A DNA stretch of 64,000 bases from Rozella allomycis CSF55. Lineage: Eukaryota. Shown in pieces: positions 1 to 64,000 of the stretch; positions within the stretch are counted from its first letter, which is position 1; each line of letters begins with the position of its first letter. The DNA is taken from NCBI GenBank assembly GCA_000442015.1, contig KE560907.1, positions 1-64,000 on the forward strand. Direction: 5' to 3'. The notes under the pieces were generated by a model. The model searched no databases, was not told where the DNA came from, and saw only the letters and a program-made list of their open reading frames with translations. The translations under genes were made by a program, and so were the position numbers.

Positions 1-139
1 TTATCAACATTGTGGCTGAAGCACACGGTTTTGGAGTAGTCCCAGACTTGATAATTTTTAACAAAGGCACGTTGAGAAAAATCTATTTTTAACTGGTACT
101 ATAAAAAGCAAACGTTTCCTACCCCTCGTTTCAAAGAAG

Positions 140-1112
140 ATGAAATACGGATATTATCTTTTTGCCCTTTCACTTGCATCTTGTTTTCCTAGTCCTGAAA
201 GTGCTGTGCCTAATTGCGAAAACGGAAAATCTATTGTAACTTATCCTGACAAAACAACTGAATGTGTTCCGAACGATCAAAAAATTCCAAACTGTGCAGT
301 CCAGTTGAGATCCAAGCGTCAATGCGAGATATGCACTATTGATTCAAACCTTGTTAATGGAGAATGCATAAGCAAACTGAAAGGATGTTTGAAGATGAAA
401 AATCCAGGCATTAGTCGAATGTTTGGAGTGCGACGAAAAAGAAACGACAAAAGCTACCGATAATACTTGTGTTCCAAAAATTGAAGGCTGTCGTAAACAT
501 AAATCTGATGGTACTTGCGAAGATTGTGGTGATCGTTTTAGTTCAAAAGACAAAAGAAAGTGCTATGCAAAGCCTGAGAACTGCAAAGATAGTGATGTTG
601 AAGAACTTGAAAATAGCGTAATTTGCAAAAGCTGTGATAAAGACTATGTGCTTCAATATGATCGTAGCAAAGGATGTACAACGTATTGCGCATTGAATCA
701 CGCTGTTCTTCAAGGTACACACCAATGTATGCCAATCCCAGAAAATCTGAGACCCAAAATTGATGAATGCGCATCTTCAAATAGATATATTGCTTTTGAC
801 AAAAATGAAGGTAAATTGACTTGTTTGAATCGAGATAATCTTGGCCCCTACAATGTTTTGCTTATGAGAACACAAGACATTTCTGGACAGTTCATTATCG
901 AATGTGTGAGAGACGGAAAATCGGTGCGCTGTGAAGATCAGGTGCAATATAGTGACGGTAACGACTTTTTGAAAAAATACGAGATTTCGAAGAGTAAGGC
1001 TCTCCTGGCCAAGAGCATAGCAGAACAAAAGTATGTTGCGTGGGATGGTTCTTTGGTTGATAACGATAACAGAGCTGGTGCATTTATATTGTACATTTCT
1101 AAAAAGGCTTAA
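140..1112 (+). CDS. Secreted cysteine-rich repeat protein (CxxC, VSP/furin-like repeats), split over two frames
   Basis: Signal peptide MKYGYYLFALSLASC and repeated K-I-x-x-C...C-x-x-C units in ORFs 140-463 and 423-1112. The frames can be joined by a 1-nt frameshift or by a possible 28-nt intron at 387-414. Confidence 0.6.
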
Positions 1113-1225
1113 TCAAATAAACAATAATTTAAAATTGTAATATCAATGTACATTTAAAACTATTTAAACTCCATTATTTGTTATCTTGTTAATGTTTCAG
1201 CGATCAGCAATGTGGCTTGTTTACA

Positions 1226-4200
1226 ATGACCACCGACAAACCCGCATCGATGCATCTATGGCTGTCTTCCTCGCTAGACCAGCTTCTGCAGAGCAAAGAG
1301 TTGCGCAAGCAGCCATCTCTTAAAGAAAAATGCCAAAAGGCGTTTAACAGCCTGAAGCGTAAAAACCACTGTATCATTTAATAGAAATCCAGAAGAACCC
1401 TGACGAGTTATTTGGCGATAGTTTTCAGGTTATAATAGAGAGTCTAGTTGAGAGTTTGCGGCATGTGTTGCGGAATGCGAATGTGATGGGGTCAGTGATG
1501 GATTCGCTGCAAAAGATCATGTCGCATCCGCTGATGAGTGAGGAGTGGATGGTTGGGGAGGAGAAGGCGAGTGAGATGGTGTGTAGGGTTGTGTGTGAGA
1601 TTGCGGAGGAGGTTAGTGATGAGAAGTGTTTTGTGGATTTTATAAAGGTAGTGGAGTGATGATTTGAGTTGAGTAGGTAATGTTTTTGAAGGTGTTTGAA
1701 AGGTGTTGTTGGCGGTAGTGACTGCCAAGGAGGCGTTGATACACCAGGCGTCGTTGCTGATGGTTATGAAGACGATATATAATATGTATTTGGCGAGCAA
1801 GCAGAGTGGGCAGCAGACGATGTTGAAGGGAGCGTTGAATCAAATGATCAATGCGGTGTTTGAGAGGTTGGAGAAGAGTTTCCAGGTAGGATGGGTGAAT
1901 GGATGGCAATCAAGGAGAATAGAGAGTTGTATTTGGAGATATTGGAGATGAAGAGTAAAAGTGAGCAAGAAGAAGCAGTGGAGGGGCAACTAGAGAGTCC
2001 TAAAGTCGGCGAGCGAAAAATGAGTGAAGAAATTAAAAACGTTGATAGAAAGGATAGTGGGAATGAGAGTGAAAGGCGTGCTAATGAGAGAATTGAGAAT
2101 GACGCTACAAGGAAAGACAGTGGACATTCTCAGCATAAGAATCAAGTTGAAACAGAGAAGAAGGAAGTTGAGGAGGTTGAGGTGGTTGAACAAGTTAAAG
2201 ACGTTGAGGGTCACCAACCTACCGATAAAGGAGAAATCGACAATAATCAGACAGATGCTGATGTTAGTAAAGTGCTAGAGAGTGTGTTGGGGGTAAGAAA
2301 AGAAGAAGAGGAAGAAAAGAAGGATGATGTGGGCAAGTATGGAAAGTGTATAAGTAAATAGACTAAACTTTGTAAAAGAGTGTGTGGAAAAGCAGCGAAT
2401 TTCCATTGCAAAGACACGATGGTTCCTGTGTGTGGCAAAGAGTGTAAAATTGAGCATTTGAATAAACTTGAAGAAGAAAGACACAAGCAGGACAAGGTTG
2501 AGAATGAGAGTGAGAATAAGAAGAATAGGATAAAGTGTGAAATGTATTTAAGGGTAAAATAGATTGATGTTGTTTAAAGGATGGGGTTGCGGTGTTGAGA
2601 ACATTTTATAAACTAGCTTCGAAGCCAATAATAGATGCGCCAGCTCCGCCACCAATAGGGCAGGGGTGGGATTTTAGTAAATCGCCGAGTGTGAAGAGTA
2701 GAATACTTGGGTTGGAGTTGTTGTTGTTTGTGTTGAAGAAATATAGTGCTAGTAAGAGACAGAAGGATGATTGAAAGGTTTGATAGAGATTGAAGTGATC
2801 AAGAGGTTTATTGGCAAGGAGATGATGGAACTGATAATCAGCAGTTTGGTGAATTCAATACCGCTTGTTAATGAGATTGGGCTTGAGATGATAATAATGA
2901 TAATGCGGGAGTATAGGCGGGAGTATAAGAAGCAGATTGATGTAGTTGTGAATGAGGTGTTGTTGAATGTGATGCCAGTGAATTCGACAGTGCAGATGAA
3001 GTATTTGGAGGGGTTGATGGAGTTTGATTGTCGGATGATTGTGGAGTTGTATTTGAACTATGATTGTGATTCAGAGGCGATTGATAATCTGTTTGAGAAG
3101 ACGATTAATTGTATTTTGAAGTTGATACAGAATTCTGGGAGTGAGGAGATTAAGATTAGGGCTATTCAGGCGCAGGTTGAGATTATTAAAAAGTTGAGTG
3201 TTGAAATTGAAGATGTAGAAGGGGTGAAGATGGATGGGGTAAAGGTAGAAGGTGTGAAGATGGAGGGGGTGAAGGGTGGTGAGGTAGAGAAGAGAGTTGG
3301 AGAAGAGAAGAGAGTAGAGGGTGATAGTGACAAATCACTTGAATTGAAAGACTCACATACAGTTAGAGAATCCAATGATGACCAACCAACTCCACCATCT
3401 CAAACACTTCAAACTACTACTTCAACTACTAATTCACCAACTACTGCAGATCCATCAGTGGTGAAGATGAGAAAACAAATGATTCAAGAGGGAATAAGAT
3501 TGTTTAATTGGAAACTGAAAAAGGGGATGGAATATTTTTTTGAACACAAGATAATAGAAAGAAACAAGAAAGAGATTGCCAAATTTTTGTTGACAACCGA
3601 GGGATTATCTAAAGAGAACATTGGCGAGTATTTGGGACAGGGAGAAGCTGAGAATATAGAGATAATGCATTGTTTTGTAGAATTGATGAATTTCCATGGA
3701 CTAAAGTTTGTTGAAGCGTTGAGGAAATTTCTGCAGTCGTTTAGACTACCTGGGGAGGCACAAAAGATTGATAGATTCATGTTAAAGTTTGCGCAGCAGT
3801 ACACGTTGAATAATCCGAAAGAGTTTGCGAATGCAGATACCGCGTATGTGTTGGCGTATTCTGTGATAATGTTGAATACGGATTTGCATAATCCGCAGGT
3901 GAAGAATCGGATGAAGAGGGAGGATTTTATCAAGAACAATAGGGGGATTAATGATCATGCGAATTTGAAGGATGAGTATTTGATTGAAATATATAATGAT
4001 ATTTCTGTGAATGAAATTAAAATGAAGAGTGAAGAGTTGATTAATAAGAATGTGAAAGAGTTTGCGAGTGTGAAGAGGAGGAAAGATTCTGTTAGTAATT
4101 CTGAAGATGTAGCCAAGAAAGCCATTGAAGATTTATCAAAGGTAAGCATTGTAATAGGTGAGATGACACAGGTAAGTTGTAATAGTTGAAATGATTACAG

Positions 4201-7200
4201 GTAAATATTACTACTTTAAACTATTCAAAGGTAAATACTACTACTTCAACTCAATACAGGTAAACTCTACAACTTTAACTCAACAAGGTAAACTCTACAA
4301 ACTCTAATTCAAATTTTCTTGGTTATTCGTTTAATAATTATTCTAAAAATATATTCAATTCATGTTGGATGATTTTTTTGAGTTCTATTTCAGGACCAAT
4401 ACAAGAATATGATAAATTGATGATAATAGATTCATGTTTGGAGGGATTCTATTATTCAATAAAGATATGCAGTGTTTATGATTTAAAATATGAAAGAAAT
4501 GCATTTATTAATAGTTTATTAAAATTTACAACAATTCAAACTAAAAATCAAATAAATTTAAAGAATTTAAAAGCAATAAAAATTCTATTGGAAATTTCAG
4601 TAAAATTTGGTGATTATTTAGAATCAAATTGGATTGAAATTTTAAAATGTATTTCTTTGTTAGAAAAATTAGAGTAAATTTTAATTTTGTTTATTTCAAA
4701 GTGAAATTCAGCAATTTAGTTTGTTGATTGATAAAATATTTTCAAATTCACATAAATTGAATTCTAATGCTATTCTACAGTTTGTTAATGCTTTGTGTTC
4801 TGTTGCTATTGATGAGATTAATGTTAAGAGATTGTATTCTATTCAGAAATTAGTTGAAATCTCTTATTACAATATGAATAGAATTAGATTAGAGTGGTCA
4901 AACATTTGGAACATTATCAGCAACACTTTTACTCAAGTAATGAAAGGGTTGTTGAAATGATCATAGGTAGGAGATTGAAGTTGAAATGAGATTAGGTAAG
5001 ATATTTGGAGTTGTAATCATCATAGGTAATCTCGCTACTTGTCCCTTATTATAGGTCGCTTGTAATGTAAATTTGAATATCGCCAATTTCTCTATTGATT
5101 CTTTAAGACAATTAAGCTTTAAATTTCTTGAAAAAGAAGAAATGTCGCAATTCAAATTTCAAAAAGAATTTCTAAAACCATTTGAAGAAATATTCATTGA
5201 ATCTAATCTAGATATTAAAGATTTTGTCATTCGATGTTTACTTGTCATTATTCAAGGTATAATAGAATATAATATTTAATGAAAGGTATAATAGATTAAA
5301 TAAGTTAATGAAAGGTAAAATAGATTGTAGCATCTAATTCAAGGTAATCCACTTTAAAGTTTCTCAATGAAAGGTAAACTACTTTAAAGTTTCTCAATCA
5401 AAGGTAAACTACTTTAAACTACTTAATTAAAGGGAGGGGAAAAAATATAAAATCTGGTTGGAAAAGCATCTTTAACGTTCTATCGTTGGCTGCTCTAGAA
5501 ACAAATGAAAATATTTGTTTATTATCCTTTGATGCAGTCAAATACGTCTGCAAAGAAAGATTAAAAGATCTCGTCTTGAACAATTCATTCTCTGATCTCG
5601 TTCAATCTCTCGTTTCTTTTGCTAAAAACAAGAAATACCCAAAAATAAAGTATTCAATCTCTCTTCATCTTTTCTAGTTTACAAGCAGTTGAATTACTAA
5701 AGAGTGCCATCCCAAGAGTGGCAGAGTTGTGTAGATCAGAACACGAGAGAATAGAAAATGAAATTAATTCAAGCCAAAATGATCTCATCCTCAATTCTTA
5801 TCAAGATGAAGATCCTTCTGTCAGATTCTGGTTTCCAATCCATTTTGGTCTCTATGAAATTCTAATGGAAGGAGATCTGGAAGTTAGAACTCGAGCTTTA
5901 AACTATTTATTCGATTGTCTCAAAGATTACGGAAATTCTTATTCTCAAAGATTCTGGTCTGTCGTTTACAAAAAAGTATTCTCTCCATCCATCTAATTTA
6001 GGTTATTCTACTCATCTTTGTTGATTTAAACAAGAAATCGCCATTAACAACTGAATTCAAAACTGAATGGCAGAGCACAACTCTTGTCCAGGCTTTGCGC
6101 AATGTCATCAATCTATTCTCCTTCTTTTTCGACGATATCCACTTTCTCTTGTCTGATATTCTCTCTCTTCTCTCTCTATGCATCAACCAGGGTACATTAT
6201 CCGAAATTTCATAAATAGAAAATGAGACGTTGGCTAGGATTGGCACCAGTTGTTTGCAGCAGCTGGTCGAAAACAACTATAAGAAATTGGATGCGTCCAT
6301 GTGGCATTTGATTTGCGGGTGTATTGAAGAGCTGGTCGAGTCTACGATGCCTAGAGATTTGTTTCAGTTTGAAAGTAAACAAGGCGATCAAGTTGACGAA
6401 TCTGATATTGAAATAAAAGAACTAAAAGGTGTATTGTGTTTAAATAGTTTAGTTAGAAAGCTCTAGCGGAGAGTTGAATGCCATCGACCTGCCGATCGTT
6501 TCAACGGAAAAGAGGCAGCTGTTCCAATCAATTGTTATCAAGTGTATTCTGCAGCTGCTGATTCTAGAAACAATTAATGAAACGATTGTTGTCCACAAGA
6601 GTGTTTATTCGACAATGAACTGCGATCATATTGTGAGGGTTCTGGATTGCTTGAATAATTCGTATCAGACTGCTAAAGCGTTTAATATGAATATAAGGCT
6701 GAGGCTCAATTTGTTGTCTATTGGTATGGTTGCTGTGTGGGTGATAAAGGGTTTACGAAGCAGCTGCCGAATTTGTTGAAGCAGGAGACTACGAGCATTA
6801 CTGTTTATCTTTCTTTGATCAACAAGGTAACAAATAGTTTTTAGATTTGTTAATAGGTAACAAATAGTTTTTAAATTGATTATAGGTAATATTTAATTAT
6901 TTGGTCTATTTAAAAGGTAATATTTAATTCTTTAATCTATTTAAAAGGTAATATTTAATTCTTCTAAATAAAAGGTCTATTTCGATCAGTCAGGATACAA
7001 CAAGCCGCTCAAATCAGANGAATTAGTTTTTAGATTGATTATAGGTAATAAATAGTTTTAAAATTTGTTATAGGTAAAAATCATGTATTAAATTGATCAA
7101 AGGTAACATTTAACTATTTAGTCTATTTAAAAGGTAACACTTAATTATTTGGTCTATTTAAAAGGTCTATTTCGATCAGTCAGGATACAACAAGCCGCTC

Positions 7201-7494
7201 AAATCAGAAATAGAAAAACGATTCATTGATCTAACGCAAGACGTATTAACTCACTATTCAAAATTAGATCCTGAATACAAGCACAAAATTGCAGCAGCTT
7301 GGAAACCAGTCGTGTTAAAAGTCTTGTCAATCTTTAAAAATATCAACGACGACGCATTTGTGTTGTTTGTGCCGAGGTTATACGACTCGCTGGTCAGGCT
7401 GCTGGATCATGATCTGTCCATTGAAACTAGAGTAGAGCTAAAGTTTATCTTGCTGAGAATCGGCAATTTGTTTGGTATTGTCAATAAAAACTAA
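1226..7494 (+). CDS. SEC7: Large ARF guanine-nucleotide exchange factor (Sec7/BIG family), multi-exon
   Basis: HUS motif YLNYDCD, Sec7 domain FRLPGEAQKIDR and LAYSVIMLNTDLHN, HDS motifs SIQKLVEISYYNMNRIRLEW, IDSLRQL, NIKSGWK, ENETLARIGTSCLQQL, LPNLLKQET. Traced by hand from ATG 1226 through GT-AG introns. Confidence 0.96.
1648..1702 (+). other. Compound intron: 2 abutting GT-AG mini-introns (1648-1676, 1677-1702)
   Basis: Units of 29 and 26 nt. Removing both joins FIK to VLLAVV in frame; removing only the first leads to a stop. Confidence 0.8.
4142..4287 (+). other. Compound intron: 5 abutting GT-AG mini-introns (30, 29, 30, 29, 28 nt)
   Basis: Units start at 4142, 4172, 4201, 4231 and 4260, each gtaa...ag. 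Removal joins EDLSK to VNSTNS...CWMIFL, in frame with ORF 4369. Confidence 0.85.
4937..5054 (+). other. Compound intron: 4 abutting GT-AG mini-introns (30, 29, 30, 29 nt)
   Basis: Units start at 4937, 4967, 4996 and 5026. Removal gives conserved FTQ|VACNVNLNIANFSIDSLRQL. Confidence 0.87.
5257..5432 (+). other. Compound intron: 6 abutting GT-AG mini-introns (29, 29, 29, 30, 30, 29 nt)
   Basis: Units start at 5257, 5286, 5315, 5344, 5374 and 5404. Removal gives conserved IIQG|RGKNIKSGWK. Confidence 0.87.
6827..7164 (+). other. Compound intron of 5 mini-introns (6827-6974; 30, 29, 31, 31, 27 nt) plus a second haplotype version (7020-7164)
   Basis: Units start at 6827, 6857, 6886, 6917 and 6948, and the exon resumes GTCTATTTCGAT at 6975. 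After the N at 7019 a different unit series (7045, 7074, 7103, 7134) precedes the same exon at 7165. Confidence 0.82.
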
Positions 7495-7566
7495 ATCTAA
7501 TCCATTTATATATATTTGTTTGAATAATATTTTAGACTGACTTTATTCTATTTCTATATGAGTAAA

Positions 7567-8277
7567 CTATTCGCTTATAATCTCGGCATTGTCGTTCATA
7601 AATTGCTGCAAAAAATCAACAACCAGAGGCTCCTTTAAAGCACTCAGTTTATACTCTTGCAAAGTCTATCACATCAACAATTATCAATTACCAGCTGGTT
7701 GTCTCCATTCACATCGATATCCTCAAAAATTCTTTCCACAATTTCCTTGATCCTCTGGCTCTGATCCTCATTATAGAATGTAGAGTACTCTCAAAAAACC
7801 ATCAAAACATTACCATTGAATTCATAATCCTCTGCAGCTCCTTTTTCGTCAGAAACCCATCATGGTCAATATCATAAATCCTAAACGAAACTATCACCCA
7901 ACATCCATAAAAATTTACACTCGAGCTTCTCCTCTGGCGTCCCCTTGAGCAGAATATTCAGACCCTGCACAAACTCTTCCAGATCAATTGATTTATCATG
8001 ATTGACATCGAATGCATCAAACAGCCGCTCCAGGAACAGCGAGCCGGCGCTCCACTGCTGGAAGTATTTTTTGATCGTCTTTTTTGGGCGTTTAATCATG
8101 TTACATTCACAAACTGCTGTTTGGTGATCGTGTTGGATTCGCCCTGGCATGAACGCTCGAATTCGTTTCGCAGAGCAATGATCTCCGCTAGTGAGACTAT
8201 GCTGGTTGGGAGTGTGTCTTACAGTGTGTATGCGAGGCTAGCTCGCCCGCTTGGCGTTTGGAACTTGTGTTGCCCAT
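7567..8277 (-). CDS. Myristoylated EF-hand calcium sensor (NCS-1/frequenin/recoverin family)
   Basis: N-terminus MGNTSSK (MGxxxS motif), EF-hand FDAFDVNHDKSIDLEEFVQGL, GTPEEKL, and a further DVNGDNQL loop. Short introns. Confidence 0.85.
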
Positions 8278-8430
8278 ACCACTTGACAACAGGCATGACA
8301 TGAATTGGTGTTCAAGTAGAATACTAGAATACATAATTAATATATAAATATCAAGTGTTAATTAGCGAAAAAGTTTATGTTTTTTGTGATTTGTTTTGCT
8401 CAATTTCCAAATTTCACTCAGACACAAGCA

Positions 8431-11416
8431 ATGACGCGTCTGGAATCGAAAAAGTAAATGCGATGATTCGGGAATATAGAACGGAGACTAATGCTTCAAA
8501 ATTAAGCTTTGATTTCAGAAGAGGGTCTAGACAGTCCATAACCGGATCAAAAATCTCACTTACCAAGACGGGCTCCATTGCTCGAATCAGGCAAAGCATT
8601 ATGCCTGATAATGTGCCGCAGGCTAATATTCAAGTGTTGGACGATCAGGGGAATGATGTCACACCGGTTTCACTGATACCAAAGAAGAAGACCCAGGGAA
8701 TGGCTAATTCTGGCTCCACTGATACTAAACGATCACACAGCAGTATTGTAAGGTTTATCATGAAAGATTAATAGTCGGAGCAGACGCAGGATTTCTTGCA
8801 CCAGTTTGAATTGAAGCAAATCTCAAATGTTTCGCAGGGNGAATTGAAGCAAATCTCTAATGTATCGCAGGGCGTTTCGAAGAAAGCTCCCACGTCGAAA
8901 TCTCAGTCTACAATGTCTGAAGATGTTGAAGATTCTTCTTCTTATACATCATACGACGATATTCAAGAGTCTCGTGAGCGTAACAGAATACTTTTCTTCG
9001 TGTCATAGAAATAATGGAAGACAAGAACCAACCAGCAATACAGGCAAAGGCATTGACAGAAAAAGACCTTAATATGAAAATCAATATCATTCTAAAAGAA
9101 ACTGAAGACATTTTATTGTATGACTTTCAAGGTAAATGTATTATTCAATGTTTGTAGGTTACTTTGTTCCACCAGATTCAATTGAAATGGATATGGCCAA
9201 AGCACAGAATATGAGATATCAGCAGGTTACATTCAGTTATAATCAATATTAGATTTTAGAGTCGAGAAGCAGAGCGGTTAATTTNTTAAATTTAGTTATA
9301 ATCAATAGTAGATTTTGGAGTCGAGAAGCAGAGCGGTCAATTTAGTTGAGCGAGGAATGCAAACATTACCAAGACTATATAAAAATAAAGACACTCAAGC
9401 TACCGCAAGAAAGCAAATAAATGTTGAATCACAAGTTAATGAGTGGAGCATTTTTGATATTTATGAAGAATTAGCAAGGGAAGAAAATCAAAAGTAAGAA
9501 AAGATAATTTTCATGTTACAGAAACGCGGATGCTCTGGAAGGAGATCCATTGGCTCTGAATAATGCCAAAAGTGATTCTCAGGGATTTAAAGAGAGTGGA
9601 AATATGACTGAAATATCTGAAGATCTATTTGCGTCAATGGATATAGATACAGTGTCAGAGTTTGCTTCATTAATGAGTACAGAAGCTACTGGCAATTCTG
9701 TGTCGGCAGCTCCAGGAGCACAAACTGCTCAGGGCAAACAACTTCAAATGCTTATGCAAGCTGAAATACCAAAACTTTCTCAATTTGATCAAGAATCTTT
9801 GATGGAATCTCTGCGAATAATGGAGAATGCTATTGTAGAAAACAATAATTTTGCAAAACTTTTTGCTTATAGAAATATTAAAGATCCAATGGAGAGAGAA
9901 ATTTCAAATGAATCCAATAATGATCTTGTTGACGACAATGAAGAACAAGCCGAGTCCAAAGTTGTTTCTGATGTTAATTCTTTAGCAACTCACCTTCCTT
10001 CTCTGCAGAATCTTTGGACATTTAGATGTGATCTTGTGAAAGGAAGACCAGTGTTGGGAATAGCATGGAATAAGAAAGACTCTGTACTTTAATTTGAACA
10101 TCTTAAGAATAGGATATTCTAGCTGTTTGCTATGGTGAAATGAATGCATTGATTCCAGGGTCTTCTGTCCATGCAAAGACTAAAGGGGTTGTTCTTTGTT
10201 GGTCTCTTTCAAACATTGAAGTAAATTGTTTTTGAAATGATAAAAGTATCCACAAAGAATTTACAAAAAAGATTCGGCAGCCATCTGTGTTGACTTTTCT
10301 AGTTGTAATCCATACCTTTTAGCTGCTGGTTTCGCCGATGGTAGCATTAGAATTTATGATGTCAGAGAAAGGCATGACGAAGCAGTTTTAGATTCATCGT
10401 AAGAAAATTAACTTTAATAAATATTTGTGAAACTGGTGGAAAGCACCATGAGGCCGTTTGGGATGTAAGATGGATAGAACGTGAAAAGCTCAACGGAGAA
10501 GAAAATTCACAAAAGGAAAGCCTAATTTCGGTTTCAAATGATAGCAGAATTTGCCAATGGATGTTGCGAAAGGGGTTAGAATATTCTGGTAACGTTTTGT
10601 CAGCATTTTTGTGAGATTTAATGGTTATGAGAAGAATATCAAAAGCTCAAACAAGTGAAAAGAATATGACATCATCTGTTATCTCTAGACATACTGGAGG
10701 TCTTTGCTTGGAATTCCACCCAGAAGATTCCGCCATGTAAATATACCATTGTAAAAATAAAAGATATCTAGTAGGAACAGAGGACGGGGATATTCATAGA
10801 TGTTCTTGTTCTTACAATGAGCAATATCTGGAAACATACATTGGGCATTCTGGGCCAGTCTATAAAGTTAAATCATCGCCATTCTTAAGTTCTGCTTTTC
10901 TTTCGTGCTCAGCCGATTGGTCTGTTTGTCTTTGGACTTTGGAAAACACCACGCCAACATTTAAATTTCAATCTGGAAGAGACGCAATCACAGATGTTGC
11001 TTGGTCACCCTTGAGTTCAACTGTTTTTGCCAACACGACAAAAGATGGAAGAATTGAAATTTGGGATCTTCGATCATCCACGTAAGTTTTATTTATATTT
11101 AGCATCAGACTCGATCCATGTGTGACTCATACAGTTCTTGACAGAGTTTTGACTTGCGTTTCATTTGCACCAGACGGGCCAATTGTTTTAACTGGTGATG
11201 ACAATGGGTCTATTTCAGTGTATAAACTAACTAGAGTGTNCAGTGTATAAACTAACCAGAGTGTATTCAGAGGCAGTGATGGAACGAATCACATCAAGAA
11301 TTTTAGGAAGTAACTCAAATTTGTACAATGCTGAAAACGATAGAAAATATCAAGCGCAAGAGTTGCAAGATATTTTGAAAAACAAAAATTTGCTTTTGGA
11401 AAATAAAAAGAAATAA
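8431..11416 (+). CDS. WD40 axonemal dynein intermediate chain (WDR78/DNAI4-like)
   Basis: LWTFRCDLVKGRPV..WN, YPQRIY, KHHEAVWDVRW, YLVGTEDGDIHRCSCSYNEQYLETYIGHSGPVY, FLSCSADW. Multi-exon. Confidence 0.85.
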
Positions 11417-11458
11417 ATCTTGTTTCATTTTTAGTTAAATGCCTCGACACTGAATTTA

Positions 11459-12525
11459 TTAAAACGACTTGTAGCCCTGGGTTTGTTGTCTTTTGTAATA
11501 ATAGAATCCTCCAGCAGCGGCCAATACCAAAAACACATAAAACCAACTAAAGCCTCCCTCTGAAGAATTCTTTATATTTGAACTGGATGAATTAAAGGAT
11601 GAAAATTTTGAATCACTGTTTCCGTTTTCATTTTGAATTTCTTGTGTTGCAACATAAATTATATCGTGGTTGTCTATGTTAAAAATTAAAAGTGACTACC
11701 AGACACTTCTCCAGTAGCAGCAGTGAATCCAAGGTATCCTTTTGATGGAAGATTCACATTATCAATGGTAAAACAGCTACTCCATTTTCCATCCCCATTA
11801 ACGGATAATTTCACCTATTTAACGTTAGTCACTGAGATTTACCTCCACTTTTTTATCATTATAGGTGATTCTAGCTCTTGTGACATGGTTAACTGCTCTA
11901 AATAATGCCTATAATATCCATGGAAAATGGTTACTTCGCATCCTCCATTTATTGAACCTGATCCATCATTCGCATGATTGAAGACCCTATTCCCATCGTT
12001 GACCATTCCTGACACGTAAGGAAATGAATTCTATTGGTAATACACAAAATATCTTACAGATTGTTTCGAGTTTGCAAAAGTATCAAAGAAGACACCAAGA
12101 CCATTAAATTTGCCAGGTCCACCAAATGCGTCGCCTCTTTCATTTGCCTGTTTCTCCGTAAACCAGAACGCAAAACCGTCCCCATGAACTCTTCTAGATG
12201 GATTTCCATGCACTTTGAATTGGAATTCTACTTCCCAATTCTTCGCTTGTAGTGGCTATTACATGTATTGCATGAACATACTGTTTTGGAAACAATGTAT
12301 CCAGCCTTGGAAGGCACATCCGGTGTGAGTCTTGCATATGAGTATGTGCTAATAACAGTGTTTCCACCATAGTCCCAAAATTTGCTCTCCGAGTCAGAAT
12401 CTTTGTCAGATATGCGTATATTCGTTACCCACATAGGGAGCAAATAGAGAATGTGTTCTTATATGTGAATATTTGATACACGAAATAAGAGACAGTGCAC
12501 AAAGGATAAGAAATGTCGTTTTCAT
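11459..12525 (-). CDS. Legume-lectin-like cargo receptor (VIP36/LMAN2 family)
   Basis: Signal peptide, RTHSLFAPY, FWDYGG, HGDGFAFWFT, FNGLGVFFDTFAN, GYLGFTAATG, then a C-terminal TM segment and a short tail ending KSF. Confidence 0.88.
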
Positions 12526-12569
12526 TGTAACGGAAATTTACGGAGAAATTTTATTTTGCATCACACATG

Positions 12570-12950
12570 TTTCAGTTCTTTGCCTTTTATCATTCTGTAA
12601 TATCTTTGAATGTACACACCACAAACAGTGATTGCAACTGTTTAAGTAATGGATGTCATATTACGAATTGACGAGAATATGTCGTAGACTAATGGCCGGC
12701 GAGTAATTTTCAGTACATTAACCATTCTACTGTACCATCTGTCTTTTAACCTTAATGGTTTATTAAATGCGGCTAGGTATAAACCATTGGCTAAATTGTA
12801 GATTGAAAATATAGTGATGGCACCCATGGTTCCAACGATTGTATAATTAGTTATTCTCCTGCTGTTGGTGGCTTTCATTATTATTTGGTCTGCACCTGCA
12901 ACAATTTCACTTTTAAATAGGACAAGTATATTTTACTCTACCGTCTCCAT
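12570..12950 (-). CDS. Small hypothetical membrane protein (3' end uncertain)
   Basis: ATG 12950 and a 27-nt intron lead into ORF 12642-12878, which has a hydrophobic segment. Confidence 0.4.
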
Positions 12951-13054
12951 TAGGAATTTCTGAATTGTGAAAATGCATTCAATTGACAGAAAAATATTAA
13001 TTAATGTCGATATAACCTCATTAACTTTCTTATGGAATATTAATAGAAATTTAT

Positions 13055-15183
13055 TTATAATTCCAGATGGTAAAAACCATCTGAATCAAGTGATGAAGAT
13101 TCGGTTAGCAAAAGGCTATCATCGCATGCTGCTGGTGTTGAAAACCCTTTTAATTATGAAATAAACATTTGATTACTAATCAAATATTCACATTTATTTG
13201 GTTCTTCACAAGATTCAAAAGTTTCCTTGTCAGAACATTCCAATTGAACCTTTAGAAGAATAAATCAATTCATTTACTTTAACAGAACGATAAGGTCCAT
13301 TCCAACATTTATCCCCATTTTTATAATCCATAACTGAATAATTTTCGCTTTCATTCCATCCAGAAAATTTTCCTAACGAAATTGTTTCAGATCCAGTGTG
13401 TTGTGTTACTTTATCAAACAAGCACAATTCAAATTCATAACTATTCTTAAATTAATTTAAATTTACGATAAAGATTTTAATTTGAAACATTTATTCACCA
13501 ATGGCCAAAATTCATTACTCTTCCCAACATCCAATTGAAGCTTCTTGTTTAAATCTTTAATTTGTGAATCTATTTCTTCAATTTCAGAATTCATTTTATC
13601 AATTTCAATCTTTTTCTTTTCAATCTCACTTTTGGCATTCGCTTCTCCGCTTCTAAAGGAATCAATTGCTGTCTTGACAAACTTTAATGGAGAAAGCCAA
13701 CTTTTATCCTTCTTCTTCAAATCTTCGTTTTCTTCTTCTTTGCTGTCTTCATACGTTTCTTCATCATTTAAAAAGTCGCGATATTCATCCCTCGCTTCTA
13801 CAGCCAATTCTGATGAAATTTCACCATCAATGTTAATTTTATCCAAAATATTTTTCAATCTTTCTATTTTATCGTTTTCAGTTGGAGTGCCTATTTTTTC
13901 TTCTTCAACTTTTAAGACTTCATCTAATTCTTTCTTTTTATTTTCTGCTTCCTGTAATTGTAACTTTAGATACTCTAATTTCTTTTCAAGATCTTTCAAT
14001 TTATTCAATTCCTTCTCTCTTTCCTGTTTCCCAGTTTCAATATATCTTTTCTTTNTGGCATTCGCTTCTCCGCTTCTAAAGGAATCAATTGCTGTCTTGA
14101 CAAACTTTAATGGAGAAAGCCAACTTTTATCCTTCTTCTTCAAATCTTCGTTTTCTTCTTCTTTGCTGTCTTCATACATTTCTTCATCATTTAAAAAGTC
14201 GCGATATTCATCCCTCGCTTCTACAACCAATTCTGATGAAATTTCACCATCAATGTTAATTTTATCCAAAATATTTTTCAATCTTTTTATTTTATCGTTT
14301 TCAGTTGGAGTGCCTATTTTTTCTTCTTCAACTTTTAAGACTTCATCTAATTCTTTCTTTTTATTTTCTGCTTCCTGTAATTGTAACTTTAGATATTCTA
14401 ATTTCTTTTCAAGATCTTGCAGTTTAATCAATTCCTTCTCTCTTTCCTGTTTCCCAGTTTCAATATATCTTTTCTTCNTTGTAATTGTAACCTTAGATAT
14501 TCCAATTTCTTTTCAAGATCTTGCAATTTATTAAATTCCTTCTCTCTTTCCTGTTTCCTAGTTTCAATATATCTTTTCTTTACTTTCAAACCTTCCTCAA
14601 CAACTTTTAAAGTCTCCAATTTGCTTAGATTTTCCAACTTGTTTATCTCAGCACATTTTGAAGGACAATCAATTCTTCCGTCATATTCATCAGACCCATC
14701 ACAACAGTCTATTAAAAAAGTTATATATCATTTACCACACACTCCATCGTTTACTCTTGAAGACTTTATAAATCCAGGTACATGTCCCTTATTGATGCAA
14801 TAGAATTTGCCATTTTGACACGCAAACGTTCCTACCTCTATTTGACCCACATTGAATACCAGGCTCGTCAGTTCCATCCTCACAATCGCAAAATCCATCA
14901 TTAACTGAGGCTATCGGAATCGTTTTAGAATTAGAATCGCAATTGAATACCGGTCCTTTATACAATTCATGCTCTAATTATGATATCGTTATAATCTTAC
15001 TATTTGGAGGAACGCCTTTAATTACATCAGCATGAGTTTCGTAAAGTAGGAACAATATTGGATACAAACATGCTAAAAGCATCCTACTGCGCCACGGCTA
15101 CGACATCTGGNGACACCTTTAATTACATCAGTGTGTATTTGGCAGAATAGGAACAATATTGGGTACAAACATGCTAAAAGCAT
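13055..15183 (-). CDS. GTB1: Glucosidase II beta subunit (PRKCSH family); internal duplications are assembly artefacts
   Basis: [31 protein letters not shown], coiled coil, MRH domain [14 protein letters not shown] and EPNKCEY. C-terminal HLEL is HDEL-like. The first exon is present twice (ATG 15082 and 15183). Confidence 0.92.
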
Positions 15184-15316
15184 CCTACTGCGCCACGGCT
15201 ATGGCATCTGTATCATCTAAACTATATATAAATCTTCATCCAAACCAATTATTGCTACTTTCTTGGTTTTCCAATCAACTTTGATAAATGCTGATTGACA
15301 ATCCTGCGCCACAAAC

Positions 15317-16396
15317 ATGGAATCATGTTGTTGTCCAAGAAATCCAAAGAATGTAACAGCAGATTACACATGCTCTGATTGTGGATTACCCATACCAGAA
15401 ATAATAGCCGCCACCAGAAATTTAGAATTAGAAATTGACGAGCTACGCCAAAAGTATGACGAAATAATAGAGCAATTGAATTTAAAAGAGGAAGAGCTGG
15501 ATAAAATATCATTAGAAAATATAAAGCTTCGAGAGACTGAAAAGTACTTGTCGTCTCAGGTGCAGCGCCTTTCGGAACATCTAAGTGATGAATCAGAGCT
15601 GCGCAAAAAGCATGAAAAGGAAAGAGACGAGCTTAATTGCGAAGTGGAAGAGTTGACAAAAAAGCTCTTTGAAGAAGCTAATAGCATGGTTCAAAAGGAA
15701 ACAAAGGCCAGACATTCCATTCAAACGAGTATGAAGCTGTTGGAAGAAAAGGTTAAATATTTAGAAAAAGAAAACGAAAGATTGTCGAAAAGCGGGGTGG
15801 ATGATAGAGACAGGAATCTTACAGAATCTGTAGTGTTTACAAACGAGGTGACGTCTCTCTTTGAATTTGGCGATCAATTTCCTGATGAAGTCTTTGATGC
15901 CATTTCAGATGTATCATTTTCAAAATTTGTTAATTATTTACTCTATTTAACCACTGGAAGCAAGCTAGACTTTTTCGACCACGAGTTTATTAAAGAAATC
16001 ATGGACACTACCATCTTTCCGTGCATTCTGTTTGATAAAGTTGATCCCAAAAAGCTGCTAGATGCTATAGTAGAATTAAAAGTAGAAATAGAGTCTGGGA
16101 ACGGAAATCCAAAAGGAGATTGCGAGCTTTGTGGAGAGCCTGTAGAAATCGCGGCATCGACCGTACGCTTGGATGGAAAGAATATGAATGCGGATATTTT
16201 CTGCACAGAGAAAATTAATTCGGTGGTTTATTTAGTAAAGATATTGAAACAATTAAAATCCATGGAACAGATGAAATCATTTGAAATGGAAACAAGTTAT
16301 CTTTTGTTCATTAATGCAATTAGACGAATATTTTATGCTAATCACAATATGACTAGAGTGATGCTGATGTTTGATAATTACATTGGCGTTGAATAA
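15317..16396 (+). CDS. SEC2: Rab GEF of the Sec2/Rabin8 family
   Basis: Coiled coil with EVEELTKKLFEEANSMV, and a C-terminal CELCG...C motif. Confidence 0.8.
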   Translation: MESCCCPRNPKNVTADYTCSDCGLPIPEIIAATRNLELEIDELRQKYDEIIEQLNLKEEELDKISLENIKLRETEKYLSSQVQRLSEHLSDESELRKKHEKERDELNCEVEELTKKLFEEANSMVQKETKARHSIQTSMKLLEEKVKYLEKENERLSKSGVDDRDRNLTESVVFTNEVTSLFEFGDQFPDEVFDAISDVSFSKFVNYLLYLTTGSKLDFFDHEFIKEIMDTTIFPCILFDKVDPKKLLDAIVELKVEIESGNGNPKGDCELCGEPVEIAASTVRLDGKNMNADIFCTEKINSVVYLVKILKQLKSMEQMKSFEMETSYLLFINAIRRIFYANHNMTRVMLMFDNYIGVE

Positions 16397-16479
16397 AATA
16401 AAATCTATTACATAATTTATGAATTATATTGTTTTATGTTTTTCACATTAAGAATTTAAGATGTGGCAAAGCATTTTTG

Positions 16480-18583
16480 ATGCCAATTAATGTTCAAGAG
16501 TTTGCTTCGCAGCAAAGAAAATTGTTGGAAATCGAAAGAAACTATGATGTTGAAGAGAGGAGCCGTTTATTATCAACACTGACGAATAATCAACTAGCAC
16601 AGCGTGGTTTAGCAATTCTCAAACTAAAGGTAGAGTCAACAGCAACAGGACTTGGAGGAAAAATGTAGTATTTTATTTTAAGAATAGTTTTAGATTAGTA
16701 ACTCTTGAGAGCATAAATTCTGGGGAAGATTTAACAAATGTAGACAAAACTAAGAGTGGAGATATTGTTTCAGTAAAGTGGAACAAGGAAGATGAAAAAA
16801 ATAAAGATTTGACTATGAATCTCACTGGGATTGTCTACAAAGTTTTGCAAAATAAAATTACGATTGCATTTAAAGATGATGTTGAATTTCCTGATGGATT
16901 TGAAGAAAAGACATTAAAAATGTAAAAATAACGATGTGATGAACAAATAGAATACATTTAACAAATGAAGTTTCTTACAAACGGATGATTGAAGCGATAG
17001 ATCATTTAGAAAAGAATTATGATAAGATGATGAATTTTCAAACATTAATTGGAAGTTTTCAACCAACATTTTCACAATCTATAGAAAGCATTCCAAATGC
17101 ACAATATTTCATGGAAAATTCTCAAAGATTTTTGTACAATCAATTTTTAAATGAGTCTCAAATTGATGCAATTTTGCTTTCTCTTTTATCCGAACAAATT
17201 TCATTCATCCATGGACCCCCTGGTAATTAGTTGTTTGAAATGTTAAAGGCACTGGGAAAACTTGCACGTTGATTGAAATAATACAACAATTAAATAAACC
17301 GAAATTGAATTTTATTGAAAAGCCTTTGCGCATTCTAGTCACGGCGCCAAGCAACATTGCAGTTGATAACATTGTTGAAAGGTTGAGCAATGCGGGGGTT
17401 GATTGTTTGAGAATTGGACATCCAGCCAGAATTCTGGAATCTATTTTCAAAACTTCTTTGGATTACAAAATAAAATATTCAAATGAATCTTTGATTGTTA
17501 AAGACATTAGAAAGGAAATTGATGATTTGTTGGCGTCTGTTTCTAAAAAGAGGGGAAAAAGAAGAAAAGTTTGGAGTGAAATCAAATTGCTAAGAAAAGA
17601 ATACAAAGAAAGAGAAAGAAATATTTCTTCATTGTTTATTAAGAATTCAAATATAATTTGTTCAACTTTAAATGGAACTGCACAGAAATTGTTACGAGAC
17701 GAAGAATTCGATGTTCTTATAGTAGACGAATGCTCACAAGCTTTGTTAGCTGAATGTTTAATTCCTTTTCCAAAGTGCAAAAGAGTTATTTTCGCTGGCG
17801 ATCCATTTCAATTGCCTCCAACCGTTCAAAACCCAAACGCAAAAGATCTCGAAGAAACTGTTTTTGATTTATTTAAAAAATTCAATAAAAAGGAATATAA
17901 AAATCTTTCTCGTTTATTAAACATTCAATATCGAATGAACGATAGGATTAACAATTGGTCTTCAAATGAATTCTACAATGGCAAACTCATTTCTCATCAT
18001 TCAGTAAAAAATCATTTACTTTCGGATTTAAACAAAAATTTTAAAGATTCTTTGCTGTCAACACCGTTTCTACTGATAGACACTTTAGGATCAAATTGTT
18101 TTGAAACTGTTCAAGACGACAGCGACGATTCCAAATACAATCAAGGTGAAGCTGATTTGGCTGTCGAACATCTAGAAAAATTAATATCATTAAACATTTC
18201 TCAAGATTCAATTGCCATTATCTCTCCATACAATGCTCAAGTACAATAACCTCTTTTATTTCAAAGGTTTCTCTTCTACGTTCCTTAATTAAACACAAAT
18301 ATTTAAACGTAGAAATTGGTTCAGTTGATGGGTTTCAAGGCAGAGAAAAGGAAGCAGTCATAATATCTCTCGTAAGATCCAATGATCATAACGATATTGG
18401 ATTTCTCTCAGAAACAAGGAGAACTAATGTCGCTATAACTCGTGCTAAAAGGCATGTATGTATTATCGGCAACAGTGAAACCTTGACCAGCTTCCCCTTT
18501 TTTGAGCGCCTAGTACACTTTATTTTTTCATTTGATAGGTCGATTACATCATGGAAAACTGCGAAGTTGAATATCTGCAATAA
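16480..18583 (+). CDS. HCS1: Upf1-like SF1 helicase (Hcs1/IGHMBP2 family)
   Basis: TGLGGK, IHGPPGTGKT, APSNIAVDNIVERL, RIGHPAR, DECSQA, GDPFQLPPTV, QYRMN, SPYNAQV, SVDGFQGREKE, RRTNVAITRA. Confidence 0.92.
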
Positions 18584-18665
18584 ATTTCTTGCCATTAAAT
18601 TATTGATTGTAACATTACGAATTTGTTTCTTCCCTCCCAATGTTATTGTTTACACTACAGAGAAA

Positions 18666-19323
18666 ATGTCAGATTCTGAAAGTGTTGCATCTGAATCCAA
18701 GCAAAAAGAACCAACCATCGGAGTAATTAAAATAATTGCAATTTAAAAGACCTACGTCGGTGAAAGAAATGAGAAAGGTGAAAGACACGGTAAAGGGCGA
18801 AACACTTTTCCCAATGGCGACGTTTACGACGGTCAATATTTAAACGGCAAAAGAAATGGGTTTGGAGTCTATTTCTTTAAAAATGGAGCATTTTATAAAG
18901 GCGAATATCTTGATCACATGAGGCATGGAAAAGGATTGTTTCTTTATCCTGATGGAACAAGATATCAAGGTATATATTTCACTATGAATTCATAAAGGCG
19001 AATTTAAAAATAACAAGAGATCTGGAGAAGGAACTTACACATATCTTAATGGTGATGTATACCAAGGAAAATGGGAAAATGATCTAAAGAGCGGCGAGGG
19101 TATTTACACGTACGCTGAAACAGGAAGCAAGAAACAGGGAGTTTGGTTGAATGGGGTGCTTCAAGGCCCAGGTCAAATAATTCATGCTGATCATGTAATC
19201 GAAGGAAATTTCAAAGACGGGATAATGCAAGTACCCGCCACAGTTAAATTTAATGCGAACGGTGATGTCATCACGGTGTCTGAAGAGCGTTTCATCGGAA
19301 AGCCATTAACAGTTTCATCATAA
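18666..19323 (+). CDS. RSPH1: MORN-repeat protein, radial spoke head 1-like
   Basis: [29 protein letters not shown] followed by successive MORN repeats. Two short introns. Confidence 0.8.
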
Positions 19324-19386
19324 TAAATGTGAAAAATCATTGTTATGTTAATTTGTTTGTATTTTAATTAATTGTTGGTTTACAAA

Positions 19387-20588
19387 ATGATCCGAGCTAC
19401 ACTATCTATCTTATTTCGCATAATTAACTTATTTATTTTATTCAATGCAATTAATTGTAAAGGAAAGTGAAGTTTTTAAGTTTAGGTGATGTGTTTATAC
19501 ATCGAAAGACTGGAAAATGCCTAGTAGCTGATGATAAATTTGAAAATGGGGTCAAAAGGTTATATATTAAAAATTGTGACGCGTCTTTCATTTGGAATAA
19601 GCGTGATGTGTCCGCGAAAAATTCTAATCAGAACGAGTGCCTAACAGCGGTCATTGACAGCGGAAACAAAATTTATCCAGTCTTTCAATTTCCCTGTCGT
19701 ACATCAATGAACTGGAAGTATTACAAAAGCAACTTGCAAACTTCCATAGGAAACAATGATATGTGCATTCATGTGTCAGGCACAGGTTCAAGTAAAACTC
19801 TCATATGTAGTTTACATGAAAGCATATTTAGACGAATGCTTTGAGAATGATGAGGATGATTTATTTGATTTGCCATTCCTGTCTGATTTTTCTGTAACGG
19901 GTGGCCGGAGCACACCTGAAGGTGATCTTAATGTTCTTGCATCATGGAATTACAATCTTTGCGGTATAAGACCAAATGACTATGGGATAATTGAGCTATC
20001 TTACAGAACGGAACTCAAGAGCTTTAATGAGAATTTCAATGTATCATTATGTGATCGCCAATTTACTCGAAACATTTCTTTCAACCCAGGTGATGCAATA
20101 AGTCTACAGATTAAAATTGCTAACAATATTTTAGACATTGAAAAAAACACATACATTCTTTTTGATTCTCTTGTCTCTCTACTGCCGACGTTAACGGTTG
20201 AACTTACTACAACTACTTCCGAAGTGTCGTACACTACTACATCTTCTAAACAGGAACTCTCTAGCATTCTCTCAAATAATGCAGTAAAATGTAGAATGAA
20301 ATATTCTAGGAATCAAATCTTGAAGAAACAATGAACACGGGCACGCTTTTAATTGTAGTTTCATCAGTTCTCGGGGTTGCTATAATATTCATTTCAGGCT
20401 CGTGTAAATTGATATCTAATTTTTATATAGTTATTTTTTTCTTGATAAGATCACGAAATAAAGCAAGAAAAAATGAAGATCAAGTCTTTGCCTCTTACAG
20501 TAGGATAATGCCAGGAATTGGAGAGATCGAGGAAAAAACTTCTACTTTACAATCATCTGGTAGCAATGAAGGATCTAATTCCCTATAA
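19387..20588 (+). CDS. Type I membrane protein with a ricin-B/beta-trefoil-like N-terminal region
   Basis: Signal peptide, three CL...C...W-type subrepeats, Thr/Ser-rich stalk, TM near 20340-20445, short tail. Confidence 0.5.
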
Positions 20589-20633
20589 TACATAATTAAA
20601 CGTATATATTTTTTTTAGGAATTTTCGTTTTCT

Positions 20634-21515
20634 ATGCTGGGGAGTGAGACAAGGAAAAGTATTCGTGAGTACACTTGCAAGTATGAAAATTGTATTATGC
20701 CTTTATCGCACCTTTGTATTCTTAACCTTGAATCCTCTGAAATTGATACCCTATTTCCAATAACTTGGCAGTAACAATTTGAATGTGAATTTAAAGAACA
20801 CAAATCCTGGTGACAACTTTAATTTGCCTGAAACGCGATCTTGTTCATGCTGAATCTTCAAGCGAATACTCTCATTGGTCTTTAACGAGCAAAAACGATC
20901 TACTAGTACTAAATGAATTTTCACACTACATAATAGCTTTCATGGCATATTTTTGAATATCTAAAGCAAAATTGGAACCTAAACATTTTAAAAAGGCTGA
21001 ACTCACAAATTGGCCTTAGATTCCAATCAAATTTAGTTAGGCGCCTTTTAACTAACCCTGAAACTCAGAAAAGACTAATTTGTGATTACAAATATTTTTC
21101 AAAATACTTTATGCTAGGATTGTTGTCAAACTTTAATTTGCTTGGTTCCTCAAAGCTAAGATGGATTAGTCTAAACACCGCCATTGCATGTGTCCTCGAC
21201 TTAGACTATTGCAACCAATGTTTTCATGAAAATGTGAAACTTTTAATGGGCGAGAATGGCATCATATTATGCAATTCTACTCTTAAAGAGATAAGGAATC
21301 TTTTAACTTTCTCCTTTTTGGAATGGATCATAAGCGATGGCCTGTCGGATTGTGTGAAGTGTGCTATCATTAAATCATTCATAGACCAGCCATCAGTGTG
21401 TGATTATCTATCATTGAATAGCTGTCATTTCAAATGTGGGAAGGCAACTGATGATTTTACTCAAGTGCTCCGATCCGCATTTCACGAAGAAATTTTTCCC
21501 GGTCTTTACATTTAA
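20634..21515 (+). CDS. Hypothetical protein, multi-exon
   Basis: Frame traced from ATG 20634 through three GT-AG introns into ORF 21111-21515. No motif recognised. Confidence 0.5.
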
Positions 21516-21856
21516 GTAATTAGGAAATGATTTTATTGACTGATAAGATGATATTTGTGAATCATTTAATTTTTGAATAAAGCTGTATACGTCCGCATTA
21601 AAATAGTTTAATTTCGTTCTAGGATCACTGTATGTTGTTGGTAATCCTGTAACATCGCATATTTTAATTCTTGGCTTTAAAGAGGGTGGTGCGTCAATAT
21701 TATAGTCTATCATAAACGTAATGCAGGGCACTTACACGTTGGAGTTCCATATGGAAGTTCTGACACCTTGTCGATAACTGCAAGTTGTTTTCTTGTTTTA
21801 TGTTTATATTTGTGTTTCGCTGGCCTCTCATTCTTCTGAATAAAGGTGGCGTTCAT
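21411..21856 (-). CDS. IES6: INO80 complex subunit Ies6/INO80C (YL1_C domain)
   Basis: TYYNIDAPPSLKPRIKICDVTGLPTTYSDPRTKLNY after a 29-nt intron. 3' end uncertain. Confidence 0.85.
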
Positions 21857-21941
21857 TGCCAAGGGTTGACAACTGTGCGATGCTGAGCTTGGAGACTGGG
21901 GAAACCAAAACAATTATATTTTGTTTGTTGTATAGAGAGAA

Positions 21942-23149
21942 ATGACAACGTCCTCCAAGTAATTTTAAGCTTAAAATATTTAATTAAAGATCTTATGACC
22001 AGGTTGAATTTCTAAGGCCGATTGCGAAAAAGCATGTATTGAGGACGTCGATCCAGCATTGGTAAAGGTATGTTTCGCATCTTACAAGGCAACTCCGAGA
22101 TTTAATAACCTGCCCAGGAAACAAGAAAGAAATATACTATGTAAACCAGAATAACGTCAATTGTTACAATACTGAAACGAAACAAGTAAATATGTGGTTT
22201 ATATTTAGACTATAGATTATTCCATTTTTGAAAGATTTGGCTTTTTCTCCGACATCTATAACCTCTAATCACGGATACTTGGCGGTTGGAGGTCAGAGAA
22301 GTCAATTGGTCGTTAAACAACTATCATCGTCTTGGCAAGCATCAACATCAGTTGGTGGATCAATTAACAATGCACTCTGTATCTCTCAACACCTGAATGA
22401 CACACGCGTACTTATATCCAACAACGACGAAACTATCAAAGTGTATTCTCTGCCTTCTCTTGCTAGAATTACAGATATAACTTTACCCACAGCCGTTAAT
22501 TATGGTAAAAAATATCATCTCGTAAAACAATATAGCGTCTGTTAGTCCCGATGGAAAGAAAATGATAGCCGTTGGTGACAGCAATCACGTATACATGTAT
22601 GATATTACGGAAACGTCAGGTTATAGAAGAGTTGGCACCTTCACGGGTACTGAATATTATTTTTAGCCAACAGGATCAACTGAAGCTGGCTTTAATTGTG
22701 CATGGAGTCAAAATTCTGATAAGTTTGCAGTTGCTTGCCAAGATGGATTTGTTTGTGTTTGGGATATTAGAAGCAGTGAAAAGTTGGCAAAAATTCAATC
22801 TCAGCAAGTAATTAATGAATCAAAAAGTATATAGTCGCCAGCTGTTAAAGGTGCATGTCGATCAGTAAAGTTTTCGCCAAGCGGTTCGGTCGATCTATTG
22901 GTATTTAGCGAGGTAAATTCATAAATTTGCGATTAGAAGCATGTATCATATATCAATGTAGTAGATGCAAGATCATTTAACCAACACCAAGTCTTAAGAG
23001 TGGCTCCCCCAAACACCGATTTACATATTACAGGTTTATCATTCTCTCCAGACAGCCAAGCGGTATTTGTTGGAACAGAAAGCGCTATTTTGGAATATGA
23101 AGTTGACACAATTCTTAGAAGGACATTTCCATACGGTGCAATTCTCTGA
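21942..23149 (+). CDS. WD40 protein, DUF2415-like
   Basis: SIQHWQLRDLI, YLAVGGQRSQL, VGGSINN, LISNNDETIK, FAVACQDG, GACRSVKFSPSGSVDLLVFSEH. Confidence 0.8.
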
Positions 23150-23226
23150 GCGCACGATATAATCTTTTAAAAGATGCATATATAAATAATCACTTCATCC
23201 CATTTTTAAGTGCTAAATCATAATAT

Positions 23227-23657
23227 TTATTTTGATTCTTCAGTGCGCAACTTGGCAAATGCGTTGGTCAACTTGATGCTCATTTCGTTAGCACGTTTGA
23301 CGATTTCGATTCTGTTCTTAGAGCTGACATTATGAGCGATTTCAGCGGAGTATTCTCTGTTGTGCATCATCAAAAGTTCAAGTTCTTTGACATTTCTAAT
23401 AACAAAGCGTTTAAATCCATTTGGCATTAAATCACGAGTTTTCTTGTTAGATCCATATCCAATCTTTGGCATTGGAATTTGTCCCTTGAAACGGCGACGA
23501 ACTCTGTTGTCAATACCTTTTGGCTTTCTCCAAGCTTCCTAAACTTATTTCGAAATGAAAAAAATACCTTGACAGATTTATAACGGTCAGATTGGTGACG
23601 AACGAATTTTTTGGTACGCTTTTTGACAATAGCGATACGGTTAAGTGGAGCAACCAT
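23227..23657 (-). CDS. RPL32: 60S ribosomal protein L32 (eL32)
   Basis: [46 protein letters not shown]. One intron. Confidence 0.97.
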
Positions 23658-23946
23658 TTGTACAGGGGTTTAGAAAAAAAGAATTTTCAACGTGTAATTT
23701 CCAAAATTTTTCCGCTCAAACATCGAAGAATATAGTATGATATTAAAGAATAAAACAATAAATTTAAAGAAATTTAACAAAATTTTGAGCAGTAAGGCGA
23801 AATATATTATTGGCTTGTTAATACGAATTTGTGTCTTATATTTCATTTTTACAGGTTATTGTAATATAGTTCCAAAGTCTTTTTATGATAATGCTAATGT
23901 ATGTCTTAACGTCTTTCACTTTCTGATTTTTATTGAAATTTCATAA

Positions 23947-25059
23947 ATGTCAGGAGAGGGTTGGTGTCTTATAGAATCTGATCCAGGTAGTCTCATAAGA
24001 AAACCTTCCTGTAGCTGTTTTTACCGAACTTTTAGAAAACATTGGAGTTAAAGGCTTACAGGTTGAGGAGGTCTATTCTTTTGACGTCGACACCTTGAAA
24101 GAATTAGAGTAAGGATTCTTTAGAATGTTTTTCAGACCTGTGTATGGTTTAATTTTCCTCTTCAAATGGGAAGGGAAGAATAAAACTACGGAACAAGAGC
24201 AGTTGTTTGATGATCCAAACTTATTTTTCGCAAATCAAGTAGAATCATTGCATTAATATAAAAAGATGATAAATAATGCATGTGCCACTCAAGCTATTTT
24301 AAATATTTGTTTAAACTTGGATGATAACGTTCTGAATGAGGAACTGTTAAACTTTAAGCAATTTACAAAAGAATTTGACTCTGAGGTAGAAATATTTACG
24401 CTTCTTAATTTAATAGACAAAAGGAATTGCTATAGGAAATAGTGATCACATTCGAGATGTTCATAATTCATTTGCTAGGGCGAATCCATTCTTTTCTGAT
24501 AATGTTAAAACAGCTACAGAAGACGACGATGTATTTCATTTCACCGCATTTATTCCTTTTAATGGAAATTTAATCGAACTAGATGGACTTAAGAAGGGTC
24601 CAGTCAATCTTGGAGAATGTACGGATCAAGACTGGTTACAAAAGGCTAGTGCCACGTTAATAGAAAGGATTTCCAAGTAAACTTTAAAATTTGATTTAAA
24701 AGATATCAAAACGAATTGCGTTTTAGTTTAATGGCAATAATTAGGAAGAGGGAAGATATTTACCAGCAAGAATTGAAATCAATTCAGGAAAGGCTGCAAT
24801 CTATCGATATTAAAACTTCAGTAACGGTAATATTTATTAAACACAGTCTTCTGAATCCACAGAGTCTCTTGCTGCTGTGAAGCGAGAACTTTTGGATAGA
24901 AAAACAAATATTCTTGAAAAACAATCGTTTGAAGTTCGAAAAAAAGAGAAAGGAAGAAAGGAAAATTTGCGCAGGAAACATAACTATATACCTCTTGCCG
25001 TTGAACTAATTAAATGTATGGCTGTCGAAGGTACCCTAAAGACATTGTTGGAGAATTAA
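23947..25059 (+). CDS. UCHL5: Ubiquitin C-terminal hydrolase UCH37/UCHL5
   Basis: WCLIESDP, PVYGLIFLFKW, NNACATQAIL, VHNSFAR, FHF, ELDGL, ENLRRKHNYIP. Confidence 0.92.
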
Positions 25060-25216
25060 TTACCACATATCATAGATATAAATGTATTAACCTATTTATT
25101 TATTTTATTCAATTTCTAAAAATAGTAGACCTGCTCTAATTGGTTCATTTCCTGCCATTCGCTGATATACAAATAGTATGAAACTCTTTACCCCTAACTG
25201 ATACCAAACATCACTG

Positions 25217-26155
25217 ATGAAATTTTCGATTATACTTGCAACTCTATCATCACTCTTATTAACGAAGGCAAATCCATTACCAGTCCCTGAACCGATGCCA
25301 CAAGTTAGCTGGGCCGGAAGTCTTGGAATGTTGGGCCTAAATGCAGTGATAGCCGGTGGAACCGCTTATCCTATGTCTTACTTTACTTCAATGAAATATG
25401 CCAGAGAAGGTCAAAAGCAAAGTTTATTTAGCTTTCAAAAGGAATTCGGCAATTCCAAAGATGCTCTCGAGTACAACAGTCAGGGAGTTGAGGATTGGCA
25501 AAATCTTGCAGCCTCATCTAGTGATTCCCCTCTTCTTAACTATCAAAAACAGCAATTGGTGAAAGACATGGAACAGTATGAAAACGATGCGCTCACAAGG
25601 TCAAAGGAAATGAAACGTGCGGAAATGAGAGCAGAAATGGCATCTAAGGTTCCATTCGGAACTATCACTTTATTTGCTGGAAACGAATGCGGAACTCATC
25701 AACTCGGTCCCGAATTAGTAGTTCAAAAAGTAACTCATGCCGTGGAACCTGAAGTTGGATCCAAAATCACCTCTTTAAGATTTGATAATCCCCCGGCTGG
25801 ACTTGTTGTGGAATTTTATCCTGACTCCCAACCATCAAGAAACAGGTTTGCAAAATTGATAATTAAAGAAAAGATCCCTTCACTTGAAATATGCAATTTT
25901 GAAAAGACCGTCAAAAATGATAAATTTGAATATATTACATCTGGAATGTCTGCAGGCGAATTAAGGAAACATTTCAAATATGTCCACATCGAAGTTCCTG
26001 CTACGTCTGCAAGCACAGAAAGCGCTGTTTCTCCATCAAAATTCAACTCTTCGCATGGTGAATCATCAATAACTCAAAGCATTGCAAACGAGGAAATGTT
26101 CAACCGCCAAGGTTCGGTTTCACCTTCTGCAGCTTTCGTTCAAAAGACCCAATAA
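25217..26155 (+). CDS. Secreted orphan protein, intronless
   Basis: 312-aa ORF with a signal peptide followed by an X-Pro dipeptide run NPLPVPEPMP. Confidence 0.7.
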   Translation: MKFSIILATLSSLLLTKANPLPVPEPMPQVSWAGSLGMLGLNAVIAGGTAYPMSYFTSMKYAREGQKQSLFSFQKEFGNSKDALEYNSQGVEDWQNLAASSSDSPLLNYQKQQLVKDMEQYENDALTRSKEMKRAEMRAEMASKVPFGTITLFAGNECGTHQLGPELVVQKVTHAVEPEVGSKITSLRFDNPPAGLVVEFYPDSQPSRNRFAKLIIKEKIPSLEICNFEKTVKNDKFEYITSGMSAGELRKHFKYVHIEVPATSASTESAVSPSKFNSSHGESSITQSIANEEMFNRQGSVSPSAAFVQKTQ

Positions 26156-26203
26156 AGAGCAAGGATAATAAAATAAGTTATTTTAATAGTTGCTTTTACA
26201 AAA

Positions 26204-27041
26204 TTATGATCTTAAAAGTTCCAATTGAGTATGAATGTCCTAGAAACATGGTAAGTCAGTTAAACCTTACATTAAATCTCCTTTCAGTTAACTCCTTCAT
26301 GTCTTCGGCCTTTTTAATTATAGCTTGTAACGTTTGCAAATACTCGGTCTGCTCTTCTAAGAGTCCAGATAGTCGCCCTTCAAGTTTAGACAGATATAAT
26401 AGCCTCTTTTCTTCACCTTGCATTACCATGGATGAAAGTAGGCTCTCTATTTCCTGATTTTGTTTTTCAATTGATTTTGAATGCTCAGAGATGTTTTCAG
26501 GCTATTCTTACTATATGATATGTGTATACCATATCATCCGTGTAAGGTATAACTGGATATTTTGGTGACTCTTTTTGAAATATCTCCACCGGCTTGGGTT
26601 TCATAGCAGAATACAAGGAATCCAAGAATTCGTCGTCGTAAATTTTTCTCTGCTTCCAAATGGCGAGAATTCTTTCGAATTGAGATTTTGTTTTATTATC
26701 TTGTATTCTGTGTTAACTTACAAAAATACTTACAGTCGAACTTTTTCAAAAACCAAAGGTAACACTTTGCGAAATGCATCGGGGTAAAGCGTCATTTTCT
26801 TTTTGCAAGAGTATTGAATAACATCATTTATTACAAACATGTGAAGAAGTCTTTGTGCATCATTGTCTGAAACGTCACTTTAAGGCATTTTACTGTTGAT
26901 GAAAGACTCCAACCAAATCTCAGTTATATCAGAAGCATGCCTTTTTTGAAATTGCATCCACTGCGAAAGAGTTTCAATGGACTCTTGCGTAGGGTTGAGT
27001 TTGGACAGCTTTTCGAGAAACGAATTCCGTGAAAAAGACAT
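26204..27041 (-). CDS. RTT103: RNA pol II CTD-interacting domain protein (Rtt103/RPRD1 family)
   Basis: MSFSRNSFLEKLSKLNPTQESIETLSQW, HMFVINDVIQYS, RILAIWKQRKIY. Confidence 0.82.
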
Positions 27042-27165
27042 TTATTTTGAAATTTCAGATTTTTCGTGTGACCAATTATTTCACCATATTTGATCGGAAA
27101 CTACTGAGTCAATAAAATTCTTCAATAATGTTACAATGTAATGAGAAAATATATGGGTATAACAC

Positions 27166-28038
27166 TTCAAGCAATAAGTCGGCGACTAAATGGCAAATAT
27201 TTTTGAGACTTTTATTTGTAATGTTACAATACATGGCCAATTGGCAATTGTCGTTTTTTGCGTCAAATATGCGCTCATGAAATTGCGTGTTCCAAAGTCG
27301 TCAGCAATTCATTATTCATTCACAGTAGCAAGTGTCAAATACCAGATTTATGCATTTCAAAAAGTAACTCTTGCTGTCCTATTTTAATTTCATTGTTCTG
27401 CTCTGAACGCCACGGACCAAGGTTGATAGAATTTCAAATTTGTTACATGTGACCTAAGCCTTGTTTGGATTGGATATATGACCAATTGGGCCACATGCCA
27501 CGTTGAATACATTATGCAACTTGGTCATTGTAGCCTGCCTGTATCATCGCTCAAAGGTCTGCTAGTACTTAATTTTACTTGTTTTTCAACAATAGGCATA
27601 GGGGCTTGCGGTTNCAAGCAATAAGTTGGCGACTAAATGGCGAATATTTTTGAGACTTTTATTTGTAATGTTACAATCCATGGCCAATTGGCAATTGTCG
27701 TTTTTTGCGTCAAATATGTGCTTATCAAATTGCGTGTTCCAAAGTCGTCAGCAATTCATTATTCATTCACAGTACCAAGTGTCATATACCAGATTCATGT
27801 ATTTCAAAAATCACTCTTGCTGTCCTATTTTGATTTCATTGTTCTGCTCTGAACACCACACCAAGCTTTATAGAATTTCAAATTTGTAAAATATGACATA
27901 ATGATAAGCATTGATTGGATTGGATATATGCCACGTTGAATGCAACTTGGTCACTGTAGCCTGCCTGTATCATCGCTCAAAGGCCTGCTGGTTAATTTTA
28001 CTTGTTTTCCAACAATAGCCATAGGAGCTTGCGGTTAC
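27166..28038. repeat. About 450-bp imperfect direct duplication joined by a single N (27614); probable diverged haplotypes of a non-coding or decayed segment
   Basis: caagcaataagt...gcttgcggtt occurs at about 27168-27613 and 27615-28036, with substitutions and indels. Confidence 0.85.
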
Positions 28039-28090
28039 AACTAGCCCAAGTACCAGGGTCCATGGCAAAAGTCAATTTGAGAAATATCAA

Positions 28091-29035
28091 ATGCACGGAA
28101 TAAGGAAGCGATTTTATTCAACCATTAATAACGTCTTGGTCTGTGGCTCTGGATTAATGGGAAGAGGAATAGCGCAAGTAACTGCTTTTTCAGGTAAGTT
28201 GTATGTAAATTTCACATGAGGATACAATGTGACCCTTTACGATATCAAACAAGATGTTTTAAATAAAGCATTAGAATTAATCAAGGATAATTTAAATCAT
28301 TCATTTAATAAACAACTCAATGACAAAACCAAGGCTGTAGAGCAAACAAATAAAACTTTGGCAAGAATTAAAGCTAGTACCGACTTGAACTCCACTTTTG
28401 TGGCATCGTCTCCTGATCTTGTTATTGAAGCGATCATAGAGGATCTTGAAGCAAAAAAGACTCTATTTGCTCATTTGGATAAAATTGCCCCACCGGGGGT
28501 GATTTTTGCTTCGAATACAAGTTCTTTATCAATCACAGATATTGCCTCTGGAGTATCAAGAAAGGATAACTTTGTTGGATTGCACTTTTTTTCTCCCGTT
28601 CCTATAATGAAACTTGTTGAAATAGTGAAAACAGAACATTCATCTCCAGAGGTAATTGATTCTTTGCAAAAGTTTACACAAACTCTAAATAAGACAGCTA
28701 TTATTTGTAAAGACACTCCCGGATTTATTGTTAACAGGCTTTTGGTGCCTTACTTATTGGAGTCTGTTAAACTTTATGACCAAGGGATAGCGTCCATCAA
28801 AGATATAGATACGGCTATGAAGCTCGGTGCTGGTTATCCAATGGGTCCATTTGAATTATTGGACTATGTGGGGTTAGATGTTGTCAAGTTCATTAACGAT
28901 GCCTGGCATGCAAAGAATCCACAAGATCCCATGTTTCAACCAAGTCAATCGATTAACAAATTGGTCGCAGAAGGAAATTTAGGAAAGAAAACTGGCAAAG
29001 GATTTTATGATTACACCAAGAAAAATAAATTGTGA
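28091..29035 (+). CDS. HADH: 3-hydroxyacyl-CoA dehydrogenase
   Basis: GSGLMGRGIAQV, EAIIEDL, ASNTSSLSI, GLHFFSPV, KDTPGFIVNRLL, GYPMGPFEL. Confidence 0.95.
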
Positions 29036-29076
29036 CGTTTATGATATCGCTTTTAAACATTACATTCAAGACTTAA

Positions 29077-29476
29077 TTAGTGATCATTGAGCATCTCATG
29101 ATTCTCATCTGTGTTTGAACTATGCCGAATTTTAAATAATTTGCGCCTCATGTAGACGCTAAATTCTTGAATCAGCTTGATGATAGTATAGAAGCTTTTA
29201 CTGAGTGAACATCTAAAACTTTAGCGATTGTGGCCGCGGAAACTGCAGCTACCGACATGCATAAACAGGTACCAGCTGCCAATGAAGCAAAAGCTACTCT
29301 GTAAGCCCTTGAGCTAACAAACCTATCTTTCCGGGTATTGGACACTAAAATAAGTAGTATTGCATAAACTGACATCTTTGGCTATACATTGCCGATCCAA
29401 TGAGTGTAGAGAAGAAGAAAATTATAGAACCAGACAACCAGGTATTAATGGACACAAGGTGCTTCCTTTCATCCAT
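29077..29476 (-). CDS. Small membrane protein, TMEM242/Aim11-like
   Basis: Two hydrophobic segments and AFASLAAGT...LDVHSLIQEFSVYM. Introns of 29 and 26 nt. Confidence 0.55.
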
Positions 29477-29493
29477 TTGTCGAAATTTCGCAA

Positions 29494-31336
29494 ATGGAGA
29501 AGGAGTTGATCATTAGCATATCAATCCTACTCACAATCCTTTTTCTTTTTCTTTATGTGAAACACAGGCAAAATAATAATGTTAAATGTTTTTACTGCAA
29601 TGGAAAAGATTTGTATCAGACTTTTGTAGAGAATGAAGAGGAAAGGTATTACTGCAGGCACTGTGACAGTTACTTTTCGTTGATAAATGGTGACATAGAG
29701 ACTGTAGACGACGCTATGTTTGACGAAAATCTGAATAAGATTTCAGGCAGTTTGATTAACAGTAAACTAGTTTATTGATTTCAAATCGTAGGAAGAAATG
29801 CAAGCCATTGGCAGTCAATATTATGTAATAATTGTGAAAGCAACCAAGTAATTATAACCGGCTTGCTTGCTGATTTCGACCCACCAGTGAACAAGGTAAT
29901 AGTTTGTATTGATTGTAAAAGGATTTTGATGCGGCTGTCAAAGAATATAAACAATCTCTGGAGAGGCGTTATCCTTTATGCTCTATTTGCAGAAAATCTG
30001 TACAAAAAAGAATAGAAGAATCAGCGAAAATGTTACGCAGCGATGTAATGAATACAATGTTAAAAAAATCATCAAGTATGTCTCTGCCGGTATTAATTTG
30101 TCATAATTTGTTATAGAAAATACCTAAGCTATCTATAGGGCATATTTTTGTCATTATATTTAGAATTACTCAACAACTAATTTTGACTTTACTTTTGACT
30201 TCCATTTTATACAGAAATGACATTCTTTCGCTTGATTATAATTGTTATGAAAATAGAAACTATAATGAGAATATTCTTCTAACATTTCTGTTAGGCCCTG
30301 TGATTACTACGAGGTTTCTTATTAAAGTCCTCGGTGGTGAGATCGTTGATTGTTTCTTGTTAAAATCTTTAAATATTTTAATTTTATCGCCGATAATTTT
30401 ATCCATTATCGCCCCCTACGCTCCATTAACGAGACAAAGGAGAATTGAAAAGAACAACAGAAGGCAAAAAGTTCTAGCGATGGTAAGTTTCTGATTTTAT
30501 GTTTTTTATTAGACTAGCATTTCAATGCACGGATTTTTGTTTTATTTTATATTAGAAAAGATGAAGACGGCGTCATTTAATTACATTTATCTTTTGTGGG
30601 GCTTGTTTGTGACTTCTTTTGTCTTATCAATATTTTTCCAAATTGCAAGTCGTTCTTCTAGCAGAGATAAAATTGTTGACAAAATTTTCAATTCTAAAAC
30701 ATCTTTAGAGTATGAAGAATCATTTAATGATATTGACAACACTTTGGAAAACTTGGATAATTTATTGTCATTTTCAAACAATCCAAAGAATCGCTCATAT
30801 AATAACAATTCCCAAAAGTCAAAAAATATCTTCATTAATCAAGATAGTCCTACTTCAGTGACTTTTAAAGGGACAGTATTTGATCAAGTATCAATCCATA
30901 TCCAAAATTACGTAGGGCAGTAGTGGATTAGAAGACTTAATGGATAAATGGTCCATTAATGACAAAAGAACATTCAAACCTTACTCAGTCTCGTATCTCG
31001 ACAGACGCTTCATATCGCTACTGACCATTGTTTTATTTTTTCTTCAATTTTATCTGGTAAACTAATTTAATTTAAAGTAACCCTTAGCATAATTTAAAAA
31101 TTATCCACAATATACTTGGTGTATTTCTTGGGACATATTTGTGTAGGAACATATCAAACTTTTATCTTTCCATCTTTTTGAACACTTTATTCTTTACATA
31201 TGTATTAGACTCTGTAACATTTTTGTATCCACTTTTGTATTCAACATCATCCAATTTTTCAGTTCCAATCACCATTCTAACATTTCTACCCGATTTAAGC
31301 ATTATCATATCATCAATAAAAAATAAATTAACATGA
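29494..31336 (+). CDS. IMA1: Inner nuclear membrane protein Ima1/TMEM201 family
   Basis: VKCFYCN, YCRHCDSY..NGDI, LCNNCESNQ, LERRYPLCSIC, then multiple TM segments. 3' end approximate. Confidence 0.8.
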
Positions 31337-31503
31337 ATAATGCCTATTTCTTGTATAACTGGTTTTGCTTCTCGAAAGCAATTTTCAATCAATACATTTA
31401 CTACTTACTAGTTATATAACCCCAATGAAGTGATTTTTTTTCTAGTTTTTCATTGCTTTCTTATTGTCAATGGTTGTCAAGACACATTTGTGAGCCGCTG
31501 TAC

Positions 31504-32378
31504 ATGTCAAGACCTTCCTTTTCACAGCAGCCTTCATCAAATAAACTTTTGGAAGTTAAAAACAAAATAGCTGCACGGAAAACAGCAGTCGCCCATGATT
31601 TTACGTCGTATTGTGGAGATTTCAACAATGTTCAATGGAATTCGGTTTGGTAATCATTTATTTTATTTGTTTTAGGGCTGAATCAATAAACAAGGAAGAT
31701 AATTACAGACTCTACTATAAAGATAAATGGGGATTTATGCTGGAACAAGAAAAGCAATGGGAAATGACAAATCAAGGGAAACCTATGTCTAGACCTCCAT
31801 CGTCTAGCACTAAAAAGGAAGCATCTCAAAGACCAAGGACGTCTGGTTTTGTGGGTCATAGACCAATGTCTTCGAAAAGAAATACTAAAGACAAAAATAC
31901 ATCTCTCAAAGATAAAGTCAGTGCCAATACAAACTATGAAGAATACAAAGAATATTTAGAGAGCATTTTGGAAGAAGCAAATGAAAATACTTTGAAAAGA
32001 CTCTTTCCTGATAGGCCAACTTCGTCTTTTTCTAGAGTCATGCACAATCCTTCACAGGAATATTTTACGCACAGAAAAGAATCACTCCGAAAATGGAATG
32101 TTAAGACGCCAGCGTCGCAAGACATTGACTCAATAGAGAAATATAGCAATGAAGCGAAATTAGTTGAGACGACATGGACAACTGAGAGCAGGCAAAACTA
32201 TCAAAATCCTTTCCAAACTGGCATCCTCCATAACGAATCTACTTTTGATTCATATAATTTACAAAATGAAAAAGTAGATAGTCGACCAAAACAACGTAAT
32301 ACTTGCAATTCTACATACGGAAAGTTTCATTTTCAATACAGCAGAGTCGCTGAACTGCAACAAAAACTTAAATATTAA
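31504..32378 (+). CDS. Hypothetical protein, possibly ciliary
   Basis: Two exons. The motif W..SINKE...Y.DKWGF loosely resembles ciliary microtubule inner proteins (weak). Confidence 0.5.
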
Positions 32379-32443
32379 ATATAAACATTTTTCTTTTGCT
32401 TCAAAATTTTATCTCCTGTTTTGATATTTCGAAATTTCATACC

Positions 32444-33035
32444 ATGAAGACGAGTTCCTACAGAGAAAGAGATAATGAAAGGCACGAAATGCACGAAGAA
32501 AATTCACACGATGGTAAAGCGTTTTTGCATTTAATTATTTAGATGCGACTGCAAAGCTGAGGTCAGCTGCTACCAAACGCAAGGGCAGAGGATTTAGCTC
32601 GGGTAATATTTATGCAATGAAATTATTATTCTAGTTGATGATAAAGGAACAGCTATGGATGTAGACCACGAGTTTGACCAGCTAGACCCCGAAAATGCTG
32701 TAGAACATGCACAAAAATGTATATTGATTTAGTACTTTAAAATAGCGGTTGAAGGCTGGATTATTTTTGTTACTGGTCTCCATGAAGAAATAACAGAAGA
32801 AGACATTCAAGACAAATTTGCAGACTTTGGGGAAATTATGAACTTGCATTTGAATTTGGATAGAAGAACTGGTTTTGTGAAAGGATATGCATTAATTGAG
32901 TATCGTGACTTTAAAGAAGCTGAAGCCGCTGTATCAAATATGAATGGGGCATTAATATTCGACAGGCCAGTTAAATGCGATTTTGCATTTGTGCATGAAA
33001 GAAGAGACAGGAGAAGTGATAATCGTAGGAAATAA
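32444..33035 (+). CDS. RBM8A: Exon-junction complex RRM protein Y14
   Basis: [42 protein letters not shown]. Confidence 0.95.
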
Positions 33036-33044
33036 ATCTTTTAT

Positions 33045-33779
33045 TTAAAAATATTCAAATGAATCTGATTCTGTAGTTATTCCTTCTGGAATGGTGGGTT
33101 TGCCAGTATTTGATCCCGAGGGTATAGAGTTACTTTCTTCGGGTTTTTCCCATTCAGGCGCATACTTTTTCAATTTATCTTCAGAGTCCGATAATTCAAC
33201 GGGTTTGTGATCATCAGGAATACTTTTGTCGACCAATACAGCACCACCCACTAAAGCACCACCTCCCAAGGCTCCGACTAACGCAGGATGCCTGGATATA
33301 AAGCCTTTCTTTTGTAAATCATCAGTTTTTTCATTTTTAGACTTGTCAGTCTTTGATTTAATTCTCTCTGAGACTCGCTGGAACAAACCTTGCCCCTTAA
33401 TTACGAGTTGGTCATATTTGCCCTTGAGAGCGTCAAATCTATCATTCCATTTGCCTCCTTTTCGGTCTGTTTGTGTAGCAATATTATTTTGATCATTTAA
33501 ATTTGTATTTGTATTCTCTACTATTCTATCAGGGACATGACTTGCCGTATTTTGTTGTCTAACTGAAGATGCAGCACCATGGGTAGAGTAATTTATCGGT
33601 TCCCATGAACCATCATGATAAACAGGTTTGTTAATCAATGTTGTACTTCCAGGAGGAGTCGTGAAAGCTGTGTGAGGTACTATTGTTGCTTTTGAAGAAG
33701 TAGAAGATACTACTGTACCGGCTGGCGCGGCTAAAGCTGAAGCACTTAGCATAGCAAATAAAGTAATTGATAATTTCAT
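33045..33779 (-). CDS. Secreted or membrane-anchored orphan protein, intronless
   Basis: Signal peptide MKLSITLFAMLSASALAAP and a Gly-rich hydrophobic segment ALVGALGGGALVGGAVLV. Confidence 0.7.
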   Translation of the reverse strand: MKLSITLFAMLSASALAAPAGTVVSSTSSKATIVPHTAFTTPPGSTTLINKPVYHDGSWEPINYSTHGAASSVRQQNTASHVPDRIVENTNTNLNDQNNIATQTDRKGGKWNDRFDALKGKYDQLVIKGQGLFQRVSERIKSKTDKSKNEKTDDLQKKGFISRHPALVGALGGGALVGGAVLVDKSIPDDHKPVELSDSEDKLKKYAPEWEKPEESNSIPSGSNTGKPTIPEGITTESDSFEYF

Positions 33780-33871
33780 GGCGTTTTATTGACAGTGTGA
33801 TTTCATCGCTTTATATATGTGCATTATTTGTTCATGCGCGTGAACTACATAACTGTGATTGGTCCAAAATT

Positions 33872-34384
33872 TCAAAATCTATTTTTACACCTTTTGTTTT
33901 CTATTCTATTTTCAATTAATGATCTTGAATCATGGCAATATGAATTGATGTTTTCCCTTTCGGCAATTTTATGCAAGTTCATATTTGAAGTTAAAGTGAT
34001 GTCTGCATTAGTTTTTACTGCCGCTTTTAACACAGAAGCGCATAGTGTGTTTATATGCCTATTGAGAGGAAATGATAAATCAACATCCTCTGTATTCACT
34101 GGAATTATTTTCGAAACAAGAATATCTGCACGTTTCTTTTCTGATGCACCACCTAGAGTTTGCACGATGTGCTTGAATTTTTCGATGCATATGGTGCTTG
34201 CGTAAAGGTACGATGACTTTACAAAAATATCATGTACGCTCAATAGAAAAGGTTCAACCATTTCAACCTTGGTCTGTCTATTTAGTTCGTTATTATCAAA
34301 TAGAATATTTTCACAAGATTGAATGTTGTTTGATATCTCAGATACATATGCGATCATAGTGGTTACATCCAAGTTTACGAGCAT
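33872..34384 (-). CDS. DUF1308/C7orf25-like protein
   Basis: VNLDVTTMIAYVSEISN, F..IV.TLGG.SEK.RA, H..RSL.E. Confidence 0.75.
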   Translation of the reverse strand: MLVNLDVTTMIAYVSEISNNIQSCENILFDNNELNRQTKVEMVEPFLLSVHDIFVKSSYLYASTICIEKFKHIVQTLGGASEKKRADILVSKIIPVNTEDVDLSFPLNRHINTLCASVLKAAVKTNADITLTSNMNLHKIAERENINSYCHDSRSLIENRIENKRCKNRF

Positions 34385-34469
34385 TAAAAATTCCGGAAAA
34401 AGCTTACGACTTTTTGAAAAGATGAATGGCGTGTGTTATAGCGTTAATTCGATATTTTAAAAAAGCATA

Positions 34470-37015
34470 TTATTTATTAAAATTTTGCAGAGACTTATAT
34501 CTACTATATTCATTTTGAGAAAGTGAAGGGACAAGATTTTTGGCGGATTGGATCAAATCTTCTTGGTTTACGATAGCTTGAACTTTATCCAAAGGTAAAG
34601 AAACAATAAATTCGTCCAATGAAGCTTCGGGGTGATAAATTTTGTGTTCATGAAAAGATTTGTCGATTTCTTTTATTAGTCTTTCAATTGATAGCAAACT
34701 AGCTTGTTTGCAAATTGAGGATAGATCAGCACTGGAAGCCAAAGGAGGACAACAGTCAGCCAAATATTCAAAATCTATTTTGTCAACTTTCAATCTTAAT
34801 TTAATTTTCAAAAGGATTATTTACTTTGATAGAGACGATTTTAACACGTGGATTTTATCAGCATTTGATTCAGGTAGCCCCACATATACGGATTTATCAA
34901 ATCTACCAGGCCTCATTAAAGAAGAATCTAAAAGATCTTTTTAAAGAAGTAAAGTAAACTTACCAGGTCTATTTGTTGCTGCCATGACAAATAAATCATC
35001 TTGACTTAGAGAATCCAGTTCGGACAGTAATTGAGAGACAACTCTGTCCATAACACCGCCAGCATCATTGGAGTATCCTCTAGAAGGAGCAATGGCATCA
35101 ATTTCATCAAAGAAAATAATGCAAGGTCTATTTTGTCGTGCTTTCTGAAATATTGAACGAACATTCGCTTCACTTTCGCCAACGTACATGTTTAATAGTT
35201 CAGGTCCCTTAACTGGAATAAAATTTAACGAGCATTCATTTGCGACTGCTTTGGCTAATAATGTTTTTCCATTCCCTGGAGGTCCAAAAAGTAAAATTCC
35301 AGACCTCTTTTTTATTTGACTGTTAAATAGTTCAGGATGATGAAGCGGCAACAAAAATGTATCCATAACGTTCCGTTTAATTGATTCAAGCCCTCCTATG
35401 TCTGCCCACTTTGTGTCCGGAATACAAATCGAATCTTGCATGCACTTTCTGAACTCCTTTACATTTATTTTCTTGTCTAACGAAAGATTTCTTAAATCCA
35501 TCGCTGTGAATCCTGATGTTTCTTTAGCTAGCTCTTCACTTTGGTCTTTGGGTATTTCGTAAAATTCCAAAATTTCCTTCCTTTCCATTTGATTTGGAAT
35601 CGGTAATTCTACAACCTCGCAACAAAGAGAAAGAAAATCTTCAATCTTGTCTTTCTCTTCTTCAACTATAAATATTACAACATCCTTTGATTCAATTAGC
35701 AATAGTTCTAGCTCTTCATAAATTATGGAAACTATTAAACAGAATACATTAATTTACTCAACTCTTCAGCATCAATTGATTTCTCTTCTTTAAGAGCAAT
35801 TTTACTCAAATTGGTTACGTTAATAATGCATGGCCCTCTATTTGACAATTCACTCAACTTTTCACTTATTTTATTTATTGTTTGATTATTTATTGCCCCG
35901 TCTTTAAAAATTATACAATCCAATTCAAATAGTGGGACGAATAGTCTGCGCGCCAAGTTCTCAACAAAAGTCTTCTTCCCAATTCCCTTTTTACCATTCA
36001 AAGAAATTAAACAAGGTTTCTTCATATCAAGATACTTATTTAAATCATCAAGTACTTTGAAGAAGATTTCAGGCATTGGTTTCACATCTGCAACATCGTA
36101 TGGTAATTTAGAGCCTAAGATTCCTTTTTGATATATTTTAGTCTTTGAATTCATTTTATGAAAGCCAGTCGAAGAATAATTTGGCTCTATTTGAGTGACC
36201 TTGAAGTAGATCTGATATTCGCAACTTTCAACATTCGCAAATTTTTCAAAAGACCAATCAGAAGCACATTTCTTTATTGTTTCTTTCAATTCATCAATTT
36301 TTACGCTAATAATCATTCCATTGAATATCGTTTCCGTTTGCATCAATTGTTTTTGAATGTACTCTGAGTAATCCACATTTCCCCGTTTTATGAATTCAGG
36401 GCATACAACGCGTGTTAAAATGATACTTTCAGCTGATGGATGATGAACGTGAGATTTATTTCTAGTCAGACCATTTCTTGGCGTCAATTTCATCATATGA
36501 ATTCCTCTCAACGATAAATTGGAATACAAAAGCGAGTTTATGTAAGCTTTCGATTCATTTGACTCTCCTTCGCTTTGTATTTGACATTTAAGTTGCAAAG
36601 TTTGACTCAAGAATTCAAGTTCAACCTATAATTATGGTATTTGGCAAATTTTACTATATCCCCTTTATATACACCAAGATTATAGCAAAGTTGATCATTC
36701 AACAAAATTGAATCCATTGGTACCTGTCTTTGGCAAGCCTCTAATGTGACCCAGAGCGAATCAATTGGAAACTTGCATTTTGAATTAGTTAATTTAACTT
36801 CAACTATTGTGTTTTCGTTGCCTATATAATGAGTAAAGCTGCAGTTTACATTTTCCCGAAGCATGGGGATATGCCATGGCTACTTTATAGTTATTTCCCA
36901 CAACGTCCCCTTCTTTGACAACCAATTTATCTGAAATAGCTCTGTGGATTAAAGTTTTACCTACATTAGGAATATCATCACATGTTTCTGCTTCCAACAA
37001 CACAAACTCCACCAT
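34470..37015 (-). CDS. PEX6: Peroxisomal AAA ATPase Pex6
   Basis: [72 protein letters not shown]. Confidence 0.92.
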
Positions 37016-37166
37016 TTCCCTTTTAAGAAAAATTGAAAACTGAAAATGAATTATTAATTATTGCATTCTTCATTCCTTCTGCATTAATGAAAACATTATA
37101 ATTGCAAATCTTTCCGAACTGGAACGGAATACCCTGAAAAATCTAAAGTTTTAAAATTCTTAGATC

Positions 37167-38195
37167 ATGTACGACATAACACCTGTGTACAAAATATCAA
37201 ATGGTAATACATGATACTAAAATTTAAAAGGAAAAAGAGCAGTGGAGCCATATGACTTTGTGTACAAGACGTTTGCCAAACGAAGATGGGTTGGTCGCAC
37301 AAATTATATGATGTATTTTCCAAAGAATTTAGAGATAAAGCAAATGACTACTACGTAAATATTGAATTATACATAGAAATTTTAGTTGAAGGCTATTAAA
37401 GATGGCAGAATAAAAGTAAATGGAAAATTTGTCAGTCCAGACACTATTTTGAGAGATAATGATAAGATTACACATGCACTACGGCGAGAGGAACCAGATG
37501 TGTCTAATGATGAAATTGAAATAATTTCTCAGTCCGAAGATCTGCTGGTTGTTAATAAACCCGCCTCAATACCCGTTCACCCAACAGGCCGATACAGTTT
37601 TAACACGTTAACTATGATCTTGCGCTATGTCCACGGATTTACACAAACATTATACTGTAATAATTATTTCGGTTATTTGAAAGTGATTAATAGAATTGAT
37701 AGATTAGTTTCTGGAATAGTTTTAATAGCCCTGAATAAGCAAAAGGCATCTGAAATGCACGAATTAATGGCTTCAAGACTTTTGAAAAAGACATATATTG
37801 CTAAAGTTCATGGAAGAGTCGAATGGTAATGAAATTATTTTGAACGAACCTGAAGGGATGAACACAAGTGCGAACTGCCGCTTAAAATTGTTGACCACAA
37901 AGCAGGAATTACAAAAGTGGATTTAAAAGATGGAAAAGAATGTGTGACATTGTTTAAAAAAGTGCATTTAGGTGATGATTACTCTATAGTTGAATGTCAA
38001 CCACTCACTGGTAGATCTCACCAAATTAGAGTACATTTACAATCTATTGGGCATTCAATATTTCATGATGTGCACTATGGTTCTCCTGCTGTCTCAGAAG
38101 ATGCGTCAATCTGCCTTCATTCCTTGCGATATTCGTATGAAAATGTATGGTCATATGAAACAGCCAAACCCAAATGGGCATTGCATCATGAATAA
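37167..38195 (+). CDS. RluA-family pseudouridine synthase (Rib2/Pus9/RPUSD2-like), with an apparent frameshift near 37299
   Basis: KTFAKRRW, EFRD, VVNKPASIPVHPTGRY, NRIDRLVSG, PLTGRSHQIRVHLQ. Confidence 0.88.
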
Positions 38196-38285
38196 TAAAG
38201 CTTTTTATCTTTAAAAAAATCAATGAAATGTTTATTAAAATAGTTCTCTTTTGGTCTCAAATCTTTACCCAGCCACACAAATAAA

Positions 38286-39055
38286 ATGAAGAACGATGGA
38301 GCCCCCAAGCTACCGAGAACATTCGAAGAAAAAGAGACTATGAAGCGCTTAATAGTGGTTATCGAAGGAGCGACACTCGAAACAGTTCGTGTTGGCAAGA
38401 GCAAAGACGCTCCATACCAGCTTTTGAACTGTGATGACCACCAGGGCATTATTAAGCGCCACGGGAAGGAGATAGCCGACTATAGACCGGATATAACGCA
38501 TCAGGTACGATTATCACGAAATTTGTAAAAGTGTTTGTTGGCGCTTCTAGATTCGCCATTGAACAAAGCCGGACTTTTGCAAGTCTATATCCATACACAG
38601 AAGAATGTTTTGATTGAAATCAACCCGCATACACGTATTCCGCGTACTTTTAAACGATTTTGCGGGCTGTTTGGTAATATACTGTTTGTTGGGTTACTAG
38701 TTCAACTGTTGCATAAATTATCGATTAGATCTGTGAATGGCAGTGAAAAGCTTTTGAAGATTATCGAGAATCCTATTACGAATCATTTGCCTACAAAGTG
38801 TCGCAAGATTGGTAAGAATGATGTGTGAAGTTTATAGGTTTATCGTATGATGCTCCGGTTGTAGATATCAATGAGTATGTGAAGGAGATTCCGGGCGACG
38901 AGCCTGTTGTATTTTTCTTGGGAGGAATGGCCCACGGTGTAGATAATTTCCCGGATGCAGAAGAAAGTGTATCTATAAGCAATTATTCCTTATCTGCAGC
39001 AGCTGCCTGTTCTAGATTGTGTCATGCATATGAGAGTTTGTGGAACGTTGTTTGA
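38286..39055 (+). CDS. EMG1: 18S rRNA pseudouridine methyltransferase Nep1/Emg1
   Basis: [45 protein letters not shown]. Confidence 0.96.
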
Positions 39056-39199
39056 AAGCACAATAAATTTAAATGCATTTCATTATCGCCGGTTATATTT
39101 TCTACTAAATAGTTAGTTTTATGTGTGACTGTGTCTATAATTAATTCCCCATTCTTTGCCTTTGAATTCACTAGAGCCACACCCTTGTAAATTAACAGA

Positions 39200-41798
<2,599 letters not shown>

Positions 41799-41900
41799 AC
41801 CAATTTAATTATTTTTTAAATATATTCAGCAAGTATTGAGGATGTAGATATTGAAGATTTTGAAAAGATGAGATAAATGAAATATTTGACAATGTCTTTA

Positions 41901-43542
41901 TTACATTTTCTGACAAAATTCAATTGCTTTCATAGGATCAACCATTCCATGACCAAATACATTATTCGGTACAGATTTAATAGTATCAGAGCCACAATTT
42001 TCTGTGGTAAACAAGGGCTTGGCGGTGCGTTTTATGATTTCACTTAATGCATCAACATTCCAAACAATAAAAGGGCATGCTTCGACCAACAGTAGGATAA
42101 TTCCAGATATATGTGGAGATGCCATCGACGTACCACTCAAAGACGCAAACCGGTCTGGTGGATATGCAGCTCTTTTAACACAAAACACGATCAACTTACA
42201 GAATGTTCACACCCGGCGCGGAAATGTCAGGTTTGGTGTAATTATGGAGACCCAGAAGATTAACAGGCCCCCTTGAACTGAACCACGCAATAAGATCACT
42301 TTTGAAAGACGTCGCACCTACAGACATAACTGACGGCTAGATAAAAATGATCCAATGTCAATACCTCGAAACCGGGTGGCGCTTGTATCGTTTCACATTT
42401 CGGTCCTTCATTTCCAGCACTAACCGACATGAAAATTCCAGCCATTTTCAGTGCCTTCACAGCCCGGCTAAATGCATTCGGCGCGCATCCTTCGCTTTTG
42501 GGGCAGCCGTATGAATTTCCTATCACGGTGGGTCGCTTTGCTGGATTAGGATTGTCGCCATTTAAATTGGTTGGCGCCAGGAAGAAATTCAAGCAGGACA
42601 AATAAAAGCTTGTTTTTCCCAACCCGCGGTCCATATTCCTGCATGCAATGAATTTGGACTTTGGAGCGACCCCTATTCCATTTATTCCGACAACTGTGCT
42701 TGTAGTGTGAGTGCCGTGGCCATTGTCGTCGCATGGTTCGGATGACTTGATGGAGCATTTTGCTGGACCCTTGCCGATCTCCTCGGTCACTGCGTCCCAC
42801 CAATCTATACAGAAGAGATAATTTAAAGTACTGTAGTTGTGGTTGATCACGCCGTTGTCTTCGACACCCCTGTAATTTCGAAACAAAAATGGGTGTCTCC
42901 ATTCAACGCCAGTGTCTGCTGAAGCAAATACATGGCCTTTTCCTTCAATTCCTTTTTTCCAGACTTTATCAATACCAATATATTTAATATTCCACTGGGT
43001 ATCGGCTTTAGAGAAGTTTTTGAGAATCTTTTGTTCGGACTTTGTGGCACGTGGAAGATTCACGTGAAATGATTTGTCAGGAACAATTTCTAATACTTGT
43101 TCGTGCTAAATATGAAAACTTAACTACGTATTTACTTGTGATAAAGATAGAATTCGGTGGATCGGAACTGATGCAAGAACCGAATTCGAAATTGGAAACC
43201 TTTTCACTATTTGGACATCGTCAAAGGACTGCAGAAATTTTGCCTTTCATTAGAATAATAATTAGTTACCAAGCTATTTTTGAAGTTATAATTAAGTGTG
43301 TCGTATACATATTGCCCTTGATGACTATGAAACAAGCCAGATTGCACATAATATTCTCTATTAACATCAATATCATTTAATTTCATTAAAAAATTAACGT
43401 TATTCGCCATCGTCAAATCGGCTTCCTCTTTGAATGTTATAATATATTTGAAATGGTGGATTCTATTCAAATTGAAGAGATTGATTTGAGTTGTGAAAAC
43501 AAGGTTCAGAAGCAATGAGAAAAGAAAAACTTTTAGCTGCAT
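41901..43542 (-). CDS. Secreted S8 subtilisin-like protease (bacillopeptidase F-like)
   Basis: Signal peptide and catalytic motifs [28 protein letters not shown]. Confidence 0.9.
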
Positions 43543-43683
43543 ATTTACGTTTTTCTATTGTATGGATTTTGCTCCTATGACAACAATTAAAACAGATATA
43601 TCCCAAAGACGTCATTTATTTAACTTTCCGGTGCAAAACAAAAATATGACTAAAATGTTAATAAAGTTTCAATTTAAATACAT

Positions 43684-44615
43684 TTATTCCAAATCATCAA
43701 GAGTAGACTCTACAATTCCTTCTTCCTGAGCCGTGTTCCTCGAGGCTTCATCCTTTTCCTTTTGTGTGACATTTAATTTTCGTCTATAACAAAATATAGA
43801 TTAATTTTACTTTTTTATTATAACAGGCTGGAAAATTGGCTCTTCCAACGAAAAGGGAGGAGTATTTTGGAGAGCAACATTTGAGGGCACTAAATCTTCA
43901 ACAGCTGCATTTACAGATGTTCCATCTGCATTATCATTAGATTCATCTGTTTCGTTTTTGTTGATTGGTTCTGTTCTTTCTTTAAGCAATTTACGTATTT
44001 TTGCCTTCTTTTTATTCAATAATTCGACAGATTTTATAACCAATTCTTCAGTATTTTTGTTAAAATTGTCTTCTTTTTCAACTAGAGATTCTTCCAGAAG
44101 AATTATTCTATCTTTGAGGATATCGATTTCATTTCTATATTGAAGGGTCTTTTGCTATGATCAACATCTTTGAATGCTATTACCTCCAAATCGATACTAT
44201 GAGCTATCAAGTCCCACCAGCAATCATAAGAACTTTGATGAAAACTTTTAAAGCAAATAATTTTGAAAAGAACAAGATGGACTCCTGGTGTAGCTTCAAA
44301 AACTATTTCGATTTCCGCTTCCTTATCATCCATACTTCTAATTTCAAAAGATATTTTAGGCAGCTCAACATCATCCGAGAGGAAAATAGCCTCTTCAATT
44401 ATCTTTGTATCTTTTAGTTGAGTATTTTTGTCAATCAAGTTTTGAAACAATACTATTACTATAAATCTATTAGTTTACTTTTATCAGACGTATAAACCTT
44501 ATCGTCATTCAATAATTTCGCTGTAAAATCAGTTTTGTTTTCATACTCTAGGCACAGGATACAACGGGTCAAGTTGTCTGAATTTTTTTCTTTCACTTTT
44601 CTCCACGATTTCATT
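43684..44615 (-). CDS. Probable XRCC4/Lif1-like NHEJ factor
   Basis: Beta-rich head, then a coiled coil ending ELLNKKKAKIRKL, similar to the XRCC4 ligase-IV-binding LVLNEKKTKIRSL. Confidence 0.6.
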
Positions 44616-44730
44616 TTGCTTTTTGGGACTTGGCGGGAAACAAAAGTCTAAATATATGCTTGTACTGGTTCGTTTTAATGAACCACAAACTATTGTGGCT
44701 AGGTTTCCGACGTTTTACGTTTCTACAAAA

Positions 44731-45251
44731 ATGCAGCGATTACCATGTATTCGAACTCTCCTTAAATTAAACTTTCAGAATATCAGATTTTATCACGAAA
44801 AAGTACATTTATTGAGTTAAATACATTCAAGGTCATCGATCATTATGAAAGGCCCAGAAATGTTGGCTCTCTTTCAAAGTCGGATAAGAATGTTGGAACA
44901 GGTTTAGTTGGCGCACCAGCTTGTGGTGGTAAAATTTATTTTTGCGTATTAATAGATGTGATGAAACTTCAAATTAAGGTAGATGCCAAAGGCGTCATTG
45001 AAGATGTAAAGTTCAAAACATTTGGATGTGGATCAGCAATAGCATCGTCTTCCTTGGCAACAGAATGGATCAAAGGCAAATCCTTGGATGAAGCCATGTC
45101 AATCAAAAACACCGACATAGCCAGAGAGCTATCTTTACCTCCAGTCAAACTACATTGCTCAATGCTGGCAGAAGACGCCATAAAGTCTGCAATAAAAGAT
45201 TACAAAGCCAAGCAAAACTCAGGAGACGTTAATCCTCAAGAAGATAAATAA
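44731..45251 (+). CDS. ISU1: Mitochondrial Fe-S scaffold protein IscU
   Basis: YHEKVIDHYERPRNVGS, GLVGAPACGDVMKLQI, FKTFGCGSAIASSS, LPPVKLHCSMLAEDAI. Confidence 0.97.
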
Positions 45252-45348
45252 TCACAATAAACTTTTGGAATAATTAGTTGCGATTTGCTTTTTCCTTTAA
45301 TGGCTATATTTACAGGTTCAATTTCAGTAGCGTAGCAACAATTCAGGA

Positions 45349-46236
45349 ATGAAAGACGTCGAGAGGGACCTTATAATTGTTTGTTTGTGCAATTTACTTA
45401 GTCTAGTCACATCATTCATTGTTGCTAGAAGATTTTATGTGAATTGTCGTACGGATGTTGGTAGACTGGCTGGTTTCCTCTGCTTTGCATTACTTTGTGT
45501 TATGCATATTTATGGACCTGCCAGATTTATTGCCGAGACGCTGATAATGAACCAAACTTGGACAATGTATGATCATGAAACGTTTTTCGCCTATTACGGT
45601 CTAGTGGAAGCATGCATGATACATTTTTACATGATATCATTGCTTTTTCTATTCGTCTCACTTTGGGCAAAAATATCCCAAGCGATTGAATCCATGGCAT
45701 ATTTAAGGGCATTAATTTCAATGATTCTAAGTAGAAAGTCATTTCAATATTTCTTTCAAATTCAAGCTTGCCAATTGATTTTAACAATTGTCACTCAGAT
45801 TGCATTCATTAATTATAATTTTTTTATGGGCTATTCTATTCGTGTCTTTTTGGATTGTTTTATGATGTTCGCTCAATTCGTGATAATGGTGCCTTTTATG
45901 ATGAGAATAGTTTTCACCATCATGCTCACTTATAGAAAAATGAAGTATCTCAATATGAAAAGTCAGTTAAATCTAACTCAAATGTTCATTCTGGCGGGTT
46001 CACTGGGATATGCATCCTTAATCATAATTGCGTATATCGTGAAAGCTATAGAGGGTCCAGTACAAATTTTGACAACTGAGGCCTACAGCACTGCCAATTT
46101 GAAAAACAGGATCTTTGTTCGCAGCTTCTCACCAATAATCGGGTACATTCTCTCGGGGTCATTAGGAGCGGGGTTTGCATTTCCATTTTTGTCGAAAAAT
46201 TCAGGCTCAAAAGCAACGGAAAAAGTAACGGATTGA
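45349..46236 (+). CDS. Multi-pass (about 7 TM) membrane protein, paralog of 54376-55286
   Basis: About seven hydrophobic segments. Shares CR.D.GR..GFL, MHIYGP.RF, LFVSLWAKISQA and G.GFA.PFL with the paralog. Confidence 0.75.
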   Translation: MKDVERDLIIVCLCNLLSLVTSFIVARRFYVNCRTDVGRLAGFLCFALLCVMHIYGPARFIAETLIMNQTWTMYDHETFFAYYGLVEACMIHFYMISLLFLFVSLWAKISQAIESMAYLRALISMILSRKSFQYFFQIQACQLILTIVTQIAFINYNFFMGYSIRVFLDCFMMFAQFVIMVPFMMRIVFTIMLTYRKMKYLNMKSQLNLTQMFILAGSLGYASLIIIAYIVKAIEGPVQILTTEAYSTANLKNRIFVRSFSPIIGYILSGSLGAGFAFPFLSKNSGSKATEKVTD

Positions 46237-46415
46237 AATTTCTGTAAGTATAGGGCATAGCTAGCATTGATTCTGCGAGGAGTCAATCGAGGTTTAAATG
46301 GCAAAGAACATCTAGAGCCGAATCAATTAACAAAAAGCAAAATCAATCCCATTCTGAAAGCATCCATAAGAAATAAATATTTTAATAGCATCATAATAAT
46401 ATTTAGCGTAAACAA

Positions 46416-49400
46416 ATGATTGGCCTCTCTCTATTTTTCATTCTGTCGGTGCACATTCTGTGCCTAAATTCATACTTATTTAATTCATGTTCGGGCGGTA
46501 CTCTTGATTGTGCGAAGCAAAATATTAATAACCCGCTGTCAACGACTGTTCAAAATAATTCAATTCCGTGCACCTATATTGGGTGCCCATCAATACAGTT
46601 GAATATACCATCGGGAACATATGCAATCTCAAATAAGGTTTTCGACGGATGCGTTACGTTTGGTCAATCAGCGCCATTCTTTTACGCTAGCTCATCAGCA
46701 TTTTACAATACTCTAGTCTTACAAAATGTGACATTCAGAAACTGCAAGACTCCATCTGGATTAATTATAACAATGTCTGTAAATTTGGTTTTACGAAATT
46801 TGACTGTTCAAAACAATACCTCTACCGGATCGATTTTAAGTTTAGAGAAATTTTGGACTACAAAAATACATGATAGTGTTTTTGAAAATAATTACAATGA
46901 GGAAAACGGAGGGGCCCTAGAGTTGTTGGGAATGATAACCAGTACAACAGCATACGATGTGTCTGTACTGGAGATTGGTGGTAAATTTCTATGTCGGAAC
47001 AATACATCCAAAGGATTAGGAGGTTGTTTATTCATGAGCAATATCCAGCTTAACTTTTTACAAGATAACGTGAATATCGAAATGTCGAAAAACAATGCAA
47101 CTAGAGGTGGTGCTATCTATTGGGAACAGATGTATCCAAAAGTTGATTCAATCTCATCTTTATCGAGGAATGTTTTAATGAACTTTACATCCAATGTGGC
47201 AACGTATTCTGGAGGTGCATTGTATTTGGATGGTGTCAATTTCTATGGTTTTCTTTCAAATTTAGTTATGGATGGAAACCAAGCATATTACGGCGGTGCA
47301 TTTACTATAGATAATTCATTTATTACAATGATTGGAATATTTACCAACAACTTTGCATCGTATGGTGCTGTATTTTGTATAAACAGAACTTCTGATGCAT
47401 CATCTTTAACAATTGGGGGAAATGTTAGAGGAAATTATGCGAAATATAGTGGAAGTTTTGGGCATCTTGTTGTTTTTAATTCGTCATATTTGATTCTGGA
47501 TAGCGTTTATGTTGGAACAGATATAAACTTTAGTTCAAACGATTTGACTCCAGTATCATCATGTGTGTTTTTGATAAATTCGTCACAATATTATTGCCAG
47601 ATGTCGATAGATAGATCAATTATTTATGGATCCACTAGAGCTGTTACAAGCACCTCAAGTATGATAAGTTCCACGAAGGCAAGGTTAAGCAGCAGTATGT
47701 CATCGACAGTAGCATCATCAACAGTTTCTAGTTCAAAATCGCAAACTTCATCAACATTACAAACCGCCTCAATCTTGACTACATCTTCATCAAAGCAAAC
47801 TGTAGAATTTACTATTTCTTCTTTTTCATCTTCGTCATACTTAGGCCGCGTTTCGATAACGTCAAGCACTTCTTTTCAAACGTTTTCCCCGAGTTATGAA
47901 TCAAAAATAAGCAATAGTTTTATAACGGAAGCATTTACTGATTTTCAAACAAGTAGAACAACATCTTTAACTGCGTCTTCTATTCAATCAATATCAACAC
48001 CCTTATTTATAGGATCGACTTTGTCATCTACAGTGACGACGCCTATCCAATCATCATCTACATCATCAACTGTAAAATCAACATCTACAGCATCTTCAGC
48101 CTCTTCATCANTCGAGTTATGAATCAAAAACAAGCAATAGTTTTACAACGGAAGCATTTACTGATTTTTCAACAAGTAGAACAACATTTTCAAGTGCGTC
48201 TTCTATTCAATTAATATCATCATCAATATCAACACCCTTATTTATAGGATCGACTGTGTCATCTACAGTGACGACGCCTATCCAATCTTCATCTACATTA
48301 TCAACTGCAAAATCCACATCTACAACATCTTCAACGTCTTCATCAACCGTATCATCCTCAGCATTCTCAACTACAGTATCAACAACGCTATCATCATCTA
48401 CATCACCATCTACAATAATGGAATCCAAGCAATCAAAATCTACATTAATATTTACATTAACATCTTCTACAATGTCATCTTATATGACCATACAGTCAAC
48501 ATCTGCAATATCAAAATCTACAGTATCAACGTATACACTTTATGCNTATGCAATCAACATCTATATTAACATCTTCTACAATGTCATCTTATATGGTCAT
48601 ACAATCAACATCTGCAATATCAAAATCTACAGTATCAACGTATACACTTTATGCTTCTACATTTACTTCTTTAATGCCTTCAATATCTTCTACGCTCTTA
48701 TCTTCTACAGTCNNNNNNNNNNNNNNNNNNNNNNNNNNNNNNNNNNNNNNNNNNNNNNNNNNNNNNNNNNNNNNNNNNNNNNNNNNNNNNNNNNNNNNNN
48801 NNNNNNNNNNNNNNNNNNNNNNNNNNNNNNNNNNNNNNNNNNNNNNNNNNNNNNNNNNNNNNNNNNNNNNNNNNNNNNNNNNNNNNNNNNNNNNNNNNNN
48901 NNNNNNNNNNNNNNNNNNNNNNNNNNNNNNNNNNNNNNNNNNNNNNATTATATTATTTCTAGTTCTACAGAATCAAGTAGTTCTTTAACAACTTCATCTA
49001 TAACTGGAATGACTGCAGCTTCATCAGTTGCATTTCCAATAACAACTGTACTAGTTGGATCTGCAACAGGAGCGACTGTTTTAGCGGCCATGTTAGGAAT
49101 TTTAGTTTATTTTAGAAGAAGAAAACAAGGATTGAAAAGAAATAATAAAACTAAAAAGCAATTAGCTTTAAGTGGAGTCAACCTTTTACAAAATAAATCA
49201 AGAGAAAATATTTCACAGAAACTAAAAATAGATCCAATTATTGTTAAAGATTCAATTAAATTTAAGAATGAAAATAAATTGTATTTTGATCCTGATAAAA
49301 CTTACAATGTAAATTTAAATCATTCAAAGATTGTAAACATGAATGATGTCTCTCAATTCATTGCAAAAGTCATAAGAAAAGATTCAGACGCTACAATGTC

Positions 49401-50511
49401 TAAAACAATTGACGTTTCTAACACTACAATTTTAGGTAAAAATATTCATGGAATATAAAAGATAATATTAGCGTTCCTGGCTACATGATTCTTGACTTTA
49501 AGAATGATTTAATTTTAGACTTGAAATCAAATCTTGGCAGTGGGGCAACCGCTCAAGCTGTAGTGAGTGGAAAATTATTAAACGATCTTTTCATCTTTAG
49601 AAGCGAAACAAGAGACGTCGCAATAAAATACTACAATGGTATATTAACTTTCATAAACTCTAGTAGATTCTGAAGATTTAGCTGATCTATATTTTGAAAT
49701 TGCAATTATGAAGTACTGAACATCTCCAAAATAAATTTAGCTCCCTTTTAGAAAAAAGAAACATCGCAAAGTTTGTTGGCTACTCCATAGAGCCAAGAGC
49801 CGTTGTCATGAAAAAGTATGAAGCTTCTTTACACGACGTTATCCACAATTGGAAAAGTCCCATTTCTATTGAGCAATTAATGCTTTCTGCTAAAGATATC
49901 ATCTTTGGCTTAAATGGTAGTTTGTTGCTTTAATCAAAATAGAAATGCATTCAACTGGCCTTGTTCATTTTGACGTCAAACCAAGTATTTTCTAAATATT
50001 TAATAAATCAGAAAATGTTCTAATTCAGTTTGACAAGAAACCATTTTTCACTTGTTATCTTTGTGATTTTGGGTTTTCAAATGTGCTTGGTTCAAAATCT
50101 TCAAGAAAGAAATTGGTGGCGGGGTTGAAAGGTCAAGTGAAAATTGGCATGACAAGCGCTTATGCAGCTCCAGAAGTAATCATGCTTATCAAAAACAAAT
50201 AGATGATTCACAGAATGTATTCAGATGATCCGATTCCTGAAGTCAGTGATAAAGATTTCGCTATTGATATTTACGCATACTGCATTTCAGTCTATGAATT
50301 GCTGACGAGAAAAGATCCTTGGCCTAACAAGACTGAAAAACAAATCATAGAAGACGTTTACATTAAAAAATTAACTCCACAGTTTCTAAATATTTCAAAG
50401 TTTGATGGAAATTTTGTTAATTTAATAAAGAGGGGCTGGAATTTTAATCCAAACTTTAGGCCTTCTACGAGTGACTTTATTAGATATTTCGAGTCGAATG
50501 AAAATAAATAA
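46416..50511 (+). CDS. Receptor-like protein kinase: Pmp/pectin-lyase-like beta-helix ectodomain, Ser/Thr stalk, TM, kinase domain
   Basis: Signal peptide; GGAL/GGAI/GGAF and FxxN repeats; mucin-like stalk with an assembly gap; TM followed by RRRK; kinase motifs LGSGATA, VAIK, HFDVKPKN, CDFG, YAAPE, DIYAY. Confidence 0.85.
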
Positions 50512-50585
50512 ACTTATTTCACATCATACCACATTGTATATTTTAAGTCATTCTGAATCTTGTTAATTTGTGAAATTTCCTTTTA

Positions 50586-52508
50586 ATGCAAAACAAAAAA
50601 TATTCACATTTAGACATTCTGTTCACTGAAACGGACAAGAAAAAGTTATCTGAATTAAAAGTTCTTCTAGTTGGAGCAGGTGGCATTGGCTGCGAAGTGT
50701 TGAAAAATCTCGTACTGTTAGGAATCCCATTCATCGACGTTATTGATTTGGACACTATTGATATTTCAAATTTGAACAGGCAATTTTTGTTTCAGAAACC
50801 ACATGTTGGGAAACCAAAATCTATCGTAATTCATTTCAATTGTCATAATAGGTTGCAAGGGAATCTGTTAGAAGATTTAATGATGATGAAAATATCGTGA
50901 TAACTTCATATATGCAAAAGATACAAGAGTTTAATGCAGAGTTTTTTGAGAGATTTGATATCGTGATAAATGCGTTAGATAATGCAGGTAATTTTTTCGA
51001 ATAGATTTGTTGCTAGATGCTCGTTCGTATGTGAACAAGATGTGTAAATATAATGTTTTATGGTAATAATAGGCCTTTTTACAGGAAAACCTTTAATAGA
51101 AACAGGTACTGCTGGGCATTTAGGACAAACTACTTGCCATTTTGTAAGATAACTACATCTCATTCATCCAGAGTGGTGTTCAATGCTTTGATTGCGAACC
51201 CAGAGAAGCACAAAAAACTTTTCCAGTATGTACCATAAGATCTACACCATCTGCTCCTATTCATTGCATAGTTTGGGCCAAGAACTTTCTTTTTCCGTAA
51301 AAATATTAAATTTATTGTAATAAAGAAAATTGTTTCAGAAATTGGAAGAGGAAAATGATAATGATGAGAATTCAGAGGATAAAGAAAGTCGAAAAAATGA
51401 AGAGGATGGATATAAAAAACTTTTAAATGAAAGAAATAATAAAGAATTTGAAAAAATGATTTTAAAGAAAGTTTACAAGGACGACATTATAAAACTTGCT
51501 TCTTTGGAAAAATTGTGGAAGGGAAAGAAGAAGCCTCAACCAATTTCTTCATTTGATGCAAAACAACCAAGCAATGATTCACAAAAGGTTTGGAGTTTGG
51601 AAGAAAATGTTTTTGTGTTTCTTAAAAGGTAATTTAGATCTAAAGTTCAAACAAAGTGTTAAAAACTTAAATGAAAGATTTTTGGATGGTCAAGAACTCT
51701 TCTTTGACAAGGATGATGAAGATGCAATGGAATTTGTCACAAGTGCATCAAACCTACGTTCAATAGTCTTTGAAATTCAAACAAAATCTTTATTTCAGGC
51801 TAAATCAATGGCTGGTACAAAGATTCATTTTTTTGTTATAGGAAATATAATCCCAGCAATCGCTACATCAAACGCAATGGTTTCCAGTTTAGCGATTATT
51901 TCTCTCATAAAATTATTAAAGAACGAAAAATCAAAACTTGGAACAGTAATTTTTGCTTTTGACCTTAAAAGACATTCTTATCTCCACATCCTTTGCCTAA
52001 AGTGCCACGCCTGTTAACACATTGTAAAACTCTTTCAAGGCCAGATCAAAATTGTTCCTTCTGTTCTGCTAACCGCGCAATAACAAAGGTTGACACAAAT
52101 GAAACAAACTTGAATTCTTTTATTAATTTAATTGCTTCTTCATTTGAATTTGAAGCAGAGGAAGCCACAGTAATGATTGATGGTCGACTTTTATTTGATC
52201 CTGATTTTGATGACAATCTAGAGAAATCATTAAATTCTTTGGGAATTAAAGATGCCTCGATTGTGGTTGTGAGCACTGAAAATGAAGAACAACATCCAAT
52301 TTACATTAGTATTGTACACTCACAAGCGTATATATTTGTTTCAATGTAATATAGTGATCAACCAATGATATATAACATTGTCAAGGCTGCCAATTTGAAG
52401 AAACGCAAAGCAGAGTCAGAATCCGATGATTCCGACCGAGAAATCGATGCTAAGAAAATAAAGTCAGTAGAAGTCATCGCTGACCAAGATTTCGTATTAA
52501 TAGAATAA
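50586..52508 (+). CDS. UBA2: SUMO-activating enzyme E1 subunit 2
   Basis: [70 protein letters not shown]. Confidence 0.95.
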
Positions 52509-52574
52509 ATAGTCATTAATTTATTAAATTTTCTTTATATCTACATATGAGTCACTGTATTTTGTTCATTTGAC

Positions 52575-52927
52575 TTAAACAGATGATTGTTGATATAATG
52601 AAGTGTCCAAAACCTTTCTGCCGCAAATAGCACATATACCATTCTTATATGCACATGAATGGCAGTAATTAGCCTTTTCCAAATTGACTCTCTGCTTACA
52701 TATTTTACACTTATTTTGATAAGGCATAAAACTAAAAAACTTCTCGAAATCGTTTTTACGTATTTCTAGATGTTGGTCTCAAAAGTTTGTTTTCTGAGAG
52801 CTTTCGGCCACCACCTTCTATTGTGTTTCTAGAACCTTGTTTCCATGTATCCACTGTCGCAAGCTTTGGTAACTTTTTCTCACCTATTATCAACTCTATG
52901 AGCAAGTTTACATTTTGAACAAACCAT
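52575..52927 (-). CDS. CRIPT: Cysteine-rich PDZ-binding protein
   Basis: MVCSKCEKKL..DTWKQGSRNT..GGRKLSENK, CKICK, YCHSCAYKNGICAICGRKVLDT, C-terminal QSSV. Two introns. Confidence 0.92.
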
Positions 52928-53049
52928 TCCAGAAATTTCGCAATCAAATTTTGCTGCTCCAATTATTACTCTAAGAAAGTCTACATTAGAGCTTTATCTT
53001 AATAGTTAATCATGACAAAATGAATTTATTTATTTTTTTCAACCTTCTA

Positions 53050-54128
53050 TTATAAATTATCTAAGCCAACCAAAACTCTCACTTTTTCATAAAGCGGCAT
53101 ACTAAGAATAAAATGTGGAGCTAATCGAAGAAAACTAGCGCTCCATCCCCTGTACAAACCCCTGATGCCTTCGCTCGTATAAATCTACATCGTTACAAAC
53201 GTCATTAACTACCATGCGGAAGCAAGACCAAAAACTTTTAGTCTCTTGGTGATATGTGGAATCATAGCCGTAAGATCCCATCATTTTGGTCTTCATGATG
53301 TCTGCTGGGGCACAAAATGTGGCAGCCGAAAAACTTGAAACTATACTGCATCTTTCGATTATTTAGATTAAAAAATTTTACAAAACATGAAGACCGAATC
53401 CTTCCTGAAATCCATATTTTTGCTTTAATATTGTCTTTGATTGATCATAAGCAGCTAATTGACCGCCAGTCAATAAAGATGCTCTCGCTATAGTGGCTGT
53501 CGCTCCTATATATAGCCCTTTAACTAGAAAAAGTCAAAAAGTCATCATACCTCCTTCTTCTTTCACAATGACATAAAATGCATGAAATGTGTTTTTGTAT
53601 GATGGAAAATGGGATGTTCGCATTCCATTCACATATCTACCTGTCAATTGATCTATTGTTCCACTTTCAATTTGCATTCTTATTTTAACAAGATCTGTAG
53701 GGCTAGCAATAGCAGAACCTATCGCGCCTGTCGTCATCCCACTGATCATTTTGGAAAAGAGTGGCGGTAGATGACTTTTTTCAATAGCTTTTTTAACTTT
53801 TGTGTATAGCCCAAATCTTAAGGACGAATACATAGTTTCTCTAAGTAATGCCGCTGTCATGCCAGGTACAACTAAACCCCTCCACATACCTTGCTCAGAA
53901 TATATTAGTTTAGATGTAGAAAAAAAGCTCGTTGATGATGCATGTTGTAAACTATGCTTCATGGATTGCATTCTTGTCTTTATGACATCTAAAGGGTTCG
54001 TAACTATGTAAAATATAACATACCGAGGTACCGGCAGAAGCTATTCCACATGATATGCATCCAGCTGATAGCTCTTTAAGGAGGATTAATTTAGAAGTAG
54101 AGTCGTTATTATCAATTGATACATGCAT
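53050..54128 (-). CDS. Mitochondrial carrier (UCP/dicarboxylate-like, SLC25)
   Basis: Three PxDxxKxR-type motifs (NPFDVIKTR, SPTDLVKIR, APADIMKTK), RETMYSSLRFGLY, RLAPHF. Confidence 0.92.
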
Positions 54129-54375
54129 GGACAAAAATGTCGGCAAATAAGCCACACAAGGCCCAAAGGCAACATACGAAGAAAAAGTATGGTACCAAAA
54201 AAATTAATAATTCATTATAGTAACATTAATAGTTTTTTATATTACTAGCATTTGATAAAGCAGTATTACTATGATAATTGTAATTATGTCGATAAGAGGT
54301 TCTTTTTCGACCTAATTTTTAAGCCAACACCACTGCCTGTCGAATTATTATTGTTGCTCTAAGATATTAAATCAT

Positions 54376-55286
54376 TTAATATACCTTTGGAGTTTTTGAT
54401 CCAGATTCTTTAGCCAAAAAGGGTACCGCAAATCCTGTGCCTAATGTTCCTGCAATAATATAGCCTATAACAGGATCCAAAACTCTTTCATACAATATCG
54501 ATGAAAGATATTGCTTGTTGAAAGTGTTGGTAGAAAAAAACCTTATAGGTTCTTCAGATGCTTTGTAGATATATACAATGATGACCAGAGATGCATAGCC
54601 AAGAGCAAACGTAAGAATGTACATTTGCTTAAGGTTCATTTGACTCTGTACGTTCATGCCACTCAGTCTTTGCTTAGTTGAAACAATGGTTAAGACAATA
54701 CTCCCTGTATTTAAATATCAATTACCTCATTACACATAAATGGAACCATAACTCCAAATTCAATTAACATCACAATACAATTGAAGCAAACCCGTATGAT
54801 GTAACCAACTAACAAATCACTTCCAGCAAATGAAACTTGTAGCAGAATTATTACAATGGTCTGAATAATTTCAATTTTGATGAATATTTCAAAAGCTCTC
54901 CTGGATAGGATAATTTTCATTAAATATTCCAAATAGGCTACATTGTCTGAAGCTTGTGATATTTTTGCCCAAAGAGAAATAAATAGCCACAATAGTGACA
55001 TCATGTAAAAATTGATCATTATCGATTCTCCAAGATCCCAACTTGAGAAAAAAACATAATATTCATAAAAATTAATCTTTTCACTCAAAAGAAAAGTCTC
55101 AATTGTAAATCTTGTCGGGCCATAAATGTGCATGATTGAAACAACCGCAAACGACAAGAAACCGGTGAAACGTCCAATATCATTTCTGCACTTTTTAAAA
55201 AACAATTTAGCGACTCTTAGTGACAAAACACAGCTAACTAAATTGAAGGCCCAGATAATTAACAAATTAACATGAAGATGTTCCAT
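54376..55286 (-). CDS. Multi-pass (about 7 TM) membrane protein, paralog of 45349-46236
   Basis: Same motifs as the paralog. A 29-nt intron at 54705-54733 joins the two ORFs in frame. Confidence 0.75.
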
Positions 55287-55437
55287 CGGAGAATATTTTT
55301 TAAAGACAATAAAAATGCAATGATCCCTAAAATTCATTGACTATTAGAAAAAGATTAAGAATATTTCATGCGCAAAATCGTAAAGGTTAATGAATTTAGC
55401 AATGAATCTCACTATGAAAAATTTTATTGTAGTTAAA

Positions 55438-55929
55438 TTATTGACCGTATCTATTTTATTCAAATACAACAGACTTACTTTTGAAAATCCCAGGCTTTGT
55501 TATCAAGTGGACACACTTGTCTAGTTTTCAACCAACGAGAGATACAATGAAAGTGAAATGCATGCTACATGAAACAAATAAATTTAAATTACGTTGCAAA
55601 CTCCCCATGCGACTGTACATTCTTCTGAGCTTATACTTGCTTGATTCGCCTGGCATTCAATACCTTATTTTACTTTAGGAAAAAATGCTTACAAAGATCC
55701 ATAATGTGATTTCTACATATAGCGCAATTTTCTACAGCAATATCTACATAAAATTTAACCTAAAGCAATACCCCAGGCCCACAGGGCGATAGCGTTCCAC
55801 TAAATTCTCATCATACAAATATTATACCTTTTTAATCTCAAATCTCTTTTTTGTTGGTTTTGAATTTGTATCTTCCAACATTTCTTCGTTCATGGGCGTA
55901 GAGACTTGGTCGATATCCATTTCACTCAT
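55438..55929 (-). CDS. RBX1: RING-box protein of cullin E3 ligases
   Basis: [73 protein letters not shown] across five short introns. Missed by the ORF track. Confidence 0.96.
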
Positions 55930-55970
55930 TTCGAAAATTTCCAAATGAAAACTAGCCACTTTATTTAAAA

Positions 55971-56933
55971 TTAAAGGTTTGCAAAGGTATGTTCACCTTT
56001 GATTATCGACATGATATCCTTTATGTAAATATTTCTAAACTAGTACTTTTGTTTGAAGCATTCCGTGGTTCCAGGTTTTAACATATTCCAAACCTTCCTC
56101 AACAGAATGATCTCTCGAATAAACTAGATTTCTCTTTGTTCCCATTACAGCAATTGGAGATTTGCTGGCAATCACATTTGCCAGTTCAAGACTTTTCACT
56201 CGTCAAAAGTACATACATCAATTACCTTCCAATTCTTGTTGATTTCCATAAATTTGGCTAATAAATCCATGTTTCAATGCTTCATCTGCATGAAATGTTC
56301 TTCCTGTAAGGCATACTTCTCTAACCCAGCTCTATAATACATAGCCATGTATTATACCTGATTCCCGACTACTTTTGGAAACCTTTGAAGAGATCCAACA
56401 TCGGCACAAAGCCCAATATCAACTTCCTTTAATCAAAGCATAACTATGAAATCACCTTTACGGAAAACTTGGCATCCGCACTCGCCAATCTTATGTCACA
56501 GGCGCTAATAATGTCCACTCCAGCACCAATACATGCATTGTGTACAGCAGCTATTACTGGTTTATTGCACTTTTCCACTGCTGAAACACCGTCCTGCATT
56601 GGTCCTAGGATTTGCCTAATTAACAAGGCAGATCGCGAAGGGTCGCTTTTCTTTTGGTTTGCAAGTGCAGCAAAGTCCATTACTATAACCATTCATATTA
56701 AATATTACAATCAATTCCGGAACAGAAATGTTTTCCTTGGCCACTAAGAATAATGCAGCGAACGACTGGGTCCTTGTCCAAATCTTCAAACGCTTGCTTG
56801 AATTCTCCCCAGAATCTTTAAAGTGAATTGCATTTTTCTACTTGTAAATTAAAGAGTTGTGTTTTGATGGGTTGTTTAATTCAACAAAAGCAATGTGGCC
56901 TTTTTTGCTAACGATGATGGTTTCAAATTGCAT
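55971..56933 (-). CDS. ECH1: Delta(3,5)-delta(2,4)-dienoyl-CoA isomerase (crotonase family)
   Basis: KPVIAAVHNACIGAGVDIISACDIR, KEVDIGLCADVGSLQRFPKVVGN, KSPIAVMGTK, SRDHSVEEGL. C-terminal ANL is PTS1-like. Confidence 0.9.
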
Positions 56934-57197
56934 TTTTCGAATTTGTCAAATGCACTAGAATTTTTTGATGAGTATCAGAATTCACGGTTCGTTAGAATTA
57001 CAGTCAAAATTTATAATACCGAGCTAGTTATGAAAAATACATTTATTCAAGTTTGCCACAAAGAGTGTTTTAAATTTCGTTTGCATCAGTTTCGCTAATG
57101 AAGATGTTGCGTAGAACTGTAGTCGTCTAAGAAATATTCATTAAATGATTTCTGATAAGTGGCTTTTCTAAATTTTGGATAACTTACCCCTGCAAAA

Positions 57198-59051
57198 ATG
57201 CCAAACGAGGGAGACACACCAATCAAGGCATGGGAACAAAGAAGAGCTGTAAAGTAAAAATTTACAATTTATACTATAGAATCGGAGGAAATGGGATGGA
57301 AAACCCATTTAAAGTGTCTATGAAGATGCCGTGTTGGATGAAACCAGGTAATAAGAAAGTTCATGAAGATTCACCTCATCCAAAGGTAAGAGGTCATAAT
57401 GGGTGGTATAATAGATGATGAGGCGAGAGTTTAAAATAGATAGCAATACCGTGGTAGAGGATGACATTGAAAAGGACGATAACTTTAATCCGGGGACAGA
57501 GGGAAATCAAGGATTTGTAGTGGAAGAAAATCAAGGTGGGTGGATGAATGAAGATATGAACAGCAACAGTATGAATAGCAAAATGGTGGAACCAATTGAG
57601 AATAAGACAATAATGAATGAATTTCATGCTATAGGCAACGAACGCAATCAAGACAAAAAGGGAGATATATTAGACAGCATTATGAATTTGATTTCAGCAC
57701 AGAGGAATGAATGTGAAAATGATAGAAATGAGATTGAAAAGCAAGTAAGAATATTTTCAACGAGAGAAATAGAAAATGATGATTTCCAACTACAAGGGTA
57801 TAATACTAAGACAAGCGAATCAATTAAAGAATTTAAAGAAATCGATAAAAGAAAATAGAATTGACAAAGTTGATGCAACTGTAATTTTCCATGACAGGAT
57901 TGAAGAAATGAAAAATCAAATAAAACATATTTTGGATTTGTCAAAAGATTATGAAAATGTTAAACAAAAATTAATAAATTTCAAAAATAAATTTGATGAA
58001 AAAATTGAAGAAAAAAATCGAGATTTGAAAGAAAAGGAAAAAGATCTTGAAATTAAGAAATCTTGTTTGGAAAATTCTTTAAATGAAATAGAGATCTTAA
58101 AAAAAGAAATTCAAAAGAAAAGTGAGAATGAAAGTGAATTGAAAAGTAAAGTATTTGATCTAGAAAAAGAAATTCTAAAAATCATTCAAGAAAATGACGA
58201 AACTTTGAAATCAATTAATGAAAATCATGAAAAAGATTTCATTGAATTAAAAAAGATTCATCTAGATCAAATTTCTAGCTTGGAAATTTCACATTCTGAA
58301 TCTGTTAAAAGTAAAACCCTTAAACCTTAAATCTAAAAATAGAACTGATCAATACCCATGAAATAACAATTTCTGAATTAAAGCAATCCTTTGAATCCCA
58401 AAAACAAAATTTATTAAAAGATAAAGAAATTGAAATTGAAGAATTAAAATCAAAAAGTGAATCTGAGATTAAAGATTTAAATGTAAAAATTCAAGAAGAA
58501 AAAGAGAAAATTCAGGAGCCCAAAATAGATCTAAATCTTTTATTGGAAGAAAAAGAAGAAAAGTTTGAAAAAGAAAAAAAGGAACTTTATTCAGCCTTGC
58601 AGACAGAAATAACAAAATTAACAAATGAAAAGAATCAATTAAATCTTTCCATTAAAACACTTCAAGATCAAATTCATTTACTGTCTCAAAAGAAAGACAC
58701 ATCTGATAGCATAACTCAAACTGATCAAATTCAAACACCTTCTGTATTCTATTCATTCTTCTTAGATTAGACTGACATTGACTCTCACGTTAAATCTATT
58801 CTTCAAGAATTAGGAAATGAAATTAAAGAGTCTGACTCTAAAAATAAATCAAAGAGATTACCTTTAAACAACATTGATAGCAACACTCGTCAACGTTCTC
58901 CTCTTGCTAGAAAATCTTCAAGAAAATACACTTCTTCTCAAACAAACAGAAAGAAACTCAAAGTGGTATTTTTATTTCTTTCACTAAATAGGTTTATGAT
59001 CATGATGTCACACCTGACACGCCATCATATTGGCCATCAAGTAATGCATAA
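57198..59051 (+). CDS. Hypothetical long coiled-coil protein
   Basis: Multi-exon E/K-rich heptad ORFs joined by short introns, with a basic S/T-rich tail. Confidence 0.65.
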
Positions 59052-59093
59052 ACAACTAAATAATGTCAATAAAAGAATTCGCTATTTATTTAA

Positions 59094-59549
59094 TCATTCA
59101 ATTTTTATAACTAGTGGTTTTACAATCTGCCATTTAGTGAATGTATCAACCGCAAGGACGTTTATAGTAGCCACTCCTCTCTGTCTAGGCACCGTCCAAT
59201 AAAACTTAAATGGTCCTTTCAATTTAAGATAGTCTTTCTGAGTAAATGATTGGCGCTTTCCTGCATCACATGCCGGATATTTGACTTTATTGTTGGGTAA
59301 TGGTAATTGTCCTGCATTAGTCCATGCTAGTATACCCTGTAACTTTGATTTTCCTTCTAATTCCAACACTATTGTTTCTCCTCGTTTAACCTTCGATGGG
59401 CCTTTGAGTTTATATCCAAGCTCAGAATTCTTGCCTCCCATTTTGGCTTTCATTTCTTTCTCAGTTATGGAGCACACTGGAGATCCATTAGGATACGCGC
59501 TCACATAAAATATTACCAGTGATATCAGAAATATTGCTATGGATTTCAT
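59094..59549 (-). CDS. Secreted reeler-domain-like protein
   Basis: Signal peptide, AYPNGSPVC, LQGIL, and F.WT.P motifs. Confidence 0.65.
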   Translation of the reverse strand: MKSIAIFLISLVIFYVSAYPNGSPVCSITEKEMKAKMGGKNSELGYKLKGPSKVKRGETIVLELEGKSKLQGILAWTNAGQLPLPNNKVKYPACDAGKRQSFTQKDYLKLKGPFKFYWTVPRQRGVATINVLAVDTFTKWQIVKPLVIKIE

Positions 59550-59720
59550 CCTGAAGAAATAGGGGTAAATTTGAAACACTATATGTCATGCATTTTTTCT
59601 CTGATTGGTCCATTAATGGATACGAAGAACCAATGAAATATTGATCAGCTATTTAATTTTCTGCTGTAATTGAAAAACTATAGCACATTATTAATTTCAG
59701 AAAAATCATAAATATTTTTG

Positions 59721-60430
59721 ATGGTCCTATTTTTTAAGAGCACTGGTACGTTAATTTACCTAAAATTTAAAAGTCATTGATCCACCTGCCGAAATATATA
59801 TGGGAAAAGATAAATTTGAAAGTAAGCCATAAATTTTCAAAAAATAGACGAGGATTTGATAAAACATGGTTTTGAAGAAGACATCTGGTATTTATCAAGA
59901 AATTAAGTTAAGAAAGGTTTCACGTAGATAATCTGTCTTCTGCTCACGTTTACCTGAGAATGCCGGATGGGATGAAGTGGGATTCTATTCCAGATGCACT
60001 TTTGACCGATTGCGCTCAGCTAGTTAAAGCAAATAGCATTGAAGGAAACAAAAAGGATAATATCAACGTGGTTTATACACCTTGGTCGAATCTAAAAAAG
60101 ACAAAGGGAATGGAAGTTGGTCAAGTTGGATTCCACAAAGAAGGCTTGAGAAAAAAGATATTTGTGGAAAAAAGAAGTAACGAAATTGTAAATCGACTGA
60201 ATAAAACGAAGATTGAAAGAGAAGTTGATTTTTCTCAAGAAAAGATTAATCGAGATAGAACGAAACGTAAAGAAAGGCAAGAAAGGGAAAGAAAGCAGAG
60301 ACAAGAGGCCGTGCAAAAACAGAGAGAAAAAGAAGAACGAGAAAGGCAGTTGCATTATGAAGATGTTTTTGAAAACGCTGTAATGAAATCAAACTATGAC
60401 AATCAAAATTTGGAAGATGATTTTATGTAA
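59721..60430 (+). CDS. CCDC25: CCDC25/Jlp2 (NFACT-R domain) protein
   Basis: [63 protein letters not shown]. Confidence 0.93.
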
Positions 60431-60445
60431 AAAGGTAATAAATTC

Positions 60446-61439
60446 TCATATATTTCCAATGACTGTTTTTGAGACTAAATCAGATTCATTTTCTCCATTC
60501 GTGAATATCACCTTGGTGTTTGGCGCCTTCGACATATTCGCCAGAGTTTCTAAATATCTGATTTGCATCGCCGCGGGTGTGTTCAAAATATCTGATGCTT
60601 CCCTCATTAATTTAGCTGCTGTGACTTCGGCACGTGCTGCAATCACTTTGCTTTCCCCGACTCTCTTTGCTGCGGCCACCGCGGAAAGATCTTTCAAAGT
60701 ATAAAGCATTGAAATTTACCATCCATCAAGTCTTTCGAGAACTGTAAATCTTTTATAAGAATGCTTTCAATCCCAACGCCCCATGATTTTGCTGTGTCTT
60801 CAATTATTCTTTTAATGTCAAGTGCGATATCGTCTCTGTTAGATACAAGACTATGCAAGTCACGACTACCAATCGAGTCTCTCAATGTGGTTTGTGCTCT
60901 TTCACGTAATGCCAAACTAATATCTGCCACCTGGCACCGGGCCACAAAGGGATCAACAATATGCCAATACAACACCGAATCAATGCTTACATTAACATTA
61001 TCCTTGGTCATAACCTTTGTAAGTAAGAATATTATGTTACCTCTTGCCGTGGTATGTCCATGACTTGAATCGATACCGAAACAACTTCTAGGAATTCTGT
61101 TTCAGTGTTAATGGAATGAAGACCGGGATCCAATATTTTGTACACAACGCCAAATTTACTGACAAGGCCTACATTTCCTTGTGTGACTAGTAATTATGAG
61201 AGTTAGCTGATACTTGTTTTCATAGGGTTAGAGCAACAACAACATGGAATATAGGCACCAAAAAAACCCTTTAAATTGCCATACCAAGTCTTCACATTTT
61301 CATAGAGTGCATGGCTGCTTGGTGGAGTATCACTGATGTCGCGGGCGAAGGTAACAGGTATAGAATACCCGTTTGGGGGTTCTGTTACAAATGCTTGCTT
61401 CTGAATTTGTGGAGCAACTGACGGCATTACTGATTCCAT
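60446..61439 (-). CDS. Stomatin/band-7 (SPFH) protein A
   Basis: IPCCCCSNP, MTKDNV.V.IDSVLYW, ERAQTTLRD, AKLMREASDILNTPAAMQIRYLETL. Confidence 0.92.
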
Positions 61440-61479
61440 AATAGATTGGGACTACCCTGGCAAAACTATATTGACAACA

Positions 61480-62427
61480 ATGGACGAAAAATCAAGTATG
61501 GATTCTCTTCTGGCCCAAAACAAAGTTAATGAGTACATAAATACGCCTCCAGTAGATAATATACCGCCGGCTTACAGCATTCCAAATTCATTTGCAAAGA
61601 CATTGGATGTGCAGCCCCCTTCACATGGCTCTTATGAGAAACTATTAAATGCATGGGGTAATTGTATGGGGTTTTTAGGTGCCTACATTCCCTGTTGCTT
61701 TTGTTGTCCTTCTCCATTTAAAATAGGTAAAATTATGATATAGGAAAAAACAGTACCACAGGGATATGCAGGGCTTGTCAGTAGATTTGGGAAAGTATAC
61801 AAAATAGTTGATCCTGGTCTTCATTTTGTGAATTTAATGACCGAAAACCTAGAAATGATGGGGATTAAGGTTAATGTTTCTGGAGTTCCAAGACAGCAAG
61901 TTATGACTAAAGATAACGTTTCTATTTCCGTTGATTCGGTTCTTTATTGGCATGTAATTGATCCCTTTGCAGCCAGATATCAAGTTTCTAACGTTGAAAA
62001 AGCTTTGTCTGAAAGAGCCCAAACCACTCTAAAAGACGTTATTGGGGCTCATGATTTACAGACTATTGTGTCAAACAGAGAAAAGGTTGCAGCGGAAATA
62101 AGAAACATTATCGACAAACCATCAAGATCCTGGGGCGTTGTAATCGAGTCAGTTTTAATAATGGATATAAGATTTTCTCAAGAAATGTTATTAGATCTAA
62201 GTGCTGCCGCGAAACAGAAACGATTGGGAGAGAGTAAGGTAATAACAGCTCAGGCTGAAGTTGAAAGCGCTAAGCTAATGAGAGAAGCCTCAGACATTTT
62301 AGCTTCAAGTGCTGCTATGCAAATTCGATACTTAGATACGCTAACAACAATGGCAAAACACGGTGATCAAAAAGTCATCTTCATGCCAACTGTTCATTCT
62401 ACTAGTACTGACAATAAGAAAAAATAA
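61480..62427 (+). CDS. Stomatin/band-7 (SPFH) protein B
   Basis: IPCCFCCPSP, MTKDNVSISVDSVLYW, ERAQTTLKD, AAMQIRYLDTL. Confidence 0.92.
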
Positions 62428-62453
62428 ATAAATTTTGGTCACTTAACTCATAT

Positions 62454-62985
62454 TTATTTGATATGAGCATAGACCACTCGGCCAACATTCGGGTATGATC
62501 TGTTGTAATAAGTTTCCCAATCTTTTAATGTATCGAACTTTTAAATGACAAAATATAACCTTACTTCTTCGTCATTTAAATCATTAAGTTCATTAGAGCA
62601 CATATCTTCAGTCAAGCATCCTTTAGCTAATGCCTAAACCAAAAATGCAGATCTATCAATTTACCCTGGCACATTCCCTCCCGGCCAAAATATGATACCC
62701 TTTTCCCAGAGCATAAAGATGTCTTTTGCATGTAACATCATAGATAACTCCGTTAATAGCTACATAGACTGGTTTATGAGAATCTGTCCCATCAAATTCC
62801 CGTAGCTCGTCTAGGGTCAACTCAACATTAATGGGGTTTTCTTTTTGTAGTTCTTTATTTGTAGAAGCTTCATACTCAGGGATTGCATCTCTTTAACTAT
62901 AATATTTGCGTTTTACAGATTGGAAAGCATTTATATGTCGTGGCTTAGATAGAATCAAAAGATCAGATTCAACTTTATCACCCAT
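62454..62985 (-). CDS. Cytochrome b5-like heme/steroid-binding protein (MAPR/Dap1 family)
   Basis: LTLDELREFDGTD..PVYVAINGVIYDVT, YHILAGRECARALAKG, LKDW..YY..YP.VG. Start uncertain. Confidence 0.85.
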
Positions 62986-63328
62986 TGCCTACTAATAGTA
63001 ATTATAGGAGCTTATAATTCTTCTTTTGAATTTTTTCGATATTTTGAATAGCTCAATATAATTATACAAAGAGACATTCCCGATTTCTCGAGAGTTTGAG
63101 TGATGTTACGTAGATGATTGTCTTTTCGCTATATTAAATATTACTATATGTGTAGGGACGTAAAGTGACACGGTCCGATAAATTCTATATTTAGTGTGGC
63201 TTGGATTTGCTGCGACTTTTTATGCCATACCAGGATCTGTATAGTGAAGCTCAAAATACCTTGAAGACATCCAAGTGCCGAATTGGAATTTTGATCTGCT
63301 TTACTATTCTAAGTGTAACAAATAAGCC

Positions 63329-63742
63329 ATGTTAGATAGGAAGATTCAAGTGGTGTACCATTTATATCAAAAGAATCGTTATGACTACGACCTAGACAAT
63401 TTACTTTCTGTCTATTTGCTTTTTCTATATTTAACAGGCTTCAAAATCTTTTACCAAAAGCAAATCAACTCTTTACAGTTCTTCAACAAACTTTTCGTTA
63501 TTAGTGGTTTAGTGGAGACTTTTTTTGATGCTTTTAAGATTATACCCAGTAAAGCTCTCCTCCTATACGCATACAAACTTGCTGTGTTCTTTTTGTTGCA
63601 GTCATATTTTTACGAGCTAGGCAGAGAACGTCAATACATTATAAATAGGACTGTAAATCAAGATATTCTATCAATGTATTATTATGTTGATTCGGATTCA
63701 GAACGATTACCACCATATCAAGCTATCGGAAGTCCAGTCTAG
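63329..63742 (+). CDS. Hypothetical membrane protein (5' exons not resolved)
   Basis: Hydrophobic 137-aa ORF ending in an LPPY motif. Confidence 0.45.
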   Translation: MLDRKIQVVYHLYQKNRYDYDLDNLLSVYLLFLYLTGFKIFYQKQINSLQFFNKLFVISGLVETFFDAFKIIPSKALLLYAYKLAVFFLLQSYFYELGRERQYIINRTVNQDILSMYYYVDSDSERLPPYQAIGSPV

Positions 63743-64000
63743 TTTTTACACGCACTATATGACATTTTGACCAATTAAGATTGAACATATAAACTGTAAT
63801 TAATATCCAATAATAAACCGTTAACAATATCGCAGAAAATTTTGTTTCTAAATCCTATTGTGTGGCTAAGCCCAAAAATTAGGGTGATGTCGTTAATGTA
63901 CATATTTAATCGTGACAAGAGATCCGAACCCTGCCAAGCGATCGAACTTATTGATTTGAAATCTTCTTTGGGCACCTCATTGCTATTTGCTGGGTACATA

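What the first reader, a model, noticed from the sequence alone, without database searches (positions are those of the whole stretch)
1648..7164. Long introns built entirely from stacked mini-introns: candidate recursive / zero-length-exon splicing system
Seen: ordinary introns here are about 26-31 nt. The only much longer introns I found are five in SEC7: 1648-1702, 4142-4287, 4937-5054, 5257-5432 and 6827-6974. Each divides with no leftover bases into 2, 5, 4, 6 and 5 units of 26-31 nt. All 22 units begin GTA and end AG, so the internal junctions read AG|GT. Removing all units restores the frame and conserved Sec7 motifs (IK|VLLA, FTQ|VAC..IDSLRQL, QG|RGKNIKSGWK). None of the five total lengths is a multiple of 3. 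Unit interiors have diverged, while the ends and length are kept, which suggests selection on each unit as a spliced intron. Known: recursive AG|GT ratchet sites occur in very long Drosophila and vertebrate introns, and nested stwintrons occur in ascomycetes. Inference: this spliceosome may only excise about 29-nt pieces, so longer introns survive only as concatemers removed one unit at a time. I do not recall this architecture being described.
Basis: partly seen in the sequence, partly recalled or inferred. Interest (0 to 1): 0.93.

Follow-up and report, generated by a model that had tools for sequence, protein, structure and literature searches.

The report
Tandem stacks of complete mini-introns
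One gene of a fungus-related microbe whose introns are only about 26-32 bases long carries five introns made of 2-6 complete mini-introns joined head to tail, which suggests that introns here lengthen only in whole units and are probably cut out one unit at a time.

Summary
A 1710-aa Sec7/BIG ARF-GEF gene (1226-7494, +) has five sites that tile without remainder into 22 units of 26-31 nt. Every unit is GTA...AG.

- **Reading frame:** removing all units gives a protein that aligns without gaps to nine fungal homologues across four of the five junctions.
- **Chance:** chains of 4 or more units occur nowhere else in the 64 kb, in 0 of 50 shuffles, and in none of 66 related loci.
- **Reality:** an independent contig spans all five stacks. 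A diverged sample differs by 27 nt, the length of one unit, and by +57 nt, about two units. Two alleles of stack 5 were assembled side by side at an N gap.
- **Origin:** neighbouring units are 69% identical on average against 50% for unrelated introns, so the stacks arose by tandem duplication.
- **Selection:** all internal AG|GTA joints are intact although the interiors have diverged.

I found no RNA data and no whole genome. Unit-by-unit (zero-length-exon) splicing is therefore the best-supported inference, not a demonstrated fact. My literature searches found no description of this architecture.

The parts
1226..7494 (+). Sec7/BIG-type ARF-GEF gene. The model is 1710 aa, with 11 single-intron sites and 5 stacks.
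   Evidence: Model built. Pfam Sec7, HUS and HDS hits. All homologues listed are Sec7-domain or BIG/ARF-GEF type proteins, and the named ones are mostly fungal.
1648..1702 (+). Stack A: 2 units (29 and 26 nt) with exon context AG|..|GT.
   Evidence: The homologue alignment is gap-free across the junction. Retaining either unit gives a premature stop.
4142..4287 (+). Stack B: 5 units (30, 29, 30, 29, 28 nt) in a variable linker after the Sec7 domain.
   Evidence: TRF finds period 28-29. Units 1 and 3 are multiples of 3 without stops, so retaining either would add 10 aa.
4288..4312 (+). The first 25 nt of the downstream exon are a further copy of the stack-B unit that lacks an acceptor AG and is read as coding.
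   Evidence: Local alignment of 25 nt, p about 0.003 against 300 shuffles. A TRF array runs 4228-4312.
4937..5054 (+). Stack C: 4 units (30, 29, 30, 29 nt) at an intron position shared with distant fungal relatives.
   Evidence: In 22 of 66 related loci the tblastn match breaks at this residue with a 26-55 nt gap. The single GT..AG intron was read directly in 4 of these loci.
5257..5432 (+). Stack D: 6 units (29, 29, 29, 30, 30, 29 nt) that split the HDS domain.
   Evidence: Pfam HDS profile positions 1-46 lie before the stack and 48-83 after it. Sample X6 has 62 letters where the window has 5 (+57 nt).
6827..6974 (+). Stack E: 5 units (30, 29, 31, 31, 27 nt).
   Evidence: Sample X6 lacks 27 nt at 6942, which equals the length of the last unit.
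6975..7208 (+). Assembly duplication at an N (7019). It holds a second allele of stack E (7020-7164; four whole units of 29, 29, 31 and 31 nt plus a 25-nt remnant of a fifth unit cut by the gap) and a repeat of the exon start (6975-7018 equals 7165-7208).
   Evidence: TRF period 190, 2 copies. Alignment. Loose ends of X2 and X5 at 6847 read like the second copy.
1359..6749 (+). Eleven single introns of the same gene: 1359-1384, 1886-1914, 2348-2380, 2554-2579, 2752-2777, 4674-4701, 5650-5677, 5976-6001, 6192-6218, 6429-6456 (GTG donor) and 6724-6749. They are 26-33 nt long.
   Evidence: Minimum-intron search and model.
3215..3274 (+). Two in-frame 30-nt repeats inside an exon that also read GTA..AG. 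I treat them as a coding repeat; splicing is not excluded.
   Evidence: Chain scan. TRF periods 30 and 15.

Best explanation
Each stack is a tandem array of complete mini-introns.

**Origin (inferred).** A founder intron of about 29 nt was duplicated precisely at the DNA level. The AGGT microhomology that flanks an intron sitting between an exon-final AG and an exon-initial GT probably helped. The array then grew and shrank by whole units, like a minisatellite.

**Why it is tolerated (follows from the sequence).** In this organism a functional intron needs little more than GTA(A)...T.A(A/T)AG within 26-32 nt, so every copy is itself an intron. Each internal joint reads AG|GTA(A), which is a 3' site abutting a consensus 5' site, that is, a zero-length exon. 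Removing any unit leaves a shorter valid stack. Every order of removal therefore ends in the same mRNA.

**Mechanism (inferred).** The stack is cleared by repeated rounds of ordinary mini-intron splicing, most likely 5' to 3' as it is transcribed. Selection keeps each unit's own splice sites because a merged unit of about 58 nt would be spliced poorly.

**What is shown and what is not.** The anatomy, the tandem-duplication origin, the unit-number variation and the conservation of the joints are shown. The splicing pathway is inferred.
For: **Anatomy and reading frame.**

**Tandem origin.**
- Interior identity of the 17 adjacent unit pairs averages 0.69. It is 0.58 for 25 non-adjacent pairs in the same stack and 0.505 for 1326 pairs of unrelated single introns.
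- TRF independently finds period 28-31 arrays at stacks B, C, D and E.

**The DNA is real and varies by whole units.**
- One X1 contig spans 1200-7018.
- X6 shows a 27-nt gap, equal to the last unit of stack E, and +57 nt in stack D.

**Joints are kept while interiors drift.**
- All 17 of 17 internal joints are intact. About 26 changes at the five joint positions would be expected if they had diverged like the interiors.
- Between the two alleles of stack E, 22 of 22 joint columns are identical against 91 of 125 interior columns (P about 0.0009). The adjoining exon is identical at 44 of 44 columns.

**Units share the extended consensus of single introns.** This consensus was not used to define the units.
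- A at +4: 18 of 22 units against 38 of 52 single introns.
- A at -4: 18 of 22 against 38 of 52.
- T at -6: 17 of 22 against 30 of 52.

**Exon context.** AG before and GT after the site is seen in 3 of 5 stacks against 1 of 52 single introns (Fisher p=0.0013).

**Cost of failure.** Retaining any single unit gives a premature stop for 20 of 22 units.

**Intron length in the window.** No convincing intron longer than 33 nt was found outside the stacks. The 52 hand-picked single introns are 26-32 nt. The four MCM6 breaks have gaps of 23-32 nt.

**Structure.** Folding gives no unusual structure that could bring the outer sites together, with z-scores from -1.06 to +2.12 for 4 of the 5 stacks (D was not folded).
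Against: - No RNA evidence of any kind exists here: no junction reads, lariats or intermediates.
- Whole-stack removal gives the same product.
- The 52 single introns were chosen by hand from 108 candidate clusters. I required a GTA start and 24-34 nt, so the length ceiling is partly built into the set. My scan for longer introns was too noisy to exclude them.
- Units were defined by the AG|GTA motif, and alignments favour matching that motif, so the P values are rough.
- All five stacks lie in one gene: 5 of 16 sites there against 0 of 43 elsewhere (p=0.0009). A general length rule does not predict this.
- Units (mode 29-30 nt) are longer than single introns (mode 26-27 nt; Mann-Whitney p=0.0001). 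This is unexplained.
Confidence: 0.6

Rival explanations
1. The stack is a neutral minisatellite inside one ordinary long intron. The spliceosome joins the first GT to the last AG in a single step, and the internal sites are unused relics of recent duplication.
For: Most spliceosomes handle 55-176 nt without difficulty. The units are clearly tandem duplicates, and some adjacent pairs are 84-88% identical and so are young. No RNA data contradict this reading.
Against: - Older units have diverged to background identity (0.38-0.50), yet 17 of 17 internal joints are intact. The +4, -4 and -6 consensus positions are also kept.
- Between alleles, 22 of 22 joint columns are identical against 73% identity in the interiors.
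- No merged unit of about 58 nt and no other long intron was seen in the window.
Confidence: 0.2
2. Some units are facultative coding segments. Units that are multiples of 3 and carry no stop (4142-4171 and 4201-4230, and perhaps the 30-nt repeats at 3215-3274) are sometimes retained, giving protein isoforms with linkers of different length.
For: Retaining B1 or B3 keeps the frame and adds 10 aa. The site lies in a linker whose length varies among nine homologues. A unit copy without an acceptor is already read as exon at 4288-4312.
Against: This applies to only 2 of 22 units. The other 20 give premature stops. There is no RNA or protein evidence.
Confidence: 0.1
3. The units are a mobile, introner-like mini-intron family that inserted repeatedly at AG|GT proto-splice sites, for example by reverse splicing.
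For: AG|..|GT context is enriched at the stacks. Four of the five stack positions have no intron in any of 66 related loci.
Against: - Identity between units of different stacks is 0.526 against 0.505 for unrelated introns, which is close to background.
- Similarity falls off with distance inside a stack, as expected for local tandem duplication.
- No copies occur in other genes of the window.
Confidence: 0.05
4. The stacks are assembly artefacts, that is, collapsed or duplicated reads.
For: The assembly does duplicate sequence at N gaps, including at stack E.
Against: An independent 7046-nt contig of run X1 carries the whole stretch with 60 substitutions and 11 gaps. Contigs of X2, X5 and X6 cover the stacks. 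The reading frame needs every stack removed exactly.
Confidence: 0.02

Closest known systems
Recursive splicing at zero-nucleotide exons (ratchet points) in Drosophila and vertebrate long introns, plus one fungal case, the C. neoformans BOT1 375-nt intron. Sources: abstract of bioRxiv 10.1101/006163 and passages of bioRxiv 10.1101/224170. Hatton 1998 and Burnette 2005 are recalled.
   Same: An internal AG|GT joint where a 3' site abuts a regenerated 5' site, so the intron is removed in successive steps without an intervening exon.
   Different: In those cases one or a few ratchet points subdivide long introns made of unrelated sequence. Here the whole intron consists of 2-6 complete 26-31-nt introns born by tandem duplication. 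Stepwise removal has not been shown here.
Intron gain by tandem genomic duplication at AGGT. The Rogers 1989 model is recalled. Abstracts of Hellsten 2011 (PMC3265369) and of the potato RdRp case (PMC4974935) were seen.
   Same: A tandem duplication bounded by AGGT supplies a new donor-acceptor pair. The stack-B array runs 25 nt into the exon. AG|..|GT context is enriched at the stacks.
   Different: Known cases create one intron from duplicated exon sequence. Here an intron-sized unit is itself duplicated repeatedly, and similarity to the exon is seen at only 1 of 5 stacks.
Stwintrons (spliceosomal twin introns) of ascomycetes. Start of the abstract of PMC8469720 seen.
   Same: Complex intervening sequences that need more than one splicing reaction.
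   Different: In a stwintron an internal intron interrupts a splice signal of the external one, so removal is nested and has an obligatory order. Here the units abut, each is complete, and any order works.
Uniform tiny introns in other lineages: microsporidia (passages of PMC6349667), Paramecium (about 25 nt; abstract of 10.1101/2021.08.05.455221), and Stentor, Blepharisma and nucleomorphs (listing).
   Same: A narrow intron length class near 25-30 nt with minimal signals.
   Different: I found no report of head-to-tail stacks in these systems. The 'tandem' passages in PMC13685798 and PMC12862383 concern gene duplication or general lists of mechanisms.
Introner-like elements of fungi and algae. 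Start of the abstract of PMC3609843 seen.
   Same: Multiple related introns that arose by copying.
   Different: Introners are dispersed, longer and structured. Here the copies are local, are 26-31 nt long and show no unusual predicted structure.

Membership tests
Recursive (zero-length-exon) splicing | An internal 3' splice site directly abuts a 5' splice site (AG|GT). | tested here: met
   All 17 of 17 internal joints read AG|GTA, and 14 of 17 read AG|GTAA.
Recursive (zero-length-exon) splicing | Stepwise removal seen in RNA, as partial junctions, lariats or saw-tooth coverage. | not testable with these tools
   No RNA holder was listed, and the single read-laying run covered DNA contigs only.
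Recursive (zero-length-exon) splicing | Ratchet sites are conserved beyond the neutral rate. | tested here: met
   Between alleles, 22 of 22 joint columns are identical against 91 of 125 interior columns. Among paralogous units, no change was seen at the joint positions where about 26 were expected. Both tests are rough.
Intron origin by tandem duplication at AGGT | Tandem copies with a similarity gradient. | tested here: met
   Adjacent units 0.69, non-adjacent 0.58, background 0.505. TRF finds arrays.
Intron origin by tandem duplication at AGGT | AGGT at both outer borders. | tested here: inconclusive
   Both borders carry it in 3 of 5 stacks, and each border taken separately in 4 of 5. Among single introns, 1 of 52 has both. 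The sample is small.
Intron origin by tandem duplication at AGGT | The intron sequence is a copy of adjoining exon sequence. | tested here: inconclusive
   Significant only for the exon downstream of stack B (p about 0.003). The other 9 of 10 flanks were not significant.
Stwintron | An internal intron interrupts the donor, branch site or acceptor of an external intron. | tested here: not met
   Units abut at complete AG|GTA joints, and each has its own ends.
Introner-like mobile introns | A dispersed family of near-identical introns in many genes. | tested here: not met
   Identity between stacks is 0.526 against 0.505 background. There are no stacks or copies in other genes of the window. The whole genome was not available.
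Sec7/BIG ARF-GEF (host gene) | A Sec7 domain with HUS and HDS homology regions. | tested here: met
   Pfam Sec7 E=4.6e-76, HUS 1.8e-09, HDS 4.6e-14 and 3.1e-09.

The most novel reading that the evidence does not exclude
In this lineage the spliceosome has a hard upper length limit near 32 nt. Introns can then lengthen only in quanta of one complete mini-intron, and stacks are cleared by obligatory unit-by-unit splicing across zero-length exons, with up to six rounds at one site. Precise tandem duplication at AG|GT sites would also be a live route of intron birth. Four of the five stack positions have no intron in any of 66 related loci, and one array still runs into its exon.
Probability: 0.3. 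Interest if true: 0.85.

Novelty: new variant of a known kind. Interest (0 to 1): 0.68.

Why it matters
If the units are spliced one by one, these stacks are a natural experiment on how a spliceosome measures intron length. They would also be the densest known case of zero-length-exon splicing, and they would show introns growing and being born by simple tandem duplication.

The stacks are a practical trap as well. Gene finders and read mappers with a minimum or maximum intron size will mis-model such genes.

The claim is directly testable by RT-PCR across one site.

Tried and rejected
- **Whole genome.** None is held, so the genome-wide periodicity test could not be run.
- **RNA.** No RNA holder was listed. 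The one RNA run with the same species label held next to none of the words.
- **Earlier scan notes.** There was nothing for this genome or sequence. The hits for 'introns tandem' were unrelated archaeal or phage cases.
- **Own annotated protein.** Two protein searches with the Sec7 exon gave no near-identical protein; the best was 42% over 90% or more of the query. I could not see how annotators modelled the stacks.
- **Relatives.** The metagenome scan gave 66 loci, with a best identity of 59-60%. None is a close relative. The only chains of 4 or more units in 585 kb (three overlapping chain calls in locus L011) were a 14-nt microsatellite.
- **Scan for long introns (61-400 nt).** It gave 61 clusters, mostly extensions of short introns or joins between genes, and was too noisy to use. 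I read 18 candidates of 32-60 nt by eye and judged none convincing. That is my judgement, not a test.
- **Common family across stacks.** The effect is tiny and the pairs are not independent.
- **Exon-derived origin.** Not supported for 9 of 10 flanks.
- **Known RNA families.** 0 Rfam matches in 1-8000 at E up to 1.
- **Structure.** No unusual folding in 4 stacks.
- **Sample X6.** It also shows gaps of 4 and 13 nt inside unit B1. Because 24 rows of that table were not shown, I cannot say whether a whole unit is missing there.
- **Substitutions.** Of the substitutions listed, 17 fall inside stacks and none hits a GTA or AG. Only 40 of 239 rows were shown, so I give this little weight.


Full report
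**What is there.** The window is eukaryotic, with about 35% G+C and standard stop codons. No whole genome is held for it. On the + strand, 1226-7494 encodes a 1710-aa Sec7/BIG-type ARF-GEF once 11 single introns (26-33 nt) and five longer intervening stretches are removed. Pfam finds Sec7 (E=4.6e-76), HUS and HDS on the exons. The named relatives listed for the Sec7 exon are mostly fungi. The best named relative of a neighbouring MCM6 exon is Paramicrosporidium, at 56% identity. From this I infer only that the organism is fungus-related.

**The observation.** Splitting the five stretches at AG|GTA gives 2, 5, 4, 6 and 5 units of 26-31 nt with nothing left over. All 22 of 22 units are GTA...AG. 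The stretch lengths are 55, 146, 118, 176 and 148 nt, and none is a multiple of 3. The HDS profile ends at position 46 just before stack D and resumes at position 48 just after it. Nine full-length fungal homologues align without a gap across junctions A, C, D and E. Junction B lies in a linker of variable length.

**Chance and controls.** Chains of 4 or more such units occur only in this gene within the 64 kb. In 50 shuffles the longest chain was 2 units in 43 shuffles and 3 units in 7. Two-unit chains are at chance level (12 seen, 13 expected), so stack A depends on frame and homology. In 585 kb from 66 related loci, the only chains of 4 or more units (three overlapping chain calls in one locus, L011) were a 14-nt microsatellite.

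**The stacks are not an artefact, and they vary by whole units.**
- One 7046-nt contig of run X1 carries 1200-7018 in a single piece, with 60 substitutions and 11 gaps.
- The more diverged X6 lacks 27 nt at 6942, which is the length of the last unit of stack E.
- X6 also has 62 letters where the window has 5 in stack D. That is +57 nt, about two units, although its contigs break inside that stack.
- The stretch 6975-7208 is an assembly duplication around the N at 7019. It repeats the exon start and holds a second allele of stack E.
- Loose ends of X2 and X5 at 6847 read like that second allele.
- Duplications of the same kind flank other N gaps in the window.

**Origin.**
- Interior identity averages 0.69 for the 17 adjacent pairs. 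It is 0.58 for 25 non-adjacent pairs in the same stack, 0.526 for 189 pairs between stacks, and 0.505 for 1326 pairs of unrelated single introns. This gradient is what local tandem duplication followed by drift produces. It does not fit a dispersed family.
- TRF independently reports period 28-31 arrays at stacks B, C, D and E.
- The exon context AG|..|GT is present on both sides of 3 of 5 stacks but of only 1 of 52 single introns (Fisher p=0.0013). An intron flanked in this way carries AGGT at both ends, and I infer that this microhomology favours precise one-unit duplication.
- Stack C sits at an old intron position. In 22 of 66 related loci the protein match breaks at that residue with a 26-55-nt gap. 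I read a single GT..AG intron between the Gln and Val codons in four of these loci.
- At the positions of stacks A, B, D and E, none of the loci shows a break, and 31-55 of the 66 loci have an unbroken match there.
- The stack-B array continues for 25 nt into the downstream exon (p about 0.003). Either a terminal unit lost its acceptor and became coding, or exon sequence seeded the array.

**Are the units kept as introns?**
- All 17 of 17 internal joints are intact, although some units in the same stack have fallen to 0.38-0.50 identity. If the five joint positions had diverged like the interiors, about 26 changes would be expected.
- Between the two alleles of stack E, 22 of 22 joint columns are identical against 91 of 125 interior columns (P about 0.0009). 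The next 44 exon bases are identical.
- Units share the consensus of ordinary introns at positions that were not used to define them. A at +4 occurs in 18 of 22 units against 38 of 52 single introns. A at -4 occurs in 18 of 22 against 38 of 52. T at -6 occurs in 17 of 22 against 30 of 52.
- Retaining a single unit gives a premature stop for 20 of 22 units. The other two (B1 and B3, 30 nt each) would add 10 aa in the variable linker.
- These tests are rough. The units were defined by the motif, and units in a stack are related to one another.

**Is there a length ceiling?** From 108 candidate clusters I hand-picked 52 single introns with a GTA start and 24-34 nt. Nine are in this gene and 43 are elsewhere. 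Their lengths run 26-32 nt, with a mode of 26-27. I left out clusters with non-GTA donors or ambiguous alternatives. MCM6 has four breaks against two homologues, with gaps of 23-32 nt. Eighteen longer or odd candidates that I read by eye were unconvincing. A scan for introns of 61-400 nt was too noisy to use. Within this window, therefore, nothing except the stacks exceeds about 33 nt, but the set is partly selected for that.

**Mechanism.** Each internal joint is a 3' site followed at once by a consensus 5' site. Removing any unit, or any run of units, leaves a valid shorter stack, so every splicing path gives the same mRNA. I infer repeated rounds of ordinary mini-intron splicing, probably in the order of transcription. 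Selection against merged units would explain why the joints are kept. Folding shows no structure that would bring the outer sites together, and Rfam finds no known RNA in the region. One-step removal is not excluded.

**What remains unexplained.**
- All five stacks lie in one gene: 5 of 16 sites there against 0 of 43 elsewhere (p=0.0009).
- Units are longer (mode 29-30 nt) than single introns (mode 26-27 nt; p=0.0001).
- The 5' half of the gene has a very different composition from the 3' half.

**Literature.** Eight searches and the passages around 'tandem' in two 2026 papers on tiny introns gave no description of head-to-tail stacks of mini-introns. Zero-nucleotide-exon recursion is known in Drosophila (abstract). 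It is also reported for one 375-nt intron of Cryptococcus neoformans (passages). Intron gain by tandem duplication at AGGT is known from single cases (abstracts).

**Verdict.** The tandem-duplication origin and the conservation of the joints are well supported. Unit-by-unit splicing is likely (about 0.6) but unproven. I class this as a new variant of recursive splicing and of duplication-born introns.

Noticed in passing
window 8808-8872, 9227-9343, 11215-11264, 13629-14476, 14371-14580, 15015-15210, 48456-48655 (each spans an N run): Two-copy tandem duplications, 88-98% alike, sit exactly around N gaps, as at 6835-7208. They look like uncollapsed overlaps or alleles at scaffold gaps. Genes crossing them (for example the ORFs at 13463-14534) will be mis-modelled.
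   Followed up: partly
window 1226-4141 versus 4288-7494 (Sec7 exons): There is a sharp compositional break inside one gene. At third codon positions the 5' half has C 0.07 and G 0.41, while the 3' half has C 0.16 and G 0.18. GC skew is 0.50 for 2001-4000. Stack A units share the G-rich, C-poor make-up of their exons. The cause is unknown.
   Followed up: partly
window 3215-3274: Two in-frame 30-nt repeats in the linker before the Sec7 domain also read GTA..AG and have no stops. They could be coding repeats (there is a 15-nt sub-period) or a sixth stack that is optionally spliced.
   Followed up: no
window 4937-5054; loci L004, L005, L010, L020 near their matches: The phase-0 intron between the conserved Gln and Val (..FNQ|VGC..) of BIG/Sec7 proteins is shared by 22 of 66 metagenomic fungal-type loci. 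It sits in a CAG|GT context in 3 of the 4 loci I read directly (CAA|GT in L020). This is an old proto-splice-site intron.
   Followed up: partly
window 140-1112: A cysteine-rich gene with a signal-peptide-like start changes frame near 414-453. The only candidate introns there have non-GTA donors (GTC, GTG), so this may be an atypical intron or a sequencing frameshift.
   Followed up: no
window-wide, 52 single introns: Single introns show a shared 3' motif, T at -6 and A at -4 before (A/T)AG, and GTAA at the 5' end. The conserved A only 4 nt from the acceptor may be the branch point. Lengths that are multiples of 3 are not depleted (16 of 52).
   Followed up: partly
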